Shown here: piece by piece, positions 1 to 64,000 of the stretch
Position numbering within the stretch: position 1 is the first letter of the stretch
Layout of the letters: every line of letters begins with the position of its first letter
From: an uncultured delta proteobacterium
GTDB taxonomy: Bacteria; Desulfobacterota; Binatia; UBA9968
Direction of reading: 5' to 3'
DNA: 64,000 bases
Assembly (NCBI GenBank): GCA_963760795.1
Contig: CAVXEP010000022.1
Location: 1 to 64,000, forward strand
Position numbers and translations under genes: made by a program
The notes under the pieces: generated by a model
The model's database searches: none
What the model saw: only the letters and a program-made list of their open reading frames with translations
What the model was told of the DNA's origin: nothing

Positions 1-845
1 AGCAACGCGACGCGCCCCGCTCCACCGGTATGAATGGTAATCGGCAGCCCGAGTTTGCGTGCGCCGTCCCAATCGCGGCGAAGCGTCGGCGTCGTCACCG
101 CTCCGCGCGGCGAATCGCTGAGGCTGCGGGCAGCCATGCCTAGGGTCAGCAGGCGGTCGCTCGGCGCACTGAACCATTCTCGTTGCACGCGCGCCAGATC
201 GACGAGATCCATTGTCTGATCGGCCGGGAGTCCACCTTGAGGCGTTCCATAGGAGAACCGAGCGCGTATCCCGGTATCGCGCAAGGCGCGAATGTCGGCG
301 TCTGCGTAAGCGGGACCACGAACGTTGTGGGACCAGTCGTGCACGGTGGTGATGCCGGAATAAAGCATCTCGGCCGCTGCCAGGCGCACACCGCGGTACA
401 TATCCTCCGGCGTATACTCTTTGCCCAGCGCCAGGGTCAGCGCGAAGTAGCCCATCTTCGGCCCCTCATCGACCAGATTGCGCAGCGGGGTGTTCCACAG
501 ATGAGAGTGGGTATCAATCAAACCCGGTAGCGCGATCATGCCCCGCCCGTCAATGATTTCACCGCTTGCGGTTCGAATATCTTTGCCCACCGCAACGATC
601 TCGCCCGCGCGCACATGAACGTCGCCGCCGGTTAAATCTCCCAGCGCCGGGTCCATTGTCAGGATTTGTGCGCCGCGCACCACGAACTCGCCGCGGTTGG
701 GAAGCGTCGCCGCGGCGCGGTCTCGTGCACCGACGGCGGCCTGCGTCATGGTTCGCGTGCCGCAGCCAATTAAGCCGATCGATCCGAGCACTGCCACGGC
801 ATTGAGAAACCCGCGCCGATTCAGCGTTATCGTTTCTTTCATCAT
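1..845 (-). CDS. Amidohydrolase (MtaD/AtzA/SsnA-like) with Tat signal; runs off the window start
   Basis: Manual translation MMKETITLNRRGFL...LIGC...GDVHVRAGEIVAVG...ALPGLIDTHSHLW...GITTVHDW; GAGG RBS upstream; absent from the ORF track because it is incomplete. Confidence 0.85.
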   Translation of the reverse strand, partial: MMKETITLNRRGFLNAVAVLGSIGLIGCGTRTMTQAAVGARDRAAATLPNRGEFVVRGAQILTMDPALGDLTGGDVHVRAGEIVAVGKDIRTASGEIIDGRGMIALPGLIDTHSHLWNTPLRNLVDEGPKMGYFALTLALGKEYTPEDMYRGVRLAAAEMLYSGITTVHDWSHNVRGPAYADADIRALRDTGIRARFSYGTPQGGLPADQTMDLVDLARVQREWFSAPSDRLLTLGMAARSLSDSPRGAVTTPTLRRDWDGARKLGLPITIHTGGAGRVAL

Positions 846-979
846 TTTACCTCGATTGCCCGAAAGCTTGTCATCGTCCCGCGTTCACGACCGATTCACC
901 TACCGCCCTCACCGTGTTATCGATTTACAGACTACCAATTTTAGCCATCCAGAAACTCGATGCCACAACCTGCGCGCGA

Positions 980-1954
980 CTATTTGGCAAAGCCAAGCTC
1001 CCGGCGCGCCTTGTCCAAGAAACTATAATCGACCACCTCGGCGACCTTGATCGGGCGGGTTACCTTGGCGCTCTCGCGCGCCAGGTCGACCAGCAACTGC
1101 ACCGAATCGTTCGAGATCGTCCCGTCTTTGGCCAGCACCCGGCTGACATCCTTGAAAATCTCCTCTGCCATCTTACGGTCGCCAAGCTTCCAGCGCTTCT
1201 GCACCAGATCGACTATCTCCCCATGCCGGCTCTTGTCTAGCAAATACTGTAGTGCGCGCAACTCGGCCCGGACCATGCGGTAGACCTCGTCGGGATTTTC
1301 CTTGATTCTTTTCTCAGTAGCGCCGAAGCCGGCTTGGGCGAACTCGACGACATCGCCGAGAAATAACAGTTCATTAAATCCCTTCTCACGCGCGAATATG
1401 TTTTCCGGCACCGACAGCAACGAAGCATCCACCGCGCCCGATTCGAGCACGGCTAAACGGCCCGCCGCCGTGCCGCCCATGGGCAGGATCGTTACATCCC
1501 GCCCCGGTTCGAGACCGACATGGCGCAGCGCCTGCACGGCGAGCAGCGTCGCCGAAGCGCCGGGCGTGCTGCCGGCGACTTTCTTCCCCTTGAGATCGCG
1601 CGGCTCCTTGATCTCTTTGCGGCTCACCAGAAACATCAGCGGCCGCGACACCGTAAACAGCAAAACTTTCATCGGCCGCCCTTGCACCGCGGCGCTGATC
1701 ACTCCGGTCGCCGCGCCGTTATAATCGAGGTCGCCGGTCATCAGCGCCGTACTCGCCAGCGTCGCCGGCATGTGAATCAGCTCGACATCTAAGCCTTCGT
1801 CGCGAAAGAAGCCCTTGTCGTGGGCGGCGAAGGTCGGCAGCAGCGTCACCGTCGTCGACGACAGGGATAAACGAATCTTCTTCCGGCTCGACTGGGCAGC
1901 GGCGTCAATCGCAGCCAGCAGCACAAGCACCGCAACGAATGATTTGATGATCAT
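980..1954 (-). CDS. SsuA/NMT1-THI5-like substrate-binding protein
   Basis: Signal peptide MIIKSFVAVLVLLAAIDAAA; KGFFRDEGLDVEL, DLKGKKVA motifs. Confidence 0.85.
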   Translation of the reverse strand: MIIKSFVAVLVLLAAIDAAAQSSRKKIRLSLSSTTVTLLPTFAAHDKGFFRDEGLDVELIHMPATLASTALMTGDLDYNGAATGVISAAVQGRPMKVLLFTVSRPLMFLVSRKEIKEPRDLKGKKVAGSTPGASATLLAVQALRHVGLEPGRDVTILPMGGTAAGRLAVLESGAVDASLLSVPENIFAREKGFNELLFLGDVVEFAQAGFGATEKRIKENPDEVYRMVRAELRALQYLLDKSRHGEIVDLVQKRWKLGDRKMAEEIFKDVSRVLAKDGTISNDSVQLLVDLARESAKVTRPIKVAEVVDYSFLDKARRELGFAK

Positions 1955-1983
1955 TGAACGACCTATGCCCCGACTCCCCGGGC

Positions 1984-2019
1984 TTGAACGTTTGGAACGA
2001 CTTGAACGTTTTGAACGCC
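1984..2019. repeat. 9-nt-period TTGAAC tandem repeat
   Basis: ttgaacgtt tggaacgac ttgaacgtt ttgaacgcc. Confidence 0.8.
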
Positions 2020-2025
2020 TCTGCT

Positions 2026-3153
2026 TCACCCCCACACCCGCCGCGCGACCCTCGCGACCAATTCCAACTTGCGTCGCATATCGTCCCAGGTGATCAAATT
2101 TCCCAGCAGCGTCGACGCGAAGCCGCACTGGGTGCTGAGAGCCAGGTTTTCCAACGGCACGTACTGACTCGCCTCGTCGATGCGGCGGCACAAGATCTCT
2201 TCCGGCTCCAGCCGCGCTTCCTTGGTGGTGATCAGACCCAGCACGACGGTTTTTCCTTTGGCGACGAAGCGCAGCGGTTCGAAACCGCCGGCGCGCTCGC
2301 TGTCGTATTCCATCAGAAAGCGGTCGGCATGGAGCCCGCTGAAAGTTTTTTCGGCGATGACTTCGTAGCTGCCTTCAGCGCTCCAGGCACTGCGATTGTT
2401 GCCGCGGCAAAAGTGAATGCCGATGACCGCGCCTGGTTTTCGCGTCAAACCGCCGATAAGCGCGTTGTCGCCGGCGATCACGTCGTCCAAGATTTCGTCC
2501 GGGTCCGCGCCCATGCCGCGCAACTGCTGGCGCCGTCCCTCGTCCATCAGATGGGTTAAATAGGATGGCCCGTCGAGCTGGACATACGACGTTCCGGCGT
2601 CGAAGAGTCCCTGCACTTCTTCGCGCAATAGTGCGGCGAATTCCTGGACCATGTCGCGCCGAGTTGGATACACTTTGTCGGTGACGCCGGCCTTGTACTT
2701 GCTGTCGGCGAACTGGACCACACTCGGCACGCAAACTTTGAATGGCCCGGACGCCTGCTTTTTTAAGAACGCCGCTTCGGCGGCGAAGATGCCCTGGGAT
2801 TTCCGGCGCAGCTTGGCGCCCACCACCGACTCGCCGTCGGGACGGCGGAAACCGCTAGCCAACTCGCCGTTGGGCCCGCGCCAGATCGGTGCCATGATCG
2901 ATTCGCTGGGCACCAAGCCATCCAGCGCGCTGGTAAAATCGGCCATGAAATTGCCGCGCCGATACTCGCCGTCGGTGACAACGTCAACACCGGCTGACTT
3001 CTGTAGCTCCAGCGCTTGCACAATTGCGCGATCCTCGATCTCCCCCAGTTGCTCCGTCGATAGCCGCTTTTGCCGATGGGCGGTGCGGGCGTCGATGAGT
3101 TCCGCCGGCCGCAGCAAACTACCAATATTATCAGCGCGAAAAGAGCTTGCCAT
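2026..3153 (-). CDS. Cobalamin-independent methionine synthase II-like (single barrel) Zn enzyme
   Basis: GSLLRP, TDGEYRR, Zn ligands HFCRGN / LMEYD / QCGF. Confidence 0.9.
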   Translation of the reverse strand: MASSFRADNIGSLLRPAELIDARTAHRQKRLSTEQLGEIEDRAIVQALELQKSAGVDVVTDGEYRRGNFMADFTSALDGLVPSESIMAPIWRGPNGELASGFRRPDGESVVGAKLRRKSQGIFAAEAAFLKKQASGPFKVCVPSVVQFADSKYKAGVTDKVYPTRRDMVQEFAALLREEVQGLFDAGTSYVQLDGPSYLTHLMDEGRRQQLRGMGADPDEILDDVIAGDNALIGGLTRKPGAVIGIHFCRGNNRSAWSAEGSYEVIAEKTFSGLHADRFLMEYDSERAGGFEPLRFVAKGKTVVLGLITTKEARLEPEEILCRRIDEASQYVPLENLALSTQCGFASTLLGNLITWDDMRRKLELVARVARRVWG

Positions 3154-3174
3154 ATTTTTGTCCGGTTCAATCTC

Positions 3175-3218
3175 TTTAACGATTTGAACAGCTTGAACCA
3201 CTTGAACGATTTGAACCT
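3175..3218. repeat. 9-nt-period TTGAAC tandem repeat
   Basis: tttaacgat ttgaacagc ttgaaccac ttgaacgat ttgaacc. Confidence 0.8.
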
Positions 3219-4241
3219 TTAACTTTTGATGCCTAGTTCCTTATTCACCGCCCGCTGCAAGGTAAAGTCGAATATTCGCGCCGCCGGCACGGGCTCGGTC
3301 AACTTTAGCGCCAACGCCTCCTCGGCGAGAAACTCCTTGATCTCTTCATCGGTGGGAATCCCCGTCGGCGTAAACGCCGGCTTACAGCGGCGGTACCACT
3401 CGGTGGCCGTCGCCAGATCGACTTTCCATACCCGCGCGAGGATTTCCGCGGTTTCCTTTTCGTTGTCGTGGAAGAAACGCGCCGACTTGGCCTTGACGCG
3501 CAACAGCCGGCGCAGCCAATCGGGCGACTCCTGGACATACTTGGTTTGCACTCCAATGCCTTGCTGGATGCTGGCGAATTTGTCGATGGAACTTTCTAGC
3601 ACATTCATCTTGAACTTGTCGCGGGCGAGAAACACATAGGGCGGTGTCAATCCGGCGACCTGGATCGAATTGCTTATCATGGCTTGCAGCTGGGTCGCTT
3701 CATCGCCTACTTGAGAAAAAGTCAGCTCTTTGTCCGAGTCGACGCCATGGATCGCGAGCATTTTTCGTGCTGCGGAATGTTGGCTGCCGTTGATGGTCGC
3801 AATGCCAAGCGCCTTGCCTTTCAATTCTTTGGCATTGCGGAACTCCGGACGCGACACTAACCAGAAAATTGGCCGGCGCAGATCGACGGCGACGACGCGC
3901 AAGGGCACGCCGCGCATAATACCGCGCACCGCGCTGCCCACTGAACCGAGAGCGTCGAGTTCGCCGGCGACGCCGGCGGCGATCGCCGCGTTGGCGCTCA
4001 TGCGGATCAATTGCGGATCGAAGCCTTCCTCGCGAAAGAAGCCTTTCTCCCGCGCGATGAAAAGTTGGATCGACGGCATGCCGGTGCTCGACATGCTGAC
4101 GGTGATTTTCTGCGGCGCAGTCTGGGCGCCGGCATCGACCGCGAAAACCAATAGGCAACAAATTGCCGACCTAAGGATCAATCCGGGCTGTGAAAACCAA
4201 TTCCTCAGCCGATCCAAAACAGTGTCGAAGTAAAAACGCAT
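3219..4241 (-). CDS. SsuA/NMT1-like substrate-binding protein
   Basis: KGFFREEG, ELKGK; close paralog of 6618-7599. Confidence 0.85.
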   Translation of the reverse strand: MRFYFDTVLDRLRNWFSQPGLILRSAICCLLVFAVDAGAQTAPQKITVSMSSTGMPSIQLFIAREKGFFREEGFDPQLIRMSANAAIAAGVAGELDALGSVGSAVRGIMRGVPLRVVAVDLRRPIFWLVSRPEFRNAKELKGKALGIATINGSQHSAARKMLAIHGVDSDKELTFSQVGDEATQLQAMISNSIQVAGLTPPYVFLARDKFKMNVLESSIDKFASIQQGIGVQTKYVQESPDWLRRLLRVKAKSARFFHDNEKETAEILARVWKVDLATATEWYRRCKPAFTPTGIPTDEEIKEFLAEEALALKLTEPVPAARIFDFTLQRAVNKELGIKS

Positions 4242-4344
4242 AGTGAAATTTCCCCTTCGTCATTTGAGCGGTGTTGATTTGAATACCTGCAAACTCTAGC
4301 CTGCTCCGTCTTAACTTAGCGCAAGTGTCGTTTCGGCAAAGCGG

Positions 4345-5118
4345 TTAGCGCGAAACCGAGGAAACCTGGGCCAGCTCCGCTGATAGTTCGTTCGCTGCCT
4401 GCACCAGTGCGGCCGCCACCGGCGCCTCTCGCTCCGGCGCGGTTCCGCCGACCCATAAAACGCCGCACACACTGCCGGCGCGATCGAGGACCGGCGCAGA
4501 CAATGAAACCGTCCCGGTGTCTCGGCCCCGTTCGCCGCGACTCGAGGCATAACCTGCCTGGCGAATGCGCGCTAGTTCATCTCGGCTCGGCGCCGCGCTC
4601 CGCCACGCTTCAACATCGACATAAGCTTCATTGGACGGATCGACGACATCGGCATTACGCGCCAAGATCTGCTCGGCCAACGGTTGCGGGAAAGATGCCA
4701 GAATCGCTTTAGCCGTAGAGCCGGCGCGCAATCGGGCCGGCTCGGCGTAGCGCAGCGGCGGCAGCGCCGCGAGCACGCTCTGCGGCCGATGCGGACATTC
4801 ATCGATAAATCGATGACAGTCGCCTTCGATCACAGCCAAGCCGATCTTTTGTTGGGTCAGATCATGCAGTCGTTGCAGGTAGGGCCAGGCGCGGCAGCGC
4901 AACGCGATGTTGAAACCGCTCATGCCCAGCTCCGCTGCCCGCTCAGCCAATCGGTAGCGATGGGCGAAGACCGGATCGTCTTCGCAAAGATTGACACCGG
5001 CTAGAACGCTGAGCGCGGCTTCGACTTCCGCCACGGCGCAACCGGCGTCCGCGGCGAGATCTGCGAGAGTTGCTCCCTGGGTGCGCTTGGCCAGGCTGAG
5101 CAACAGCTGCAAAGTCAA
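4345..5118 (-). CDS. IclR-family transcriptional regulator (divergent; start uncertain)
   Basis: N-terminal HTH-like segment, YRL; GSTAKAILA, IRQAGYA...SLSAPV effector domain. Confidence 0.75.
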   Translation of the reverse strand: MTLQLLLSLAKRTQGATLADLAADAGCAVAEVEAALSVLAGVNLCEDDPVFAHRYRLAERAAELGMSGFNIALRCRAWPYLQRLHDLTQQKIGLAVIEGDCHRFIDECPHRPQSVLAALPPLRYAEPARLRAGSTAKAILASFPQPLAEQILARNADVVDPSNEAYVDVEAWRSAAPSRDELARIRQAGYASSRGERGRDTGTVSLSAPVLDRAGSVCGVLWVGGTAPEREAPVAAALVQAANELSAELAQVSSVSR

Positions 5119-5303
5119 TTTGGCGAGCAGGCTATCGGCTTGGCTGTTCAGACGTCACCTCTGAAGCGATTACTGAATTGGCAGTCAATTTCTGCGGTCG
5201 CCGGCACGAGCATTGGGCCCAAACTCTTACTAACCGCGACAATTGGCTGGAGACTATGCATGTCAAATCATCCTGTCAACTGGAGTTTGCTCTGGAAATT
5301 CGG

Positions 5304-5332
5304 TTGACGGGAACTGTTTATTTGCCTATTTT
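5304..5332 (+). promoter_or_regulatory. sigma70-type promoter, probably giving a leaderless mRNA
   Basis: TTGACG-N17-TATTTT ending 8 nt before ATG 5341; no SD. Confidence 0.5.
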
Positions 5333-5340
5333 CCGACTAG

Positions 5341-6339
5341 ATGAAAAGCTTTCGATCACTGGTTTGGACCACGTTGTGCTTTTCCATTGCGAGTGGCTTC
5401 ATTGGCGCGCCGACCGCGCATGGTGCAAGCGCGGTTCCGGACAAAGTGCGCGCCGCGTATTCCTCGCCGAGCCCGACACAAGGCGTGCTCTGGGTGGCGC
5501 AGATGGGCGGACTATTTCTGCGCAACGGTCTCAGCGTTGAAATCATCTTCACCCGCGCTGCCATCGAAACACTGGTCGCGGGGGAAGTCGAATTCGGTCA
5601 AATGACCGGCGCACTGATGTCATCAGCCAAGCTACAAGGCGCCGATCCCGTCATGATCGCCGGCATCCAGGATCAGTTGGACGATCGGCTGGTCGCTCGC
5701 CCAACGATCAAATCGATGGAAGAGCTCAAGGGCAAACGCATCGGCATTTTTCGCTTTGGCTCCGCCTCGCATTTGCGCGTGCTGAATATTTTACCGCGCT
5801 ACGGGTTGAGCGAACGGGACGTGGCGTTTTTACAGATCGGTGACAATCCGGCGCGTCTCATCGCCTTGCTGGGCGGCGCCATCGACGCGACGCTCTTGCC
5901 GCCGCCGGACCATCTGGAAGCGCTGCGCGGTAATATGAAGCTCTTGCTCAACCTGCGCGAACTGAACGTTTATTACCAGGGCACCGGTCTGGTCACCACC
6001 CAGCGTTTGCTGGCCAAGCGCCGCGATCTTGCCCGGCGCTTCATGAAGTCATACGTCGAGGCGATCCATCTGGTAAAAACCAATCCGGAAGTGTCGAAAC
6101 GCGCTTTTTCCAAGTACCGGCAAACCAAGGATGAAAAACAATTGGAAGACGCCTATCAGACCCTCCGCGAAGTCGTAAAGCCAAAGCCCTACCCATCTTT
6201 GGAGGGATTCAACACCATCATCAAGGATGCCATCGAGAGAATTCCTGCGGCAAAGAACGCCAATGCGAAAGACTTCATCGACACGAGCTTGCTCGAAGAG
6301 CTGGATCGTTCAGGGTATATCGATGGCCTGTATCGTTGA
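5341..6339 (+). CDS. SsuA/NMT1-like substrate-binding protein
   Basis: Signal peptide; ELKGKRIGIFRFGSAS; C-terminal FIDTSLLEELDRSGYI. Confidence 0.85.
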   Translation: MKSFRSLVWTTLCFSIASGFIGAPTAHGASAVPDKVRAAYSSPSPTQGVLWVAQMGGLFLRNGLSVEIIFTRAAIETLVAGEVEFGQMTGALMSSAKLQGADPVMIAGIQDQLDDRLVARPTIKSMEELKGKRIGIFRFGSASHLRVLNILPRYGLSERDVAFLQIGDNPARLIALLGGAIDATLLPPPDHLEALRGNMKLLLNLRELNVYYQGTGLVTTQRLLAKRRDLARRFMKSYVEAIHLVKTNPEVSKRAFSKYRQTKDEKQLEDAYQTLREVVKPKPYPSLEGFNTIIKDAIERIPAAKNANAKDFIDTSLLEELDRSGYIDGLYR

Positions 6340-6354
6340 ACACGCGTGTGCGGA

Positions 6355-6416
6355 TTCGAGTCGGGGTTTTGAGTTTCGAGTTGAACCCGAAACCCGAGAC
6401 TCGAGACCCGAAACTC
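6355..6416. repeat. Heptamer-period inverted repeat (hairpin)
   Basis: ttcgagt cggggtt ttgagtt tcgagtt / aacccga aacccga gactcga gacccga. Confidence 0.75.
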
Positions 6417-6444
6417 TCGAGCACTGCATTTAGACCGGAGGCCC

Positions 6445-6546
6445 ATGAAACGCAGCGCCAACCGTATTCTCACGACGCACCGTGGTTTGGGCAAAGTTTA
6501 AGGCACTGGCGGAGGATACCCGATCGCCACGAAACAGCTCTGGTAG
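6445..6546 (+). pseudogene. Deletion scar of a MetE-II-like gene (N- and C-termini only)
   Basis: GGAGG RBS + MKRSANRILTTH joined to TVVWAKFKALAE...IATKQLW*. Confidence 0.7.
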
Positions 6547-6617
6547 CGCGGTGAATTCCGATGCCGAATTTCAAGCTTCAAACGCGAACCGACGTAGAGC
6601 AGATCACGATCTTCGGA

Positions 6618-7599
6618 TCAGCCTTTGATCCCCAGTTCGCGCAGCACTTCACGCTGAATCGTAAAATCAACGATTTTTGACGGTGCCACCGGCTCAGGCA
6701 GCTTGAGGATCTGGGCGTCGCTGAGAAGATGCTCCTTGACCTCATCGTCGGTGGGGATGCCGGTGTTGGTAAATGCCGGCTTGGAAGCGCGGTAGGATTC
6801 CAAGGCCGTCTTGAAATCGACTTTGTAAAGCCGCGCCAGGTATTCGCTTCCTTCGCGCTCGTTCTCCAGATAGTAACGGTTTCCCTTGGCCCGCGCGCGC
6901 AAAATCTTCTTCACCAGATCGGGCTTCTCTTGCAAGAGCTTAAGCGAAACGACCAGGCCACTGTCGATGCCGGCGAAACGGTCGAGCGCGCTATCGAGAA
7001 TATTCATCTTGAACTTGTCGCGGGCGACAGCAACCCAAGGCGGACTGAGCGCGGTGATCTGCACCGAGTTGTTGATCAAGGCCTGCAACTGCATGGTCTG
7101 ATCGTTGATTTGAATCGAAGTGATATCCTTCTCCGCGTCCAAACCGCCCGCCGCCAACATGCCTTTTGCCCGCAGATGCTGGCTGCCGCCGATGGTCGAG
7201 ATGCCGAGCACCTTGCCCTTTAACTCTTTAACTGCGCGGTACTCGGGCCGGACCACGAGCCAAAACAGTGGGCGGCGCAAGGTCACGACTACGACCCGCA
7301 GAGGCGCGCCCCGCTGGATCGCCCGAATGGCGCTACCGATAGCCGCTTGACCGTCGAGTTCGCCGGCGATACTGGCCGTGATCGCGAGATTGGAGCTCAT
7401 CTGAATCAGCTGCGGCTCCAAACCTTCTTCGCGAAAATAGCCCTTCTCTTTGCCAAGGAAAAGATCGACGTAATTGACGCCGGTACTGGAGTACGCGATG
7501 GCGACGCGTTGCAACGGCGCCTGCGCCCACAGGTCCGCGCGATCTACCGACGTGACAATCAACAGGGCATAGGAAAGCCGCCGCGAAACTCGCTCTCAT
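6618..7599 (-). CDS. SsuA/NMT1-like substrate-binding protein (1-nt frameshift in the signal region near 7565)
   Basis: MRASFAAAFLC joins LLIVTSV if one C is removed; KGYFREEG. Confidence 0.8.
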
Positions 7600-7763
7600 A
7601 ATCTGGCTCCCAAGTCGAAAAACTATTTCAGCCTCAGCGTAAACGCGCGACAATAGCTCTACCCCAGATAACTTCGAATTGTCCAGCCATCTTTCACGCC
7701 ACGGCCCACTTGGCAGCATGACAGGATTTGGCTAGTATCGCCTTCGAGGTAATCGAGGCCACC

Positions 7764-9090
7764 ATGCAATACCGTTACATCTCCGGCGACTCTCACTTAG
7801 AAATCGACTCGAAACACTGGCTCGGCCGCGTGCCGGCCAAGTATCGCGACCAGGCGCCGCGCTTGGTGCGCCAAGCCGACGGCAGCGATATGTGGATGAT
7901 CGGTGACAAGATCAAACGCGCCGCCGCGGCCGCCGATCTGTACGGTGGCAAAGGTCGCGACGCCTACGTCCCATTTGATGGCCGCTACGAAGGCACTCCT
8001 GGCACCGGCAGCCCTGAACAGCGCATCGGCGAGCAGGAGCGCGACGGCATCGATGCCGAGGTATTGTTCCCGTCGCAGCAGGGCGGTCCTAAGTTTTGGC
8101 GCCGCGTCGAAGACAACGACGCTTACAAAGCGCTGGTGCGCGCCTACAACGGCTGGCTCGCCGAAGAATACTGCGCTGTGAATTCTCAACGTCTGCTCGG
8201 CGTCGGCATCCTGCCATTGGGCTGCCAACTGAACGACGTCATCGACGAATTGGAATATTGCAGCAAGGCAGGCTTCAAGACCGTCTTGCTCCAAGGATTT
8301 CCCAGCGGCAACGCCTACCCCTGTGAAGCTGACGACCGTTTCTGGGCGCGCACACTGGAACTGAACATGCCGGTGAGCGTCCACGTCGACTTGGATCGCA
8401 CCGGCGAACGCAAAGAGCCGCTGTTCAAGTACCCAATAGAATCCGCGGAAATCATGAAAAAATTGACCCACGATCTGGTCGACCAGGTCGGCCGCTTCGG
8501 CCCGATGCGCGGCAACGGCTCGATCGCCGCCGTGCAGTGGGTGTTGTCCGGCCTCTTCGACCGCTTGCCGAACGCTTCGCGTGTTCTTCGCCGAGAATCA
8601 GATCGGCTGGATTCCATTTTTCCTGCAAGGCGCCGACGTGCGCTACGACCGCCATCACCGCTGGGCCGAGCGGCTGCTGGGCTTCAAACCGCTCAAGCGG
8701 CCGCCCAGCGAATATATCCGCGAATACTGCTACTGGGGCTTTCAGTACGACCGCGTCGGCGTCGAGCTGCGCGACAAGATCAACGTCGACCGCTTGATGT
8801 GGGGCTCCGACTTCCCCCATCAAGAGTCCGACTGGCCCGACTCGCTCAAGATCATCGACAAAAACTTCGCCGGTGTGCCGGAGGAGGACAAACATAAAAT
8901 GACCTGCGGCAACGCCATGGAGTTTTTCCGGCTCAAGCTCATACCTCGTTGGATGGGAAGATCGATCTCACCACGAAAGTCACGAAGAACACGAAGGTCG
9001 GATAATATTTTCCGAACTTCGTGCCTTCGTGTCCTTCGTGGTGCAAAAGTAATCTACGCGAACATCCAAAGTTCGAAAACTTCAAGATGA
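7764..9090 (+). CDS. Amidohydrolase_2 (LigW/ACMSD-like), frameshifted near 8575; homologous part ends near 8940
   Basis: ISGDSH, DGIDAEVLFP, SVH, FAENQIGW, WGSDFPH, GNA. Confidence 0.85.
8969..9043. repeat. CACGAAG nonamer-period palindromic element
   Basis: caccacgaaagtcacgaagaacacgaagg-tcgga...tccga-acttcgtgccttcgtgtccttcgtggtg. Confidence 0.85.
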
Positions 9091-10192
9091 TTAAAAGTGG
9101 CTATTCCTCGCACTCTTCCTATCCGTCGGATCGGTCCGATCCGTCCACGCCCAAGACAGTTGGCAAACCGAATGGGAGCGCACGCTCAAGGCCGCCGAGC
9201 AGGAAGGCCAAGTGGTCTACTCCGGCTGCGGCAGCCACGATTTCTTGAAAGAGTTTCAAAAACAGTTTCCCAAGATCAAGCTCGTCAGCGTCTCGCTTTC
9301 TTGCACGCAGCTGGTGTCGCGGATCATGGCCGAGCGGCGCGCCGGCAAATATCTCGCCGACGTGGTCCGTTTCGGCCTCACTTCGGCACACTCGTTCTAC
9401 CGCGCCAAGGTGCTCCAGCCCATCGACTCGGCGTTCATCCTGCCGGAAGTAAAAGACCCGTCAAAATGGTGGCAGAACAAACATCACTATTCCGACCCGG
9501 ATGGCAAGTATCTAATCATCCCCGCCGCCAGCATCTACGAACGCTTCGCCAGCTACCATGCCGCGTTGGCGAGCCCGAGCGAATTCAAATCCTTCGCGGA
9601 TGTCTTGAATCCCAAGTGGAAAGGCAAGATCGTCGCCACCGACCCCAAGACCGGCGAAGGGCGCAACGGCGCGCGCTTCCTCTATCACCATCCCGAGCTC
9701 GGGCCGCAGTATCTGCGCCGCCTGCTGAGCGAAATGGATATCACCTACTCGCGCGATTACCGTCAGGCCACCGATTGGCTGGCGCAAAAACGCTTCGCGC
9801 TCTATCTCTTCAGCCAGTCCGACGACACGCTCAACGCCAAAAGCCAGGGACTGTCGGTACAGGTGCTCGACACCGGCAATTGGAAGGAAGCACCCGGACT
9901 GGACGCCATCGGCGGCGCCTATTTACTCATGGACAAGCCGGCCCATCCCAACGCCGCAAAGATTCTCGTCAACTGGCTGCTCTCCCGCGACGGCCAGATC
10001 GCCCTGCAGCGCGACGGCGAAAACGCCGGCAGCACCGACTCCCTGCGCATAGACATCCCGAAAGCCGACGTGAACCCAATCATGCGCCGCAAAGACGGCG
10101 TCAAGTATCTGGAGATGTGGAACCCCAACTGGATGAACATGAAACCGGTGGAAGAACTGATCAACCAGGTGATGGGCGGCACAAAGAATTGA
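9087..10192 (+). CDS. Fe(III)/polyamine-type extracellular solute-binding protein (1-nt deletion in A-run near 9095)
   Basis: Adding one A restores MIKKWLFLALFLSVGSVRSVHAQDSWQTEWERTLKAAEQEG; LNPKWKGKI, PAHPNAAK. Confidence 0.8.
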
Positions 10193-10278
10193 TGAACTTT
10201 GCACAGAAAGAAGCCTAATGGACGCTTGGGTAAAAGTGCCGTCTATTGTAAAGTAATGTCCAGGACGAGGAGAAGCCC

Positions 10279-10498
10279 ATGTCTAAAACCATCGAAAGGC
10301 TAACGGCAGAAATCCACGCATTAGCAGAAACGAAAAACTCGAACTGGTGGATGCAATACTGACGGACTTGGATAAACCAAATCCTGAAATTGACCGCATC
10401 TGGGGTGAAGAAGCACGAAAACGCTGGCTGCCTACAAGGCAGGTCGCGTAACGACGGTCGACTATGAAACCGTCATGGCAAAATATCGCAAGCCGTGA
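10279..10498 (+). pseudogene. Addiction-module antitoxin (two frameshifts)
   Basis: MSKTIERLTAEIHAL...KLELVDAILTDLDKPNPEIDRIWGEEARKRW...YKAGRV across frames. Confidence 0.7.
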
Positions 10499-10760
10499 AC
10501 GTCCGCTTTCTCGCTCCAGCTCAAGAAGAACTCGACGAAGCCGTTGATTGGTATAACAAGCAAAGCGACGGGCTCGGCCAGGGGTTTCTTGACGAATTCG
10601 ACCGCTGCATCCGCAGAATTGTAACTTTCCCGCTATCGGGCACGGAGATTGGGCCAGCAATTCGGCGCTGCCTGCTCGCCCGCTTTCCCTACGGCATCGT
10701 TTACGGAATTGACAGGCAAACTATCATCGTCTAGCCATCGCACACTCGCATCGCAAACGT
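10495..10760 (+). pseudogene. RelE/ParE-family toxin (C-terminus frameshifted or truncated)
   Basis: AQEELDEAVDWY...LGQGF...RRCLLARFPYGIVY; AIAHSHRK continues in another frame. Confidence 0.8.
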
Positions 10761-10822
10761 ACGGACGATCACGGAATCACGACTTAACATTTCTCTCCGA
10801 AAGGTTTCTTAGGATATCTAAG

Positions 10823-12095
10823 ATGGCCGAACCGACAATCATATGTCCGCAGTGCAAGACTGAAATCAAACTCACGGAGTCCCTCGCCGCGCCGCTGCTC
10901 GCCGATGTGAAGCGGCAGTTCGAGCAACGGCTGGCGCAAAAAGATATCGACATGGCCAAGCGCGAGCAGTCGTTGAACGAGCGCGCCGAATCTATCGAAA
11001 AAGCCAAAGCTAATCTCGACCAGCAGATCGCCGCAAAGCTCCAGCAAGAGCGCGGCCGCATCGCCGCCGAGGAGCAGCAAAAAGCTAAGATGGTTCTAGG
11101 TAACGATCTCAATCAAAAAGTCAAAGAGATCGGCACTTTGCAAGAAGTATTGAAACAACGGGATGCCAAGCTCGCCGAAGCCCAGCAGGCCCAGGCGGAA
11201 CTGATCGGCAAGCAGCGTGAGCTGGACGACGCCATGCGCGAGTTGGACTTAACGATCGCCAAGCGCGTCCAGGCCGATCTCGGCAGCGAGCGCGACAAAG
11301 CCAAGAAGGAAGCCGAAGATGAGCTGAAATTCAAAGTGATGGAGAAAGACCAAACCATCACCGCCATGCAGAGACAGATCGAAGAGCTGAAGCGGCGCGC
11401 CGAACAGGGCTCGCAGCAACTTCAAGGAGAAGTTCAGGAACTAGAACTCGAGGCGCTGCTGACTGCGAAGTTTCCCCGCGACACGATCCAACCGGTGCCC
11501 AAGGGCGAGTTCGGCGGCGATGTCTTGCAGCGCGTGGTCGGGCCGCTCAACCAGATCTGCGGCACGATCCTTTGGGAGACGAAGCGGACGAAAAATTGGA
11601 GCGACGGCTGGCTGCCCAAACTGCGCGAAGATCAGCGCACCGCGAAAGCCGAGATCGCCATCATCATCAGCCAGGCGCTACCGAAGGAAGTCGACACCTT
11701 CGGTTTCATCGACGGCGTCTGGGTCGCCGACCCCAAAGTCGCCTTGCCAGTGGCGCTCTCGTTGCGCCAGAGCCTGATCGAAGTCGCCGCCGCCCGCCAG
11801 GCGAGCGAAGGCCAGCAGACCAAGATGGAAATGGTCTACGGCTATCTCACCGGCCCGCGCTTCCGCCAGCGAGTTCAAGCGATAGTTGAAGCATTTCTCA
11901 AGTATGAAAGAAGATTTGGACCGCGAGAAAAAAGCCATCACCCGCCAATGGGCCAAGCGCGAAGAACAGATCGACCGGGTCATGCAAGCGACCGTCGGCA
12001 TGTACGGCGACCTCCAAGGCATCGCCGGTAGGACATTGCAGGAGATCGAAGGGCTGGAGTTTCAGGGGATGTTGGATTTCAAAACCGAGGATTAG
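10823..12095 (+). CDS. DUF2130-family coiled-coil protein (frameshift near 11895)
   Basis: IICPQCKTEIKLTESLAAP, GSQQLQGEVQE, ETKRTKNWSDGWLPKL, MYGDLQGIAG. Confidence 0.85.
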
Positions 12096-12255
12096 ACTGG
12101 TTTGGTCATTCGCGACAGAGTCATAGTGTCACGGAGTTGGAGAACTAAGAATATTGGGTTGAAGGAACACGAATCTGCGCTATGAATTGGCATGAGCCTA
12201 GCTCCAACTGATTGCGCATGATCGAAGGGTACTGAGGCCTTAAATTCAGATCGTT

Positions 12256-12300
12256 TTGAACGGAGCACAGCGATTAAACGATTTGAACGGCTTGAACAAT
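12256..12300. repeat. 9-nt-period TTGAAC tandem repeat
   Basis: ttgaacgga...ttaaacgat ttgaacggc ttgaacaat. Confidence 0.7.
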
Positions 12301-12319
12301 ATTATTCTAGGAGTTTTCC

Positions 12320-13838
12320 ATGTCTGACCATTACGACGTCATCGTTGTCGGCGGCGGTTCCGCCGGCTGCGTATTAGCAGCCCGGCTTTCCGAGGACTCG
12401 AAGCGCAAAGTGCTGCTGCTCGAAGCCGGACCGGACCCGCAGCCGATTCCCGATACGGTGGCCGATGCCGAGAAGACGACTCACGTCTTGCTCGAAAGCC
12501 CGTACATTCAGATGTATCCGACCAAACGTAACTACGACGGCAGTGAGTTCTATTCGCTGGCGGGGCGCATCACCGGCGGTGGGTCGTCGGTCAACATGAT
12601 GGCGATTCCGCGGCCGATCAAGGCCGATCTCGACACTTGGGCGAGCCAGGGCAATCCCGATTGGTCATGGGAGAAAGTCTTGCCGGTGTTAAAACGGATG
12701 GAGGCCGACCAGGATTTTCCCGACGACCCGATCCACGGCAACTCGGGACCGATCTACGTCAAGCGCAAGCATCTGTTCGACGTCGAGATGGGCGAGCAAG
12801 AGCAGGCGTTGCTCGAAACTTTGTCTAAGCTCGGCATGCCGCGATTTTTGGACCAAAACATTGCCAATCCCCACGGCGTGGCGCCCGTGGCGCGCAATAG
12901 CAAGGACGGCAAGCGCCAGTCGGCAACGGTGATGTACCTCAATCCCGCGCGCCAACGAAGCAATCTGACGATCATCGATGAAGCTTCGGTCAGCTCGCTT
13001 CTCTTGAAAGGTAAGCGGGTCACCGGCGTGCGCTATCGCAAAGATGGGCAGGATCACACCGTCACCGCGGACAAAGTTGTGCTGAGCGCCGGTGTCTATC
13101 ACTCGCCGCAGATCCTGATGCTTTCGGGCATCGGTCCAGCCGCGCAGCTAAAACAATATGGGATTCCACTGGTCCAGGACATGGCCGGTATCGGCGAGAA
13201 CTATCAAGATCACCCGATGCTGACGATGACGTTTAAATCAAACCCAGAGAATCGAAAGCCGCTCATGCGCGGCCGGTCGAGCTTAAAGTTATACTTTAAG
13301 ACTGACCCGGCGCGCGACCATCTCAATTTCCACATCATTCCCCGCGAGGCGATCACTCTGTCCGGCATCGGCGATATGTTGGGCTTCTCGTGCAATCTCT
13401 TGGAGCAAACCAATCGCGGCCGGCTCACGCTCCAGAGCGCCGATCCCAGCGATCTGCCGAACATCGATCCGCAGGTCTTGGAACATCCTAAGGACATCGC
13501 AGCGATGCTGGCGGCGATGAAGTTCGTCCAGCGCCTCGCCAGCAGCGCGCCGCTAAGTGAGTTTTTCGGCGAGCTATTCTCGCCAAACCCCAAGGAAGAC
13601 TGGGAAAAATTCGCGCGCTCGTCGTACACGAGCTACTACCACGGGGTCGGCACCTGCAAGATGGGCCCCGCCTCGGACCCCATGGCCGTGGTTGATCAAC
13701 AGTTGCGCGTGCATGGCTTCGAAAACCTCTGGGTCGGCGACGCGTCCGATCATGCCCACCGTGGTCCACGCCAACACCAATCTCACGGTCATGATGATCG
13801 CCGAACGGGCGGCGGAGTTTATCAAGGCGCAGTCGTGA
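12320..13838 (+). CDS. GMC-family FAD oxidoreductase (frameshift near 13746)
   Basis: VGGGSAG, GGGSSVN, YQDHP, HGVGTCKMG, DAS|IMPT...NTNLTVMMIAER. Confidence 0.9.
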
Positions 13839-13844
13839 AAGGAT

Positions 13845-14022
13845 TTTACCGCGGCGGCGCGGAGAACGCGTCCTTCGGCTGGGCTCAGGATGCGCGGCTA
13901 TAAAACCTCCGCTCATGGTAAGCCCTCGACAAGCTCGGAACTAAAGGTGCAGTCGAGGGAGCCGGTCGTGGGCGAAGTCGAACGATCGAGCCTTGCGACC
14001 TCCGGTTCTTTGCGGTGAATTT
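13845..14022. repeat. Composite degenerate intergenic repeat
   Basis: Outer accgcgg...ctttgcggtg arms enclosing cctcgac...gtcgagg. Confidence 0.45.
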
Positions 14023-14101
14023 TTCTCGTTTCTCGCCCTTGTAAGCGTTCCCGCAACCTCGCTATGATCGGCGCCGGTCAAGTCACGCACGGGAGGTTGT
14101 C

Positions 14102-15130
14102 ATGAAACGAATCCTGTTCGTTCTCGCTCTCGTCTTCGTTACGTCGATCACCGCGTCAGCACAGGCGCCGTTCTACCAAGACAAAACCGTCCGCATCGTC
14201 GCCGGCTACGGCGCCGGCAGCGTCGACGACGCATGGACGCGATTGATCGCGCGCTATCTCGCCAAACATATTCCCGGCAATCCCAACCTGATCGTGCAGA
14301 ACATGCCTGGCGCCGGCGCGATGATCGCGGCCAATTACGTTTACAAAGTCGCCAAGCCCGACGGCCTCACGCTTGGCGGCATTCGCAGCGGGCTCTATTT
14401 CGATCAACTGGTCGGGAGACAACAGGTGCAGTTCGATTGGCCGAAGTTTACTTGGCTCGGCAGTCCGACCCAGGTCGAACAGCTCATCTATATTCGTGCC
14501 AACACGCCGTACAAAACCATCGCCGACGTGCGCAAAGCGGCCGTGCCGCCGAAATGCGGCGCCACCGGCACATCGTCGACCGGCTACTACACCGGCAACC
14601 TGTTGGAGGAAACCCTCGGCGCGAAATTCCAGACGCTCACCGGCTACAAGGACGGTCCTGATATCGAATTGGCCGTCGAGCGAGAAGAGGTGCAGTGCCG
14701 GGGGATTTCAATCGAGACCCTATTCGGCCGCGAACCGCTGATCGGCTGGCACAAGTCAGGTTTCGTCCGCGTGCTGATCCAAACCGGTAGAAAGCGCGAC
14801 CCACGGTTGGCCGACGTGCCGACGATCTGGGAGCTGATGAGCGAACATAAAACTCCGGAAGCGGGCGTACGGCTGGCGACGATCATCCTCGCCGTCGGCG
14901 CCTTTGGCCGTCCCTATGTCAGCTCGCCCGGCCTGCCGCCGGAGCGGGCAAAAATAATTCAGAGCGCGTTCAAGAAAACCATCACCGACCCGGACTTTCA
15001 GGCGCAAGCCAAAGAGCGAAGACTGGAAATCGATCCGGTCGGCGGCGAAGAGCTGGCAACTCTCGCCCGCGAAGTCATCGCCCAACCGAAGGAAGTCGTC
15101 GAGCGGATGAAGCGATTGCTCGAGAAATAA
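14102..15130 (+). CDS. TctC/Bug-like substrate-binding protein
   Basis: Signal peptide; IPGNP.LIVQNMPGAG, KPDGLT, GRPYVSSPG. Confidence 0.85.
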   Translation: MKRILFVLALVFVTSITASAQAPFYQDKTVRIVAGYGAGSVDDAWTRLIARYLAKHIPGNPNLIVQNMPGAGAMIAANYVYKVAKPDGLTLGGIRSGLYFDQLVGRQQVQFDWPKFTWLGSPTQVEQLIYIRANTPYKTIADVRKAAVPPKCGATGTSSTGYYTGNLLEETLGAKFQTLTGYKDGPDIELAVEREEVQCRGISIETLFGREPLIGWHKSGFVRVLIQTGRKRDPRLADVPTIWELMSEHKTPEAGVRLATIILAVGAFGRPYVSSPGLPPERAKIIQSAFKKTITDPDFQAQAKERRLEIDPVGGEELATLAREVIAQPKEVVERMKRLLEK

Positions 15131-15131
15131 T

Positions 15132-16097
15132 TTATTTGAGCTTCATCTCGCGCTGCACCTCTTCGAGAGATGCGAAGTTGACCACCTGGGAGATACCGAC
15201 GGCGGGATTGCGCCCTTTGATCGAGTCGATCACGCTTTGTATCGACTGCGCGCTTGTCATGCCGTCCGGGCTGTACGCTTTGAGCATGGTGTCATAGCTG
15301 GCCGCGGCAAATTCCGGCGCCATTTTCCAGCGTTGCGCGATGTAGCCGACCAACTCGTCGCGATTTTGCCGGATCCGGATCAGCGACCGCACCATCGTCC
15401 GCACGACTCGCTTCACCTGCGCGGGATTTTCCTGAATTTTTTTGTCGGTGGTCGCCAGACCGCCCTGTGGGTAGTCGAGAACATCGCCGACGAATACCAG
15501 GCGCCTGAAGCCTTTCTTTTCCATCATCGCATCGAAGGGCGGAGTCAGCATGGCAGCATGAATCGAGCCGGCCGATAAAGCGAGCATCTGCTCGCTCTGC
15601 GCGATGCCGATAAAGCGCGCGTCTCTTTCCGGATTGAGCCCGTGCTTCGCCAAGATTTCCCGCGCAGCATAGTCCAAACTGCCGCCGATGGAGGTGACGG
15701 CGATGGAGCGTCCTTTCAAGCCGGCGATGGTTTTAATATCCGGCGCAGCCATCAAGGAGACGGCCATCCGCGAATTCATATACACGACAACTTTGAGCGG
15801 CAGACCCTGAACCGCGGCGCGCAACACAGTTTCCGCCGACGCGCTGAAATCGACCTCGCCCGCTACCAAAGCGGGGACCTGCAGCCGTCCGCCGACAAAT
15901 ACCAGCTGCGGCTCGATCCCCTCCTCCCGGAAAAATCCCTTGTCGTGGGCGAAAAACACCGGCAGCATACTCATCGACGTGGTCGGCAGCCCGATGATTA
16001 CCTTCTCGCCGGCGCCGCTTCGAGGCGCCGCCCCAAACCCAGCCATCGGCGCGACCAGCGCCGAGAAAAGCAACACAACCGAAGCAAATCTTTTCAT
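15132..16097 (-). CDS. SsuA/NMT1-like substrate-binding protein
   Basis: GGAGG RBS; signal peptide; KGFFREEG, LKGRSIAV. Confidence 0.85.
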   Translation of the reverse strand: MKRFASVVLLFSALVAPMAGFGAAPRSGAGEKVIIGLPTTSMSMLPVFFAHDKGFFREEGIEPQLVFVGGRLQVPALVAGEVDFSASAETVLRAAVQGLPLKVVVYMNSRMAVSLMAAPDIKTIAGLKGRSIAVTSIGGSLDYAAREILAKHGLNPERDARFIGIAQSEQMLALSAGSIHAAMLTPPFDAMMEKKGFRRLVFVGDVLDYPQGGLATTDKKIQENPAQVKRVVRTMVRSLIRIRQNRDELVGYIAQRWKMAPEFAAASYDTMLKAYSPDGMTSAQSIQSVIDSIKGRNPAVGISQVVNFASLEEVQREMKLK

Positions 16098-16537
16098 CCG
16101 AAACCCTCCATCGATCGCGGCGAACGATAAAGCATTGTCCATCAGCGGCGAAAATAGGTGACAACGGCGATCCGCGCAAGGCCATCAGGAAGAATCGCCG
16201 ATGTGGCCGCGCAGCTTATCAAAGCGCAGTCGTGTCACCATGGCTGAGATAGGATTTCTTCAATGCACCGCCGAACGCAAAATAGTTCCGCTGGGCAATC
16301 ACCTCATTTGGTTGGCAATGACGGCGAAATAAAACTGAACCATTTCTTGCCCCAACCGGATTCCGTAGTCCGAACAGTCTAAATTTGCTATGGTTTGCCC
16401 CAGCCAACCGCAACCGCGCGATCCATAGAAATCACTTTTGTCTCAACCGACAACTTTAATGAACGTGCCATCAAGCATCCGGTCAGTTTGTCGACGCAAC
16501 CAAGCGCTAAAGTGCCTTCAATAGCGCCGAACTCTTC

Positions 16538-17026
16538 GTGGAATTCGTGACTTCCATCGTCATCGAAACAAAAATCCGCGCGCCCATCGAACTCTGTTTC
16601 GACCTCGCGCGCGATGTCGACGCCCACAGCGAATCGGCGGCGTTTTCATCGGAACGCATCGTCCCGCCGGGGCGTATCGAAGGGTTGCTCGAACTTGGCG
16701 ATCTGGTCGCCTTCGAAGGCCGCCACCTTGGCGTCAAGCAGCGCTTCGTCGCGCGGATCACCGCGCTTGACCGCCCGCATCGCTTTGACGACGAAATGGT
16801 TCAAGGCTCTTTTAAATGGCTGCGCCACTTTCACGAATTCGAGTTTTACGACGGCGTCACCACCATGCGCGACACACTCGAATGGGAGCCGCCCCTCGGC
16901 ATCGTCGGACGCCTTGCCGATCGGCTCTTCCTGCGCCGCCACATGCACTGGTTCGTATCGACGAAGCAGAATGGCCTGAAGCGAATGGCGGAGGATCGAG
17001 TGAGAACATCGATGAACAAGTCATGA
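16538..17026 (+). CDS. SRPBCC-family protein
   Basis: ETKIRAPIELCFDLARDVD, FDDEMVQGSFK..RHFHEF. Confidence 0.8.
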   Translation: MEFVTSIVIETKIRAPIELCFDLARDVDAHSESAAFSSERIVPPGRIEGLLELGDLVAFEGRHLGVKQRFVARITALDRPHRFDDEMVQGSFKWLRHFHEFEFYDGVTTMRDTLEWEPPLGIVGRLADRLFLRRHMHWFVSTKQNGLKRMAEDRVRTSMNKS

Positions 17027-17520
17027 TCCAACTTGAACAGATCGGTCCAACAAACGCACCGGTCTTCAAAAACATTCGCCTGCGCGCTTTGCAAGACTCC
17101 CCCACCGCATTCAGCTCCACCTACGCCGACGAATTTAAACTCACCGACGCCGATTGGTTGAAACGTGCCTCGCAGTGGTGCGGCGCCAACTCGGTCGCTT
17201 ATCTCGCGATGGACGCCGGCAATGCTGTTGGTATTGCGGCGGGCGTTCGCGATCGAAACGATCCCAAGCGCGCTGACCTCATGTCGATGTGGGTTGCGCC
17301 GGCGCAACGCCGTCTGGGAATCGGCCGTATGTTGGTCGACGCCATCGTGACATGGGCTCGCGGACAAAACGTGCTATACTTGTACTTGATGGTGACCAGC
17401 AACAACGATCGCGCTATCCAATTCTATCGAAGTCTCGGTTTTGCACTCACGGGCCGAAACGAACCCTATCGTAACGATCAAGCGCTGCTCAATTTAGAAA
17501 TGCACCGTTCTCTGCCCTAG
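17023..17520 (+). CDS. GNAT acetyltransferase
   Basis: RLRALQDSPTAF, MWVAPAQRRLGIG, NDRAIQFYRSLGF; start overlaps the upstream stop. Confidence 0.85.
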   Translation: MIQLEQIGPTNAPVFKNIRLRALQDSPTAFSSTYADEFKLTDADWLKRASQWCGANSVAYLAMDAGNAVGIAAGVRDRNDPKRADLMSMWVAPAQRRLGIGRMLVDAIVTWARGQNVLYLYLMVTSNNDRAIQFYRSLGFALTGRNEPYRNDQALLNLEMHRSLP

Positions 17521-17586
17521 CCTCCGCGTTATCGTTTCCGCAACCGCCAGCGGCGTTTCTAGTGAAACGCCAAGGGAGTCATTGGC

Positions 17587-18252
17587 ATGCCGGGATATTC
17601 GGTCGAGACCTCGACGTACCGCATCGGTGCGGAGGATTATCGGATCCGTTCGCTTTGCAACCGCCGGCAGTATTGGGACCCCGATGGCCGGGCTGAGCGG
17701 GCCGGCATTTCCTCGGCAACCTGGCCGATCTTCGGCGTGGTGTGGCCGGCGGGCATCGCGCTGGCGCAAGAGATGAGTCATCTCACATTCGCCGGCTTGA
17801 AAATTCTCGAGGTCGGTTGCGGCATCGGTTTGTCGAGTCTAGTCCTGCAACGCCAGGGCGCCGACATCACGGCAACGGATTATCATCCTCTGGCGGAGGA
17901 ATTTCTCCGCTTCAACAGCGACCTGAACGACCTGCCGCCGATCAAATTTCACAACGCTCCATGGGCCGGCCCCAATCCTAATCTCGGCCGCTTCGATCTC
18001 ATCGTTGGTAGCGATCTGCTCTACGAACGTGGTCATCCCGCCCTATTGGCGGCATTTCTCGCCTGTCATACCGAATCGACCGCCCAAGTCATCCTCGCCG
18101 ATCCCGGCCGCAAGAGATGCGGGCAGTTCAGCAGCCAAATGAACGCGGAGGGCTACAGCCGAACCGAGCAGCGGTTTCATTGCAGCGGTGAAGCGAGCGC
18201 CCAACCCCACGGCCGCATGATGAGCTTTGCGCGCTCCCAAAGAGAACTTTGA
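17587..18252 (+). CDS. Class I SAM methyltransferase (METTL21/Methyltransf_16-like)
   Basis: VWPAG, LEVGCGIGL, ATDY, IVGSDLLYE, ADPGR. Confidence 0.85.
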   Translation: MPGYSVETSTYRIGAEDYRIRSLCNRRQYWDPDGRAERAGISSATWPIFGVVWPAGIALAQEMSHLTFAGLKILEVGCGIGLSSLVLQRQGADITATDYHPLAEEFLRFNSDLNDLPPIKFHNAPWAGPNPNLGRFDLIVGSDLLYERGHPALLAAFLACHTESTAQVILADPGRKRCGQFSSQMNAEGYSRTEQRFHCSGEASAQPHGRMMSFARSQREL

Positions 18253-18330
18253 AGTTGCCGCGCGCTCGAACTCATGCGCCTCGCCAGAAGATGATTGCTA
18301 TCGCCTCTGGCAAGCACTAGACTGACCGGC

Positions 18331-18576
18331 ATGACACAGAGCAATGAGGAAAAATCCCGCTATAAAATCGCCGATACACATCGCAGTCAGCCATTCGTCG
18401 GGGTCATGAAGCGGGATCGCGATACTTACTCCTGGAGCTGGAAGGGGCATATCGCCTTCGTCGACGGGCATTATTTCGAATTCACCAGCCAACGCACCTT
18501 TGACACCTCCACCGAAGCCGAAGCTTACATGCGCCGGTTCGCCTGCAACCACATCGACCATCGCATGAACCTCTAG
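18331..18576 (+). CDS. Small hypothetical protein
   Basis: Coding-like ORF filling the gap; no motif recognised. Confidence 0.55.
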   Translation: MTQSNEEKSRYKIADTHRSQPFVGVMKRDRDTYSWSWKGHIAFVDGHYFEFTSQRTFDTSTEAEAYMRRFACNHIDHRMNL

Positions 18577-18677
18577 CGTGCACCCAGGCCGTTTGTCAGG
18601 AAGTCAGTCGCTACTGAAAATACCCGCCGAAGTTCCCAGCCCCATCGGTTCTCCCCGCCGGCGCTAGCCCGGTTTGA

Positions 18678-18707
18678 TTGACAGCCGTTTCGCCGCCGAC
18701 ATATATT
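18678..18707 (+). promoter_or_regulatory. sigma70-type promoter upstream of the diiron-enzyme operon
   Basis: TTGACA-N18-TATATT. Confidence 0.55.
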
Positions 18708-18763
18708 CGCGTCAGATCCGCGAGGCCAGCGCGCGTGGCAATCTTGTTTTGAAGGAAAATGCG

Positions 18764-19444
18764 ATGAGCAAATGGTCCGAAGTCGAACGGCAATTAAATG
18801 TCATGGTCAACCAGTGGTACGACACAGCCGAGATCAAGCGCATGCTCGCCGTGCCGCTCAATCCCGACCGGCTCGCCTTTCGCCACCAGCACATGAATTT
18901 CTTCAGCAACAACCGGCGCGACTGTTGGGCAGCGGTGGCGTGCAAGGCGCCGCTCGACGTCAAGCGCGCCATCTGGGAGCATGAAAAAGACGAGCTCATC
19001 TATGACCCGCGCATGGGCAAGGCCCATGTCACCGAGGACGACCTGGGCGACCGGAAAGAGTCGGACATGATCCCCGGTGCGCGCGCGGCATTTTATGCCT
19101 GGCTTCACTGTGCGCAAGAAAAACCCTGGCTCGAAGGGCTGGCCTGCTCGCATATCCTCGAACGGCGCAACAACGACCACATCGTCACCGGCGGCACGCT
19201 CACGCAGCGCTTGGTCAAACGCCAGGAAGTCGAATTGGGCATCAAGAAGAAAGACCAAGACATCAACGTCCAGGTGCATCTGGTCGCCGACGTCGATCAT
19301 ACCGATCTGCTCGCCGAAGTTTTCAATCGTTACGTGGTCGACGATCTTACCGCGCAGCAAATGCTGCGCGGGGCTGAAGAGTCCCTCGCCATCGAACGGA
19401 GCTTTCACGGCGCCATCGCCGCGGCGATGGCGGAAATGGATTGA
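18764..19444 (+). CDS. Heme-oxygenase-like (CADD/PqqC-fold) putative diiron enzyme
   Basis: Helical protein with E...H (KDEL..KAH), E (ILE) and H-x3-D-x2-H (HLVADVDH). Confidence 0.7.
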   Translation: MSKWSEVERQLNVMVNQWYDTAEIKRMLAVPLNPDRLAFRHQHMNFFSNNRRDCWAAVACKAPLDVKRAIWEHEKDELIYDPRMGKAHVTEDDLGDRKESDMIPGARAAFYAWLHCAQEKPWLEGLACSHILERRNNDHIVTGGTLTQRLVKRQEVELGIKKKDQDINVQVHLVADVDHTDLLAEVFNRYVVDDLTAQQMLRGAEESLAIERSFHGAIAAAMAEMD

Positions 19445-19536
19445 AATTCAGCCGGCAGGTTCCAGTTTGCGGCGAAGGAATCACATCGAACATTTTGTCT
19501 CGTCGCTGAAATCAAAAGGATTACCGGAGCATCGCC

Positions 19537-20680
19537 ATGGAAATTCGCCACGGCCTGATTAGCGCCGACTCCCATGTCGTCACCGAGCCCAGGGCGTTCC
19601 TCGATCGCATGTCGAAAAACCAGTTCGGCGAGCGCATCCCGCAAATCAAAGAGATTGAGAACAAAGGCCAACAGGTCGAGCGCTGGTTCGTCAATGGCCA
19701 ACCTTTGCACTCCCGCGGCGTGTGCAACTGCCCGGCGGTGATGGGCGATCCCCAGCGCAATCTCTATCCGCAGCGCTGGGCGGAAGTGCCGGCGAAGGCC
19801 TACCTTCCCGCCGATCGTCTGCAAGCTCTCGACGCTGACGGCATCGATGCCGAGGTGCTCTTTCCCAACGACCCGAGTTCATTTCACCAATACAACGACG
19901 CCGAGTTCGAGATCGCCTGTGTGCAGGCCTACAACGACTCCCTGGGCGAGCTTACGCGCGCCAGCAAGCGCTTCATTTCGTTGGCGATGATCCCGCTGCT
20001 TTGCGGCATGGACACCATCGTCGCCGAGGTAAGGCGCGCCGAAAGCAAAGGCCACCGCGGTATCGTCATGTTCGCGCTGCCTAGTTTGATGGTCGCTTCG
20101 CTGCCCCATATCGGCGAGCCCTACTGGTATCCGTTATGGGATGTCTGCCAGGAGCTGGCGATGCCGATCCACTTTCACGCCTCCGCCGGTTTGGCGCGCA
20201 AGCTAACCTTCCCCGAATGGGACTGGCTACACGCCGTACCAACAACATGCGGCCTTTACCGTGCCGACCTCGTCATGGCCGGCGCAGATCGTGCCCAACT
20301 TGATTTTCTCCGGTATCGCTTACAAATTTCCTAAATCAAAGTGGGTGTTCGCCGAAACCGGCATCGGCTCGGTGAGCTGCGTGCAATCGGCCTGCGATCA
20401 CGAATGGGAACGGCGCCAGCTCTGGCGCCATGGTTTGGAGCGGCGCCCGAGCGAGCTGATTCGCGAGCAAGTGTACGTGAACTTCTGGTACGAGCAGGCC
20501 GGCATCGAGCTGCGCCACGCCGTCGGCGTCGACAACATCATGTGGGAATCCGACTACCCGCATATCGCCTCGACCTATCCCGACTCGTGGCAGTTCGTCG
20601 AACGCTCCCTCGCCGGCGTGTCGCAGGACGAACGGAAGAAAATGTTGTACGGCAACGCCCAGGCATTGTATCGGCTTTAG
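19537..20680 (+). CDS. Amidohydrolase_2 (frameshift near 20221)
   Basis: ISADSH, IHFH, FAETGIG, WESDYPH. Confidence 0.85.
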
Positions 20681-20734
20681 AGCAGAAGAATGGCCGCAAA
20701 GAACGCAAAGGGCACAAAGTTCAGAACCGGACGA

Positions 20735-20817
20735 TTCACCACGAAGGCATGAAGGACACGAAGGTTTCGGACCATTGTTATTTCGAACTTCGTGCTCTTC
20801 GTGTCCTTCGTGGTGAA
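20735..20817. repeat. CACGAAG nonamer-period palindromic element
   Basis: ttcaccacgaaggcatgaaggacacgaagg...cttcgtgctcttcgtgtccttcgtggtgaa. Confidence 0.85.
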
Positions 20818-20829
20818 ACCTAGTTTCCA

Positions 20830-21987
20830 ATGAACTCACAACCTAACATCATCAGCGCCGTCGATCAGGTCATCGAGCCACCGACGCTTTGGACCGAGCG
20901 GTTGTCGAAGGCGAAGTTCGGCGCGCGTATTCCCCACATCGAACGCAGCGCCGACGGCGTTGACCGCTGGATTGTCGACGGACGAGCCTATGCGCTTGGA
21001 CAATCCGCCGATGTCGGCGCCCTGTTGCTCGACCGCGTCGCCACGGCGAAACAGTGGGACGACATCCCAAACGCAGCTTACGATCCCGCGGCGCGCCTCA
21101 AAGCGATGGACGAAGATGGCGTCGGCCACAGCGTGTTCTATCCAAGCCTCGCGGGATTTTCCGGAGAACGTTTTGGCGCCCTCGCCGATCCCGAACTAGC
21201 CCTCGCCTGCGTGCAAGCCTACAACGACTGGCTCATCGATGAGTGGATGCACACAAGCAATCGTTTCATTCCCCAGTGCGTCGTACCGTTGTCGCCCATC
21301 GACGCCACCGTCGCGGAAATCCGCCGTGCCGTCGGCCGCGGCCACCGCGGCGTCATTTTCCCCGCCGCGCCCATGCAGCTTGGCGCCTTGCCGCACATCA
21401 ATGACGCCGATTACGATCCGGTATGGGCGACATGCCAAGAGCTAGAGGTGCCACTATGTTTCCGCGCCGGCTCGACACCGGAATTATTTCAATTTCCCAT
21501 GCCGCCAAACCTGGCGCCGGAGTTGGCCGCGGCGATGCAGTCGGCGACGCGCTCGGCCAGCGCGGTGTTCGATCTCACCAACATACTTTTCTCACGCATT
21601 CTGCTGCGCTTTCCCAAGCTCAAAGTCGTTTTCGCCGGGAGCACCATCGGCTGGGGCACATTCTTACTCGAATATGCCGATCACCAATACGAGCAAGACC
21701 ACTGCGACTATCCGTTGAAACCATCGGAAATGTTTCATCGCCAATGTTATCTGACCGCCTGGTATGACCAAGCTAAGATCAATGCGCCGCATATCGGCAT
21801 AGACAACATTCTTTGGTCGACCAACTTTCCAGCGGCGGATTCGAGCTGGCCAGACACACTAAAGCATGTGACAAAAGGCCTGGCGGGCATGAGCGACATT
21901 GAGCAGCGGCAGATTCTGTCGGGCAACGCGGCAAAACTGTACAAGATTCCCGAAGTCAATTTAGCGGCGCAACGCGGGAGTAAGTAA
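20830..21987 (+). CDS. Amidohydrolase_2 paralog lacking metal ligands
   Basis: Aligns by eye with 19537 but has ISAVDQ, CFRAG, FAGSTIGW, WSTNFP. Confidence 0.8.
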   Translation: MNSQPNIISAVDQVIEPPTLWTERLSKAKFGARIPHIERSADGVDRWIVDGRAYALGQSADVGALLLDRVATAKQWDDIPNAAYDPAARLKAMDEDGVGHSVFYPSLAGFSGERFGALADPELALACVQAYNDWLIDEWMHTSNRFIPQCVVPLSPIDATVAEIRRAVGRGHRGVIFPAAPMQLGALPHINDADYDPVWATCQELEVPLCFRAGSTPELFQFPMPPNLAPELAAAMQSATRSASAVFDLTNILFSRILLRFPKLKVVFAGSTIGWGTFLLEYADHQYEQDHCDYPLKPSEMFHRQCYLTAWYDQAKINAPHIGIDNILWSTNFPAADSSWPDTLKHVTKGLAGMSDIEQRQILSGNAAKLYKIPEVNLAAQRGSK

Positions 21988-22967
21988 TGCGACGACTACC
22001 TGGAATATCGCTACTGCTTGGCATGTTTATATTTATCACCACAGGGCGGGCTCACGCCCAGGTGGCCCTCAAGATGGGCTATAGCGGTGCCGGAGTCGCG
22101 CAGAGCCTGTATAACACCATCGACCGGGCCGGCCTCTGGGCGAAATATAATCTCGACGTGAAAGCGATCTACTTCAACAGCGGCGCGCTGACCGTGCAAG
22201 CCTTGGTCGGCGGCGACATCGATCTGACCGACTCCAATATACCGACCATGCTCAATTTGAAAGCCGCCGGCGTTCTTGACGTGCGCATGATCGCCGGCTG
22301 GATGAATCGCATCACGCTGAGCTTTCTCGCGCGCAAGCCGATCAAAGCCCCCGCCGACCTCAGGGGCAAACGACTCGCCATCAGCCGCTTCGGCGCATCC
22401 TCCGACTTTGTCACTCGCATGCTGCTACGCTATTGGAAACTCGATCCGGAAAAAGACGTGACGATCATCCAGTCGGGCGGCAACGATTCCCTGCGCATCG
22501 CCGCGTTGGTCGCCGGCCACATCGACGGCGCATTGATCGGCACCTACGAGTTGCCGAAGATTCTCGAAACCGGCTGCTGCGTCAACCTTGCCGACCTGGA
22601 GGATCTACCGATCGAGTACGCGCGCTTCGGCGTCATCGTGCCGACGGCTTCGCTTAAGGCCCGGCGTGAAATTTTTCGCAGATATCTAGAGGCGCTGGTC
22701 GAAGGAATTTACGTCTTTAAAACACGGCCCGAGCTGCCCATTGCCGTGCTCAAACGGGAAGGCATCAAGGATGCCGAGGGCGGCCAAAAGAAAATCGCCA
22801 ACGTGCTGATCGATTTTCCTGTGCCCGATGAAAAGGCGGTGCAGACGGCGCTCGATTCCATCGGCACCCCCAAGGCGAAACTTGCCCAGGCGAAAGACTA
22901 TATCGATAGCAGTCTCTTGGAGGAGATCAAAAAAAGCGGCTTCTTTGAACGGCTGCATGGGAAATAA
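21987..22967 (+). CDS. SsuA/NMT1-like substrate-binding protein (GCC type)
   Basis: Signal peptide; ISRFGASSD; paralog of 26834. Confidence 0.85.
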   Translation: MRRLPGISLLLGMFIFITTGRAHAQVALKMGYSGAGVAQSLYNTIDRAGLWAKYNLDVKAIYFNSGALTVQALVGGDIDLTDSNIPTMLNLKAAGVLDVRMIAGWMNRITLSFLARKPIKAPADLRGKRLAISRFGASSDFVTRMLLRYWKLDPEKDVTIIQSGGNDSLRIAALVAGHIDGALIGTYELPKILETGCCVNLADLEDLPIEYARFGVIVPTASLKARREIFRRYLEALVEGIYVFKTRPELPIAVLKREGIKDAEGGQKKIANVLIDFPVPDEKAVQTALDSIGTPKAKLAQAKDYIDSSLLEEIKKSGFFERLHGK

Positions 22968-23127
22968 TTGTCAGGCACAAGATGTCAGTTACCCGTCAAA
23001 GCAACCCGCGATACTATTTGTCATGAGCGACAAGCCGGTGCTCGATGCCCTGGGATTCTATCGAGAGGAAAGCCTTTGCCCGGAACACTAGAAACACTCG
23101 CATCATTCGAGAAGCGAAACGGAGGCG

Positions 23128-24228
23128 ATGCCGATGGCGGCGCAAAATGAATTTATCTTGAATCCGTACTTGGGTTGGCAGCGCGAGCAAGGTATTCCGA
23201 TTCACACCGGCTACTTCGTCGAAGATCTGCGCACCGTCGCAGTCGGGTACTGGAAGGAGCGCAATGCTAATGGCGCATTTATCAATCTGTCCAATGCCGT
23301 GGTCAATGACGCCGTGGTGCTGGAAATCCCGCGCGGCGAAAAGACCCATCCGCGCCGCCAGGTGTTCGACGAGTCGGTAATGGTCGTGGCCGGCCAAGGC
23401 GCCACGTCCATGGGGTATCAAGATGGCAAGAAGCGAACCTTCGAGTGGCAACAGGGCAGCGTGTTTGCCATCCCGCCCAATGTGTATTACCAGCACTACG
23501 CTATGGACAAGCCGGCGCGATTGGTTTCCTGCACTTCCGCGCCGCTTTACATGCAGCTGTTCAACAACAACGACTTCATCTTCAATTGCGATTACAAATT
23601 TCTCGACCGCTTCGCCGAAGAAGAAAATTATTTCGCCGAAGCGTCGAACCTGCTCGCAGGGTTCAACGGCATCGAGACCAACTTCATCGCCGACGTGCGC
23701 CGGTGGTTCACCCGCGAGAACGTCTACGCCCTCGAAGAAAAGGGCGGCTTCAAACAGAGCCGCGACCGCGCCCAGGATGCCTACAGCATGCGCGTGCGCT
23801 TCGCCAAAACGATGATGATTCTCCATCTCTCCGGCTGGTCGGTGGGCACCTATAAAAAAGCTCACCGTCACGGCCCCGGCTTCACCATCGTCATACTCGA
23901 CGGTGCCGGCTTTTCTTTCATGTGGGAGGCGGGCAAGTCGCGCGAGCGCATCGACTGGCAAGCCTGGAGTATGTTCGTGCCGCCGGCGATGTGGTACCAC
24001 GAGCACTTCAACACCAGCGTCGAACCGGTGCGCTTCTTGGCCTTTCACCCGCCCGGCATGTTGGCATACCCCGGCTGGTCCGGCGAAGGCGAACATTTCA
24101 TCGGCAAGGGACCGAACCAGATCGAGTACGACGACGAAGATCCAGAAATTCGCGCCGCCTTCGAGGCCGAGTTGGCGAAGAACGGGTTGACTAGCAAGAT
24201 GAAACCGGAGCTTTATCGAAAAACCTAA
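23128..24228 (+). CDS. Bicupin protein (gentisate-dioxygenase-like superfamily)
   Basis: FEWQQGSVFAIP, KKAHRHGPG, WYHEHFN. Confidence 0.8.
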   Translation: MPMAAQNEFILNPYLGWQREQGIPIHTGYFVEDLRTVAVGYWKERNANGAFINLSNAVVNDAVVLEIPRGEKTHPRRQVFDESVMVVAGQGATSMGYQDGKKRTFEWQQGSVFAIPPNVYYQHYAMDKPARLVSCTSAPLYMQLFNNNDFIFNCDYKFLDRFAEEENYFAEASNLLAGFNGIETNFIADVRRWFTRENVYALEEKGGFKQSRDRAQDAYSMRVRFAKTMMILHLSGWSVGTYKKAHRHGPGFTIVILDGAGFSFMWEAGKSRERIDWQAWSMFVPPAMWYHEHFNTSVEPVRFLAFHPPGMLAYPGWSGEGEHFIGKGPNQIEYDDEDPEIRAAFEAELAKNGLTSKMKPELYRKT

Positions 24229-24240
24229 TTACGTTAATGA

Positions 24241-24319
24241 GGTTCAATACGTTCAACTCATTTCCGGAAACCTCCGAAAACGGTTTGAACTATTTGAACG
24301 TTTTGATCGGCTTGAACTC
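24241..24319. repeat. Inverted GTTCAA/TTGAAC nonamer element
   Basis: gttcaatac gttcaactc...ttgaactat ttgaacgtt ttgatcggc ttgaactcc. Confidence 0.8.
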
Positions 24320-24337
24320 CGAAGGAAGGATTGAAAG

Positions 24338-25747
24338 ATGCTTTACAACGATTTACGCGGCTGGATGCAAAAGGTCGACGAGTTCGGCGAGTTGCGCACC
24401 GTCGAAGGTTGCGACTGGAAATATGAGATGGGCGCGGTGGCGGAAGTTTACGCGCGCAATCCGCCCTATTCGGCGATCCTGTTCGACCAGATCAAGGATT
24501 ATCCGGCCGGCCATCGGGTGCTCGTCGGCGTGCACCATCAGTCGCTCAAGCGCCAGTGCCTGACGACGCATCTGCCCCTCGATTACGACCGCAGTCGCTT
24601 CATCCAAGCTTGGCGCCAGCGTTTGAACAACCCGACCTATATTCCGCCGCGGGTGGTCGACAGCGGTCCGGTGATGGAAAATGTTTACGAAGGCAAGGAC
24701 ATTGACCTGTTGTCGCTGCCTGTGCCCCATTGGCACGAAGGCGACGGCGGCCGCTACATGGGCACCGCCCATCTCGTCATCACCCGCGACATGGACGAGG
24801 GCTGGGTCAACATCGGCTGCTACCGCGTCATGGTGCACGACAAAGATACCCTGGCGCTTTACATTTCGCCGGGAAAACAAGGCCGCATCATCCGGCAAAA
24901 ATATTTCGATCAGGGCCGCCCCTGCCCGGTGGCCATCAGCTTCGGCGACGATCCGCTGCTGCTCACCGCCGCGGCCAACAGCCTGCCCTGGGGCAAGTCA
25001 GAATATGAATATGCCGGCGGCATCCGCGGCCAAGCCATCGACGTCGTCATCGGCAAACACACCGGGTTGCCGATTCCGGCGTTTTCGGAAATCACCATCG
25101 AAGGCGAATGTTATCCGGACAACCAACTCCCTGAGGGCCCCTACGGCGAATGGACCGGCTACTACGCTAGCGGCGAGCGCACCGAGCCGATCATCAAGGT
25201 GAAGCGCTTGATGCACCGCAACAATCCGATCCTCACCGGCGCCCCGTCTTCGCGTCCTCCCGCCGGCTCGGACGACAACCTGGTGCGCTCGGCGTTCATC
25301 TGGGATCACATGGAAAAAGCCGGCGTGCCGGATATTCGCGGCGTCGCCTGTTTCCAAGGGCGCTTTTTCACCGCCGTGTCGATCAAGCAGCGCTACCCCG
25401 GCCACGCCAAGCAAGCCGGCTTCGTCGCGGCGCAATGCGGCGCCGGCGCCTATTTGGGCCGTTACATCGTCGTCGTCGATGACGATATCGACCCCTACGA
25501 TCTCAATGATGTCACCTGGGCCATGTGTACGCGCTCCGATCCCCAGGCCGACACCGACTTCATCCGCCGCGCCTGGAGCGGCCCCCTCGACCCGGTGATC
25601 CCGAAAGATAAGAAAGGCTTCAGCAGCCGCGCCGTCATCGACGCCACCCGGCCCTACGAGTGGATGAAGGACTATCCAAAAGTCTCCGGATCGAGTGCGG
25701 AGATGAAAGAGTTGGCAGTGAAGAAATATGGGAAGTTTTTTTCGTGA
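24338..25747 (+). CDS. UbiD-family (prFMN) decarboxylase
   Basis: DGGRY, NIGCYR, EGPYGEWTGYY, VVVDDDIDP, IDATRP. Confidence 0.92.
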   Translation: MLYNDLRGWMQKVDEFGELRTVEGCDWKYEMGAVAEVYARNPPYSAILFDQIKDYPAGHRVLVGVHHQSLKRQCLTTHLPLDYDRSRFIQAWRQRLNNPTYIPPRVVDSGPVMENVYEGKDIDLLSLPVPHWHEGDGGRYMGTAHLVITRDMDEGWVNIGCYRVMVHDKDTLALYISPGKQGRIIRQKYFDQGRPCPVAISFGDDPLLLTAAANSLPWGKSEYEYAGGIRGQAIDVVIGKHTGLPIPAFSEITIEGECYPDNQLPEGPYGEWTGYYASGERTEPIIKVKRLMHRNNPILTGAPSSRPPAGSDDNLVRSAFIWDHMEKAGVPDIRGVACFQGRFFTAVSIKQRYPGHAKQAGFVAAQCGAGAYLGRYIVVVDDDIDPYDLNDVTWAMCTRSDPQADTDFIRRAWSGPLDPVIPKDKKGFSSRAVIDATRPYEWMKDYPKVSGSSAEMKELAVKKYGKFFS

Positions 25748-25793
25748 GGCGTGAGGGGTAAGGGGTAAAGCGTTTCGGATCCGAACTCCTTAC
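25743..25793. repeat. Heptamer hairpin: left arm, core and start of right arm
   Basis: cgtgagg cgtgagg ggtaagg ggtaaag - ttcggatccgaa - ccttacc. Confidence 0.8.
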
Positions 25794-26800
25794 CTCCACT
25801 CTTGGACCGCGTACATTGCTTTTGTACCGGACAGCTATTGCATTGATTGCCCCACTCGATGCGATAGTACTCGGTTCCCATATAGTTATCTTTGATGCGG
25901 CTGCACTGCGTGCTGAGCTTGCCCTGAGGACAAACCGCCTGGCGCTCGTTGATATCGACATGGAACGCATCGCTATTGTAGGGTCCCTTGTGAGGATCGG
26001 GACGCGTCGGTCCTAATAACTCCATGCCGTTTTGTTCCGCCTGCGTTAAGGTGTGCTCGGTCACATAACCTGCATCGGTGTAGATCGCCCGGGGTTCGAT
26101 CTCATGGTGCGCTTGTTCTCTTGTGAGCGTCTCGGTCAAGCCAGCCTTCTCGTCCTGGGCCGCTTCGACGGTCAGCATCTCGGTGATGAAATGGTCGGTG
26201 GGCTCGCCCTTTTTCTTGATCGGTTGTTGAGGATCGACAGTCTCGGTTACATGCACCTTGTAGCCGATCCATTGCTTGCTCCTCTTATCGGCATAATGCG
26301 CATCGGAATCATGGGGGTTCTGCACCGCGCGAGGCGGTCGCTTGGGGGCGAGCTCAAGCTTTCCGTCGACCATCTCAAACTGCTCGCCAAAGACTCGCCG
26401 CAATAGTTTCACTGCTTCACGTCCAGCGAGCTTAGGATCGTTTCCGTCTAGCCACTCCAGCAGCTCTCTCATGTCTTGCCCACACTGCCGATAGCGGCGG
26501 TCGCGCTCGGTCTTGTTTAGCCGCCAATCCAGTTTGCTCTCTACATACAGTTCCCACAACCTGTCCCAAAATTCTGGCTGCTTTTTCCTCCCCACTTTTA
26601 CTTTCAAATCCTCCAACGCCAAGCGCAGCGTCTCTATCGCGCACTCCAACAAGCTCATCGCCTTGACGTACCCCACGATATGCGTGCTATCGAGCCGCTG
26701 CTTGCCCTTTCTCTTCACCAATCCCAGCTCCACCAGCAACTTAACTATCCCGTCAAAGATCATCCGCTCGACTTTGTTGTCTTCCAACCGGTCGCGAAAA
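25793..26800 (-). mobile_element. Internal fragment of an IS1182-like DDE transposase (no IS ends)
   Basis: FRDRL, LDSTH, GYKVH, DAGY, CPQG..C..CP..C; the N-terminus and the final catalytic Glu segment are absent. Confidence 0.8.
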
Positions 26801-26820
26801 CTCACGCCTCACCCCTTACG
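26801..26820. repeat. Heptamer hairpin, remainder of right arm
   Basis: ctcacg cctcacc ccttacg, complementary to units at 25743-25770. Confidence 0.8.
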
Positions 26821-26833
26821 AAAAGGAACAAAG

Positions 26834-27805
26834 ATGCTGCAAGCCAAGTATTTACTACCGAGCTTATTCGTAGCGCTGCTCATCGCATCACCCACCCCCG
26901 CCCAACAACTCGTCCGCGTCGGCTACAGTGGCACCGGCGTGGCGAAGAATCTGCACAAGATCATCGAGCGCGCCGGACTGTGGAAGAAGCGCGGCCTCGA
27001 CGTCCGGCTGATTTATTTCACCAGCGGCGCGACCATGGCGCAAGCGATGGTCGGCGGCGACTTGGACGTGGCCGACTCCGACGTACCGGCGATGCTCAAT
27101 GCCGTGTCCGTCGGCGCGTTAGATGGCAAACTGATCAGCGTCTATATTAACCGTTTTCCCTTCGCCTTCGTCGTGCGCAACGATATCAAGACGCCGGAAG
27201 ACTTAAAGGGCAAACAAGTTGCCATCAGCCGCTTCGGTTCGTCATCAGATGTCACCACACGCATGCTGCTGCGCCAATTCAACCTCGATCCGGAAAAGGA
27301 CGTGCGCATCATTCAAGCGACTGGAACGACCCGCGTGCCCGCCATGATCGCCGGGCAACTGCACGGCACATTGCTCGGCACCTACGACGTGCCGATCATC
27401 ACCGATTCCGGCTGCTGCCGCGTCATGGTCGACATGTTGGAGCTACCCATCGACTACGCCCGCTTCGGCCAGGTTGTGCCGACCCAATTCTTGCGCAGCA
27501 AACGTGAACTCTTGAGCAAATTCGCCGAGGGATTGATCGAAGGCATTTACGTCTTCAAGACCAATAAAGAGCTGGCGATGTCAATCCTCCGCGCCGAAGG
27601 CATCAAAGGCCCCGAGTACAGCTACCCAAGAGTCGCCGCCGCCATGCGCGAACGCCCCATCCCCGAAGCCAAAGGCGTCCAAGCGGTCATGGATTCGGTC
27701 AAATCGCCGAAGTCCAAACTGACGCTTGCAAAAGATGTGATGGACGGAAGCCTGATCGAAGAAATCGACAAAAGCGGGTATATTGCAAAGTTGTATGGAA
27801 AGTAA
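26834..27805 (+). CDS. SsuA/NMT1-like substrate-binding protein (GCC type)
   Basis: AAGGA RBS; signal peptide MLQAKYLL...PTPA; ISRFGSSSD. Confidence 0.85.
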   Translation: MLQAKYLLPSLFVALLIASPTPAQQLVRVGYSGTGVAKNLHKIIERAGLWKKRGLDVRLIYFTSGATMAQAMVGGDLDVADSDVPAMLNAVSVGALDGKLISVYINRFPFAFVVRNDIKTPEDLKGKQVAISRFGSSSDVTTRMLLRQFNLDPEKDVRIIQATGTTRVPAMIAGQLHGTLLGTYDVPIITDSGCCRVMVDMLELPIDYARFGQVVPTQFLRSKRELLSKFAEGLIEGIYVFKTNKELAMSILRAEGIKGPEYSYPRVAAAMRERPIPEAKGVQAVMDSVKSPKSKLTLAKDVMDGSLIEEIDKSGYIAKLYGK

Positions 27806-27834
27806 TCTTGAGGGTTTTCTAAACTAATAAGGCC

Positions 27835-28065
27835 ATGGCGGAATCGCAGGATCTTCTGATGTTAGAGTTTCTCTCGTGGGTAGCGAGCCGCCCGCGCACC
27901 TACGACGAAGCCATGGAAGCGTGGCAGAGCCACTGTCCGAGGCAGACGATTTGGGAAGACGCGATTATCGAGGGGTTAGTCGAGATCAATCGACAACCTA
28001 ACGATTGCGAGGTAGTGTTAACACCGCGGGGCGAAGCAATCCTCAACGCGAAAGAACGCGACTAG
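27835..28065 (+). CDS. Small hypothetical protein (possible winged helix)
   Basis: FLSWV..RPRTY.EAMEAW.SHCPR..WEDA...LTPRG. Confidence 0.65.
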   Translation: MAESQDLLMLEFLSWVASRPRTYDEAMEAWQSHCPRQTIWEDAIIEGLVEINRQPNDCEVVLTPRGEAILNAKERD

Positions 28066-28106
28066 AGGAATCATCCGAACAAATTGCCAGCATAAGTTTA
28101 GACTCA

Positions 28107-28967
28107 ATGCCCCCCTCCACCCTTCTCTTCGGCGCCACGTCGATCCTCGGCTATAGCATCGCCAATTTATTCCCCGAAACGGTTTTGCCGTTTGTCACCC
28201 GCGCCAACCGGGCGAAGATTATCCGCCGATGGCCGGTGTTGAATCTGGAAGATCCGGCGTGGCCGGCGACCGTCTTTGAACAGCACCAACCCGATTTATT
28301 CATCCAGTGCCATGCGGTGTGCGATGTGCCGCGCTGCGAGGTCGCACCCGACTGGGCGCGCGAAGTGAATATTGTTTATCTCAAACGGGTGCTCGACGCA
28401 TTGCCGGACAAGACGCGGCTCGTCTACGTCTCCTCCGATCACGTGTTTGGCGGCGACGGTGTCTATGATGAAGACTCGCGGCCCTGTCCGATCAGTGTTT
28501 ACGGTAGAACGCGGGTGGAGGCCGAAGCAATGGTTCTGGCCAGGCCCGGCTCGTTGGTCATCCGCGTCGGTTTGGCGATCGGTCCATCGCCCAATGGTCG
28601 CACCGGCCACTGGGATTGGCTGCGCTATCGCGTTGGCAAGAATCTGCCGGTGACCATAGTTCACGACGAATATCGCTCGGTGGTTTGGGCCTATGATTTG
28701 GCATTGCGCGTGATGCGCATGGCAGAGAGCGGCGCAGCCGGCATCCGCCATGTCTCGGCTACTCGAGTAATTTCGCGCATCGAACTGGCGAACCATCTGC
28801 TGACTCTTTTTGGCGAACCGGCGAGCTATGAGAGCGAGAGCCGCCACCAACGCTCAGCGCCCCATCTTGGCCGCGTCGAATTGGCGAGTATCCACAGCGG
28901 CGAGTTATACCAACCGCTCCAATGCGTCTTGGACGGTCCCGACTTGATGGGCCGGTATTGCGATTGA
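28107..28967 (+). CDS. RmlD-like extended SDR
   Basis: FGATSILG, YVSSDHVFGG, YDEDS.P.PISVYG.TR (catalytic YxxxK is YxxxR). Confidence 0.8.
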   Translation: MPPSTLLFGATSILGYSIANLFPETVLPFVTRANRAKIIRRWPVLNLEDPAWPATVFEQHQPDLFIQCHAVCDVPRCEVAPDWAREVNIVYLKRVLDALPDKTRLVYVSSDHVFGGDGVYDEDSRPCPISVYGRTRVEAEAMVLARPGSLVIRVGLAIGPSPNGRTGHWDWLRYRVGKNLPVTIVHDEYRSVVWAYDLALRVMRMAESGAAGIRHVSATRVISRIELANHLLTLFGEPASYESESRHQRSAPHLGRVELASIHSGELYQPLQCVLDGPDLMGRYCD

Positions 28968-29039
28968 CAGCTCTGCCAAAGAACGAATCGCTGCCCAAGT
29001 GCTTCGATTGCTAGATCGCAGATCGAACAAGAACAACCA

Positions 29040-29480
29040 ATGGCTGTAGATGTTGTAACCGAGATCATCATTCGCCGTCCACGCGAGCAAGTGGCCTCCT
29101 ATGCCAGCAACCCCAACAACGCGCCCCAGTGGCACGTCAACATCAAATCGGTCGACTGGAAGTCAGCTCCGCCGCTGCGCGTCGGCTCGCGGCTCGCTTT
29201 CGTCGCCCAATTCCTCGGACGGCAGCTCGCCTATACCTACGAAATCGTCGAACTATTACCTAGCGAGCGACTGGTGATGCGCACCTCGGAAGGTCCATTC
29301 GCCATGGAGACCAGCTACACCTGGGAGACCATCACCGACGGCAGCACACGCATGACCCTGCGCAACCGTGGCAATCCCACCGGCTTCGCCAAACTCGCCG
29401 CCTCGTTCATGGCCAGAGCCGTGGGCAAGGCGAACCAGAGGGATCTCGCGCGGCTGAAATCCATTCTTGAGCAACGCTAA
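29040..29480 (+). CDS. SRPBCC-family protein
   Basis: IRRPREQVASY, FLGRQL.YTYE, GPFAMETSY. Confidence 0.85.
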   Translation: MAVDVVTEIIIRRPREQVASYASNPNNAPQWHVNIKSVDWKSAPPLRVGSRLAFVAQFLGRQLAYTYEIVELLPSERLVMRTSEGPFAMETSYTWETITDGSTRMTLRNRGNPTGFAKLAASFMARAVGKANQRDLARLKSILEQR

Positions 29481-29528
29481 GGGCCACTGTTTCTGGATGT
29501 TCCATTACCAATGGAGTTTTGTCCGCTG

Positions 29529-30521
29529 TTAGCTATGACGATAGCGGAAGCTTAATCGTCCGGCGCCAAGGCCGAGCGCGATCACCGACAGAAAAAACAG
29601 CAGCGCGGGAATTTGCGCGGTGATCGCCGGCTCGATACCGCTAACCGCCACCAATCGCTCGGCGCGAACCGGCGCTTGACCGGGGACCTCGGCAACGATA
29701 TTCACGCGATACTCCGCGCCATCGGGATAGTGAAACTTCAGGTCGAACTCACTCGCCACCAGCACCCTGTCGACGGCGAACATGGTCTTGCGCTTTTCCA
29801 GATGAGTGATCGTCAACGACAGTTGGCTGTTGCCCACAGGCGTATCGGTCGGACGCCAGCGCAGACTGGTTAACTTACCGACGACCGCGCCATCGATTTC
29901 CAGCGCGCTCTGCGGGTTCGAAGCATCTTGTGTCGGCGACGGCGGGTCATGTCCGCCGACGCTGCCGACGACGGCTAGGGACAGCGCTAGCAACGCCGTT
30001 GTCATCCCGCCCCGGCCCGGTGTGGTAAATATCCGCCCGGCGAACAAACCAACTAGAAACAAGCCGGCGCAAAAGAGGCCGAGCCAAAACCACTTTTGGC
30101 GCTCTTCCAGCACAGGAATTGGAAAATCCTTGTTCGTCTCTTGACCGTCGGCAGCGACGAAATTGACCGACAGGCGATAGTTGCCACGGATCGGAAAGAG
30201 GTATTTCCACTCAGCGCGTCCCCGGCGCAGCGGCAAGACCAACTCGAGCAAGCGGCTGCCTTCCACCAAGGGAAAATCGGTGGATAGAAAGTTGCCGGGC
30301 TTCGGCGCGTCAATGACGATCGCGACCTTGCCCTGGGCCACCGGCCGCCCGTCCGCACGGGTCACCAGCAGAGAGAGCGTCGCCGGGTCGGCAAACGGCC
30401 GCAGCAGTTCTATTTTAGGCGTCGTCTTAAGAAAAATGTTAAATTCTTCAGCGCTGGCAACAGCGCCAAAGCGTAAGATGAAAACGACACCGGCGGATGC
30501 CGCAAGCGCTTTTAGTGACAA
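29529..30521 (-). CDS. Membrane-anchored protein with two Ig/YtkA-like domains
   Basis: TTG start overlapping the cbtB stop; signal peptide, FPIRGNYRLSV / YPDGAEYRVNI repeat, three hydrophobic segments. Confidence 0.6.
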   Translation of the reverse strand: MSLKALAASAGVVFILRFGAVASAEEFNIFLKTTPKIELLRPFADPATLSLLVTRADGRPVAQGKVAIVIDAPKPGNFLSTDFPLVEGSRLLELVLPLRRGRAEWKYLFPIRGNYRLSVNFVAADGQETNKDFPIPVLEERQKWFWLGLFCAGLFLVGLFAGRIFTTPGRGGMTTALLALSLAVVGSVGGHDPPSPTQDASNPQSALEIDGAVVGKLTSLRWRPTDTPVGNSQLSLTITHLEKRKTMFAVDRVLVASEFDLKFHYPDGAEYRVNIVAEVPGQAPVRAERLVAVSGIEPAITAQIPALLFFLSVIALGLGAGRLSFRYRHS

Positions 30522-30700
30522 GGAACTACGGCGAGGGCGTGGCGGACATTGTGCAGGGTGTCGTGCACCGCCGGATAGCTCGACGCCAAGGCGACAAACA
30601 GCGTGGCGCCGCAGATCGACAGAAACACGCCCGACTTGATCAGGAACGAGAGCCTTTCCGATAGCGAAAAACCCAACCAGGTAACTAGAGTTCTCTCCAT
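30512..30700 (-). CDS. cbtB: CbtB-domain metal-binding small membrane protein
   Basis: One TM followed by HDTLHNVRH...PCH. Confidence 0.8.
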   Translation of the reverse strand: MERTLVTWLGFSLSERLSFLIKSGVFLSICGATLFVALASSYPAVHDTLHNVRHALAVVPCH

Positions 30701-30838
30701 AAGTTCGCTCCGAGATCGAATTGCTCACATCATCATCCGAACCACCCGCAGCTGTCAAGCAACGCAGCGATACTTTTCTATTGCCTTTCGGCGCGCCCTT
30801 GCATAAGGCTAGGCCATTCGCAGCACAGGGAGGTTTCT

Positions 30839-31024
30839 ATGCCCGTCGTCCACATCTATATGTTTCCCGGCAAGACCAAGGAACAGAAAAACGAGCTGGT
30901 CAAACGTATCTCCAAGGACTTCGCCGAAGTCGCTAACATCAAACCAGAGTCGCTGAACATTCTATTCCACGACACCGGCAAAGAAGACTGGGGCGTGCGC
31001 GGTTCGCTGGCCTCGGAACAGTAA
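30839..31024 (+). CDS. 4-oxalocrotonate tautomerase family protein
   Basis: Pro1, GKTKEQKNELV, DWGVRG; GGAGG RBS. Confidence 0.9.
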   Translation: MPVVHIYMFPGKTKEQKNELVKRISKDFAEVANIKPESLNILFHDTGKEDWGVRGSLASEQ

Positions 31025-31090
31025 GAAGCTAATTGACCGCCATGTGACCACAAAGGCGTAAGATTTTACGCCCTGGACCTTGGAGCACCC

Positions 31091-31825
31091 ATGTCTCAAG
31101 CCACACCAATGAAAATCGGTTTTCTTGGCTCCAGCGCGCCGTCGAGCCCGCACCACGCGAGCTTCAAGAAGTTCATTCCGGCGGATATCGACTTCACCTT
31201 TATGCAGGAGTCCGGCACCCATACTTCGCTCTACGATGCCCAGGGTAAAGTCCATGCCTTGATCGAGCAGTCGCGCGAGCTAATCGCGACCAACGGTTGG
31301 CACGGCCTAATTCTCAGCGGCGCGCCCAAGGAAGCGCTCAACCCCGGCATGTGGGAGCAAGTCTCAAAGGCGTTGAACGTGCCGGTCACCTTGGCGTTAC
31401 GCTCATCGGTAGCAGCGCTCAAAGCCTTTTCCGCGCAGAAAATCTTGCTCATGACACCGGTGGACGACCGCTTGAAGAAAATGTACTACGACTACCTCTT
31501 GGCATTCGGCATCGAGTCGTTTTATCCGCCGCAAATCCTGCGCGCTCACACCGACGCGCAAAAGCTCACGTCGAGGGATGTCGAGGAGATGACGCGAAAA
31601 GCGCTGAGCGAATACCCCAACGTCGACGCCATCTATTTCCAAGGCGCCCTGCTCGATCCGATCCCGATTCTCGAAAAACTCGAACACGAGTTAAAACTGC
31701 CCATCGTCGCCAGCAACCCGGCGATGCTCTGGCTGGTGCTGTCCAAGCTTGGGCTACGGTACAACATCGCGGGCTACGGCAAACTGTTGGCCTCCTGGCC
31801 GGCCGTGCCAGCGGGACCGTTTTAG
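31091..31825 (+). CDS. Maleate isomerase/arylmalonate decarboxylase-like protein with no cysteine
   Basis: ALKAF...ILLMTP, DAIYF, LEHELKLPIVASNPAMLW, GYGKLL. Confidence 0.75.
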   Translation: MSQATPMKIGFLGSSAPSSPHHASFKKFIPADIDFTFMQESGTHTSLYDAQGKVHALIEQSRELIATNGWHGLILSGAPKEALNPGMWEQVSKALNVPVTLALRSSVAALKAFSAQKILLMTPVDDRLKKMYYDYLLAFGIESFYPPQILRAHTDAQKLTSRDVEEMTRKALSEYPNVDAIYFQGALLDPIPILEKLEHELKLPIVASNPAMLWLVLSKLGLRYNIAGYGKLLASWPAVPAGPF

Positions 31826-31859
31826 TAACGTTCGCACCCGGCATCGGCAAGAAATATTT

Positions 31860-31990
31860 CGCCGCCAAGACGCCGAGCTCGGAATCGTTGTCATTTCGAC
31901 CCTTGGGAGAAATCTATCGAAGATCCCTCGTATTCCCTCGGGATGACGGGCATCGCCCGTCACTTTGCGCGCTTTGCGCCTTTGCGGGAG
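31860..31990. repeat. Nested repeat: GTCAT...ATGAC palindrome inside CGCCAAG/CTTTGCG arms
   Basis: Inner gtcatttcga(31890)...tcgggatgac(31947); outer ctttgcgcgctttgcgcctttgcggga. Confidence 0.65.
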
Positions 31991-32025
31991 ATAGTATCTT
32001 TGAATCAGCTCGGCTGTAGAACGAA

Positions 32026-32952
32026 ATGATCATGCGCACCATCCGCCTCGCCTATCGCGACCACGACCGCACGCCGGTTATTTACTGCATCAAAGCCATG
32101 GCCGAACGCCATTACGGCGTCCATGTCGAAGTAGTTCACATCGAACCGCAACGCGAGTTCGAAGCGGCGTTGTTCGACCATGCCTGCGACGTGATTATCG
32201 AGCATATCGAATATCTCCACACCGAGGCGGCTAAAGGTAAAAAGGCCACGCTCTTCTGCGCGCCGCAGCTTCAGCGCGGCCTGCAATTGGTCGTGCCGCA
32301 GTCATTTAATTCCCTCGACGATCTCAAAGGCAAAACCATGGCCGTGCGCGATCTCGGCCGGCCACACCGCATCAGTCTGTGGCTGCGCAAAGTAGGACTG
32401 GAGAACTCGGTCAAGACGATCATCGTGCCTGACAAAGAAGTCGGCCGCTGGCAGCAGTGGCGCAAGGTCGTCAGCGGCGAATGCGCCGCCTGTTTCATGG
32501 CGCCGATTTATTTGCCCGCCGCCATCGCTGCCGGGCTCAAAACCTTTCCCGCCAGCGAAGCGGAAATCGTCAGCCTGTTCGCTCAGGCGTGTCTTGCCGA
32601 GTTCGGCAGAAACAACTCGGCGTTGATGAAGGACTACCTCAAAGCCGTGATCCACGCCCTCGCCCTGTTGATTTACCGGCGCGATGAAGCGATGGAGATC
32701 GTCGCCGAGGAACCGATGCGTCTGATGAAGCTCACCGACCGCGGCGAACTGCGCCGCCAGGTCGACTCCATCGCCGAGCTATTGCAAGTCAAACCCTACC
32801 CGACCATCGAAGCGATCGTGAACACCGACGAAATCGCCGCCCAGGAATACGGCCCGACGGTGGAAAATCCGCTGACGCTGTGGGACCTGCACTGGTTAAA
32901 AGAACTCGACGACGAAGGGTTTATTGATAATCTCATCGCGAGCCTTTCCTAA
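32026..32952 (+). CDS. SsuA/THI5-fold protein without signal peptide
   Basis: LDDLKGKTMAV, KPYPT, LKELDDEGFIDNL; begins directly with IRLAY. Confidence 0.75.
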   Translation: MIMRTIRLAYRDHDRTPVIYCIKAMAERHYGVHVEVVHIEPQREFEAALFDHACDVIIEHIEYLHTEAAKGKKATLFCAPQLQRGLQLVVPQSFNSLDDLKGKTMAVRDLGRPHRISLWLRKVGLENSVKTIIVPDKEVGRWQQWRKVVSGECAACFMAPIYLPAAIAAGLKTFPASEAEIVSLFAQACLAEFGRNNSALMKDYLKAVIHALALLIYRRDEAMEIVAEEPMRLMKLTDRGELRRQVDSIAELLQVKPYPTIEAIVNTDEIAAQEYGPTVENPLTLWDLHWLKELDDEGFIDNLIASLS

Positions 32953-32994
32953 TGGCAAGGCACGCCTTGCTTCTACGAACAATGGCGATTAAAG

Positions 32995-33020
32995 AGGGCG
33001 GGTTTCAAACCCGCCCCTAC
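32995..33020 (-). repeat. GTAG-type REP
   Basis: GTAG-GGGCGGGTTT-G-AAACCCGCCC; degenerate GTAG copy at 32958-32976. Confidence 0.75.
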
Positions 33021-33029
33021 TTTTCGGAA

Positions 33030-33118
33030 ATTCTTTTTGCGTTATTCTGCGTTCTTTGCGGCCAACACTCCGAATCCGACTCTTCTTCCTATGTGAACTT
33101 TGTGCTCTTTGTGGTTAA
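33030..33118. repeat. Half copies of the nonamer elements
   Basis: ttctgcgttctttgcggc and ctttgtgctctttgtggttaa. Confidence 0.55.
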
Positions 33119-33128
33119 ATCCCTGCGA

Positions 33129-33620
33129 ATGAAAAAACTTCTCATCGTCTTTCACTCTATGACCAGCGGCACTTTCCAGATGGCCCAGGCCGCCGCCAAC
33201 GGTGCTCAGAGCGAGCCGGACGTGGCGGTGAATCTCATCCACGCCGGCGAAGCCGGACCAAGCGAGCTGCTCCAGGCCGACGGCTACATCTTCGCCACGC
33301 CGGAGAACCTCGCGATGATGTCAGGGGTCATGAAAGACTTCTTCGACCGCACCTATTATCCGGCCTTCGACCGCATCGTCGGCCGACCCTACGCGACTTT
33401 GATTTGCGCCGGCAGCGACGGCGAGAACGCCGCCCGGCAGATTCAGCGCATCGCCACCGGCTGGCGCTTAAAACCCATAGCGGAGCCAACTATAGTCTGC
33501 ACCTACGCGCAAACGCCCGACGAGATCTTGGCCAAGAAGCAGATCGGCGAGTTCGATCTCCAACGCTGCGAAGAGATCGGCGCCACGCTAGCGGCGGGAT
33601 TGGCCCTGGGCATTTACTGA
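33129..33620 (+). CDS. Flavodoxin/WrbA-like FMN protein
   Basis: FHSMTSGT, ATPEN, MKDFFDR, AGSDG. Confidence 0.85.
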   Translation: MKKLLIVFHSMTSGTFQMAQAAANGAQSEPDVAVNLIHAGEAGPSELLQADGYIFATPENLAMMSGVMKDFFDRTYYPAFDRIVGRPYATLICAGSDGENAARQIQRIATGWRLKPIAEPTIVCTYAQTPDEILAKKQIGEFDLQRCEEIGATLAAGLALGIY

Positions 33621-33700
33621 AATGACGGCGCCAGATCGAAATTCGCCTTGACACCCAACCACCCGTTTGCTACCGCTCGCAACGGAACAACCGCTCGAGC

Positions 33701-33752
33701 TGGAACGATTTGAACCTCTGAACGGCTTGAATGTTTTGAACCCACTTGAACA
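33701..33752. repeat. TTGAAC tandem repeat in 5' leader
   Basis: tggaacgat ttgaacct ctgaacggc ttgaatgtt ttgaaccca cttgaacac; TTGACA at 33648 upstream. Confidence 0.75.
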
Positions 33753-33773
33753 CTGGACTTGGAGGGACTTACT

Positions 33774-34850
33774 ATGAACATCGTCGAACCCCGCGGAGCG
33801 GTCCACTGGATCGATCACTTTGTCGTCGGCACCAATAACATGAGCGCCTGGGTGGATTGGGCGGTGAACTCCACTGGCATCACCCGGCAGCCGATTATTG
33901 GCCTCACCACCGCCGCGCGCAAACGCAACATCAAGATCACCAGCTTCCTTTGGTGGGACGGCGGCTCCTGCCGCATCGGCGCGTTTCTCCAGCCCGAGTT
34001 TTATCCACCGGCAAAGGAGCTGGGCAAGGATCTGCCGCGCTGCGGCTTTTACATCCGGCCCGAAGACATCGACAAACATCTGCGCCGCCTCGACCGCCAC
34101 AAAGTTCCCCACACCGACGCAATCCGCACCGCCGCCGATGGCGACGACGGCACGGTAATCTATTTCGCCGATCCGGACGGCAACCAGTACGAGTTATGGG
34201 CGCCGGTAGAAATGCCCGAGGGCGCAATGGACATCGCCACGGAAGAAGGCGTCGGGCGCATCAGCCACGCCGTCTTCGGCGCGCGCGATTTAACGAAGAA
34301 TGCCGCGTTCTTTGCAAAATACTGCGGCATCGAACCGGAACAAAACTCCAAGACCGCCGAAGGAACGTTGGTCCTGCGTCTGCGCGCCGGCGGCCGCCTG
34401 GTTTACAAGTTAGTGGATAAAGTCGACGAGCGCGTCTCCGGCCACGGCACCTGGTGGGACATGCACACCGCGCTGACGGTTCGCCAGGAAGAGTTTCTGC
34501 CCGACTACCGGCGCATGTGGGAGGGTATTCCCGAAGAGAAAGCTTACAAAGCCGATCTCAATCTCAGCCTCGAAGAACAAGAAGCTCTACCCGCGCGCAC
34601 CGGTCTGCATCGCAGCCCGGTGGGAATCCGCTGGAAGGAAATCTGCAGCCGCGGCGATGAATTCTACGACTGGGACTGCCATTCATTTCACTTCATCGGC
34701 GGCAAGCCGCTGGCGGCTAACAACTCCATGGCACTTTACGAAGCGATCGAACAGGAAGATTACCTGCTAGAACTGGCCCAGTCGTTGAACAAGAGCGACC
34801 AGCCCGACTTGATGAAAGGATTGGGCAAGGACAATCCCTTTAACGTGTAG
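33774..34850 (+). CDS. Two-domain VOC/glyoxalase-superfamily protein
   Basis: IDHFVV, YFADPDGNQYEL, GRISHAV, FYDWDCHSFHF. Confidence 0.75.
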   Translation: MNIVEPRGAVHWIDHFVVGTNNMSAWVDWAVNSTGITRQPIIGLTTAARKRNIKITSFLWWDGGSCRIGAFLQPEFYPPAKELGKDLPRCGFYIRPEDIDKHLRRLDRHKVPHTDAIRTAADGDDGTVIYFADPDGNQYELWAPVEMPEGAMDIATEEGVGRISHAVFGARDLTKNAAFFAKYCGIEPEQNSKTAEGTLVLRLRAGGRLVYKLVDKVDERVSGHGTWWDMHTALTVRQEEFLPDYRRMWEGIPEEKAYKADLNLSLEEQEALPARTGLHRSPVGIRWKEICSRGDEFYDWDCHSFHFIGGKPLAANNSMALYEAIEQEDYLLELAQSLNKSDQPDLMKGLGKDNPFNV

Positions 34851-34870
34851 CGTTGCCTTTTGGCTCAGTC

Positions 34871-34915
34871 CGAACGATTGGAACGGACTGGAACGTATTG
34901 AATGATTGGAACGAT
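34871..34915. repeat. T(G/T)GAAC tandem repeat
   Basis: cgaacgat tggaacggac tggaacgta ttgaatgat tggaacgat. Confidence 0.7.
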
Positions 34916-34987
34916 AAGGACGCACTGTTGAAACAGTTCAGCGAAGCTCTCCACATTGTTTCGAACTAAAAACCACGAAAGAATCCA

Positions 34988-35803
34988 ATGGCAAATCATA
35001 TTCGCGGACCGCTTTATTACGAACGGATGGGACGCACCGGACCGGTCATCGCTTTCGTTCATCCCAACCCGATGGATCAGTCTTGCTGGATTTATCAGAT
35101 GGCGCACCTATCGACTTGGTACCGCTGCATCGCCATCGATATTCCGGGATACGGCCGTTCGCCCAAGGCCGACGCCGGGCTGACCATGGACGATATGGCC
35201 CAAGCCTGCTGGGAAGCGATCGACGAAGTGGCGCCCGGCGAGAAAGCGATATTGGCTGGCTGTTCAGTAGGCTCGTCCATCGCGCCGTTCATGTACCACC
35301 AGCGCCCGGACAAGACCGCGGCGCTCGTGCTATGCGGCACCGGCTACAATCCGACCAAGGAATTCACCAAGAAACGCATCGATAATTACAGCGCTGAAGG
35401 CATCGGTTATCGCTGGCGCTACACCTTTGAGGACATGAGTGCGGCGTTCCGCGTAACGCCGATGGCGCACTTCTTCGCCAACATGTTTAGCGAGCGCAAT
35501 GAATACGCCGATGCGGAGACGATCATTCATCAGTTTCGCGCCCTCGCCCAGCCCTACCCCGAAGGCCATCACGAGCGCATCGCCTGCCCGATGATCATCC
35601 TCACCGGCAGCGAAGACGGCAGTCATCCGAGCTCATTCGCGCTCCAAGCCCGGGTTCCCAACTGCGAGTTGAAAGTCCTACCAGGCGCCGGCCACGCCTG
35701 TCAGATCGAGCAGCCCTGGCTGTTCAACCGCTTGATGCTCGAGTTCTTCTCCAATCATGGCTTGTTCCCCGGCAAGGCGAAGCCGATTAAATCGATCCTG
35801 TGA
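34988..35803 (+). CDS. alpha/beta hydrolase
   Basis: DIPGYGRS, GCSVG, GSED, GAGH. Confidence 0.88.
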   Translation: MANHIRGPLYYERMGRTGPVIAFVHPNPMDQSCWIYQMAHLSTWYRCIAIDIPGYGRSPKADAGLTMDDMAQACWEAIDEVAPGEKAILAGCSVGSSIAPFMYHQRPDKTAALVLCGTGYNPTKEFTKKRIDNYSAEGIGYRWRYTFEDMSAAFRVTPMAHFFANMFSERNEYADAETIIHQFRALAQPYPEGHHERIACPMIILTGSEDGSHPSSFALQARVPNCELKVLPGAGHACQIEQPWLFNRLMLEFFSNHGLFPGKAKPIKSIL

Positions 35804-35825
35804 TGGGAGTGTGCGAGATCTAAGT

Positions 35826-35898
35826 GAGATTTTTCGCGTCGCTCGGATGACAAGAATCCTGTCTTGGGAACTTGGCGTCTTTGCGCCTTTGCGGGAGA
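35826..35898. repeat. Partial copy of the nested repeat
   Basis: gagattt...ctcggatgac followed by cttggcgtctttgcgcctttgcgggag. Confidence 0.55.
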
Positions 35899-35997
35899 TA
35901 AACCGAGTTTCGCTTGCGGCTATGCGGCGTTGTGTTCTTCCTGGTGAAAAAAGCTAACCCTGACCCATTGTCCGGACGGGGTGTTGAAGAAACAAAG

Positions 35998-36993
35998 TCA
36001 GAACCGGCCCTCCTTTTCTAACCGTTTCACCACGCTATCGTCGACCAATTCCTCGGCCTTGAGGCGGCGGATCTTTTCGTTGCCGGCGCCGAGCAGGCGA
36101 ATGACATTGCGCACGCCGTCGACACTGGGATAGATTTTTCTTTCGTAGATACTGAGCATGTTTTGATAGCCTTCGTCGGCGTCTTCGATGCGTTTGAGCC
36201 TTAAACCTTTGGCCAAACTCTTGATGACCTGCGACTTATTTTCCGGATTACGAACGAAGGCGACGCCGTCGAGCAATCCTTTGATGACGTTTTCGACGGT
36301 CGTCGATGACGATGTCATCGCGCTCCGCCGCGTGATGAGCCCGGTACCCTGATACGCGATCGGCAGTTTCTCCAAATCGGCGAGCACGCGGAACCCCTTG
36401 TTCTGTACGATCTTGGCGTAGGTGTAGCTCAGATAAGCGGCGTCGACATTGCCGGCAAGGAGCGCCTGCGAGACCACCGAATTGTCGCCCAGCGCGCGGA
36501 CTTGAATCTTGTCTCGCTCCGGCACGAGCCCCCAGTGATCGAGGGCGAGCATGGTAAAGATCCAAGTGCCGCCGCTCAAACTATTGACACCGACGCTCCG
36601 CCCCTTCAATTCTGCCGGCGTCTTGATCTTTGGATTAGCCGCAAAGGCACCGGTCAAGCGATTGATGAAGCCGGCGACGAAAACTAAGTCGGCACCCTCG
36701 GCGATCGCGCCGAGATTCGCCGCCGACACCGATCCCCAATGCAGCAGCGACTCGCCGGAACTGAGCGCCGCCATGCCGACGGGCCCGTTGCGCACCTGCA
36801 CCAGCGTCACGTCAAGACCGTACTTGCGGAAGTAACCTTGGTCCTGGGCGACATACAGCGCCCCTTCCCGCTCGCTCGACGAGCCGGTGGTAAGGAGCAC
36901 TTTCGTCAGTGGCGCCGCTGCGTGGGCGGGTACAGCATCGGCAACCAGTAAAGCGAAAAGAATCAGCAGCGAGCCAGCCGGAGTAAATTTCAT
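35998..36993 (-). CDS. SsuA/NMT1-like substrate-binding protein
   Basis: AGGAG RBS; signal peptide; GYFRKYGLDV, ELKGRSVGV. Confidence 0.85.
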   Translation of the reverse strand: MKFTPAGSLLILFALLVADAVPAHAAAPLTKVLLTTGSSSEREGALYVAQDQGYFRKYGLDVTLVQVRNGPVGMAALSSGESLLHWGSVSAANLGAIAEGADLVFVAGFINRLTGAFAANPKIKTPAELKGRSVGVNSLSGGTWIFTMLALDHWGLVPERDKIQVRALGDNSVVSQALLAGNVDAAYLSYTYAKIVQNKGFRVLADLEKLPIAYQGTGLITRRSAMTSSSTTVENVIKGLLDGVAFVRNPENKSQVIKSLAKGLRLKRIEDADEGYQNMLSIYERKIYPSVDGVRNVIRLLGAGNEKIRRLKAEELVDDSVVKRLEKEGRF

Positions 36994-37261
36994 CTAAAAT
37001 CTCCTGACTACGGGTCGGAGTAATTGCCTCGCGCAAGCGCAAAGCCCACCAGGTGAAGCCAGCGCCTGCAGCCGCATTCGCATTTGAAGTATTCTTTTCC
37101 GATCGGCGGCTTTTCCATAGGTTCACTTTCAAATCACTATAGCAGCGGTCGGCCGGCTGCGCCAAATCACCGAAGGATCTCTCGCGCTCAAACCGTTCGA
37201 GTCGTTGACAGAATCAAACGAAGAGATTAGTGACAATGTTCATTGGCTAGCAGGAGAAGAT

Positions 37262-37975
37262 ATGAACCAAATGGTTTTCATTCACGGCCCTGGGGCGGGT
37301 GGATGCGCCGAATCGTTTGTCCATCAGCTCAAACATTATCCGGAGAGCCTCGCGCCGACGTTGCCTGGACATCTAGAGGGAAGACCCTGTGCCAGTGTGG
37401 AACGATATACGGAATGGTTGAGGGGATGGTTATGGTCGAAAGGCAAACAGCAAGACTTGGTGCTGGTCGGTTTCACGCTGGGTGGTTGTATCGCGCTCGA
37501 GTACGGCCTGGACTATCCCGATGAGGTCAAGGCGCTGGTATTGATTACCACCGGCATGCGCCCCAGGGAGCGGCGGCCGGGCACTCTGGAGTTTCGCCTG
37601 AAGGCTGCGGAAGATCCTGAAACGTATCGGCAATGGCTGGACACCATGCGGCACCAGTTCTTGTTTATGCAGCCGGAGCTAGGTGAACATCTTGTCGAGT
37701 GTCATCGCAAGGTAGGACCGTTATCGCAGCACGGCGATTTCGTCGTCATCGACCAATTCGACGTCAGGGAACGCATTAACACTCTTAAACCGCCGCTACT
37801 CTTAATAAAGGGGGCGGACGATCCCGCCTTATCGCCGGAGTATGAACTGGAGATTCATGAAGCTGTTCCCGGCTCGCAATACCTGAAACTTAAAAATGCC
37901 GGCCACTTCCCTTTCGCAGAGAGGCCGGTGGAAGTTAACCGCGCAATCGACGAGTTCCTGGCATCGCGCACGTAA
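37262..37975 (+). CDS. alpha/beta hydrolase with Thr at the nucleophile position
   Basis: FIHG, LPGH, GFTLGG, GADD, NAGH. Confidence 0.8.
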   Translation: MNQMVFIHGPGAGGCAESFVHQLKHYPESLAPTLPGHLEGRPCASVERYTEWLRGWLWSKGKQQDLVLVGFTLGGCIALEYGLDYPDEVKALVLITTGMRPRERRPGTLEFRLKAAEDPETYRQWLDTMRHQFLFMQPELGEHLVECHRKVGPLSQHGDFVVIDQFDVRERINTLKPPLLLIKGADDPALSPEYELEIHEAVPGSQYLKLKNAGHFPFAERPVEVNRAIDEFLASRT

Positions 37976-38015
37976 CTCCCGCGTAAAGCTGCTGAGCCTA
38001 CGAGAAAAGACTTTC

Positions 38016-38110
38016 TCACCACGAAGGACACGAAGGACAGATATCGGAGAGAGCTCCAAATCTGAAAAAAATGTTTTCTTCCTTCGTGCTCTTCGTGTCC
38101 TTCGTGGTGA
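38016..38110. repeat. CACGAAG nonamer-period palindromic element
   Basis: tcaccacgaaggacacgaagg...ccttcgtgctcttcgtgtccttcgtggtga, between convergent genes. Confidence 0.85.
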
Positions 38111-38152
38111 AAACTGTCCTTTGTTATTAGGTTGTAGCTCTGCCCGTTGGCG

Positions 38153-39532
38153 TCATCCAGATAGATTTGGCGCCACCGTCAAGGAAATCAGTTCGCCGAT
38201 CCGCTCGACTTCGTCCAAACGACGCAGGCAGGCCAGGAGATCGTTAATTTGCCTCTCCGGAAGCAGCGGCGCCGCCAGCGGACGAAATTTCCGCTCCTGA
38301 TCTTCGTCGGTCATCAACCGTTTGAAATGGCCGAGATGGTAGGCCACTTTCGTCGAGAGCACTTTGCCTGAGTTCATCTCGATGTCGACAATGTTCAAGG
38401 GAACGTCCGGCCAGGCGGCAACAGGCTCTTCGCCGATCCGCACGGTGATTTTTTGCATGAGCGCTCGAACATCGGGGCGCTTGTAGTACAGCTGGTCGTA
38501 GTGGCGAATCTCCACGCCGCCTTCCATCAGCGCAACGGCCATCACGAAGGGCAGACTGTGATCGGCGCTCTCCCTGGTTTCCGGCTGCCAATTCGCTTCT
38601 CCTGAACCCATGACCTCGAAGCCGGCGGGAAAAGTTTGCAGGCGAATTTCTTTAATGTCGTCGAGATTGGCGATTTGCGATCGCAAGTTGATAATCGCCT
38701 CGATCGCGCTCTGCGAGAAATACCCAGCAGGAAACGCTTTCAGCCGCGCTTTCATGATGCGGTAGCCGTCGGCGGAGTCCGCCAACGGTCTGATCTCAAA
38801 GCGGATCCCCGTGCTAGCAAAGAATCCGGCCTTGCCTTCGAAAGCTTCCTCCGGACCCGTCATTCCTTTGGCGGCCAGCATGGCGCAAAAAACCGCATTC
38901 CTCGAAGCATTGGCCAACGCGCATCCCTTCCAATGGGAAATTTGACCTCTTCTGATTTGCTCGAGACTGATATGAGACGCGACCGCCAAGCTGATCGCGT
39001 TAGCCATCTGTTCTTTGGTATGGCCGAATAGTTTTGCCGCCACTACCGCCGCAGCGATGACGCCGTAGGTCGATTGATCCCAAATACGCCCGCGCTCGTT
39101 CGCTCCGGCGTCGATGAGTCCACAAAGCACCTCATAACCCAAAACCGTTCCCAGGATCACGTCTTTGCCGTCGCCGTGTCTTGCGTCGACGACGGCCAAC
39201 ACCGGGGCAAGCAGATCGCTCGGGTGGCAGGTTGGTGAACCGGCGTAGGTGTCGTTGAAATCGAGATAACGGATCATCACGCCGTTGGCGAAAGCTGCGA
39301 GGTCAGGCGAGGTTTTCCGGCCGCTAATCAAAACGGCGGACGGGATGGCCGAAGTTATCTCAGATGCGGCGGCTCTAGCGATCTTGGCCGGCGGACTTTC
39401 GGCCCCTCCGAGCGCGCACCCTACGGTGTCCAGGACAATGTGCTTGGTCCGGCGTATCACTTCCGGCGGCAGGTTGCGATACGACAACTTCAGCGCGTAG
39501 TCGCAAAGATGATTGAGGATTCGGTCGGCCAT
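38153..39532 (-). CDS. MmgE/PrpD-family dehydratase/epimerase
   Basis: LDTVGCALG, RYLDFND, HPSD, SHWKG, ETRESADHSLP. Confidence 0.9.
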   Translation of the reverse strand: MADRILNHLCDYALKLSYRNLPPEVIRRTKHIVLDTVGCALGGAESPPAKIARAAASEITSAIPSAVLISGRKTSPDLAAFANGVMIRYLDFNDTYAGSPTCHPSDLLAPVLAVVDARHGDGKDVILGTVLGYEVLCGLIDAGANERGRIWDQSTYGVIAAAVVAAKLFGHTKEQMANAISLAVASHISLEQIRRGQISHWKGCALANASRNAVFCAMLAAKGMTGPEEAFEGKAGFFASTGIRFEIRPLADSADGYRIMKARLKAFPAGYFSQSAIEAIINLRSQIANLDDIKEIRLQTFPAGFEVMGSGEANWQPETRESADHSLPFVMAVALMEGGVEIRHYDQLYYKRPDVRALMQKITVRIGEEPVAAWPDVPLNIVDIEMNSGKVLSTKVAYHLGHFKRLMTDEDQERKFRPLAAPLLPERQINDLLACLRRLDEVERIGELISLTVAPNLSG

Positions 39533-39770
39533 TTTTTTCTGGGTCGAACCTGGGCCCAAGCGGAGCTTAAGCATTTGCGTCAGCGCCTGGGAAAGCATTA
39601 CATAGCTTGAAGTTCGTCCCCGGCAAGTGTTCGGCAGCAACTACCTGCTCCGTGACTGCCACAGCCACCGATGAGTGATATACCAGTCGGCATCGGGGTC
39701 GAGCCTGGGTGTTGATTGATTTGTCCGAAACCGACGAATCAAAAGGGCCATTGGACGATTCACGCTTCAC

Positions 39771-40826
39771 CTACTTCGGCGCTTCATGGGCCAGTCGTTT
39801 ATACATCGTCAGGATTTCCGGCCGCCAATCGGTGTACTGTTTCACGTCTTCGAAAACTTCTTTGCCGCTGAACATCTGCTCGAAAGGGTTGCCTTCGAGC
39901 ACCACGTCTTCCCAGTCTTTGCGAAACGCCGGGTCGTTGCCGACTTTGAGCAGCGCCTCTTCCAGGATCTTGCGAATCGACTCTGGGGTTCCCGGCGGGA
40001 AAGCCATGGCGGCACCGAGGCGATCGGTGGAGTTGATCTTGCGAATGATATTTCTTTGCACGTCGGTCTTGGCAAACTGCATGATCGACGGCACGCCATC
40101 GAAGATCGCATGTTTTATCGGCGGCAACTCTTCAGGCAGAGTCATGGCCACCAGCGCAACCACCTCGCGCTTGGCGAACAACTCCGGACGATCGGTCATC
40201 ATCGACGCCGCGTCGTTAACCCGTCCCTGAATTTCCCCTTGCTCCAAGGCGACGTAGAGCTGCAAGGTGTCATAGCCCAGGACCCAGCGCACTTTGAGGC
40301 CGAGAATCTCGGCGATCAGCCGGGCGTAGAGATAACTACGGTTGCCGACGCCTTGGGCGCCGAGCGTTACCTCGCGCTTGCGCAGCTCGTCCAGAGTTTT
40401 GATACCCGCGCGCTGATGAACAAACAGCACGTTGCGCTGTTTACCGGTGCTCGGCGCGCCGACGTACACGAAGGTGCGCGGATCGTAAGTAGCGCCCGGC
40501 GCGCCGAAGTAAGGCGCCTCCAAATACGACGAGATCACCATCGACAGGAAACTGCCGTCCGTCGCTCCCTTGCTGAGCGCCAGCATCGCCGGGATGCCCT
40601 GCCCGCCGGTTTTGTTTTGAATCAAAATGGTTGGATTACCCGGCGTGTACCTCGCCAGATACTTGGTCAAAGTTCGCGCGATGCGATCCTGCCTGCCCCC
40701 AGCGGGAGCGCCAACCTGAAGCGTGACGGTCTTGCCTTGGAAATACGCGGTTTCAGCGGCATGCACATTAGCTTGCGCCGTCTGTAAGGCGAAAAGAAAC
40801 AAGACCGGCAGATAAGTCGTCCTCAT
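39771..40826 (-). CDS. TctC/Bug-like substrate-binding protein
   Basis: Signal peptide; PGNPTILIQN, ALEQGEI, PPGTP. Confidence 0.8.
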   Translation of the reverse strand: MRTTYLPVLFLFALQTAQANVHAAETAYFQGKTVTLQVGAPAGGRQDRIARTLTKYLARYTPGNPTILIQNKTGGQGIPAMLALSKGATDGSFLSMVISSYLEAPYFGAPGATYDPRTFVYVGAPSTGKQRNVLFVHQRAGIKTLDELRKREVTLGAQGVGNRSYLYARLIAEILGLKVRWVLGYDTLQLYVALEQGEIQGRVNDAASMMTDRPELFAKREVVALVAMTLPEELPPIKHAIFDGVPSIMQFAKTDVQRNIIRKINSTDRLGAAMAFPPGTPESIRKILEEALLKVGNDPAFRKDWEDVVLEGNPFEQMFSGKEVFEDVKQYTDWRPEILTMYKRLAHEAPK

Positions 40827-41188
40827 GGCAGGATCACCTCACGGCTTACTTAATAAATGCGCGGCACAGCTCGACTCACTTGTCGTTTAACACACCTCAG
40901 GTTTGGCGCACCAGCAGATCATGGGTCACAACAAATCATGCTTGACAGCTTACACCGTAGGCAAATATCGTCCCGCAAGCCGTGCCCAAAGCCGTCTCCG
41001 AACTTTCGCAGGTATCCGTCGCCATCGAGCCGGGAAAGACTACGGCTTAAAAAATTGCCGAAACAGTTAGAGAGAGACTTAGGATCAAATTCAAATCTTT
41101 GACCGGGGTTATGGCTTGCTTTGTGAACAAATCACGCCAATTGAAGCGTGTCCACGACCCCATGCTCTGACACGCCTTGACTCCCACG

Positions 41189-42199
41189 CTATCGCTTCCC
41201 GAACATTGTGCCGATGAAACCGGAGTCGTCGAGTTCTTTAATCAAACTGTTGTCGTAGAACTGTTCCGCTTCGGCGCGCCGAGCGGCGTCGCGGCGTGAG
41301 GCTTTGAGAGCCCTTGCGACATGCTCTCGACTCACGTAGGGGCGCGATGGGATATGCGGGACGCTGGTGCGATAACTTTCTTGAAGTACTTCACGGTCGC
41401 TGATACGCGAGTATTTGCCGATGAGGCGCTGCGCCAGCGCGCCATCCTTGCGCAATGCGGCCAAAGCTTCGAGGTAAGCCTTATAAAAATTCAACGCCGT
41501 CGCCCGGTTCTGTTTCAGCCAGCTTTCTCGCGCGGCGAGCGCACCGTAGCCGAACGGGATTTTCATCTCGATCAGATTCATCAGTTCTCTAAAGCCCAGC
41601 TTCTGCGCGATCAAGCCATTGGGCGGCGAGATAATCGCCGCGTCGGCCAGGCCTTGTTGCAGCGCGTGCACGCGGGCGTCGGTGCCGCCGACGTAGAGAA
41701 TCTTATACTCGCTGTCTTTGAGTCCGACGGTTTCGAGGGCATCGCGTATGCCATAGTCGGAAGCAGATCCGGCGCTGCTGGCGGCGATGACTTTGCCCTT
41801 GAGTTGCGCCGGGCTCGTGATCGCCGGTTTACTGAAAATTTGGAAATAGTAGGTGTCGTAAACCGTGCCGATGATCGTGACGTCGCCGCCGGCCAGGCGC
41901 GCTTCGACCCCTGCGTTGAGAGCGATCTGGCCAATCTGGATGGAGTCGGATTCCAGGGCAAGGGCGATCCTCGAACCGCCGGCAAGGTAGATGATCTCGG
42001 CATCGATGCCGTACTTTGCGAATATTCCGTTATCCCGCCCCGCCCACAGCGGCGCCATGGTCGCCGTGATCGCGCTGTAGCCGAGACGTAATTTGGCCGC
42101 GCTCGCGCCATAGGAGAATGAAGTCGCGACCAGGACCGTGAGAACGCTTAAGATCGCCAGGCACAGTTTTATCCAACCTCCGATGGTTTTTCTCAGCAT
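41189..42199 (-). CDS. SsuA/NMT1-like substrate-binding protein
   Basis: GYSAITA, LKGK, FYDNSLIKELDDSGFI. Confidence 0.85.
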   Translation of the reverse strand: MLRKTIGGWIKLCLAILSVLTVLVATSFSYGASAAKLRLGYSAITATMAPLWAGRDNGIFAKYGIDAEIIYLAGGSRIALALESDSIQIGQIALNAGVEARLAGGDVTIIGTVYDTYYFQIFSKPAITSPAQLKGKVIAASSAGSASDYGIRDALETVGLKDSEYKILYVGGTDARVHALQQGLADAAIISPPNGLIAQKLGFRELMNLIEMKIPFGYGALAARESWLKQNRATALNFYKAYLEALAALRKDGALAQRLIGKYSRISDREVLQESYRTSVPHIPSRPYVSREHVARALKASRRDAARRAEAEQFYDNSLIKELDDSGFIGTMFGKR

Positions 42200-42470
42200 A
42201 GTTTCGCAGCTCCAAGACTCCAATCCGGTCGTTACATGATCCAGCATCGCTGTCGAGTTTGAGTCTACTGACTGTCGCCGGCCCGAAGCAAGTGAAAACT
42301 AGCCGTCGATTCGAATCCCTCATCCCGATTGTTTGACGGATCGCTTGAAATGTCGGCGGAGCAAGAGCCCGATATCAACCTACGATCGGCCGCCAGCGCT
42401 AAGCGGGTTGTGATGTCATCGTGCCCCGTGTTATTGAGTCGACAAACTTCGAGCCATGTGAGGAGGCGTT

Positions 42471-43640
42471 ATGAAACGCGCCAGAATGAGACTCGTTTAT
42501 CCAATCATCTTGTTGGCGGTGACCTCGCTGTTTGGCTGTTCCACGGCGAATCGGATGAGTGCGAATATGCCGGCGTTGGCGGAGCAAGGCTATTTTCATG
42601 TCGGTGGAAAGTATCAGAAAATCGATAAAGACGAAATCTTGGTCGGACAGATGTATGTCTGGTATCAGATCCCCAAAGAATCGCGACGGCCCTATCCAGT
42701 GGTGCTCGTGCACGGCGGCGGGCAGACCGGAACGAATTTTCTGCGCACACCGGACGGACGGCCAGGATGGGCGGATCATTTTCTCCAAGCCGGTTACACC
42801 GTGTACGTGGTCGACTGGCCGGGACATGGCAAGTCGAACTATGTCGCGCCAGTCTACGGCGCGCCGGGGCTGGTGCCCACTGCGGCGCGCGAGAAACGCT
42901 TCACCCGGCCAAAAGATTTCTCTGACAATTGGCCCCAAGCACAAAAGCACACCCAGTGGCCTGGCACTGGACGCAAGGACGATCCGATTTTCGATCACTT
43001 CTTAGCCTCGCAAAGCATCACGCCCACAGCGGTGGTTAAAGGCGCTGGACCGCTCAACGAGAAACTTACCGGTGACGCGCTGGTAGCGTTGCTCGATAAG
43101 ATCGGACCGGCGATCGTGCTCACCCATTCGATGTCGGGAAAGCCGGGCTGGTTGGTGGCTGATGCCCGGCCAAAACTGGTCAAGGGCATGCTCGCCGTGG
43201 AACCCAATGGGCCGCCATTTCACGAAGCACCGTACGCCTGGGGAAGCTCGCCAGGTGAAAACCTGACCCGGCCCTGGGGCATGACCGCGTTTCCCGTGAC
43301 CTACGATCCGCCGGTAAAGAGCGCGTCCGAGATAAAGATCGTCCAAGATGAAAAAGCGGACGGCCCCGACAAAGCCCGCTGTTATCGCCAAGCGGAACCG
43401 GCGCGGCGCTTAGTAAATCTGGCCCAGGTGCCGACGCTGATCCTGCAATCGGAAGCTTCCTATCACGCCGGTTACGATCAGTGCTCGGTGAGGTTTCTAA
43501 GACAGGCCGGCGTCGCCGTCGACTTCATCAAACTCGAAGATGTCGGCATCCGCGGCAACGGCCACATGATGATGCTGGAAAAAAATAATCACGAGATCGC
43601 CCAGGTAATGATCGACTGGTTGGAGAAGTCGGTTAAATAA
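42471..43640 (+). CDS. Lipoprotein alpha/beta hydrolase
   Basis: Lipobox LFGC; HGGGQTG, TPDGRPGW, THSMSG, GNGHMMMLE. Confidence 0.85.
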   Translation: MKRARMRLVYPIILLAVTSLFGCSTANRMSANMPALAEQGYFHVGGKYQKIDKDEILVGQMYVWYQIPKESRRPYPVVLVHGGGQTGTNFLRTPDGRPGWADHFLQAGYTVYVVDWPGHGKSNYVAPVYGAPGLVPTAAREKRFTRPKDFSDNWPQAQKHTQWPGTGRKDDPIFDHFLASQSITPTAVVKGAGPLNEKLTGDALVALLDKIGPAIVLTHSMSGKPGWLVADARPKLVKGMLAVEPNGPPFHEAPYAWGSSPGENLTRPWGMTAFPVTYDPPVKSASEIKIVQDEKADGPDKARCYRQAEPARRLVNLAQVPTLILQSEASYHAGYDQCSVRFLRQAGVAVDFIKLEDVGIRGNGHMMMLEKNNHEIAQVMIDWLEKSVK

Positions 43641-43807
43641 ATAAGTAACTGATACCGAGGATGACGGTGTTAGTTTTGGTTTTGCTGGGGTGAAGATTTG
43701 GTTTTCGTGACAGCGCGAGCGGCAATCGATATTGACAGCAGACATAGCGATCGGCGATTGATTTGATAGCAGGTTTACTAACCAACAGTGTCCTGGTTTC
43801 GCCACAC

Positions 43808-43923
43808 GTACAGCCCCTGTTGAAAACCCATAACCCGCGCATCGGCGAGGTCAGTGTCGAGAACCTTGTCGACAGCCGCTATAATTCGCAAACTAGATAA
43901 TGACGTTTTTTGAGCGGATATAG
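43808..43923 (+). pseudogene. Decayed 3' end of an SsuA-like SBP gene
   Basis: VQPLLKTHNPRIGEVSVENLVDS|IIRKLDND|FFERI* resembles the SBP C-termini in this window. Confidence 0.5.
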
Positions 43924-44041
43924 GCTAATTGAACAAAATCTTTCACGCATTCTGCATCTGGATTGTCAAAAAGAGAGAACTGACCGGAACTTCCATATGA
44001 ATCCCATTGCCAACTTTTACTTCAGCGAGTGTCAAACTTAA

Positions 44042-45646
44042 ATGAACTCAACCGAACAATCATTTCACTGGTGGGAGCGCGGCATCGTGTACCAAATCTA
44101 CCCGCGCTCGTTTATGGACAGCAACGGCGATGGCATCGGCGATCTGCCGGGGATTCGCCAAAAGCTCGATTACTTGCAATGGCTCGGCGTAGACGCTATC
44201 TGGATTTCGCCTATTTATCCCTCGCCCATGGCCGATTTCGGTTATGACGTGAGCGACTACACCGATATCGATGGGATTTTCGGCTCACTGGCAGACTTCG
44301 ATGCGTTGCTGGCCGAGGTGCATGCCCGCGGTATGAAGCTGCTGCTGGACTACGTTCCCAATCATACTTCCGATCGCCATCCCTGGTTCATCGATTCGAA
44401 ATCGTCGCGCTCCAGCGCGAAACGCGACTGGTATATCTGGCGTGATGCCGCACCGGAGGGCGGGCCGCCGAACAACTGGCGATCCAATTTCGGTGGCGCG
44501 GCCTGGACATGGGACAAAGCAACCGGACAATATTTTTATCACGCTTTCCTCAAAGAGCAGCCAGATCTTAACTGGCGCAATGTCGAAGTGCGGCAAGCGA
44601 TGCTCGACGTGCTGCGCTTTTGGCTCTACCGCGGCGTCGATGGCTTTCGCGTCGACGTCATGCACCATCTTGCCAAGGACACGCAGTACCGCGACAATCC
44701 GCCTAACCCGGATTTTCGTCCGGGCATGTCGCCCTATCGCGAGCTGCTCACGACCCACTCGGTGGATCTGCCGGAGGTTCATGAAATCGTCGCCCTGATG
44801 CGCGCGGTGGTCGACGAGTATGACGATCGCATGTTGGTCGGCGAGATTTATCTCCCGTTGGAGCGGCTGATGGCCTATTACGGGGCGAGTGGCGAGGGCG
44901 CGCACCTGCCGTTCAATTTCCAACTGCTGCGTTTGCCATGGGATGCCAAAGGCGTTGCCACCGTGGTCGAGCGCTACGAAGCAATGCTGCCGTCGTATGC
45001 CTGGCCAAACTGGGTGCTCGGCAATCACGACAAACCACGCATCGCCACCCGGGTCGGCGCCGCGCAAGCGCGCGTGGCGGCACTCCTGTTGCTGACTTTG
45101 CGCGGCACGCCGACGATGTACTATGGCGATGAGATCGGCATGCACGATGTGGCGATTGCACCGAATCAGGTGCGCGATCCTTTCGAGAAAAACGTTCCCG
45201 GTCTAGGCCTCGGCCGCGATCCGGTGCGCACTCCAATGCAATGGACCGGCGGCCATTGCGCCGGCTTTACAACCGGCGCGCCCTGGCTGCCACTCGCCGA
45301 TGACTGCAAAACCGTCAATGTGGCGACGTTGCGCAATCAACCCAATTCGATTCTCACGCTTTATCATCGCCTTATCGAGCTGCGACGGGCAGAGCCAGCG
45401 TTGTCCGTGGGCGAGTTCGCCTCGCTCCCTGTCATCGATAATGTGATGGCCTACGTGCGCAAGGCCGGTGACCGCAGGCTTTTGATCGTCCTCAACTTCG
45501 TGCCGCAAGCGCGTAGCTTCGACCTGAGCACGCTCGATGCGCAGGCCGTATTGCTGCTGTCAACTCATCTCGACCGAAACCAAGAGCAACTGGGCGGCGA
45601 GATCCAATTGCGCAGCGATGAAGGTGTCATAATCGAGCTTCGATGA
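44042..45646 (+). CDS. GH13 alpha-glucosidase
   Basis: YQIYPRSF.DSNGDGIGDL, VPNHTS, GFRVD, VGE, GNHD. Confidence 0.93.
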   Translation: MNSTEQSFHWWERGIVYQIYPRSFMDSNGDGIGDLPGIRQKLDYLQWLGVDAIWISPIYPSPMADFGYDVSDYTDIDGIFGSLADFDALLAEVHARGMKLLLDYVPNHTSDRHPWFIDSKSSRSSAKRDWYIWRDAAPEGGPPNNWRSNFGGAAWTWDKATGQYFYHAFLKEQPDLNWRNVEVRQAMLDVLRFWLYRGVDGFRVDVMHHLAKDTQYRDNPPNPDFRPGMSPYRELLTTHSVDLPEVHEIVALMRAVVDEYDDRMLVGEIYLPLERLMAYYGASGEGAHLPFNFQLLRLPWDAKGVATVVERYEAMLPSYAWPNWVLGNHDKPRIATRVGAAQARVAALLLLTLRGTPTMYYGDEIGMHDVAIAPNQVRDPFEKNVPGLGLGRDPVRTPMQWTGGHCAGFTTGAPWLPLADDCKTVNVATLRNQPNSILTLYHRLIELRRAEPALSVGEFASLPVIDNVMAYVRKAGDRRLLIVLNFVPQARSFDLSTLDAQAVLLLSTHLDRNQEQLGGEIQLRSDEGVIIELR

Positions 45647-45798
45647 CGGGCGGCAAATTAATCGGACGTAATATTTGAGCGACACCTGCATGACGACGTT
45701 CGGCGCATGATGGAACACGGCGGAATCGGCGTTGTCTCCCAGCTAATTCCAGCTTGGCCTCAATAATCCTTGGCATAGCGAACTGTTTTCATCCTAAG

Positions 45799-45828
45799 TT
45801 GACGAACTAGAGCTTAATCGACTACCAT
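45799..45828 (+). promoter_or_regulatory. sigma70-type promoter
   Basis: TTGACG-N18-TACCAT. Confidence 0.4.
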
Positions 45829-45875
45829 TTTGATTTTCGCGTCTTGCTTAGATTCGACCAGGACAAGATTCCCCA

Positions 45876-47822
45876 ATGACACAACAAGATTCGATTCCGC
45901 GCATCATCGTGCAGCCGGCAAGCGGTTTCATCGCATTTGGCGATGACGAGATTGAACAATCAATTCCGCAGCGCTTCGAGCAGCAGGTACAGGCGGATGG
46001 CAACCGGGTGGCGATAAAGTCAGACCGAGATGTCTATACTTTTGATTCGTTAAATCGGACCGCCAACCGGTTAGCACGAGAGATATCGAGGCGGCGCGGC
46101 AGCAGCATGGCTGAGCCGATTGCCCTGCTCTTCGATCACGGTGCCGCGGTTCTAGTGGCGATTATGGCGGTTCTAAAAGCCGGAAAGTTTTACATCGCCT
46201 TGGACGCGAGCTATCCACGAGATCGCTTGAAGTACATGCTTCAAGATTCCGGCGCCAAACTTATCGTCACCGACCCAAACAATATCGCTGTCGTACGAGG
46301 GATTTCCGACGACACTTTGGACGTTGTCGATTTCATGAGTTCGGATGTCTCTCTTCCTGATCACAATCTGGGCATGTCGCCGAAACCGGACAGCCTGGCG
46401 CTGCTGCTTTATACCTCGGGTTCGACCGGACAGCCGAAGGGAGTGATGCACACGCATCGCAATGTTCTCGTCGACGTGCGCAATCTCACAAATGGTTGGG
46501 GTGTTAGCGCGAAAGATCGCTGGTTGTTGCATACCTCGGTGAGTTTCGCGAACTCAGTGCGCACGATTTTTAGCTCTCTCTTAAACGGCGGCTCCATCTA
46601 TCCCTACGACATTAAAGAAACCGGCTTCGGTGCGTTGCCGAACTGGCTGGTGGCACAGGAGATCACCATCGTCCGGACCGTGCCAACGACCTTTCGCGAC
46701 TTTATGGGCACGTTGGAAAGAGACCAGAAATTTCCATCGGTTCGACTGTTATCGGTCGGCGGAGAACCGATGCTGCGAGACGACCTCGACTATTTTAATC
46801 GCCACTTTCTAGGCCATTGCGTCCTATGCCATGCTCTCGGACCGACCGAGTGCTTGACCGTTTGTTGGGCGCTGATCCCCCATGGCAGTCGCATAACGGA
46901 GACAAAATTGCCGATCGGTTATCCGCTCAAAGACAAAGATGTGCTGGTGCTCGACGACAATCGAAGAGAACTCGGCGACGGCGAAGTTGGCGAGCTAGCA
47001 GTCAAGAGCCGCTATATCTCGCTGGGCTACTGGCGCGATCCTGAGCGAACTCAGTCTGTGTTCTTACCAGATCCAGCCGGCACCGCCGCTCGAATTTACT
47101 TGACCGGCGACCTCGGCCTGAGGAGACCGGACGGTTGCCTGGTCCATGTTGGCCGCGAGGACTTCCAGGTAAAGATTCGCGGCTTTCGAATTGACGTTGC
47201 GGAGATTGAAATCGCGCTACGCGCCATCGACGTAGTCGCTGATGCCGTCGTCGTTGGGCGGCAAGACGAGCACAGCGCACAAAGGCTGGTTGCCTATTTC
47301 GTGCCGGCAACCCATCCGCCGGTCACGATTACCAAGCTTCGTCAAATTCTCGCTCGAACGTTACCTGACTACATGATTCCATCATCGTTTGTTTCTATGG
47401 CTGCGCTGCCGCAGACTCCGAACGGGAAAACGGATCGGCTTCGATTGCCTCCTCCAGCTCGAAACCGACCTGACCTAGATAACGCTTTCGTACCGCCAGG
47501 GACGACGGCGGAGACAGAGCTATCGACAATATGGTCCGATGTTTTAGGTATCGATCAATTGGGAATTAATGACAATTTTTTCGAATTGGGCGGCGACTCC
47601 CTGCTGGCAACGCGGGTCGTCACTCTGGTGATGAAGAAATTCAGAGCGCATTTGCCGATCAGGACCTTGTTTGATAACCCGACAATAGCCCAGCAGGCTG
47701 AACAACTTTTGCTATGGCAGACAAAAGCTATTAGCGCGCAATCCCTGGCAAACATCCTATACGAAATCGAATCCTTGTCCGACGAGGAAATCTACCACCG
47801 TCTCACCAGCGAAAAGGACTAA
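45876..47822 (+). CDS. Stand-alone NRPS-like adenylation-thiolation didomain
   Basis: YTSGSTGQPKG, GPTE, TGDL, QVKIRGFRI, NGKTDR, carrier FFELGGDSL. Confidence 0.9.
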   Translation: MTQQDSIPRIIVQPASGFIAFGDDEIEQSIPQRFEQQVQADGNRVAIKSDRDVYTFDSLNRTANRLAREISRRRGSSMAEPIALLFDHGAAVLVAIMAVLKAGKFYIALDASYPRDRLKYMLQDSGAKLIVTDPNNIAVVRGISDDTLDVVDFMSSDVSLPDHNLGMSPKPDSLALLLYTSGSTGQPKGVMHTHRNVLVDVRNLTNGWGVSAKDRWLLHTSVSFANSVRTIFSSLLNGGSIYPYDIKETGFGALPNWLVAQEITIVRTVPTTFRDFMGTLERDQKFPSVRLLSVGGEPMLRDDLDYFNRHFLGHCVLCHALGPTECLTVCWALIPHGSRITETKLPIGYPLKDKDVLVLDDNRRELGDGEVGELAVKSRYISLGYWRDPERTQSVFLPDPAGTAARIYLTGDLGLRRPDGCLVHVGREDFQVKIRGFRIDVAEIEIALRAIDVVADAVVVGRQDEHSAQRLVAYFVPATHPPVTITKLRQILARTLPDYMIPSSFVSMAALPQTPNGKTDRLRLPPPARNRPDLDNAFVPPGTTAETELSTIWSDVLGIDQLGINDNFFELGGDSLLATRVVTLVMKKFRAHLPIRTLFDNPTIAQQAEQLLLWQTKAISAQSLANILYEIESLSDEEIYHRLTSEKD

Positions 47823-47830
47823 ATTACGCC

Positions 47831-48928
47831 ATGGTAAGAAATCACGCAGCTTATTTTTCAAATCCGGCGCGAAAGCGCGCATACATGCCAGTAGCGCGGT
47901 TAAGTCATCTGCGTCATCGACACATGATGCCGGCAACCCTACTGCTGGTTATCGCCATGACGCTCGCTTTTTGCTCTCACGCTTTAGCGGACGAATCGTT
48001 CTATCAGGGAAAGCGGATCACCATACTCATCGGTACTCAGAGCGGCGGCAGCATGGTTGCAGCCCGAGTCCTAAGCCAACATTTGGGGAAATATATTCCG
48101 GGAAATCCGACAATCTTAGTTCAACCGATGCTCGGCGGGTCGCATATCGTTGCCACCAATCATGTATTTACCATCGCCAAACCTGACGGTTTGACACTGT
48201 TGGCGGCCAACCCGAACGTTGCGATCGCGCAATTAGTAAAAGAGGAAGCCGTTCGCTTCGATGTCACCAAGTTTGCCTGGATCGGTTCGTCGGGCTCGGA
48301 CGGCGTCGTGCTGACCATCCGTTCAGATCTTCCTTACAAGACATTTGAACAGCTGCAGCGAGCCGATCGAGAGTTGTTAGTCGGCACCACAGCAGTGGGC
48401 TCCAACGCATATGATTTTCCATTGCTGTTGAAGGAGTTTGCCGGCGCGAAATTTAAGATGGTGAGCGGCTATCCGGCAAACCCCGACATAGTTCTTGCCA
48501 TCGAACGCAAAGAGGTCGAGATCTGGTCCGCCTTTGCCGCGTCGGTGCGTCCCGTGGTTCAAAAGGGCGTCGTACATCCGCTCATCCGGTCTAGCGTGCC
48601 GTCACCCGGTTTCGAACATTTGCCGATAGACGAGAACTTCACCACTCATCCTGTCGGCAAAGCCCTTATGGCGATCAAGACCGGTCCACTAGCCATTGGC
48701 CGCGCGCTCGCTGCTCCGCCGGCGACACCACCGGAAAGAGTCGAAATCTTGAGGAAAGCGCTGGCAGCCGCGCTCAGCGACCCAGAACTCGATGCCGACT
48801 TTCATAAGTCACAAATCGACTATAGTCACATCTCTGGGTCAGAAGTTATGCGCCGTTTCACGACTCTTATGAAGCAACCGCCGGACATCCAACGGCAGTT
48901 AGCCAAATATATAAAATTCGGCGGCTAA
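47831..48928 (+). CDS. TctC/Bug-like substrate-binding protein (start uncertain)
   Basis: FYQGK.I, IPGNP, KPDGLT, AAPPATP. Confidence 0.82.
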   Translation: MVRNHAAYFSNPARKRAYMPVARLSHLRHRHMMPATLLLVIAMTLAFCSHALADESFYQGKRITILIGTQSGGSMVAARVLSQHLGKYIPGNPTILVQPMLGGSHIVATNHVFTIAKPDGLTLLAANPNVAIAQLVKEEAVRFDVTKFAWIGSSGSDGVVLTIRSDLPYKTFEQLQRADRELLVGTTAVGSNAYDFPLLLKEFAGAKFKMVSGYPANPDIVLAIERKEVEIWSAFAASVRPVVQKGVVHPLIRSSVPSPGFEHLPIDENFTTHPVGKALMAIKTGPLAIGRALAAPPATPPERVEILRKALAAALSDPELDADFHKSQIDYSHISGSEVMRRFTTLMKQPPDIQRQLAKYIKFGG

Positions 48929-49048
48929 TCAATGCGCCTTCGCGATCTGTCGGTGACAGGGACCAGGCCGGGCTTTCTAAGCAGACTGCGCGGTTGACAA
49001 TTTTCCATGTTTCTCCCTAATCGCTCGGTCCCGCGCTCGACCCGCACT

Positions 49049-49092
49049 CTACTTGCACCGAACAAGCTATCCGCCATCCATGAAGTCACCCC
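49049..49092 (-). repeat. Degenerate copy of the 3' end of the cupin gene at 51449
   Basis: aacaagctatccgccatcc is identical at 49061-49079 and 51462-51480, with similar flanks. Confidence 0.75.
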
Positions 49093-49110
49093 GTTTTGGG
49101 CCGGTCCGCC

Positions 49111-50136
49111 CTACTTCACTTCCCCAGGAAAAAGCTTGGAAGCATAATCACGATTGACCGCCTGTATCAACGTGTTGTCATAAAACCGCTTCGGATCGGC
49201 GCCCTTGCCTTTGCCGTCAGGCGAGTCTTCGAGCACCACGCGAATCGCCACCGGATCGACGCTCATGTCTTTGTTCCAGACCCGCAAGCCTTGCCGGTAA
49301 TTTTCGGCGAGTAACTTTGCGTCGGTGATCTTGGAATACTTGCCGTCGAGCTTCTTTGCGTACTCCTCGTCATCGATGGCGCGTTTCAGGCCGTCGAGAT
49401 GCCCCATGAAATATGCTTTGATCGTATTCGGATTTTTCTGCGCAAACTCCCGCATCACCGCGGTGCCCGGACCGATGATTTTCACGCCTTCTTTGTAATA
49501 GTCGACGACCACCGTGGCGCCTTTTTGCCTGGCCAGGTCGGTGTGCGGCGGGCCGATCACCAAACCGTCGGCATTGCCGACCAAAAATGTCGACAATGCT
49601 TCCCCCGGCGTCCGGTGATAGATCAACTTCACATCTTTGCCCACCTCCATGCCATGCTTGCGCGCAGTCATGCGCACGACGATTTCGCCGAACGCGCCGG
49701 GAGAAGTTGTCGAGATCGTTTTGCCGCGGAATTGTTCAAACGATGTGAAGCCCTTTTGGCTGAGCAACATCAAAGAGCTCTTATCCACCGAAGCTCCGAC
49801 GTAAATGATGTCGGCTCCGTTGAGATTGCCGCCGATCGCCGTGGCGCCGCCTTGATAAATATCGACCCTACCCGAGATCAGTGCCTGCACCGATGTGCTC
49901 GCCGCCACCACAGAAATATTCACAGCCAGGCCTTGCTTGGCAAAGTACCCGCCATCCAGCGCAACCGCCGTGGGAATCGATGTCGCCCCCCATGCCGCGA
50001 TCGCTACCTCTAGCTGATTTTTTTCGGGCTTGGCGGATGAAACTTGCGCAAAAACTTCACCACCTAGCAAGTAGCCGACAATCAGCATTGCGCTAAAGCG
50101 AAAGCTCACGGTTGCACGGAAGGAAGGAATCTTCAT
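49111..50136 (-). CDS. SsuA/NMT1-like substrate-binding protein
   Basis: GYFAKQGL, QALISG, FYDNTLI. Confidence 0.82.
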   Translation of the reverse strand: MKIPSFRATVSFRFSAMLIVGYLLGGEVFAQVSSAKPEKNQLEVAIAAWGATSIPTAVALDGGYFAKQGLAVNISVVAASTSVQALISGRVDIYQGGATAIGGNLNGADIIYVGASVDKSSLMLLSQKGFTSFEQFRGKTISTTSPGAFGEIVVRMTARKHGMEVGKDVKLIYHRTPGEALSTFLVGNADGLVIGPPHTDLARQKGATVVVDYYKEGVKIIGPGTAVMREFAQKNPNTIKAYFMGHLDGLKRAIDDEEYAKKLDGKYSKITDAKLLAENYRQGLRVWNKDMSVDPVAIRVVLEDSPDGKGKGADPKRFYDNTLIQAVNRDYASKLFPGEVK

Positions 50137-50285
50137 TTTTCGCAGCCCTTTCACAGCACGGAATCGAGCAATATCCACGTTAACCGATCACCTACGGAGC
50201 CTTTAGCATGGCCCTGCGACTGACCGCAATGAGAATCTTGTGGCGCCGATTTTGGATTCAGCCTGCTGGTCGGAAACCGTAACGA

Positions 50286-51281
50286 CTAATTTCCATACAA
50301 CTTTTTAATGAAGCCGCTGTCCTCGATTTCCTTCAGGATTGATGGGTCGATGAAGTCACTGGGGTTTAGACTTTTCATTTGCGGGCGGGTCTTGGCGAGT
50401 TGATCGATGATGGTCTGGATGCCTTCGCGGTCCGGGTAGGGAACTCTGCGGATCAGTCGCTGGGACATCTCCTCATAGGATGCTTGCACGAGCGACAGAT
50501 CGTCGAGCCGCGTGTATTTTTTCAGGACGTTAAGCGCCAAGTCTTTGTTGGTTTTGAAGACATAGATGCCTTCGAGATAGGCTTTCATGAATCGGACGAC
50601 GACATCGCGATTGGCGCGAATAAAACTCTTGCGCACGCCAAAGCCATGCATCGTGTACGGCACGCCAAGCTGGCTCAAATCAGCAACTAAAACCGAACCC
50701 GCTCGTGTGGCAACTGTCGAAAAGGGTTCCGATAGAATCGCCGCGTCCACCGCCCTATTTTGCAATGCTAAAACCGATTCCGGCTCGCCGCCCACTTGGA
50801 GTAGGGCAACGTCTTTATCGGGCACCAGACCCCAGTGGGTGAGCGCATAGCGAATGGAAAAATCACTGGCGCCGCCGAGCCGGGAAATCGCCACCTTCTT
50901 GCCCTTTAAATTTTCCGGCTTTTTGATGTCTGGGCTGCCAAGGATTTTGAACGCAAAAGTATTGAGTGTCGCGGTCAGCCCAACGAAATCCGCGCCAGTC
51001 GCATTCGCGTTGATATTGGCCACACCGCCGCTGGTGAGAAACTGGATTTCGCCCGCTAGCGCCGCCTGCAGCGCTCGTGAGCTCACCGGAACAAATAACA
51101 CCTCGACGTCCAAGCCATGCTTACGCGGCAGGTCGAGCTCCTTCATGATGTAAACCGGATCGAATTGGATACCTATAGAAGTATAGGCCGCGCGGACTTT
51201 GGGCAGGTTTTGTCCTCGCGCCGGAGCGGCGAAAGCGACAACAACAGCAAAACAAGTCAGCCAACTTCTTATACTCAACAT
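50286..51281 (-). CDS. SsuA/NMT1-like substrate-binding protein
   Basis: GGAGG RBS; signal peptide; LKGKKVAISRLGGASD. Confidence 0.85.
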   Translation of the reverse strand: MLSIRSWLTCFAVVVAFAAPARGQNLPKVRAAYTSIGIQFDPVYIMKELDLPRKHGLDVEVLFVPVSSRALQAALAGEIQFLTSGGVANINANATGADFVGLTATLNTFAFKILGSPDIKKPENLKGKKVAISRLGGASDFSIRYALTHWGLVPDKDVALLQVGGEPESVLALQNRAVDAAILSEPFSTVATRAGSVLVADLSQLGVPYTMHGFGVRKSFIRANRDVVVRFMKAYLEGIYVFKTNKDLALNVLKKYTRLDDLSLVQASYEEMSQRLIRRVPYPDREGIQTIIDQLAKTRPQMKSLNPSDFIDPSILKEIEDSGFIKKLYGN

Positions 51282-51330
51282 GGTTCCTCCGGTTATCCTA
51301 CACCGCTCGGTTTTCCGCCCCACCACCCCT

Positions 51331-51355
51331 GGATGCCCGCGTGCGCGGGCATGAC
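51331..51355. repeat. REP-like palindrome ending in ATGAC
   Basis: atgcccgcg-tg-cgcgggcat; CTTTGCG repeats follow at about 51408-51433. Confidence 0.65.
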
Positions 51356-51448
51356 CGAACTTCACTTCGCCTGAAGCCTGACAAATCCTTGCACCCGCAT
51401 TCTCCGATCTTTGCCCCTCTGCGTCTTTGCGGGATTCGACTAGCCAAT

Positions 51449-52648
51449 CTACTTCCGGCGAAACAAGCTATCCGCCATCCGCGAAGCCACCCCTTCTCGT
51501 TTCACCGTCTCTTCGTACTCCGCGCGAATAAACGGATCTTCCTCGTCGTACGGAATCGCCGTGCCGCCGTCGCGCACGTCGATGGCACCTTCGTCGATGG
51601 CTTTTTCCCCCGGTCGTCCCGGTTGTTGGGCGCGGTGGTTGTTCGGGCCGTACCAACCTAACAGGCGCAACGGCTCCTTGCTCACGCCGAAGTGCTGGTG
51701 GAACCAATCGCCGCTCATCGGCGCGGCGCTAACCATGCCGACGTGATCGTAGTCTTGGCGAATGATTTGGTCGCGATGGCCATCCTTCCATGGCGTGAGA
51801 CCGTATTTCACAGGCCATGTGTAAGTGTAGCCCTTGCCTTTAATGCAGACCAACACGGCGGCCGACGCGTGGGCATGGGCTTTTGAATAGCGGCCGTTCT
51901 CATGCTCGCCGATGAACTGATAGAAAACATTCTCGGTCATGCGCGGTTCCATGCGCCGGTAGCCGGGCGAGCGGCGGTTGTCCAACTGCAACTCGCTGTT
52001 GAAGACATCGGGAATGAGATTGGTCCGGCTCATGGCGAGGCCGCGCAGCGGATCAGGCACGACGTCGACGTTCGGCTTGAAGAAATCCTCGGCATCGTTG
52101 TAGCGATCTTTGAAAACGTAGGGGCAATTGAAAATGAAATCGCTGTTGCGCACCAGATTGACCATATTCGGCGCCGTGGTCGCCGCCAGTAACACCGCCG
52201 GCGTCGACCGGGCGTTGACCACACGATGCCAGGCATTCATCGGGATCGAAAAGAGCGAGCCGGTTTGCCACTCGAACTGATGCTTGCGCGCCGAGCCGTC
52301 CACCCATACTTCCGTGGTGCCGCGCCCCTCGACCACCAAATAAATTTCTTCGTACATATGGCGCTCGACCTTAAGCCCGTCGGCGCCGGGAATTTCGACG
52401 ACATAGCAACCCCATAACCCTTCAGTGCCATAGAGCTGAATGAACGTGCCCTTGCCGCCGAGACGCTTCCACGGTTTGAACGGCAGCTCTTGCACGCGCT
52501 CGACACCGATGCCGCGATAAATCGGCACGCCCTCGCTTTCCATAAAGTTATCGTAAGGCGAGTTGGGCCGGTTCCAGCTGCCGATACCCGCGTTCTGCCC
52601 TTTGTCCGGCTCTTGCCACTCTGTAGGATTCGGTGTTCCTTGCGCCAT
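51449..52648 (-). CDS. Bicupin protein (paralog of 23128)
   Basis: ERHMYEE, FEWQTGSLFSIP..WH, SKAHAH, WFHQHF. Confidence 0.82.
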   Translation of the reverse strand: MAQGTPNPTEWQEPDKGQNAGIGSWNRPNSPYDNFMESEGVPIYRGIGVERVQELPFKPWKRLGGKGTFIQLYGTEGLWGCYVVEIPGADGLKVERHMYEEIYLVVEGRGTTEVWVDGSARKHQFEWQTGSLFSIPMNAWHRVVNARSTPAVLLAATTAPNMVNLVRNSDFIFNCPYVFKDRYNDAEDFFKPNVDVVPDPLRGLAMSRTNLIPDVFNSELQLDNRRSPGYRRMEPRMTENVFYQFIGEHENGRYSKAHAHASAAVLVCIKGKGYTYTWPVKYGLTPWKDGHRDQIIRQDYDHVGMVSAAPMSGDWFHQHFGVSKEPLRLLGWYGPNNHRAQQPGRPGEKAIDEGAIDVRDGGTAIPYDEEDPFIRAEYEETVKREGVASRMADSLFRRK

Positions 52649-52964
52649 GAGGCTCTCCTGGTTTGACTCGATATTACTGTCTAGTTCGAGGTTGAATGAA
52701 GTTTCCCGCCCTTAGGTGAATCTTTAGTTCTCATGGCGGTCGTTCGATTCTACGCAGGAAAACTCGTCAAAGGAACCGATGCGGCCCTCTTTAAGTATGT
52801 TCCTGTTTCAAGTTCTTCAATTATTTGTGATTACTTCATTGTCTGTTCTCCCTATCTATACGCTAGAACCGCGTGGGATTTAAGGCGACGCCGTCCCTTT
52901 TCTTGACTCGTTCAACCATATCGATATAGCGTTGCAGGATGCCAGAACGGTTATTTGATCGATT

Positions 52965-52988
52965 CGTTCAAGCGTTCAAAAGTTCAAG
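52965..52988. repeat. GTTCAA tandem repeat in 5' leader
   Basis: gttcaagc gttcaaaa gttcaagg. Confidence 0.6.
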
Positions 52989-53019
52989 GTCGGAACGGAC
53001 AAAATTTAGGAGACCGACA

Positions 53020-53916
53020 ATGGCTACAACCGGAGACACCATCTACGAATGGGACAAAAACCCGCGCATGCCGGTGCCGGCGCCGCCGGCGGGGAGCTGC
53101 GATTGCCAGTTTCATATCTACGGCGACCCGGCGCAGTTTCCGCCGCGGACCAATGCGCCCTACCCGCCGATTGAAAGCGCGACGTTTAGCGAAGCGCAGC
53201 GCATGCATAAAGCCATCGGCTTCACTCGCGGCGTCATCGTCCACAGTGCGATCTACGGCAGCGATCACCGCCTGTTGCTGCATGCGCTCGAAAGCTTGAA
53301 CGATCGCGACCGCTACCGCGGTATCGGCATTGTCGACGATCGAGTATCCGACAAAGAACTAGAACGCTTGCATGCGGCGGGTGTGCGCGGCGCGCGCTTC
53401 AACTTCGTACGCTTCTTCGCTATGGAGCAGCGCGAGGCCGAGGTTCGGCGCTCGATGGCGCGCATCAAGGAACTCGGCTGGCACGCCCGGCTCCATGTCA
53501 ACGGAGAAGATCTAATCGAGAATTCAACGCTGCTCCGTTCGCTCAAGGACATCCCGATGGTGATCGACCATTTCGGCCATGTCGGCTTTGACGGCGGCAT
53601 GGACCGGCCGGTGATCCGTTGGGTGCTCGATTCGCTCAAGCTGGATAACTGGTGGATGATGGTCTCCAACGGCAATCGCGATTCGCACATGGACGCAGGC
53701 TGGGACGACGCCCTGCCCTACGGCAAGGCGTTTATCGAAGCCGCGCCCGATCGCATCGTCTGGGGCACCGACTGGCCCCATCCGCAATGGAAGAAACGCA
53801 TGATGAACGACGCCGAGGAAGTCGAGTTGCTATACCGCTACGTCGACGGCGACGAGGCGTTATTGAAAAAGATCTTGGTAGACAATCCGGCGCGGCTGCA
53901 CGGGTTCAACAAATAG
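53020..53916 (+). CDS. LigI/PDC-lactonase-like amidohydrolase
   Basis: CDCQFHIYG, GVRGARFN, IDHFG, WGTDWPH, DNPARL. Confidence 0.88.
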   Translation: MATTGDTIYEWDKNPRMPVPAPPAGSCDCQFHIYGDPAQFPPRTNAPYPPIESATFSEAQRMHKAIGFTRGVIVHSAIYGSDHRLLLHALESLNDRDRYRGIGIVDDRVSDKELERLHAAGVRGARFNFVRFFAMEQREAEVRRSMARIKELGWHARLHVNGEDLIENSTLLRSLKDIPMVIDHFGHVGFDGGMDRPVIRWVLDSLKLDNWWMMVSNGNRDSHMDAGWDDALPYGKAFIEAAPDRIVWGTDWPHPQWKKRMMNDAEEVELLYRYVDGDEALLKKILVDNPARLHGFNK

Positions 53917-53955
53917 CGCTATGGCGTAGTACCGATACAAGGTCGGATCGGATTT

Positions 53956-54038
53956 TTAACCACAAAAACACGAACCACACAAAAGTTCGGAATCCATCCG
54001 GATCTAATTTTCGCGGATTTCGTGCTTTTCGTGGTTAA
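53956..54038. repeat. Degenerate CACGAA nonamer palindromic element
   Basis: ttaaccacaaaaacacgaa...ttcgga...ttcgtgcttttcgtggttaa. Confidence 0.7.
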
Positions 54039-54089
54039 CCTTTGAATCCTTTTTGGGTTCTTTGCGGCTAATCCTCCGATTCCGAATCC

Positions 54090-55194
54090 TCAATTTGACG
54101 CCGCGCCCAACTTGTAAAAGCTGGCGGCGTTGCCGCGCAGGACCGCCTGCTTGGCCGCCATCGCTAATTTCCTTGCGCTCCTGGAGTTCGTGAATCTCCT
54201 TGCGGATCGTTTGCAGGTTCACTTCGTGCGGGAAGTCCGACGAGAACATGAACGCTTGCTCGCCGGCGACTTTGATCGCGTAGGGTAGATCGCTTTCACC
54301 GCCTTCGATCCCCACCACCAGGCGGCCCGCTCGGACTAGCCCGAAGATGTACTCCGCGACGGTTTGTCCCTCCGGCAATTGCAGCAGCTCCCCGCGCGGA
54401 TTGACCGGGGTGCCGGCCTCGAAGGATCGCGACAGACGTTCGAGCGCCATGAGAAACCACAGCGGACCGCCTTCCAGATAAGCGACGCGCAGACCGGAGA
54501 AGCGTTCGAACAAATTGTTGAGCACCATCTCCGCCAGAGCGATCGCCAGCGACATCGGATGGCCGATGGCGTTGGCGCCGGTGGAAACGTTCATGGTTTC
54601 CATTCCTAAGTCCCAATGGCCGCCGCCGTGCACGACGACCGGGATACCCAAGCGCGCCGCCTCGGCGTAGACTGGCCAGTAGGGCTTGGCGCCGAGATTC
54701 AAATGAACTCCAGTGGCGGGAAACAGCACGGCGGCCATGCCCAAGTCTTTGTGCGCATGTTGCAGCTCCGCCAACGCCGCATCGGCATCATGCATCGGTA
54801 ACAGCGCGACGCCTTTGAAACGTGAATCGCGCCGCAGATAGGTCTCCGCCAGCCAGTCGTTGTAAGCGCGCGCCGCGCCGCAAGCGTAGTCGCGGTCGAC
54901 GATACGGCCAATGCGTTGGCCCGCGGTGGGAAAGAGCACTGCGTAGTCGATCTCCGCCTCCTCCATGAACTTGATCCAGCCCTCGGGACCGGGGTTGACA
55001 AACCGGCCTTCGGCGTTGGTCGCGAAAGCCCCCGGCGGCGTGCGCGTCAGGGAATACTGGATATGGCTGTTGAGCGGAAACACGCCGCTGCGCAGCCGCG
55101 CGCCGGTCGCGCTGTAGGGAAAGTGCCGGGCGATGCCATCGCTGTCTTCGAATATATGACCGTCGCCGTCGATGACTTTCAATTGCTGTGTCAT
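54090..55194 (-). CDS. Amidohydrolase_2 (frameshift near 54160)
   Basis: IDGDGH, AYNDWL, VVHG, YLEGG, SSDFPH; AKQAVLRGNAASFY* in the adjacent frame. Confidence 0.85.
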
Positions 55195-55645
55195 TGGTTT
55201 CTCCTCTGCCGACGTTTTTGCCAAACCAGGTGTTGCGAAAGTTTGCTTGAGACATGGGCGACCGCGTCGCGCCATGACTAAAGGCCGCGGCCACTCAGCG
55301 GCCCGTGCTTGTTTACCGTCACGATAGCTTCAACATCTGCCTGATAGCACCGCGCCATGAAAATTGTCAATCCGGCAGTGAACGTTTCTGTATATCTAAG
55401 AATAGCCGAGAAACTCGAGCCATTTCACCTTGGCAGCAAAACGCCACAAGGCGCGGCGATTTCTAATATCGCGCGCGGCTCGACTGCGGGAATTGGTCGG
55501 AAATTGTTATTGCAGGCAATGACGGCGAGGATATCCGCTGCGTCGGTCTGTTGGATGCGCTTGGCCAGGTAAGGCCCAAAGGCCGACGGTAATTTCCACC
55601 GTCAAACGTTCGAGGGCGCACCGCGGCAGTGCCGGCGAGCTGCGA

Positions 55646-56494
55646 TCAAGTCTGCTCTCGCTTCTCCCTCATGTGGGTCAAGCAACGAAGAAACAGATAA
55701 ACTTCGGTCGGGTTCTTGAGAAATCGAGCGGCTACGGTCTTTCGTGGCGTTTCCTCGACTAGAATAGCCATGCCTTTTTCCGCAATGGCTGCAAACGCCG
55801 CTTCATCGGTGCGGTCGTCACCAATATAGATCGGCAATGCGGTTGAAGCATAATGTGCGAGGATTTGCGTTATAGCATCTGCTTTCGTCATGCCTGTCGG
55901 TTTCGCTTCAATGACGTCTTTGCCGGCCAAAAGCTCTAGTTTGACGCCTTGCTGCTGATATTCATGGACCGCACGGACAAACTCCTGGCGCGCCGCCAAT
56001 GCTGTGTCGCCGTCGGCCCGCCGGAAGTGCAGGGCCAGAGCAATGCCCTTGTCTTCCACGATGATTCCATCAGCGTCCGCCAGAGCCCGGCGCAACTCTT
56101 CGTGCAAGCAACGTAGTGTGTCGACAATCACCCGGTTCGGCCATGACCGATTGAACGTGCCGTCGGGCGCCGCCCACTCCAAGCCGTGGCATCCGACATA
56201 ATAAATCTGCTCTAAACCGATGAGCCGCCTCAGCTTGTCAATGGGACGGCCACTGACGATTCCAACCGAGCATCCGGGCAAAGAATGAAAATCTTGCAGC
56301 CAACGTCTTCGCGGCTCGCTAAACAAGACATCGGCTGGAGTTGGCGCGATTTCGGCCAGGGTGCCGTCAAAGCCAAGAAACACAAATATTTCAGGCGCCT
56401 CGATAACTATCTGCCAAAAATCTTGATCATGAAAGTTTAATCGTTGGGGAATCCCACCAGGTTGAAGCGATTGATTTATGCTATCGGTCGTCAT
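55646..56494 (-). CDS. otsB: Trehalose-6-phosphate phosphatase-like HAD protein (motif I Asp to Gly)
   Basis: FLGFDGTLAEI, VSGR, HGLE, EDKG..LHFR, IGDDRTDE.AF. Confidence 0.8.
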   Translation of the reverse strand: MTTDSINQSLQPGGIPQRLNFHDQDFWQIVIEAPEIFVFLGFDGTLAEIAPTPADVLFSEPRRRWLQDFHSLPGCSVGIVSGRPIDKLRRLIGLEQIYYVGCHGLEWAAPDGTFNRSWPNRVIVDTLRCLHEELRRALADADGIIVEDKGIALALHFRRADGDTALAARQEFVRAVHEYQQQGVKLELLAGKDVIEAKPTGMTKADAITQILAHYASTALPIYIGDDRTDEAAFAAIAEKGMAILVEETPRKTVAARFLKNPTEVYLFLRCLTHMREKREQT

Positions 56495-56531
56495 GCAGAT
56501 GCCCTCTCGACCGCTGATTTCGACCCCCCGT

Positions 56532-57121
56532 CTAGCGTCTGGGTCCCTGGGCCGTGATCACAAACCTGTCGCGGCGATTTTTTTGCCGGCAATCTTCGGA
56601 CTGCGATTGGCAGGCCGGAATCTCCTCGCCGTAGCTTATTGTGGCGATTCGATCCGCCGAAATACCGAGGCTCGTTAAATAGTCTTTGGCCGCTTGCGCT
56701 CGCTTGGCACCGAGAGCCAAATTGTACTCATTGGTGCCGCGTTCGTCGGAATGACCTTCGATTTCAACGCGTGCTGTTGGATTTTTCTTGAGCCAGTCGG
56801 CGTTGGCGCGCAGAATCGCCCAGTCTTCGGTGTCGAGTTCGTACTGGTCGAAGTCAAAGTACACTTCTCTTAACCCGCCATCACCCGACCTCAGCGCGGC
56901 ATCGCCTCCCCGCAGCGCTTCTAAGCTCGATTTGAACGCAAAGTGTCAGGGGTCAAGCCTGGAGACTCTAGTGCGCCCGACTGCGACTGCGGCGTGAATG
57001 GTCGGGGTGACGGTACACTTATCGATTTCTTTGCCGCAGGCTCAAATGTTGAACAGCCGGTCGTACCCATCAATCCTGCGATCACAAGACCGATAATAAC
57101 GTCCGCATAGCGATACCTCAT
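56532..57121 (-). CDS. pal: Pal-like peptidoglycan-associated lipoprotein (frameshift near 56940)
   Basis: Lipobox-like TTGC; YFDFD, EGHSDERGTNEYNLALG.KRA, SYGEE, NRR. Confidence 0.82.
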
Positions 57122-57357
57122 CTGCGGTCTTTCCCAATCATATTAGTCGTCATGCAAAGCGGATGAACGTCTTTGCCGTTTGACAATCCACAGCTCATCC
57201 GAGCATTGATTTTTCGTCGGGCGTCTGAAGTTCCCGCGGAGAATATCAACCGCTTTGCAAACGGAGCATCTTCCCCGCGGGGACAGAAACACCGAGGAAA
57301 CATTCAAATACGACTGCGCGTGCTCGTCGAGGAAAACATTACATAACACCAATGCTA

Positions 57358-57615
57358 TTAGAAAATACCCCTCAACAAACCACCGACGGCTCGGAAAGGA
57401 AGGGATAGAACGTCGCCTACCACATCGACGGTGCTGCTCAATACGCCGCCAGATTCCCCCCGAGTTTCTGTAGTCGTCGTTTCGGTGCGGTTCTCTACGG
57501 CCGCTTCTGTAGGATACTGTCGAGTTTCGCTGGTAACCGTCCGCGTTTGAGTTGAACACCCAACGCCCAAACTCAGAACTAAAAGACTACCCACGAGCAA
57601 ATTACTTTTTCGCAT
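57358..57615 (-). CDS. Small Thr-rich lipoprotein
   Basis: AGGAGG RBS; lipobox-like GVGC; C-terminal amphipathic VGDVLSLPFRAVGGLL. Confidence 0.75.
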   Translation of the reverse strand: MRKSNLLVGSLLVLSLGVGCSTQTRTVTSETRQYPTEAAVENRTETTTTETRGESGGVLSSTVDVVGDVLSLPFRAVGGLLRGIF

Positions 57616-57680
57616 GACAACCTCCTGCCGGGAGCGAAATTTAAAACTCACAACGCGGCTCCCTGCCTACACTATGAATG

Positions 57681-57696
57681 AGCAAGGCCTGTACCA
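57681..57696 (-). promoter_or_regulatory. sigma54 (-24/-12) promoter
   Basis: TGGTAC-AGGCC-TTGCT upstream of ATG 57615. Confidence 0.65.
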
Positions 57697-57918
57697 GGCC
57701 CAGAAAAAGTAATGCCTTTGATCTTGCTGGACTTTTAACAGAGTGAAGTGGCCGGGCTATCGATGGAAGGATTTTCCCGGGTAAGTGAAAGGGATTCCCC
57801 CTACAACCTGCGTCAACCGAATTGTAAAAAGGGATTTCGCAGAGTTCGCCTAAAGCACCGCGCAATGCGCCGCACCTAACGTTATTTGAATGAGTTTCAC
57901 CAGCGGGAGGGTGTAAGA

Positions 57919-59190
57919 TTAAGACGGTTCTTGTTCAGTTGCTTTTTTTTCCGTGGACTGCTGATTCAACGGCAAATGAATGGTAAAGGTAGTTCCCTGT
58001 CCAGGCTGGCTTTCCACCTCAATCCGCCCGCCGTGAGATTTTACAATCCTCTCGCATATCGGCAGACCCAATCCCATGCCACGCCACTTCCTAGCGGTGA
58101 AAAAAGGCTGAAAGATCTTGGGCAGAGTGTCCGCGTCAATGCCAAACCCGGTATCCGCCACCGCGACGGTCATCTGACCGGACGAATTTTGCTTTGCTCT
58201 CAGGGTTAACTTCCCACCTGCTGGCATGGCATCCATCGCATTGAGCGACAAATTCACCAGCACCTGCTGCAACTGCTGCGGGTCGGCATAGATTCGCGGC
58301 AGTTCCGGCGCGATTTCCTGGACGGCTTGGACGTCTTGCTTGTACAGCCGGGTCGAGATCATTTCCAACGTTTTGCTAATCGTCTCTTGGACATCGATCA
58401 ATATGAAATCCGTGCTTTTGGGCCGGCCGAATTCCAAAAGGTCCCGGACCATTTTTTCACAGCGCTTGGTCTCTTCAGAGATGATCTGTATGGGACGATA
58501 GCTCGGATCGGCGGGGTCCATGTCGGCTAAAAGACCTTGAGCAAAACCAAGGATAATTCCCAGCGGGTTATTGAACTCATGGGCCATCGAAGCCGATAGC
58601 TCGCCGACCGAGACAAGGCGGCCCGAGGCGATCAGTTGCTCCTCCAGTTCTTGGGCTTGTTTACGCAGCTTCTGCTCGCTTTCCCGCAGCGCTTCCTCCG
58701 TCCGTTTGCGATTCGTGATATCGATAATCGACACGAGGACGAAAGTTACGTCATTGATTTGGATTGGGTTAAGGCCGATCTCGACAGACACTTCTGATCC
58801 GTCCTTGCGCATGCCAAACAGATCACGGCCCGCTCCCATAGGGCGAGACTTCGGAGAGAGAAAAAACCCGGCCCGGAAGTCAGCGTGTTTGCCGCGAAAG
58901 CGCGCCGGCACGAGCGCGTCAATCGACTGCTGGAGCAACTCCTCTCGTGGGTACCCGAAAAGGCTCTCGGCGTGGGCATTGGTTAAGACGATTCGCCCAT
59001 CCTTGCCGACCATAATCATCGCGTTTGGAGAAGCCTCAACCGCCAGGCGAAAGCGCGCCTCGCTTTGCTCTAGCGCTTGCTGCTTTATCCGCTCATTCAT
59101 GTGGAATAGGTCCACGAACGCAGCGACCTTGGCTTTCACCACTTCCGGAACCACCGGCTTGAAATTGTTATCCACTGCGCATGAAAACAC
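57919..59190 (-). CDS. PAS histidine kinase with an eroded N-terminal receiver domain
   Basis: AVD..FKPV receiver tail; PAS; HEFNNPL, NAMDAM, DTGFGI, GMGLGL. Confidence 0.85.
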   Translation of the reverse strand: MFSCAVDNNFKPVVPEVVKAKVAAFVDLFHMNERIKQQALEQSEARFRLAVEASPNAMIMVGKDGRIVLTNAHAESLFGYPREELLQQSIDALVPARFRGKHADFRAGFFLSPKSRPMGAGRDLFGMRKDGSEVSVEIGLNPIQINDVTFVLVSIIDITNRKRTEEALRESEQKLRKQAQELEEQLIASGRLVSVGELSASMAHEFNNPLGIILGFAQGLLADMDPADPSYRPIQIISEETKRCEKMVRDLLEFGRPKSTDFILIDVQETISKTLEMISTRLYKQDVQAVQEIAPELPRIYADPQQLQQVLVNLSLNAMDAMPAGGKLTLRAKQNSSGQMTVAVADTGFGIDADTLPKIFQPFFTARKWRGMGLGLPICERIVKSHGGRIEVESQPGQGTTFTIHLPLNQQSTEKKATEQEPS

Positions 59191-59335
59191 CGCCCGCTCG
59201 ATGTGCGTTTATTCTTGCGCGTATTTGGCACGCTCATTGGGAGTCATAATTGGTGCCAATGCTCTGATCGTCAAAGTATGCTTCACCAACCGCGTAAGTT
59301 CTTTCTCGCTGATGATTGTCCGGCGGGCGAATTTA

Positions 59336-59734
59336 TCAAGACTTGTTCTGTTCAACCTCGATCAGTTTAAGAACCATCTCCCGCAACTGATCATCTCCAT
59401 TGATGGTTTGATAGAGCACACCAAACCGCGCCATCGTCAGCCCCTCCCGTTCGAGCGCCGCGCTGAACCTAGCCACTGCCTCTTGCTCGATCCTGCTCTT
59501 TTCCTGCGGTGTTTTTGCCGCGCTCATTTGAATCTCAGAAACCCCGCGAATTTTATCGAGCTCCACATAGGATTTCGCGAACGCTTGCAATTCCCCATCG
59601 CTAAATTTTTCCGGCCCGGCGAATGACTGTCGTTCCGCTCCATTTGCTTGCGCCCAAACCACCGTAACCGACGACGTGAGGAGCACAATCAACGCCAAGC
59701 CAAATATCAGCAAGTTCATCATTTTATTCTTCAT
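59336..59734 (-). CDS. DUF4168-like secreted protein
   Basis: GAGG RBS; signal peptide; SDGELQAFAKSY, EREGLT...F. Confidence 0.75.
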   Translation of the reverse strand: MKNKMMNLLIFGLALIVLLTSSVTVVWAQANGAERQSFAGPEKFSDGELQAFAKSYVELDKIRGVSEIQMSAAKTPQEKSRIEQEAVARFSAALEREGLTMARFGVLYQTINGDDQLREMVLKLIEVEQNKS

Positions 59735-59812
59735 GGAAACCTCCTCGGTTCAAGAAACAGAGATCACATTAAAATACGCAGAATGGGATAGTCGGTCCTG
59801 TTTAGCAGAGTC

Positions 59813-59828
59813 AGCAAGCATTATGCCA
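59813..59828 (-). promoter_or_regulatory. sigma54 (-24/-12) promoter
   Basis: TGGCAT-AATGC-TTGCT upstream of ATG 59734. Confidence 0.7.
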
Positions 59829-60579
59829 AGAAGCAGCCCAGCACCGGATGCCCGATCACAAACGCTTAGAACGGCAATCCCAAGTTCGGTTCCTTTGAAG
59901 GGCTGCGGTCCAAATGTACCGATTTACTAATGAATCATGCTGGCTGGGGGTGACATCCAGCATCGAGATTTTACTCTGACTCTTGCGTCGGTTGTGAAGA
60001 CTTCACCACTGTTTGCAGGTAATTTTCCGCTGTAGCACCGCAGGTATTTCCTGCGCTACTTTACGGTCGCTTGCGATTCACGCTGATACTCGCAAGCCTA
60101 TATTTCAAATCATAGTCCGCCTTCATCAACTGCAAGCGCTAAATCACCCGGAGAAGGCTTTTCGCCTAGGTTGCGACGTGAGAATCAGCACACCGCAGCG
60201 AGTCATCGAATTTCTCCAAGGACCGATAAATCGCGAACGGAGCACGCGGCTATGATACTCACGCTGGAGCAAGCTTATGCCCTCGGCATCCCTGAGTAGC
60301 TTTGCTTTCGAGGATAACAATGCTGCCAGTCCATCGCGCAACGCGGCCTCCCGAAGAGCTTTGTTACGTTCCTTGCAGTCTGCTGGATTTTGCCATCCGG
60401 CCGCGTAGCAGCTCCACATGGAGCCAGTTAGCCCAAGAATCCGCCATAAGTAGCTCCGCCGGGGAAGTCTTGGCCACGGCGCCGCTCAGGCATTGATCGT
60501 GCCGCGGCAACGACTGACGGTAATTACTCTCTTCCGGAACCACGATGGGACGTTAGATTAGAATGACGCTCGCTGTTGT

Positions 60580-60810
60580 GTGGCATTTGATACCATCAGA
60601 GCATTTCTGCCGGCCGACCAAAATAAGCAGCTAACCGAAGAGTTCGATGAGGCCAGTATGGAACACCGTCACGCTGACAAAGATCGGCCGTTTTTTTGGT
60701 TTTTTGCTAGCGCCCAGACTCGCGGGGCTCGATGCACCGACGGCGAATTTGATGGCGTCGACATGGTCGACAGTACCGCTTACGAGTTGACTATGGCCAA
60801 GCACCGGTAA
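60580..60810 (+). CDS. Small hypothetical protein or gene remnant
   Basis: Short ORF upstream of SRAP; no motif recognised. Confidence 0.3.
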   Translation: MAFDTIRAFLPADQNKQLTEEFDEASMEHRHADKDRPFFWFFASAQTRGARCTDGEFDGVDMVDSTAYELTMAKHR

Positions 60811-60857
60811 ACCGGATGAGGAAGAAAACCGGTTGACCGCGTGCTAGGATTGCCGCC

Positions 60858-61565
60858 ATGTGCGGACGGTTCACACAGACCTTCGACTTTCGCGAGATCA
60901 AAGTGCGGTGGAATATCGAGCGCGATCTCGAGTTCGCGCCGCGCTACAACATCGCGCCATCGCAAAAAGTGCCGGTGATCGTCACGGGCGAGAGCGGCAA
61001 TGAGGTGAGGATTATGAAGTGGGGCTTGGTCCCTTTTTGGGCGCCCGCCCCTTCCATCGGCAACCGAATGATCAACGCGCGCGCTGAAACGCTGATGGAA
61101 AAGCCCTCCTTTACGCACTTGGTCGAGCAGCGGCGCTGCCTGGTGCCGGCGGACGGTTTCTATGAATGGCGCCGTGAGGGAAACCGGAAGTTTCCCATGT
61201 TGATCCGCTTGAAAAAAAAAGAGGCGTTCGCCTTCGCCGGCCTGTGGGACTCGTGGCGTAACCCACAGTCGTCCGAGGATGTGCTCAATACCTTCACGAT
61301 CATCACGACCAAGCCCAACTCGATGCTTAAGCATATTCACGACCGCATGCCGGTGATCTACGATCAGGAAATGGGCAAGCAGTGGCTAGAGGATGTCGGG
61401 ACGTCCAGCTCGATGATGCTCGACGCGATACTGCAGCCGATGCCGGCAAATTACATGGAAGCCTACGAGGTCTCGAAGATGGTCAACGCGCCGGCCAATG
61501 ACCAGTCGGAGTGCGTCCAGCCGGTACCCGGCGGGCAAGTGTGGGATGGAGAAGATTACGTCTGA
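60858..61565 (+). CDS. SRAP/HMCES (YedK-like) abasic-site-protecting protein
   Basis: MCGRF, RYNIAP, WGL, INARAE, GFYEW, IHDRMP. Confidence 0.93.
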   Translation: MCGRFTQTFDFREIKVRWNIERDLEFAPRYNIAPSQKVPVIVTGESGNEVRIMKWGLVPFWAPAPSIGNRMINARAETLMEKPSFTHLVEQRRCLVPADGFYEWRREGNRKFPMLIRLKKKEAFAFAGLWDSWRNPQSSEDVLNTFTIITTKPNSMLKHIHDRMPVIYDQEMGKQWLEDVGTSSSMMLDAILQPMPANYMEAYEVSKMVNAPANDQSECVQPVPGGQVWDGEDYV

Positions 61566-61718
61566 AATTTCTGGCAGGGCAAGATCGATCGCGAGTCTCG
61601 AAGCAGGACACGGCGGGAGTCAAATGGCCCGGATCGCCGGCTAAGGTGCAATCCTAGTGAAACCTTGGCCGGCATCCGATGAAACGAGCGGCGAAACAGC
61701 GAAAAACAAGAGGAAAGT

Positions 61719-61795
61719 TGGTGGGCCCACCTGGACTCGAACCAGGGACCAACCGGTTATGAGCCGGTGGCTCTAACCAACTGAGCTATGGGCCC
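61719..61795 (-). tRNA. tRNA with CAT anticodon, most likely tRNA-Ile2
   Basis: GGGCCCATAGCTCAGTTGGTTAGAGC...CTCATAA...GGTTCGAGTCC...GGGCCCACCA; follows rpoD. Confidence 0.93.
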
Positions 61796-61857
61796 GTATC
61801 GATAGAGTCTTGAGTCTGGCGTTGAGAGCCTGGAGTGATATCCGAGAAAACCCGCGG

Positions 61858-63729
<1,872 letters not shown>

Positions 63730-64000
63730 TCTAGTATCCTTTCTCTCTTAGCAATATCATCACGTTTCTCTTCAGCGGCGCGTATGGCAATGCGCAAATC
63801 GCGCTCTTGGGTCTTTAAGTATTTGCGCTGTAAGTGGGTCAAGCAATCGCCGGCCATCTTGGCGCACTCGGCATCGGACGCGGTTCTCGGCTTCCAACAC
63901 CAAGGCGGCAAACTCGCTGACCAGCTCAGCCGGCAACTTCTGGGTGATCGCACCGATGTCGATGTTCCCTGTTTCTTGCCATTCCAAGATGATCGCGTCA

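Follow-up and report, generated by a model that had tools for sequence, protein, structure and literature searches.

In Sinorhizobium meliloti, Ku and LigD have been shown experimentally to join a DNA fragment into a broken chromosome, and in the cited passages of that report the authors raise the possible integration of mobile DNA fragments of the same species in this way (PMC6379672). Filler-DNA capture in yeast and mammals is cited in the same passages (PMC6379672), and in mycobacteria inverted repeats are described, in the cited part of the study, as provoking nucleolytic processing and break repair (PMC3519483). IS elements have been described as targeting repetitive extragenic palindromes (REP/BIME; cited passages of PMC1525189), and IS copies without target duplications have been reported at rearrangement junctions, with insertion into existing breaks proposed (cited passages of PMC11708052).

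In the window (the whole 64,000-nucleotide stretch of DNA that was analysed), an internal piece of an IS1182-family element lies in one arm of a hairpin built of 7-base units. The features in common with the S. meliloti events, as far as the cited passages describe them, are apparent homology-free ligation of unrelated DNA, small end losses, the absence of a target duplication, and a genome encoding Ku and LigD; the difference is that an I-SceI break and an electroporated fragment were used there, whereas here the break would be natural, the fragment comes from a resident IS element and dependence on Ku and LigD is presumed (PMC6379672). Mobile-element DNA inside an intergenic palindromic repeat is shared with the REP/BIME insertions, but the elements in the cited passages are complete and were placed by transposase, whereas the present piece is internal, lacks ends and is not accompanied by a duplication (PMC1525189). 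The rearrangement-junction cases likewise have IS DNA at a presumed break without target duplication, but those in the cited passages concern whole IS elements at large deletions or duplications, whereas the present locus contains a fragment and is unchanged in other respects (PMC11708052). The hairpin, as distinct from the insert, resembles the 23S rRNA intervening-sequence-like IVP (S23p) cassettes of the cited part of PMC4990558 in having about four inverted tandem 7-base units per arm and in that one copy in this genome carries an IVP gene, although this hairpin lies between protein genes and not in rRNA. A literature search found no natural bacterial IS fragment captured at a break, a result that is not proof of absence in print.

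Other known systems for comparison are piRNA-cluster-like traps and the regulation of transposases by antisense RNA of the IS10 RNA-OUT type. The likeness of the present locus to these is that antisense transposase sequence would lie inside a host transcription unit; the differences are that there is no overlap with the translation start, that a single piece is trapped and that the locus is known from DNA alone.

The interrupted hairpin and its insert

The hairpin lies between a ubiD-family decarboxylase gene (24338..25747, + strand; Pfam UbiD E 6.7e-62, UbiD_C E 5.8e-29) and a downstream gene in the same orientation for an NMT1/THI5-type periplasmic substrate-binding protein (26834..27805, + strand; Pfam NMT1 E 3.8e-15, NMT1_2 E 9.3e-13). 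The TGA stop codon of ubiD (25745-25747) falls inside the first heptamer of the left arm, which comprises the four tandem units CGTGAGG CGTGAGG GGTAAGG GGTAAAG (25743..25770, + strand). This is followed by a loop with its own small palindrome, CGTTTCGGATCCGAACT (25771..25787, + strand; same sequence in congeners G019 and G013), and by the first right-arm unit CCTTACC (25788..25794, + strand). A 1006 bp insert (25795-26800), located in the right arm and not in the loop, separates this unit from the remaining right arm CTCACG CCTCACC CCTTACG (26801..26820, + strand), the first unit of which is one base short. The sequence-only reading had placed the insert at about 25793-26800; its right edge was correct, while the exact start is 25795. 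Its proposal that deletion of the insert rebuilds a compact heptamer hairpin was borne out by in-silico folding, where the sequence without 25795-26800 gave -42.6 kcal/mol against a shuffle mean of -21.8 (n=300, z -6.1), with none of the 300 shuffles as good.

Direct comparison of the insert with the rest of the genome showed 100% identity to an IS1182-family element of 1839 bp, over its positions 412-1417; three intact copies and one damaged copy of this element were located elsewhere when intact copies were sought and the breakpoints mapped. All four other matches (C30:165072-166077, C30:155283-156288, C5:20944-21949 and C4:153644-154649) are 100% identical to the insert over 1006 bp, and the three full-length copies are mutually identical over 1839 bp, suggesting that the element is young and probably active. 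No further copies of the exact 1006-bp unit were found at new sites in the genome, as one of the five places is the unit and the other four are copies of the longer element. Relative to the full element, 411 bp are absent from one end of the insert and 422 bp from the other; by post hoc arithmetic, only 12 of the 834 ways to split the missing 833 bp are as even.

On the minus strand the insert codes for residues 113-447 of the 538-aa transposase (limits by arithmetic), where a complete mobile copy of the family would code for the full-length protein. Of the domain matches, DUF772 (56-127) keeps only its final 15 residues and DDE_Tnp_1_6 (401-522) its initial 47, and a Pfam search with the insert alone returned solely DDE_Tnp_1_6 (positions 1-48 of 125, E 5.6e-5). 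Full copies carry both Pfam domains and match the family model NF033551 with E 6.6e-78 and 262.8 bits, just below the 270-bit cut-off. They also end in inverted repeats of 19-20 bp and are flanked by short AT-rich direct repeats (the latter read by eye). No terminal inverted repeats were detected in the insert, for which end-to-end and end-to-inverted-repeat local scores were 4-5, compared with 5.1 on average for 2000 pairs of 30-mers taken at random from the IS element and 20 for the true pair. Identity, Pfam matches and inverted-repeat scores agree with the original view of the insert as only the middle of an IS1182-like transposase, without terminal repeats, N-terminus or final catalytic segment. 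Its catalytic domain is incomplete, and it is predicted to be able neither to transpose nor to encode an active transposase.

Empty site, junctions and origin of the insert

The empty site was directly observed in three congeners (G019, G013 and G022) and in one contig of the soil-metagenome run X1, so the uninterrupted hairpin is taken as the ancestral state. In G019 the flanks, 95% identical to the window, abut each other and are collinear on both sides, and G013 and G022 show a similar arrangement; in the 226-nt X1 contig a single C separates 25794 from 26801; and G013 has a full 7-base unit, CCTCACG, where the window has CTCACG. Relative to the X1 contig and the G013 unit, one target base has been lost and none duplicated, and both junctions are blunt, with 0 bases of microhomology. 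Homology-free junctions with a small target loss are as expected of end-joining capture, whereas a mobile IS copy would be flanked by a target-site duplication. The CTC noted at both junctions by the sequence-only reading is present, but does not represent such a duplication because the TC on the left lies within the stretch identical to the IS element and the empty-site relatives show the one-base loss. The conclusion that normal transposition fails to explain the insert therefore stands, since full copies have inverted ends and flanking repeats and the insert has neither.

On balance, the insert is probably a repair scar, in which a piece of the IS element was ligated into the broken hairpin by end joining, which is indistinguishable from other homology-free ligation by sequence alone. 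The lack of microhomology, duplication and inverted ends, together with the loss of one base, favours direct end joining over transposition or template switching. The genome encodes the Ku and LigD functions required for such capture: a Ku gene (E 1.6e-48) adjoins a gene for a 532-aa LigD with phosphoesterase (E 6.9e-45) and primase-polymerase (E 2.4e-91) domains, and there are two ATP-dependent ligase loci, each matched in two pieces (4 pieces). We infer that the hairpin broke, for a cause likewise presumed, through a double-strand break in the right arm 7 bases from the loop. The donor would have been a linear piece of the resident, recently active IS1182-family element, probably an excised copy that had lost about 410-420 bp at either end; the nearly symmetric trimming (411 vs 422 bp) fits two-sided resection of a linear excised element. 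Ligation into the break by non-homologous end joining, presumably through Ku and LigD, would have cost one target base. That the hairpin was a break or capture site, as first proposed, is thus retained as the best reading of the insert's origin, given an IS piece without ends, junctions unlike those of transposition and an ancestral empty hairpin. SbcD, the usual hairpin-cutting nuclease, was considered as the enzyme cutting this hairpin and rejected, as no homologue scored above the family cut-off in the genome (89% complete; best match 39.4 bits vs 77.65).

If the insertion is real, it is a clean trace left in nature by Ku- and LigD-bearing bacteria patching a break with available DNA, a process so far shown mainly by experiment, and in this case the patch would be the host's own chewed-back IS element. 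Such scars would mark the sites of chromosome breaks in the wild, here a structured intergenic repeat, and would offer a route to end-joining events in long-read metagenome genomes.

It is unlikely that the filled site is an assembly or consensus artefact, in which the 1006 bp came from the assembler or a chimeric read and the real genome has an intact hairpin. The genome was binned from a metagenome (35 contigs, 6.58 Mb; completeness 88.9%, contamination 6.15%) and still contains contig-end overlaps, and polymerases are known to have difficulty with hairpins. Support for the filled site comes from a single assembly, because reads of the source sample were not among the 24 listed sequencing runs (0/24 held half of the sampled words; best share 0.27), and an exact scan of a metagenome collection with the 30-nt left junction gave 0 matches. 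Four runs compared with the locus (X1, X2, X3 and X15) contained contigs of relatives, none of which spans a filled junction, and the stretches left uncovered by these contigs are evidence neither way. However, an artefact would require two false joins that leave and re-enter one locus within one base and without shared sequence; a graph assembler would have no k-mer path for such homology-free joins, and a random ligation chimera would not come back to the same place. The collinearity of both flanks with G019 at 95% identity also argues against it, as does the resolution within contigs of four identical 1.8-kb repeats, which suggests that long reads and a many-read consensus underlie the assembly.

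A replicative template switch of the break-induced or fork-stalling kind, whereby a fork or repair polymerase stalled at the hairpin, moved onto an IS copy, replicated 1006 nt of it and returned, also appears improbable. Hairpins stall replication, and both the perfect copying of a resident sequence and the return of the event to the same place would fit a switch, but template switches use a few bases of microhomology for each jump, whereas none is present at either junction, and no heptamer-like sequence occurs at the break points in the IS element.

Heptamer hairpins in the genome and the genus

Arrays of at least three in-phase 7-base units occur 22 times in forward and 26 times in reverse orientation in the genome, compared with 0 and 0 in the reversed-genome control. 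The genome has 23 heptamer hairpins, 21 intact and two with something between the arms, and mobile-element DNA is present in one of the 23, the hairpin between the ubiD and binding-protein genes. At about 75 nt each, the hairpins cover roughly 0.03% of the 6.58 Mb genome (by arithmetic), which makes the position of the insert in a hairpin unlikely by chance, although for a single event this position and the symmetric trimming are both post hoc observations. In the second filled hairpin (C25:182610-183110), the arms enclose 452 bp that include a frameshifted 23S_rRNA_IVP gene (PF05635, E 2.7e-22). Inverted arrays of short tandem units flank four of the six PF05635 matches, and for a fifth, arrays are present downstream (by eye). 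Matches to the heptamer hairpins were found in all five congeners examined, with 0 in controls. With arms of inverted tandem units, multiple copies, and an IVP gene in some copies, the hairpin between ubiD and the binding-protein gene is a gene-less member of a genus-wide, heptamer-armed family linked to IVP genes.

A G013 candidate for a further split hairpin (C1:303838/305141) was rejected, being two separate hairpins around an ordinary binding-protein gene. A link to REP/RAYT systems was also discarded, as none of the three Y1_Tnp matches in the genome has a heptamer array within 5 kb. Repeated stretches occur within 150 nt of 13 of the 115 heptamer arrays; leaving aside the two arrays at the insert, these repeats are paralogous binding-protein genes or duplicated contig ends and not mobile-element pieces.

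The IVP-bearing hairpins raise the possibility that whatever loads 23S_rRNA_IVP genes between heptamer arms also loaded the IS piece. The filled hairpin of the same family on C25 and the PF05635 genes flanked by arrays are consistent with this, but the explanation is very unlikely, as the IS piece lies within an arm and not in the loop and is an arbitrary fragment accompanied by a one-base loss. We know of no enzyme for loading cargo between hairpin arms.

Aberrant transposition, either of a mini-element with cryptic internal ends or of a full copy that entered the hairpin and later lost both ends, is a still more distant prospect. The element looks active and IS elements can target extragenic palindromes, as noted above, but the ends of the piece are unlike each other and unlike the true inverted repeats, one base was lost and no target sequence was duplicated, and the targets occupied by the full copies are AT-rich and are not heptamer arms. 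Two end-removing deletions that left the arm only one base short would be very unlikely.

It is comparably hard to credit that heptamer hairpins in soil bacteria with Ku and LigD are recurrent, perhaps enzyme-made, break-and-fill sites that take up loose DNA including pieces of active IS elements, a bacterial counterpart of piRNA clusters in which captured pieces, because the hairpins lie inside operons, would be transcribed and exert antisense damping.

The trap-and-silence mechanism offered by the sequence-only reading, in which hairpins catch pieces of mobile elements and read-through antisense RNA damps the transposase, found no support in the survey of other hairpins. As had been stated, the piece runs antisense to both of its neighbours, ubiD and the binding-protein gene being on the + strand and the transposase piece on the - strand, and the four sense copies elsewhere are possible targets. 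Scanning of both strands of 24200-28000 gave no promoter-like sites and five terminator-like sites against 3.9 expected; the hairpin is not followed by a T-run and is not among the + strand terminator calls, so read-through is plausible. Co-transcription of ubiD with the downstream gene would yield about 1 kb of RNA antisense to the transposase, which under the repair-scar reading would be a by-product. A trap would show repeated, oriented capture, but no second hairpin with mobile-element DNA was found among the 23, no IS piece follows the gene at any of 18 related ubiD loci, and no other split hairpin was seen in the five congeners among the matches listed, with 61 more matches beyond these; the orientation of a single insert is a coin toss and says nothing about a bias. 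The antisense regulators known for transposases act by pairing with the start region or 5' leader, whereas the insert lacks residues 1-112 and the leader and does not overlap the translation start. In addition, the insert matches its source at 100% identity and is missing from the closest relatives, and so is too young for selection to have retained it. Trap-and-silence is accordingly the least credible of the explanations considered, and the insert offers no indication of a novel system for defence or silencing.

A mechanically called open frame of 377 aa (25672..26805, - strand), which has no promoter-like site nearby and is a by-product of the insertion, starts in the right arm, spans the whole insert and terminates antisense within the 3' end of ubiD.

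The ubiD spacer hairpin and its uninterrupted relatives

The window covers bases 1-64000 of contig C22 of its genome, a metagenome bin of 6.58 Mb in 35 contigs (completeness 88.9%, contamination 6.15%), and related records carry the depositor labels Candidatus Binatia, 'uncultured delta proteobacterium' or Syntrophobacter sp., with soil-type metagenomes as their source. Two parts of the window (55519-56719 and 57854-59164) share at least 97% identity with segments of C12:370112-375169 (C-numbers denote contigs of this genome), reflecting either a segmental duplication or a second-strain version of the region in the bin. Contig ends also share 3.7-8.6 kb with other contigs at no less than 97% identity (C24:1-8568 with C17:135172-144804; C25:185642-189403 with C26:27176-30931), either as overlaps that the assembly left unmerged or as strain variants. 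In the window, the ORF list and Pfam matches place on the plus strand a first NMT1-type binding protein (21987-22967), a cupin-like ORF (23128-24228), a UbiD-family decarboxylase (24338-25747), a second NMT1-type binding protein (26834-27805) and an RmlD-like reductase (28005-28967).

Read on the plus strand, the spacer that separates ubiD from the second binding-protein gene begins with a left arm of four 7-base units (CGTGAGG CGTGAGG GGTAAGG GGTAAAG; 25743-25770), the first of which includes the ubiD stop codon, followed by a 17-nt loop (25771-25787) and a single complementary unit, CCTTACC (25788-25794). Then come 1006 bp of inserted DNA, which codes on the minus strand (25795-26800), and the remaining right arm, CTCACG CCTCACC CCTTACG (26801-26820). 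Joining the flanks without the 1006 bp rebuilt a compact hairpin, as the sequence-only reading had proposed, with a folding energy of -42.6 kcal/mol (z -6.1; 0 of 300 shuffles were as stable). A search of 40 relatives (the unpublished genome G004 enters into this tally alone) using 24900-27700 as the query showed that the flanks in the closest, the congener genome G019, are 95% identical to the window and directly abut each other, as do those of the congeners G013 and G022. All three spacers hold the window's hairpin with an identical or near-identical loop and an unbroken right arm (CCTAACT CCTCACG CCTTACC CCTTACG in G013), and the folding energies of the relatives' intact hairpins are -28 to -43 kcal/mol. 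A 226-nt contig from a soil metagenome run (depth 2.7) joins 25794 straight to 26801 with one C between, and its 9 differences in 180 nt indicate that it derives from a relative. Given these empty sites, the ancestral ubiD spacer was a complete hairpin, in which the insertion exchanged one base for 1006 bp. The spacer varies among the related loci L030-L047: some have the heptamer hairpin, others a small ORF or a palindromic element of one of two further kinds. This ORF begins MKFSE at L035 and L042 and is putatively HicA-like.

An internal piece of an IS1182-family element

A whole-genome search with 25780-26815 as the query returned five places, the window itself and four that match exactly query positions 16-1021 at 100%. 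Beyond the match, the four other copies continue to agree exactly with one another, through 411 bp at one end and 422 bp at the other (216 bp in one copy); the full element is 1839 bp, with inverted ends that begin GGTTCTGCTGAAAAACCCC and, by eye, short AT-rich direct repeats in its flanks. When the full element was compared with the genome by BLAST, three copies matched at 100% over 1839 bp; another, which lacks one base and has a damaged end, matched at 99.9% over 1831 bp. One end remnant of 87 bp was also found, and the window's 1006 bp fell at element positions 412-1417. The IS1182 family model matches the 538-aa transposase with 262.8 bits (E 6.6e-78; cut-off 270 bits); DUF772 spans its residues 56-127 and DDE_Tnp_1_6 its residues 401-522. 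Of this protein, only residues 113-447 are encoded in the window piece, so that the start is missing, along with almost the whole N-terminal domain and the greater part of the C-terminal catalytic domain. No resemblance was seen when its ends were compared with each other and with the true inverted repeats. The description given from the sequence alone, of the middle of an IS1182-like transposase, without terminal repeats and antisense to the plus-strand ubiD and binding-protein genes, was correct in every main point.

In three of the four full copies (C30:164650-166488, C5:20522-22360 and C4:153233-155071), GGTCAGGC sits 9-10 nt before one inverted end, along with the AT-rich flanking repeat, and an uninterrupted look-alike of this target lies near position 2023 of C9, just upstream of a Y1_Tnp gene (C9:1600-1926). 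Genome-wide, the 8-mer GGTCAGGC shows no enrichment (204 occurrences, 201 expected); together with the AT-rich flank it is a possible target preference of the element.

Probable capture at a break and its alternatives

Comparison of the window with the full IS showed no shared base past the break point at either junction, which argues against both a microhomology-guided template switch and a graph mis-join in the assembly. The CTC previously noted at both junctions is present, but is a coincidence, since the last two bases of the left CTC come from the IS. The joins are blunt with one base lost, which is the pattern of direct end joining. The genome encodes Ku and an adjoining LigD with phosphoesterase and primase-polymerase domains, and has two ATP-dependent ligase loci; no SbcD homologue was found in it above the cut-off. 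Capture at a break, as originally suggested, is the best reading of the insert: the hairpin would have been broken, and the IS piece then captured by end joining. The captured DNA probably came from an excised linear copy of the IS, both ends of which were resected at a similar rate, because the IS looks active, its copies being identical, and the missing 411 and 422 bp are nearly equal (noted post hoc; by our own arithmetic, 12 of the 834 possible splits are as even as this). Experiments in S. meliloti have shown that a chromosomal break can take up a DNA fragment in a Ku/LigD-dependent manner, and the authors of that work explicitly left open the intra-species integration of mobile DNA fragments (PMC6379672). 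The idea of IS DNA entering pre-existing breaks has been raised (PMC11708052), and inverted repeats provoke nucleolytic processing in mycobacteria (PMC3519483). The insert is most likely the scar of a single end-joining event, a naturally occurring case of a process that experiments have established.

That the filled hairpin is an artefact of assembly is less likely. The exact left junction had no match in the metagenome collection, and none of the 24 sequencing runs listed contained the stretch; however, an artefact would take two joins that both lack shared sequence and that depart from one locus and return to it to within one base, although the assembly was able to resolve four identical 1.8-kb repeats. 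Normal transposition is excluded by the absent ends and absent target duplication.

The sequence-only reading further raised the possibility that the hairpin traps mobile DNA and that antisense read-through silences it, and this mechanism is not supported. Only two widely spaced forward-reverse arm pairs occur in the genome, the ubiD-spacer hairpin and C25:182610-183110, and only the former has mobile-element DNA inside. No other heptamer array in the genome adjoins a mobile-element piece, and IS DNA follows ubiD at 0 of 18 related ubiD loci of public genomes, where the spacers are heptamer hairpins, other palindromes or a small ORF. No other split hairpin was seen among the matches listed for five congeners, with 61 matches, mostly from G019, lying outside these; one congener candidate turned out to be two hairpins around a gene. 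The insert is very young, since it matches its source at 100% and no relative has it, and the orientation of this one insert is all that argues for silencing. As no T-run follows the hairpin and a plus-strand scan called no terminator there, read-through antisense RNA from the insert is plausible, and would, if made, be a by-product. Where the right arm meets the IS piece, a weak terminator-like stem with a T-run arises on the minus strand (26807-26833); it is probably meaningless (5 such sites, 3.9 expected).

Heptamer arrays and IVP genes

Arrays of at least three in-phase NGTNARG units occur 22 times in forward and 26 times in reverse orientation in the genome (0 and 0 in a reversed-genome control), and at 21 places a forward array is followed by a reverse array within 10-95 nt. 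Heptamer units were present in all five congeners searched (2 to 102 matches each; control matches 0). Units at 25743-25770 and in all family arrays hold TAA, TGA or TAG (GTAAGG, GTGAGG, GTTAGG), and since the period is 7, three consecutive units are enough to stop every reading frame on either strand of a hairpin; the first unit is a frequent gene end point.

The hairpin at C25:182610-183110 (811-1311 of locus L029), between histidine-kinase and response-regulator genes, has arms of the same family with 452 bp between them, and the kinase stop codon lies within its first heptamer, parallel to ubiD. The 452 bp contain a frameshifted gene, unique in the genome, for 23S_rRNA_IVP (PF05635, E 2.7e-22), a four-helix-bundle protein. 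Four of the six 23S_rRNA_IVP matches in the genome lie, by eye, between inverted arrays of short tandem units, and a fifth, on C19, has arrays on its downstream side; the flanking unit differs locus by locus (e.g. TGGAGTR, or GTTCAA-type). Besides the C25 gene, IVP genes beside or between inverted tandem arrays are at C32:416198-416512, C31:40508-40825, C31:29990-30286 and C19:326276-326461. The heptamer-armed hairpins can be read as gene-less copies of an IVP-gene cassette, which may be likened to the rRNA intervening sequences treated in PMC4990558; this reading concerns the host hairpin and not the IS piece.

Five paralogous stretches of about 1 kb (C20:145485-146478, C14:62815-63810, C19:122764-123745, C13:242730-243649 and C35:16731-17639) are 92-94% identical and fall in a binding-protein-like ORF (by eye at C20), and on C20 and C35 a heptamer array lies at most 15 nt after the repeat end.
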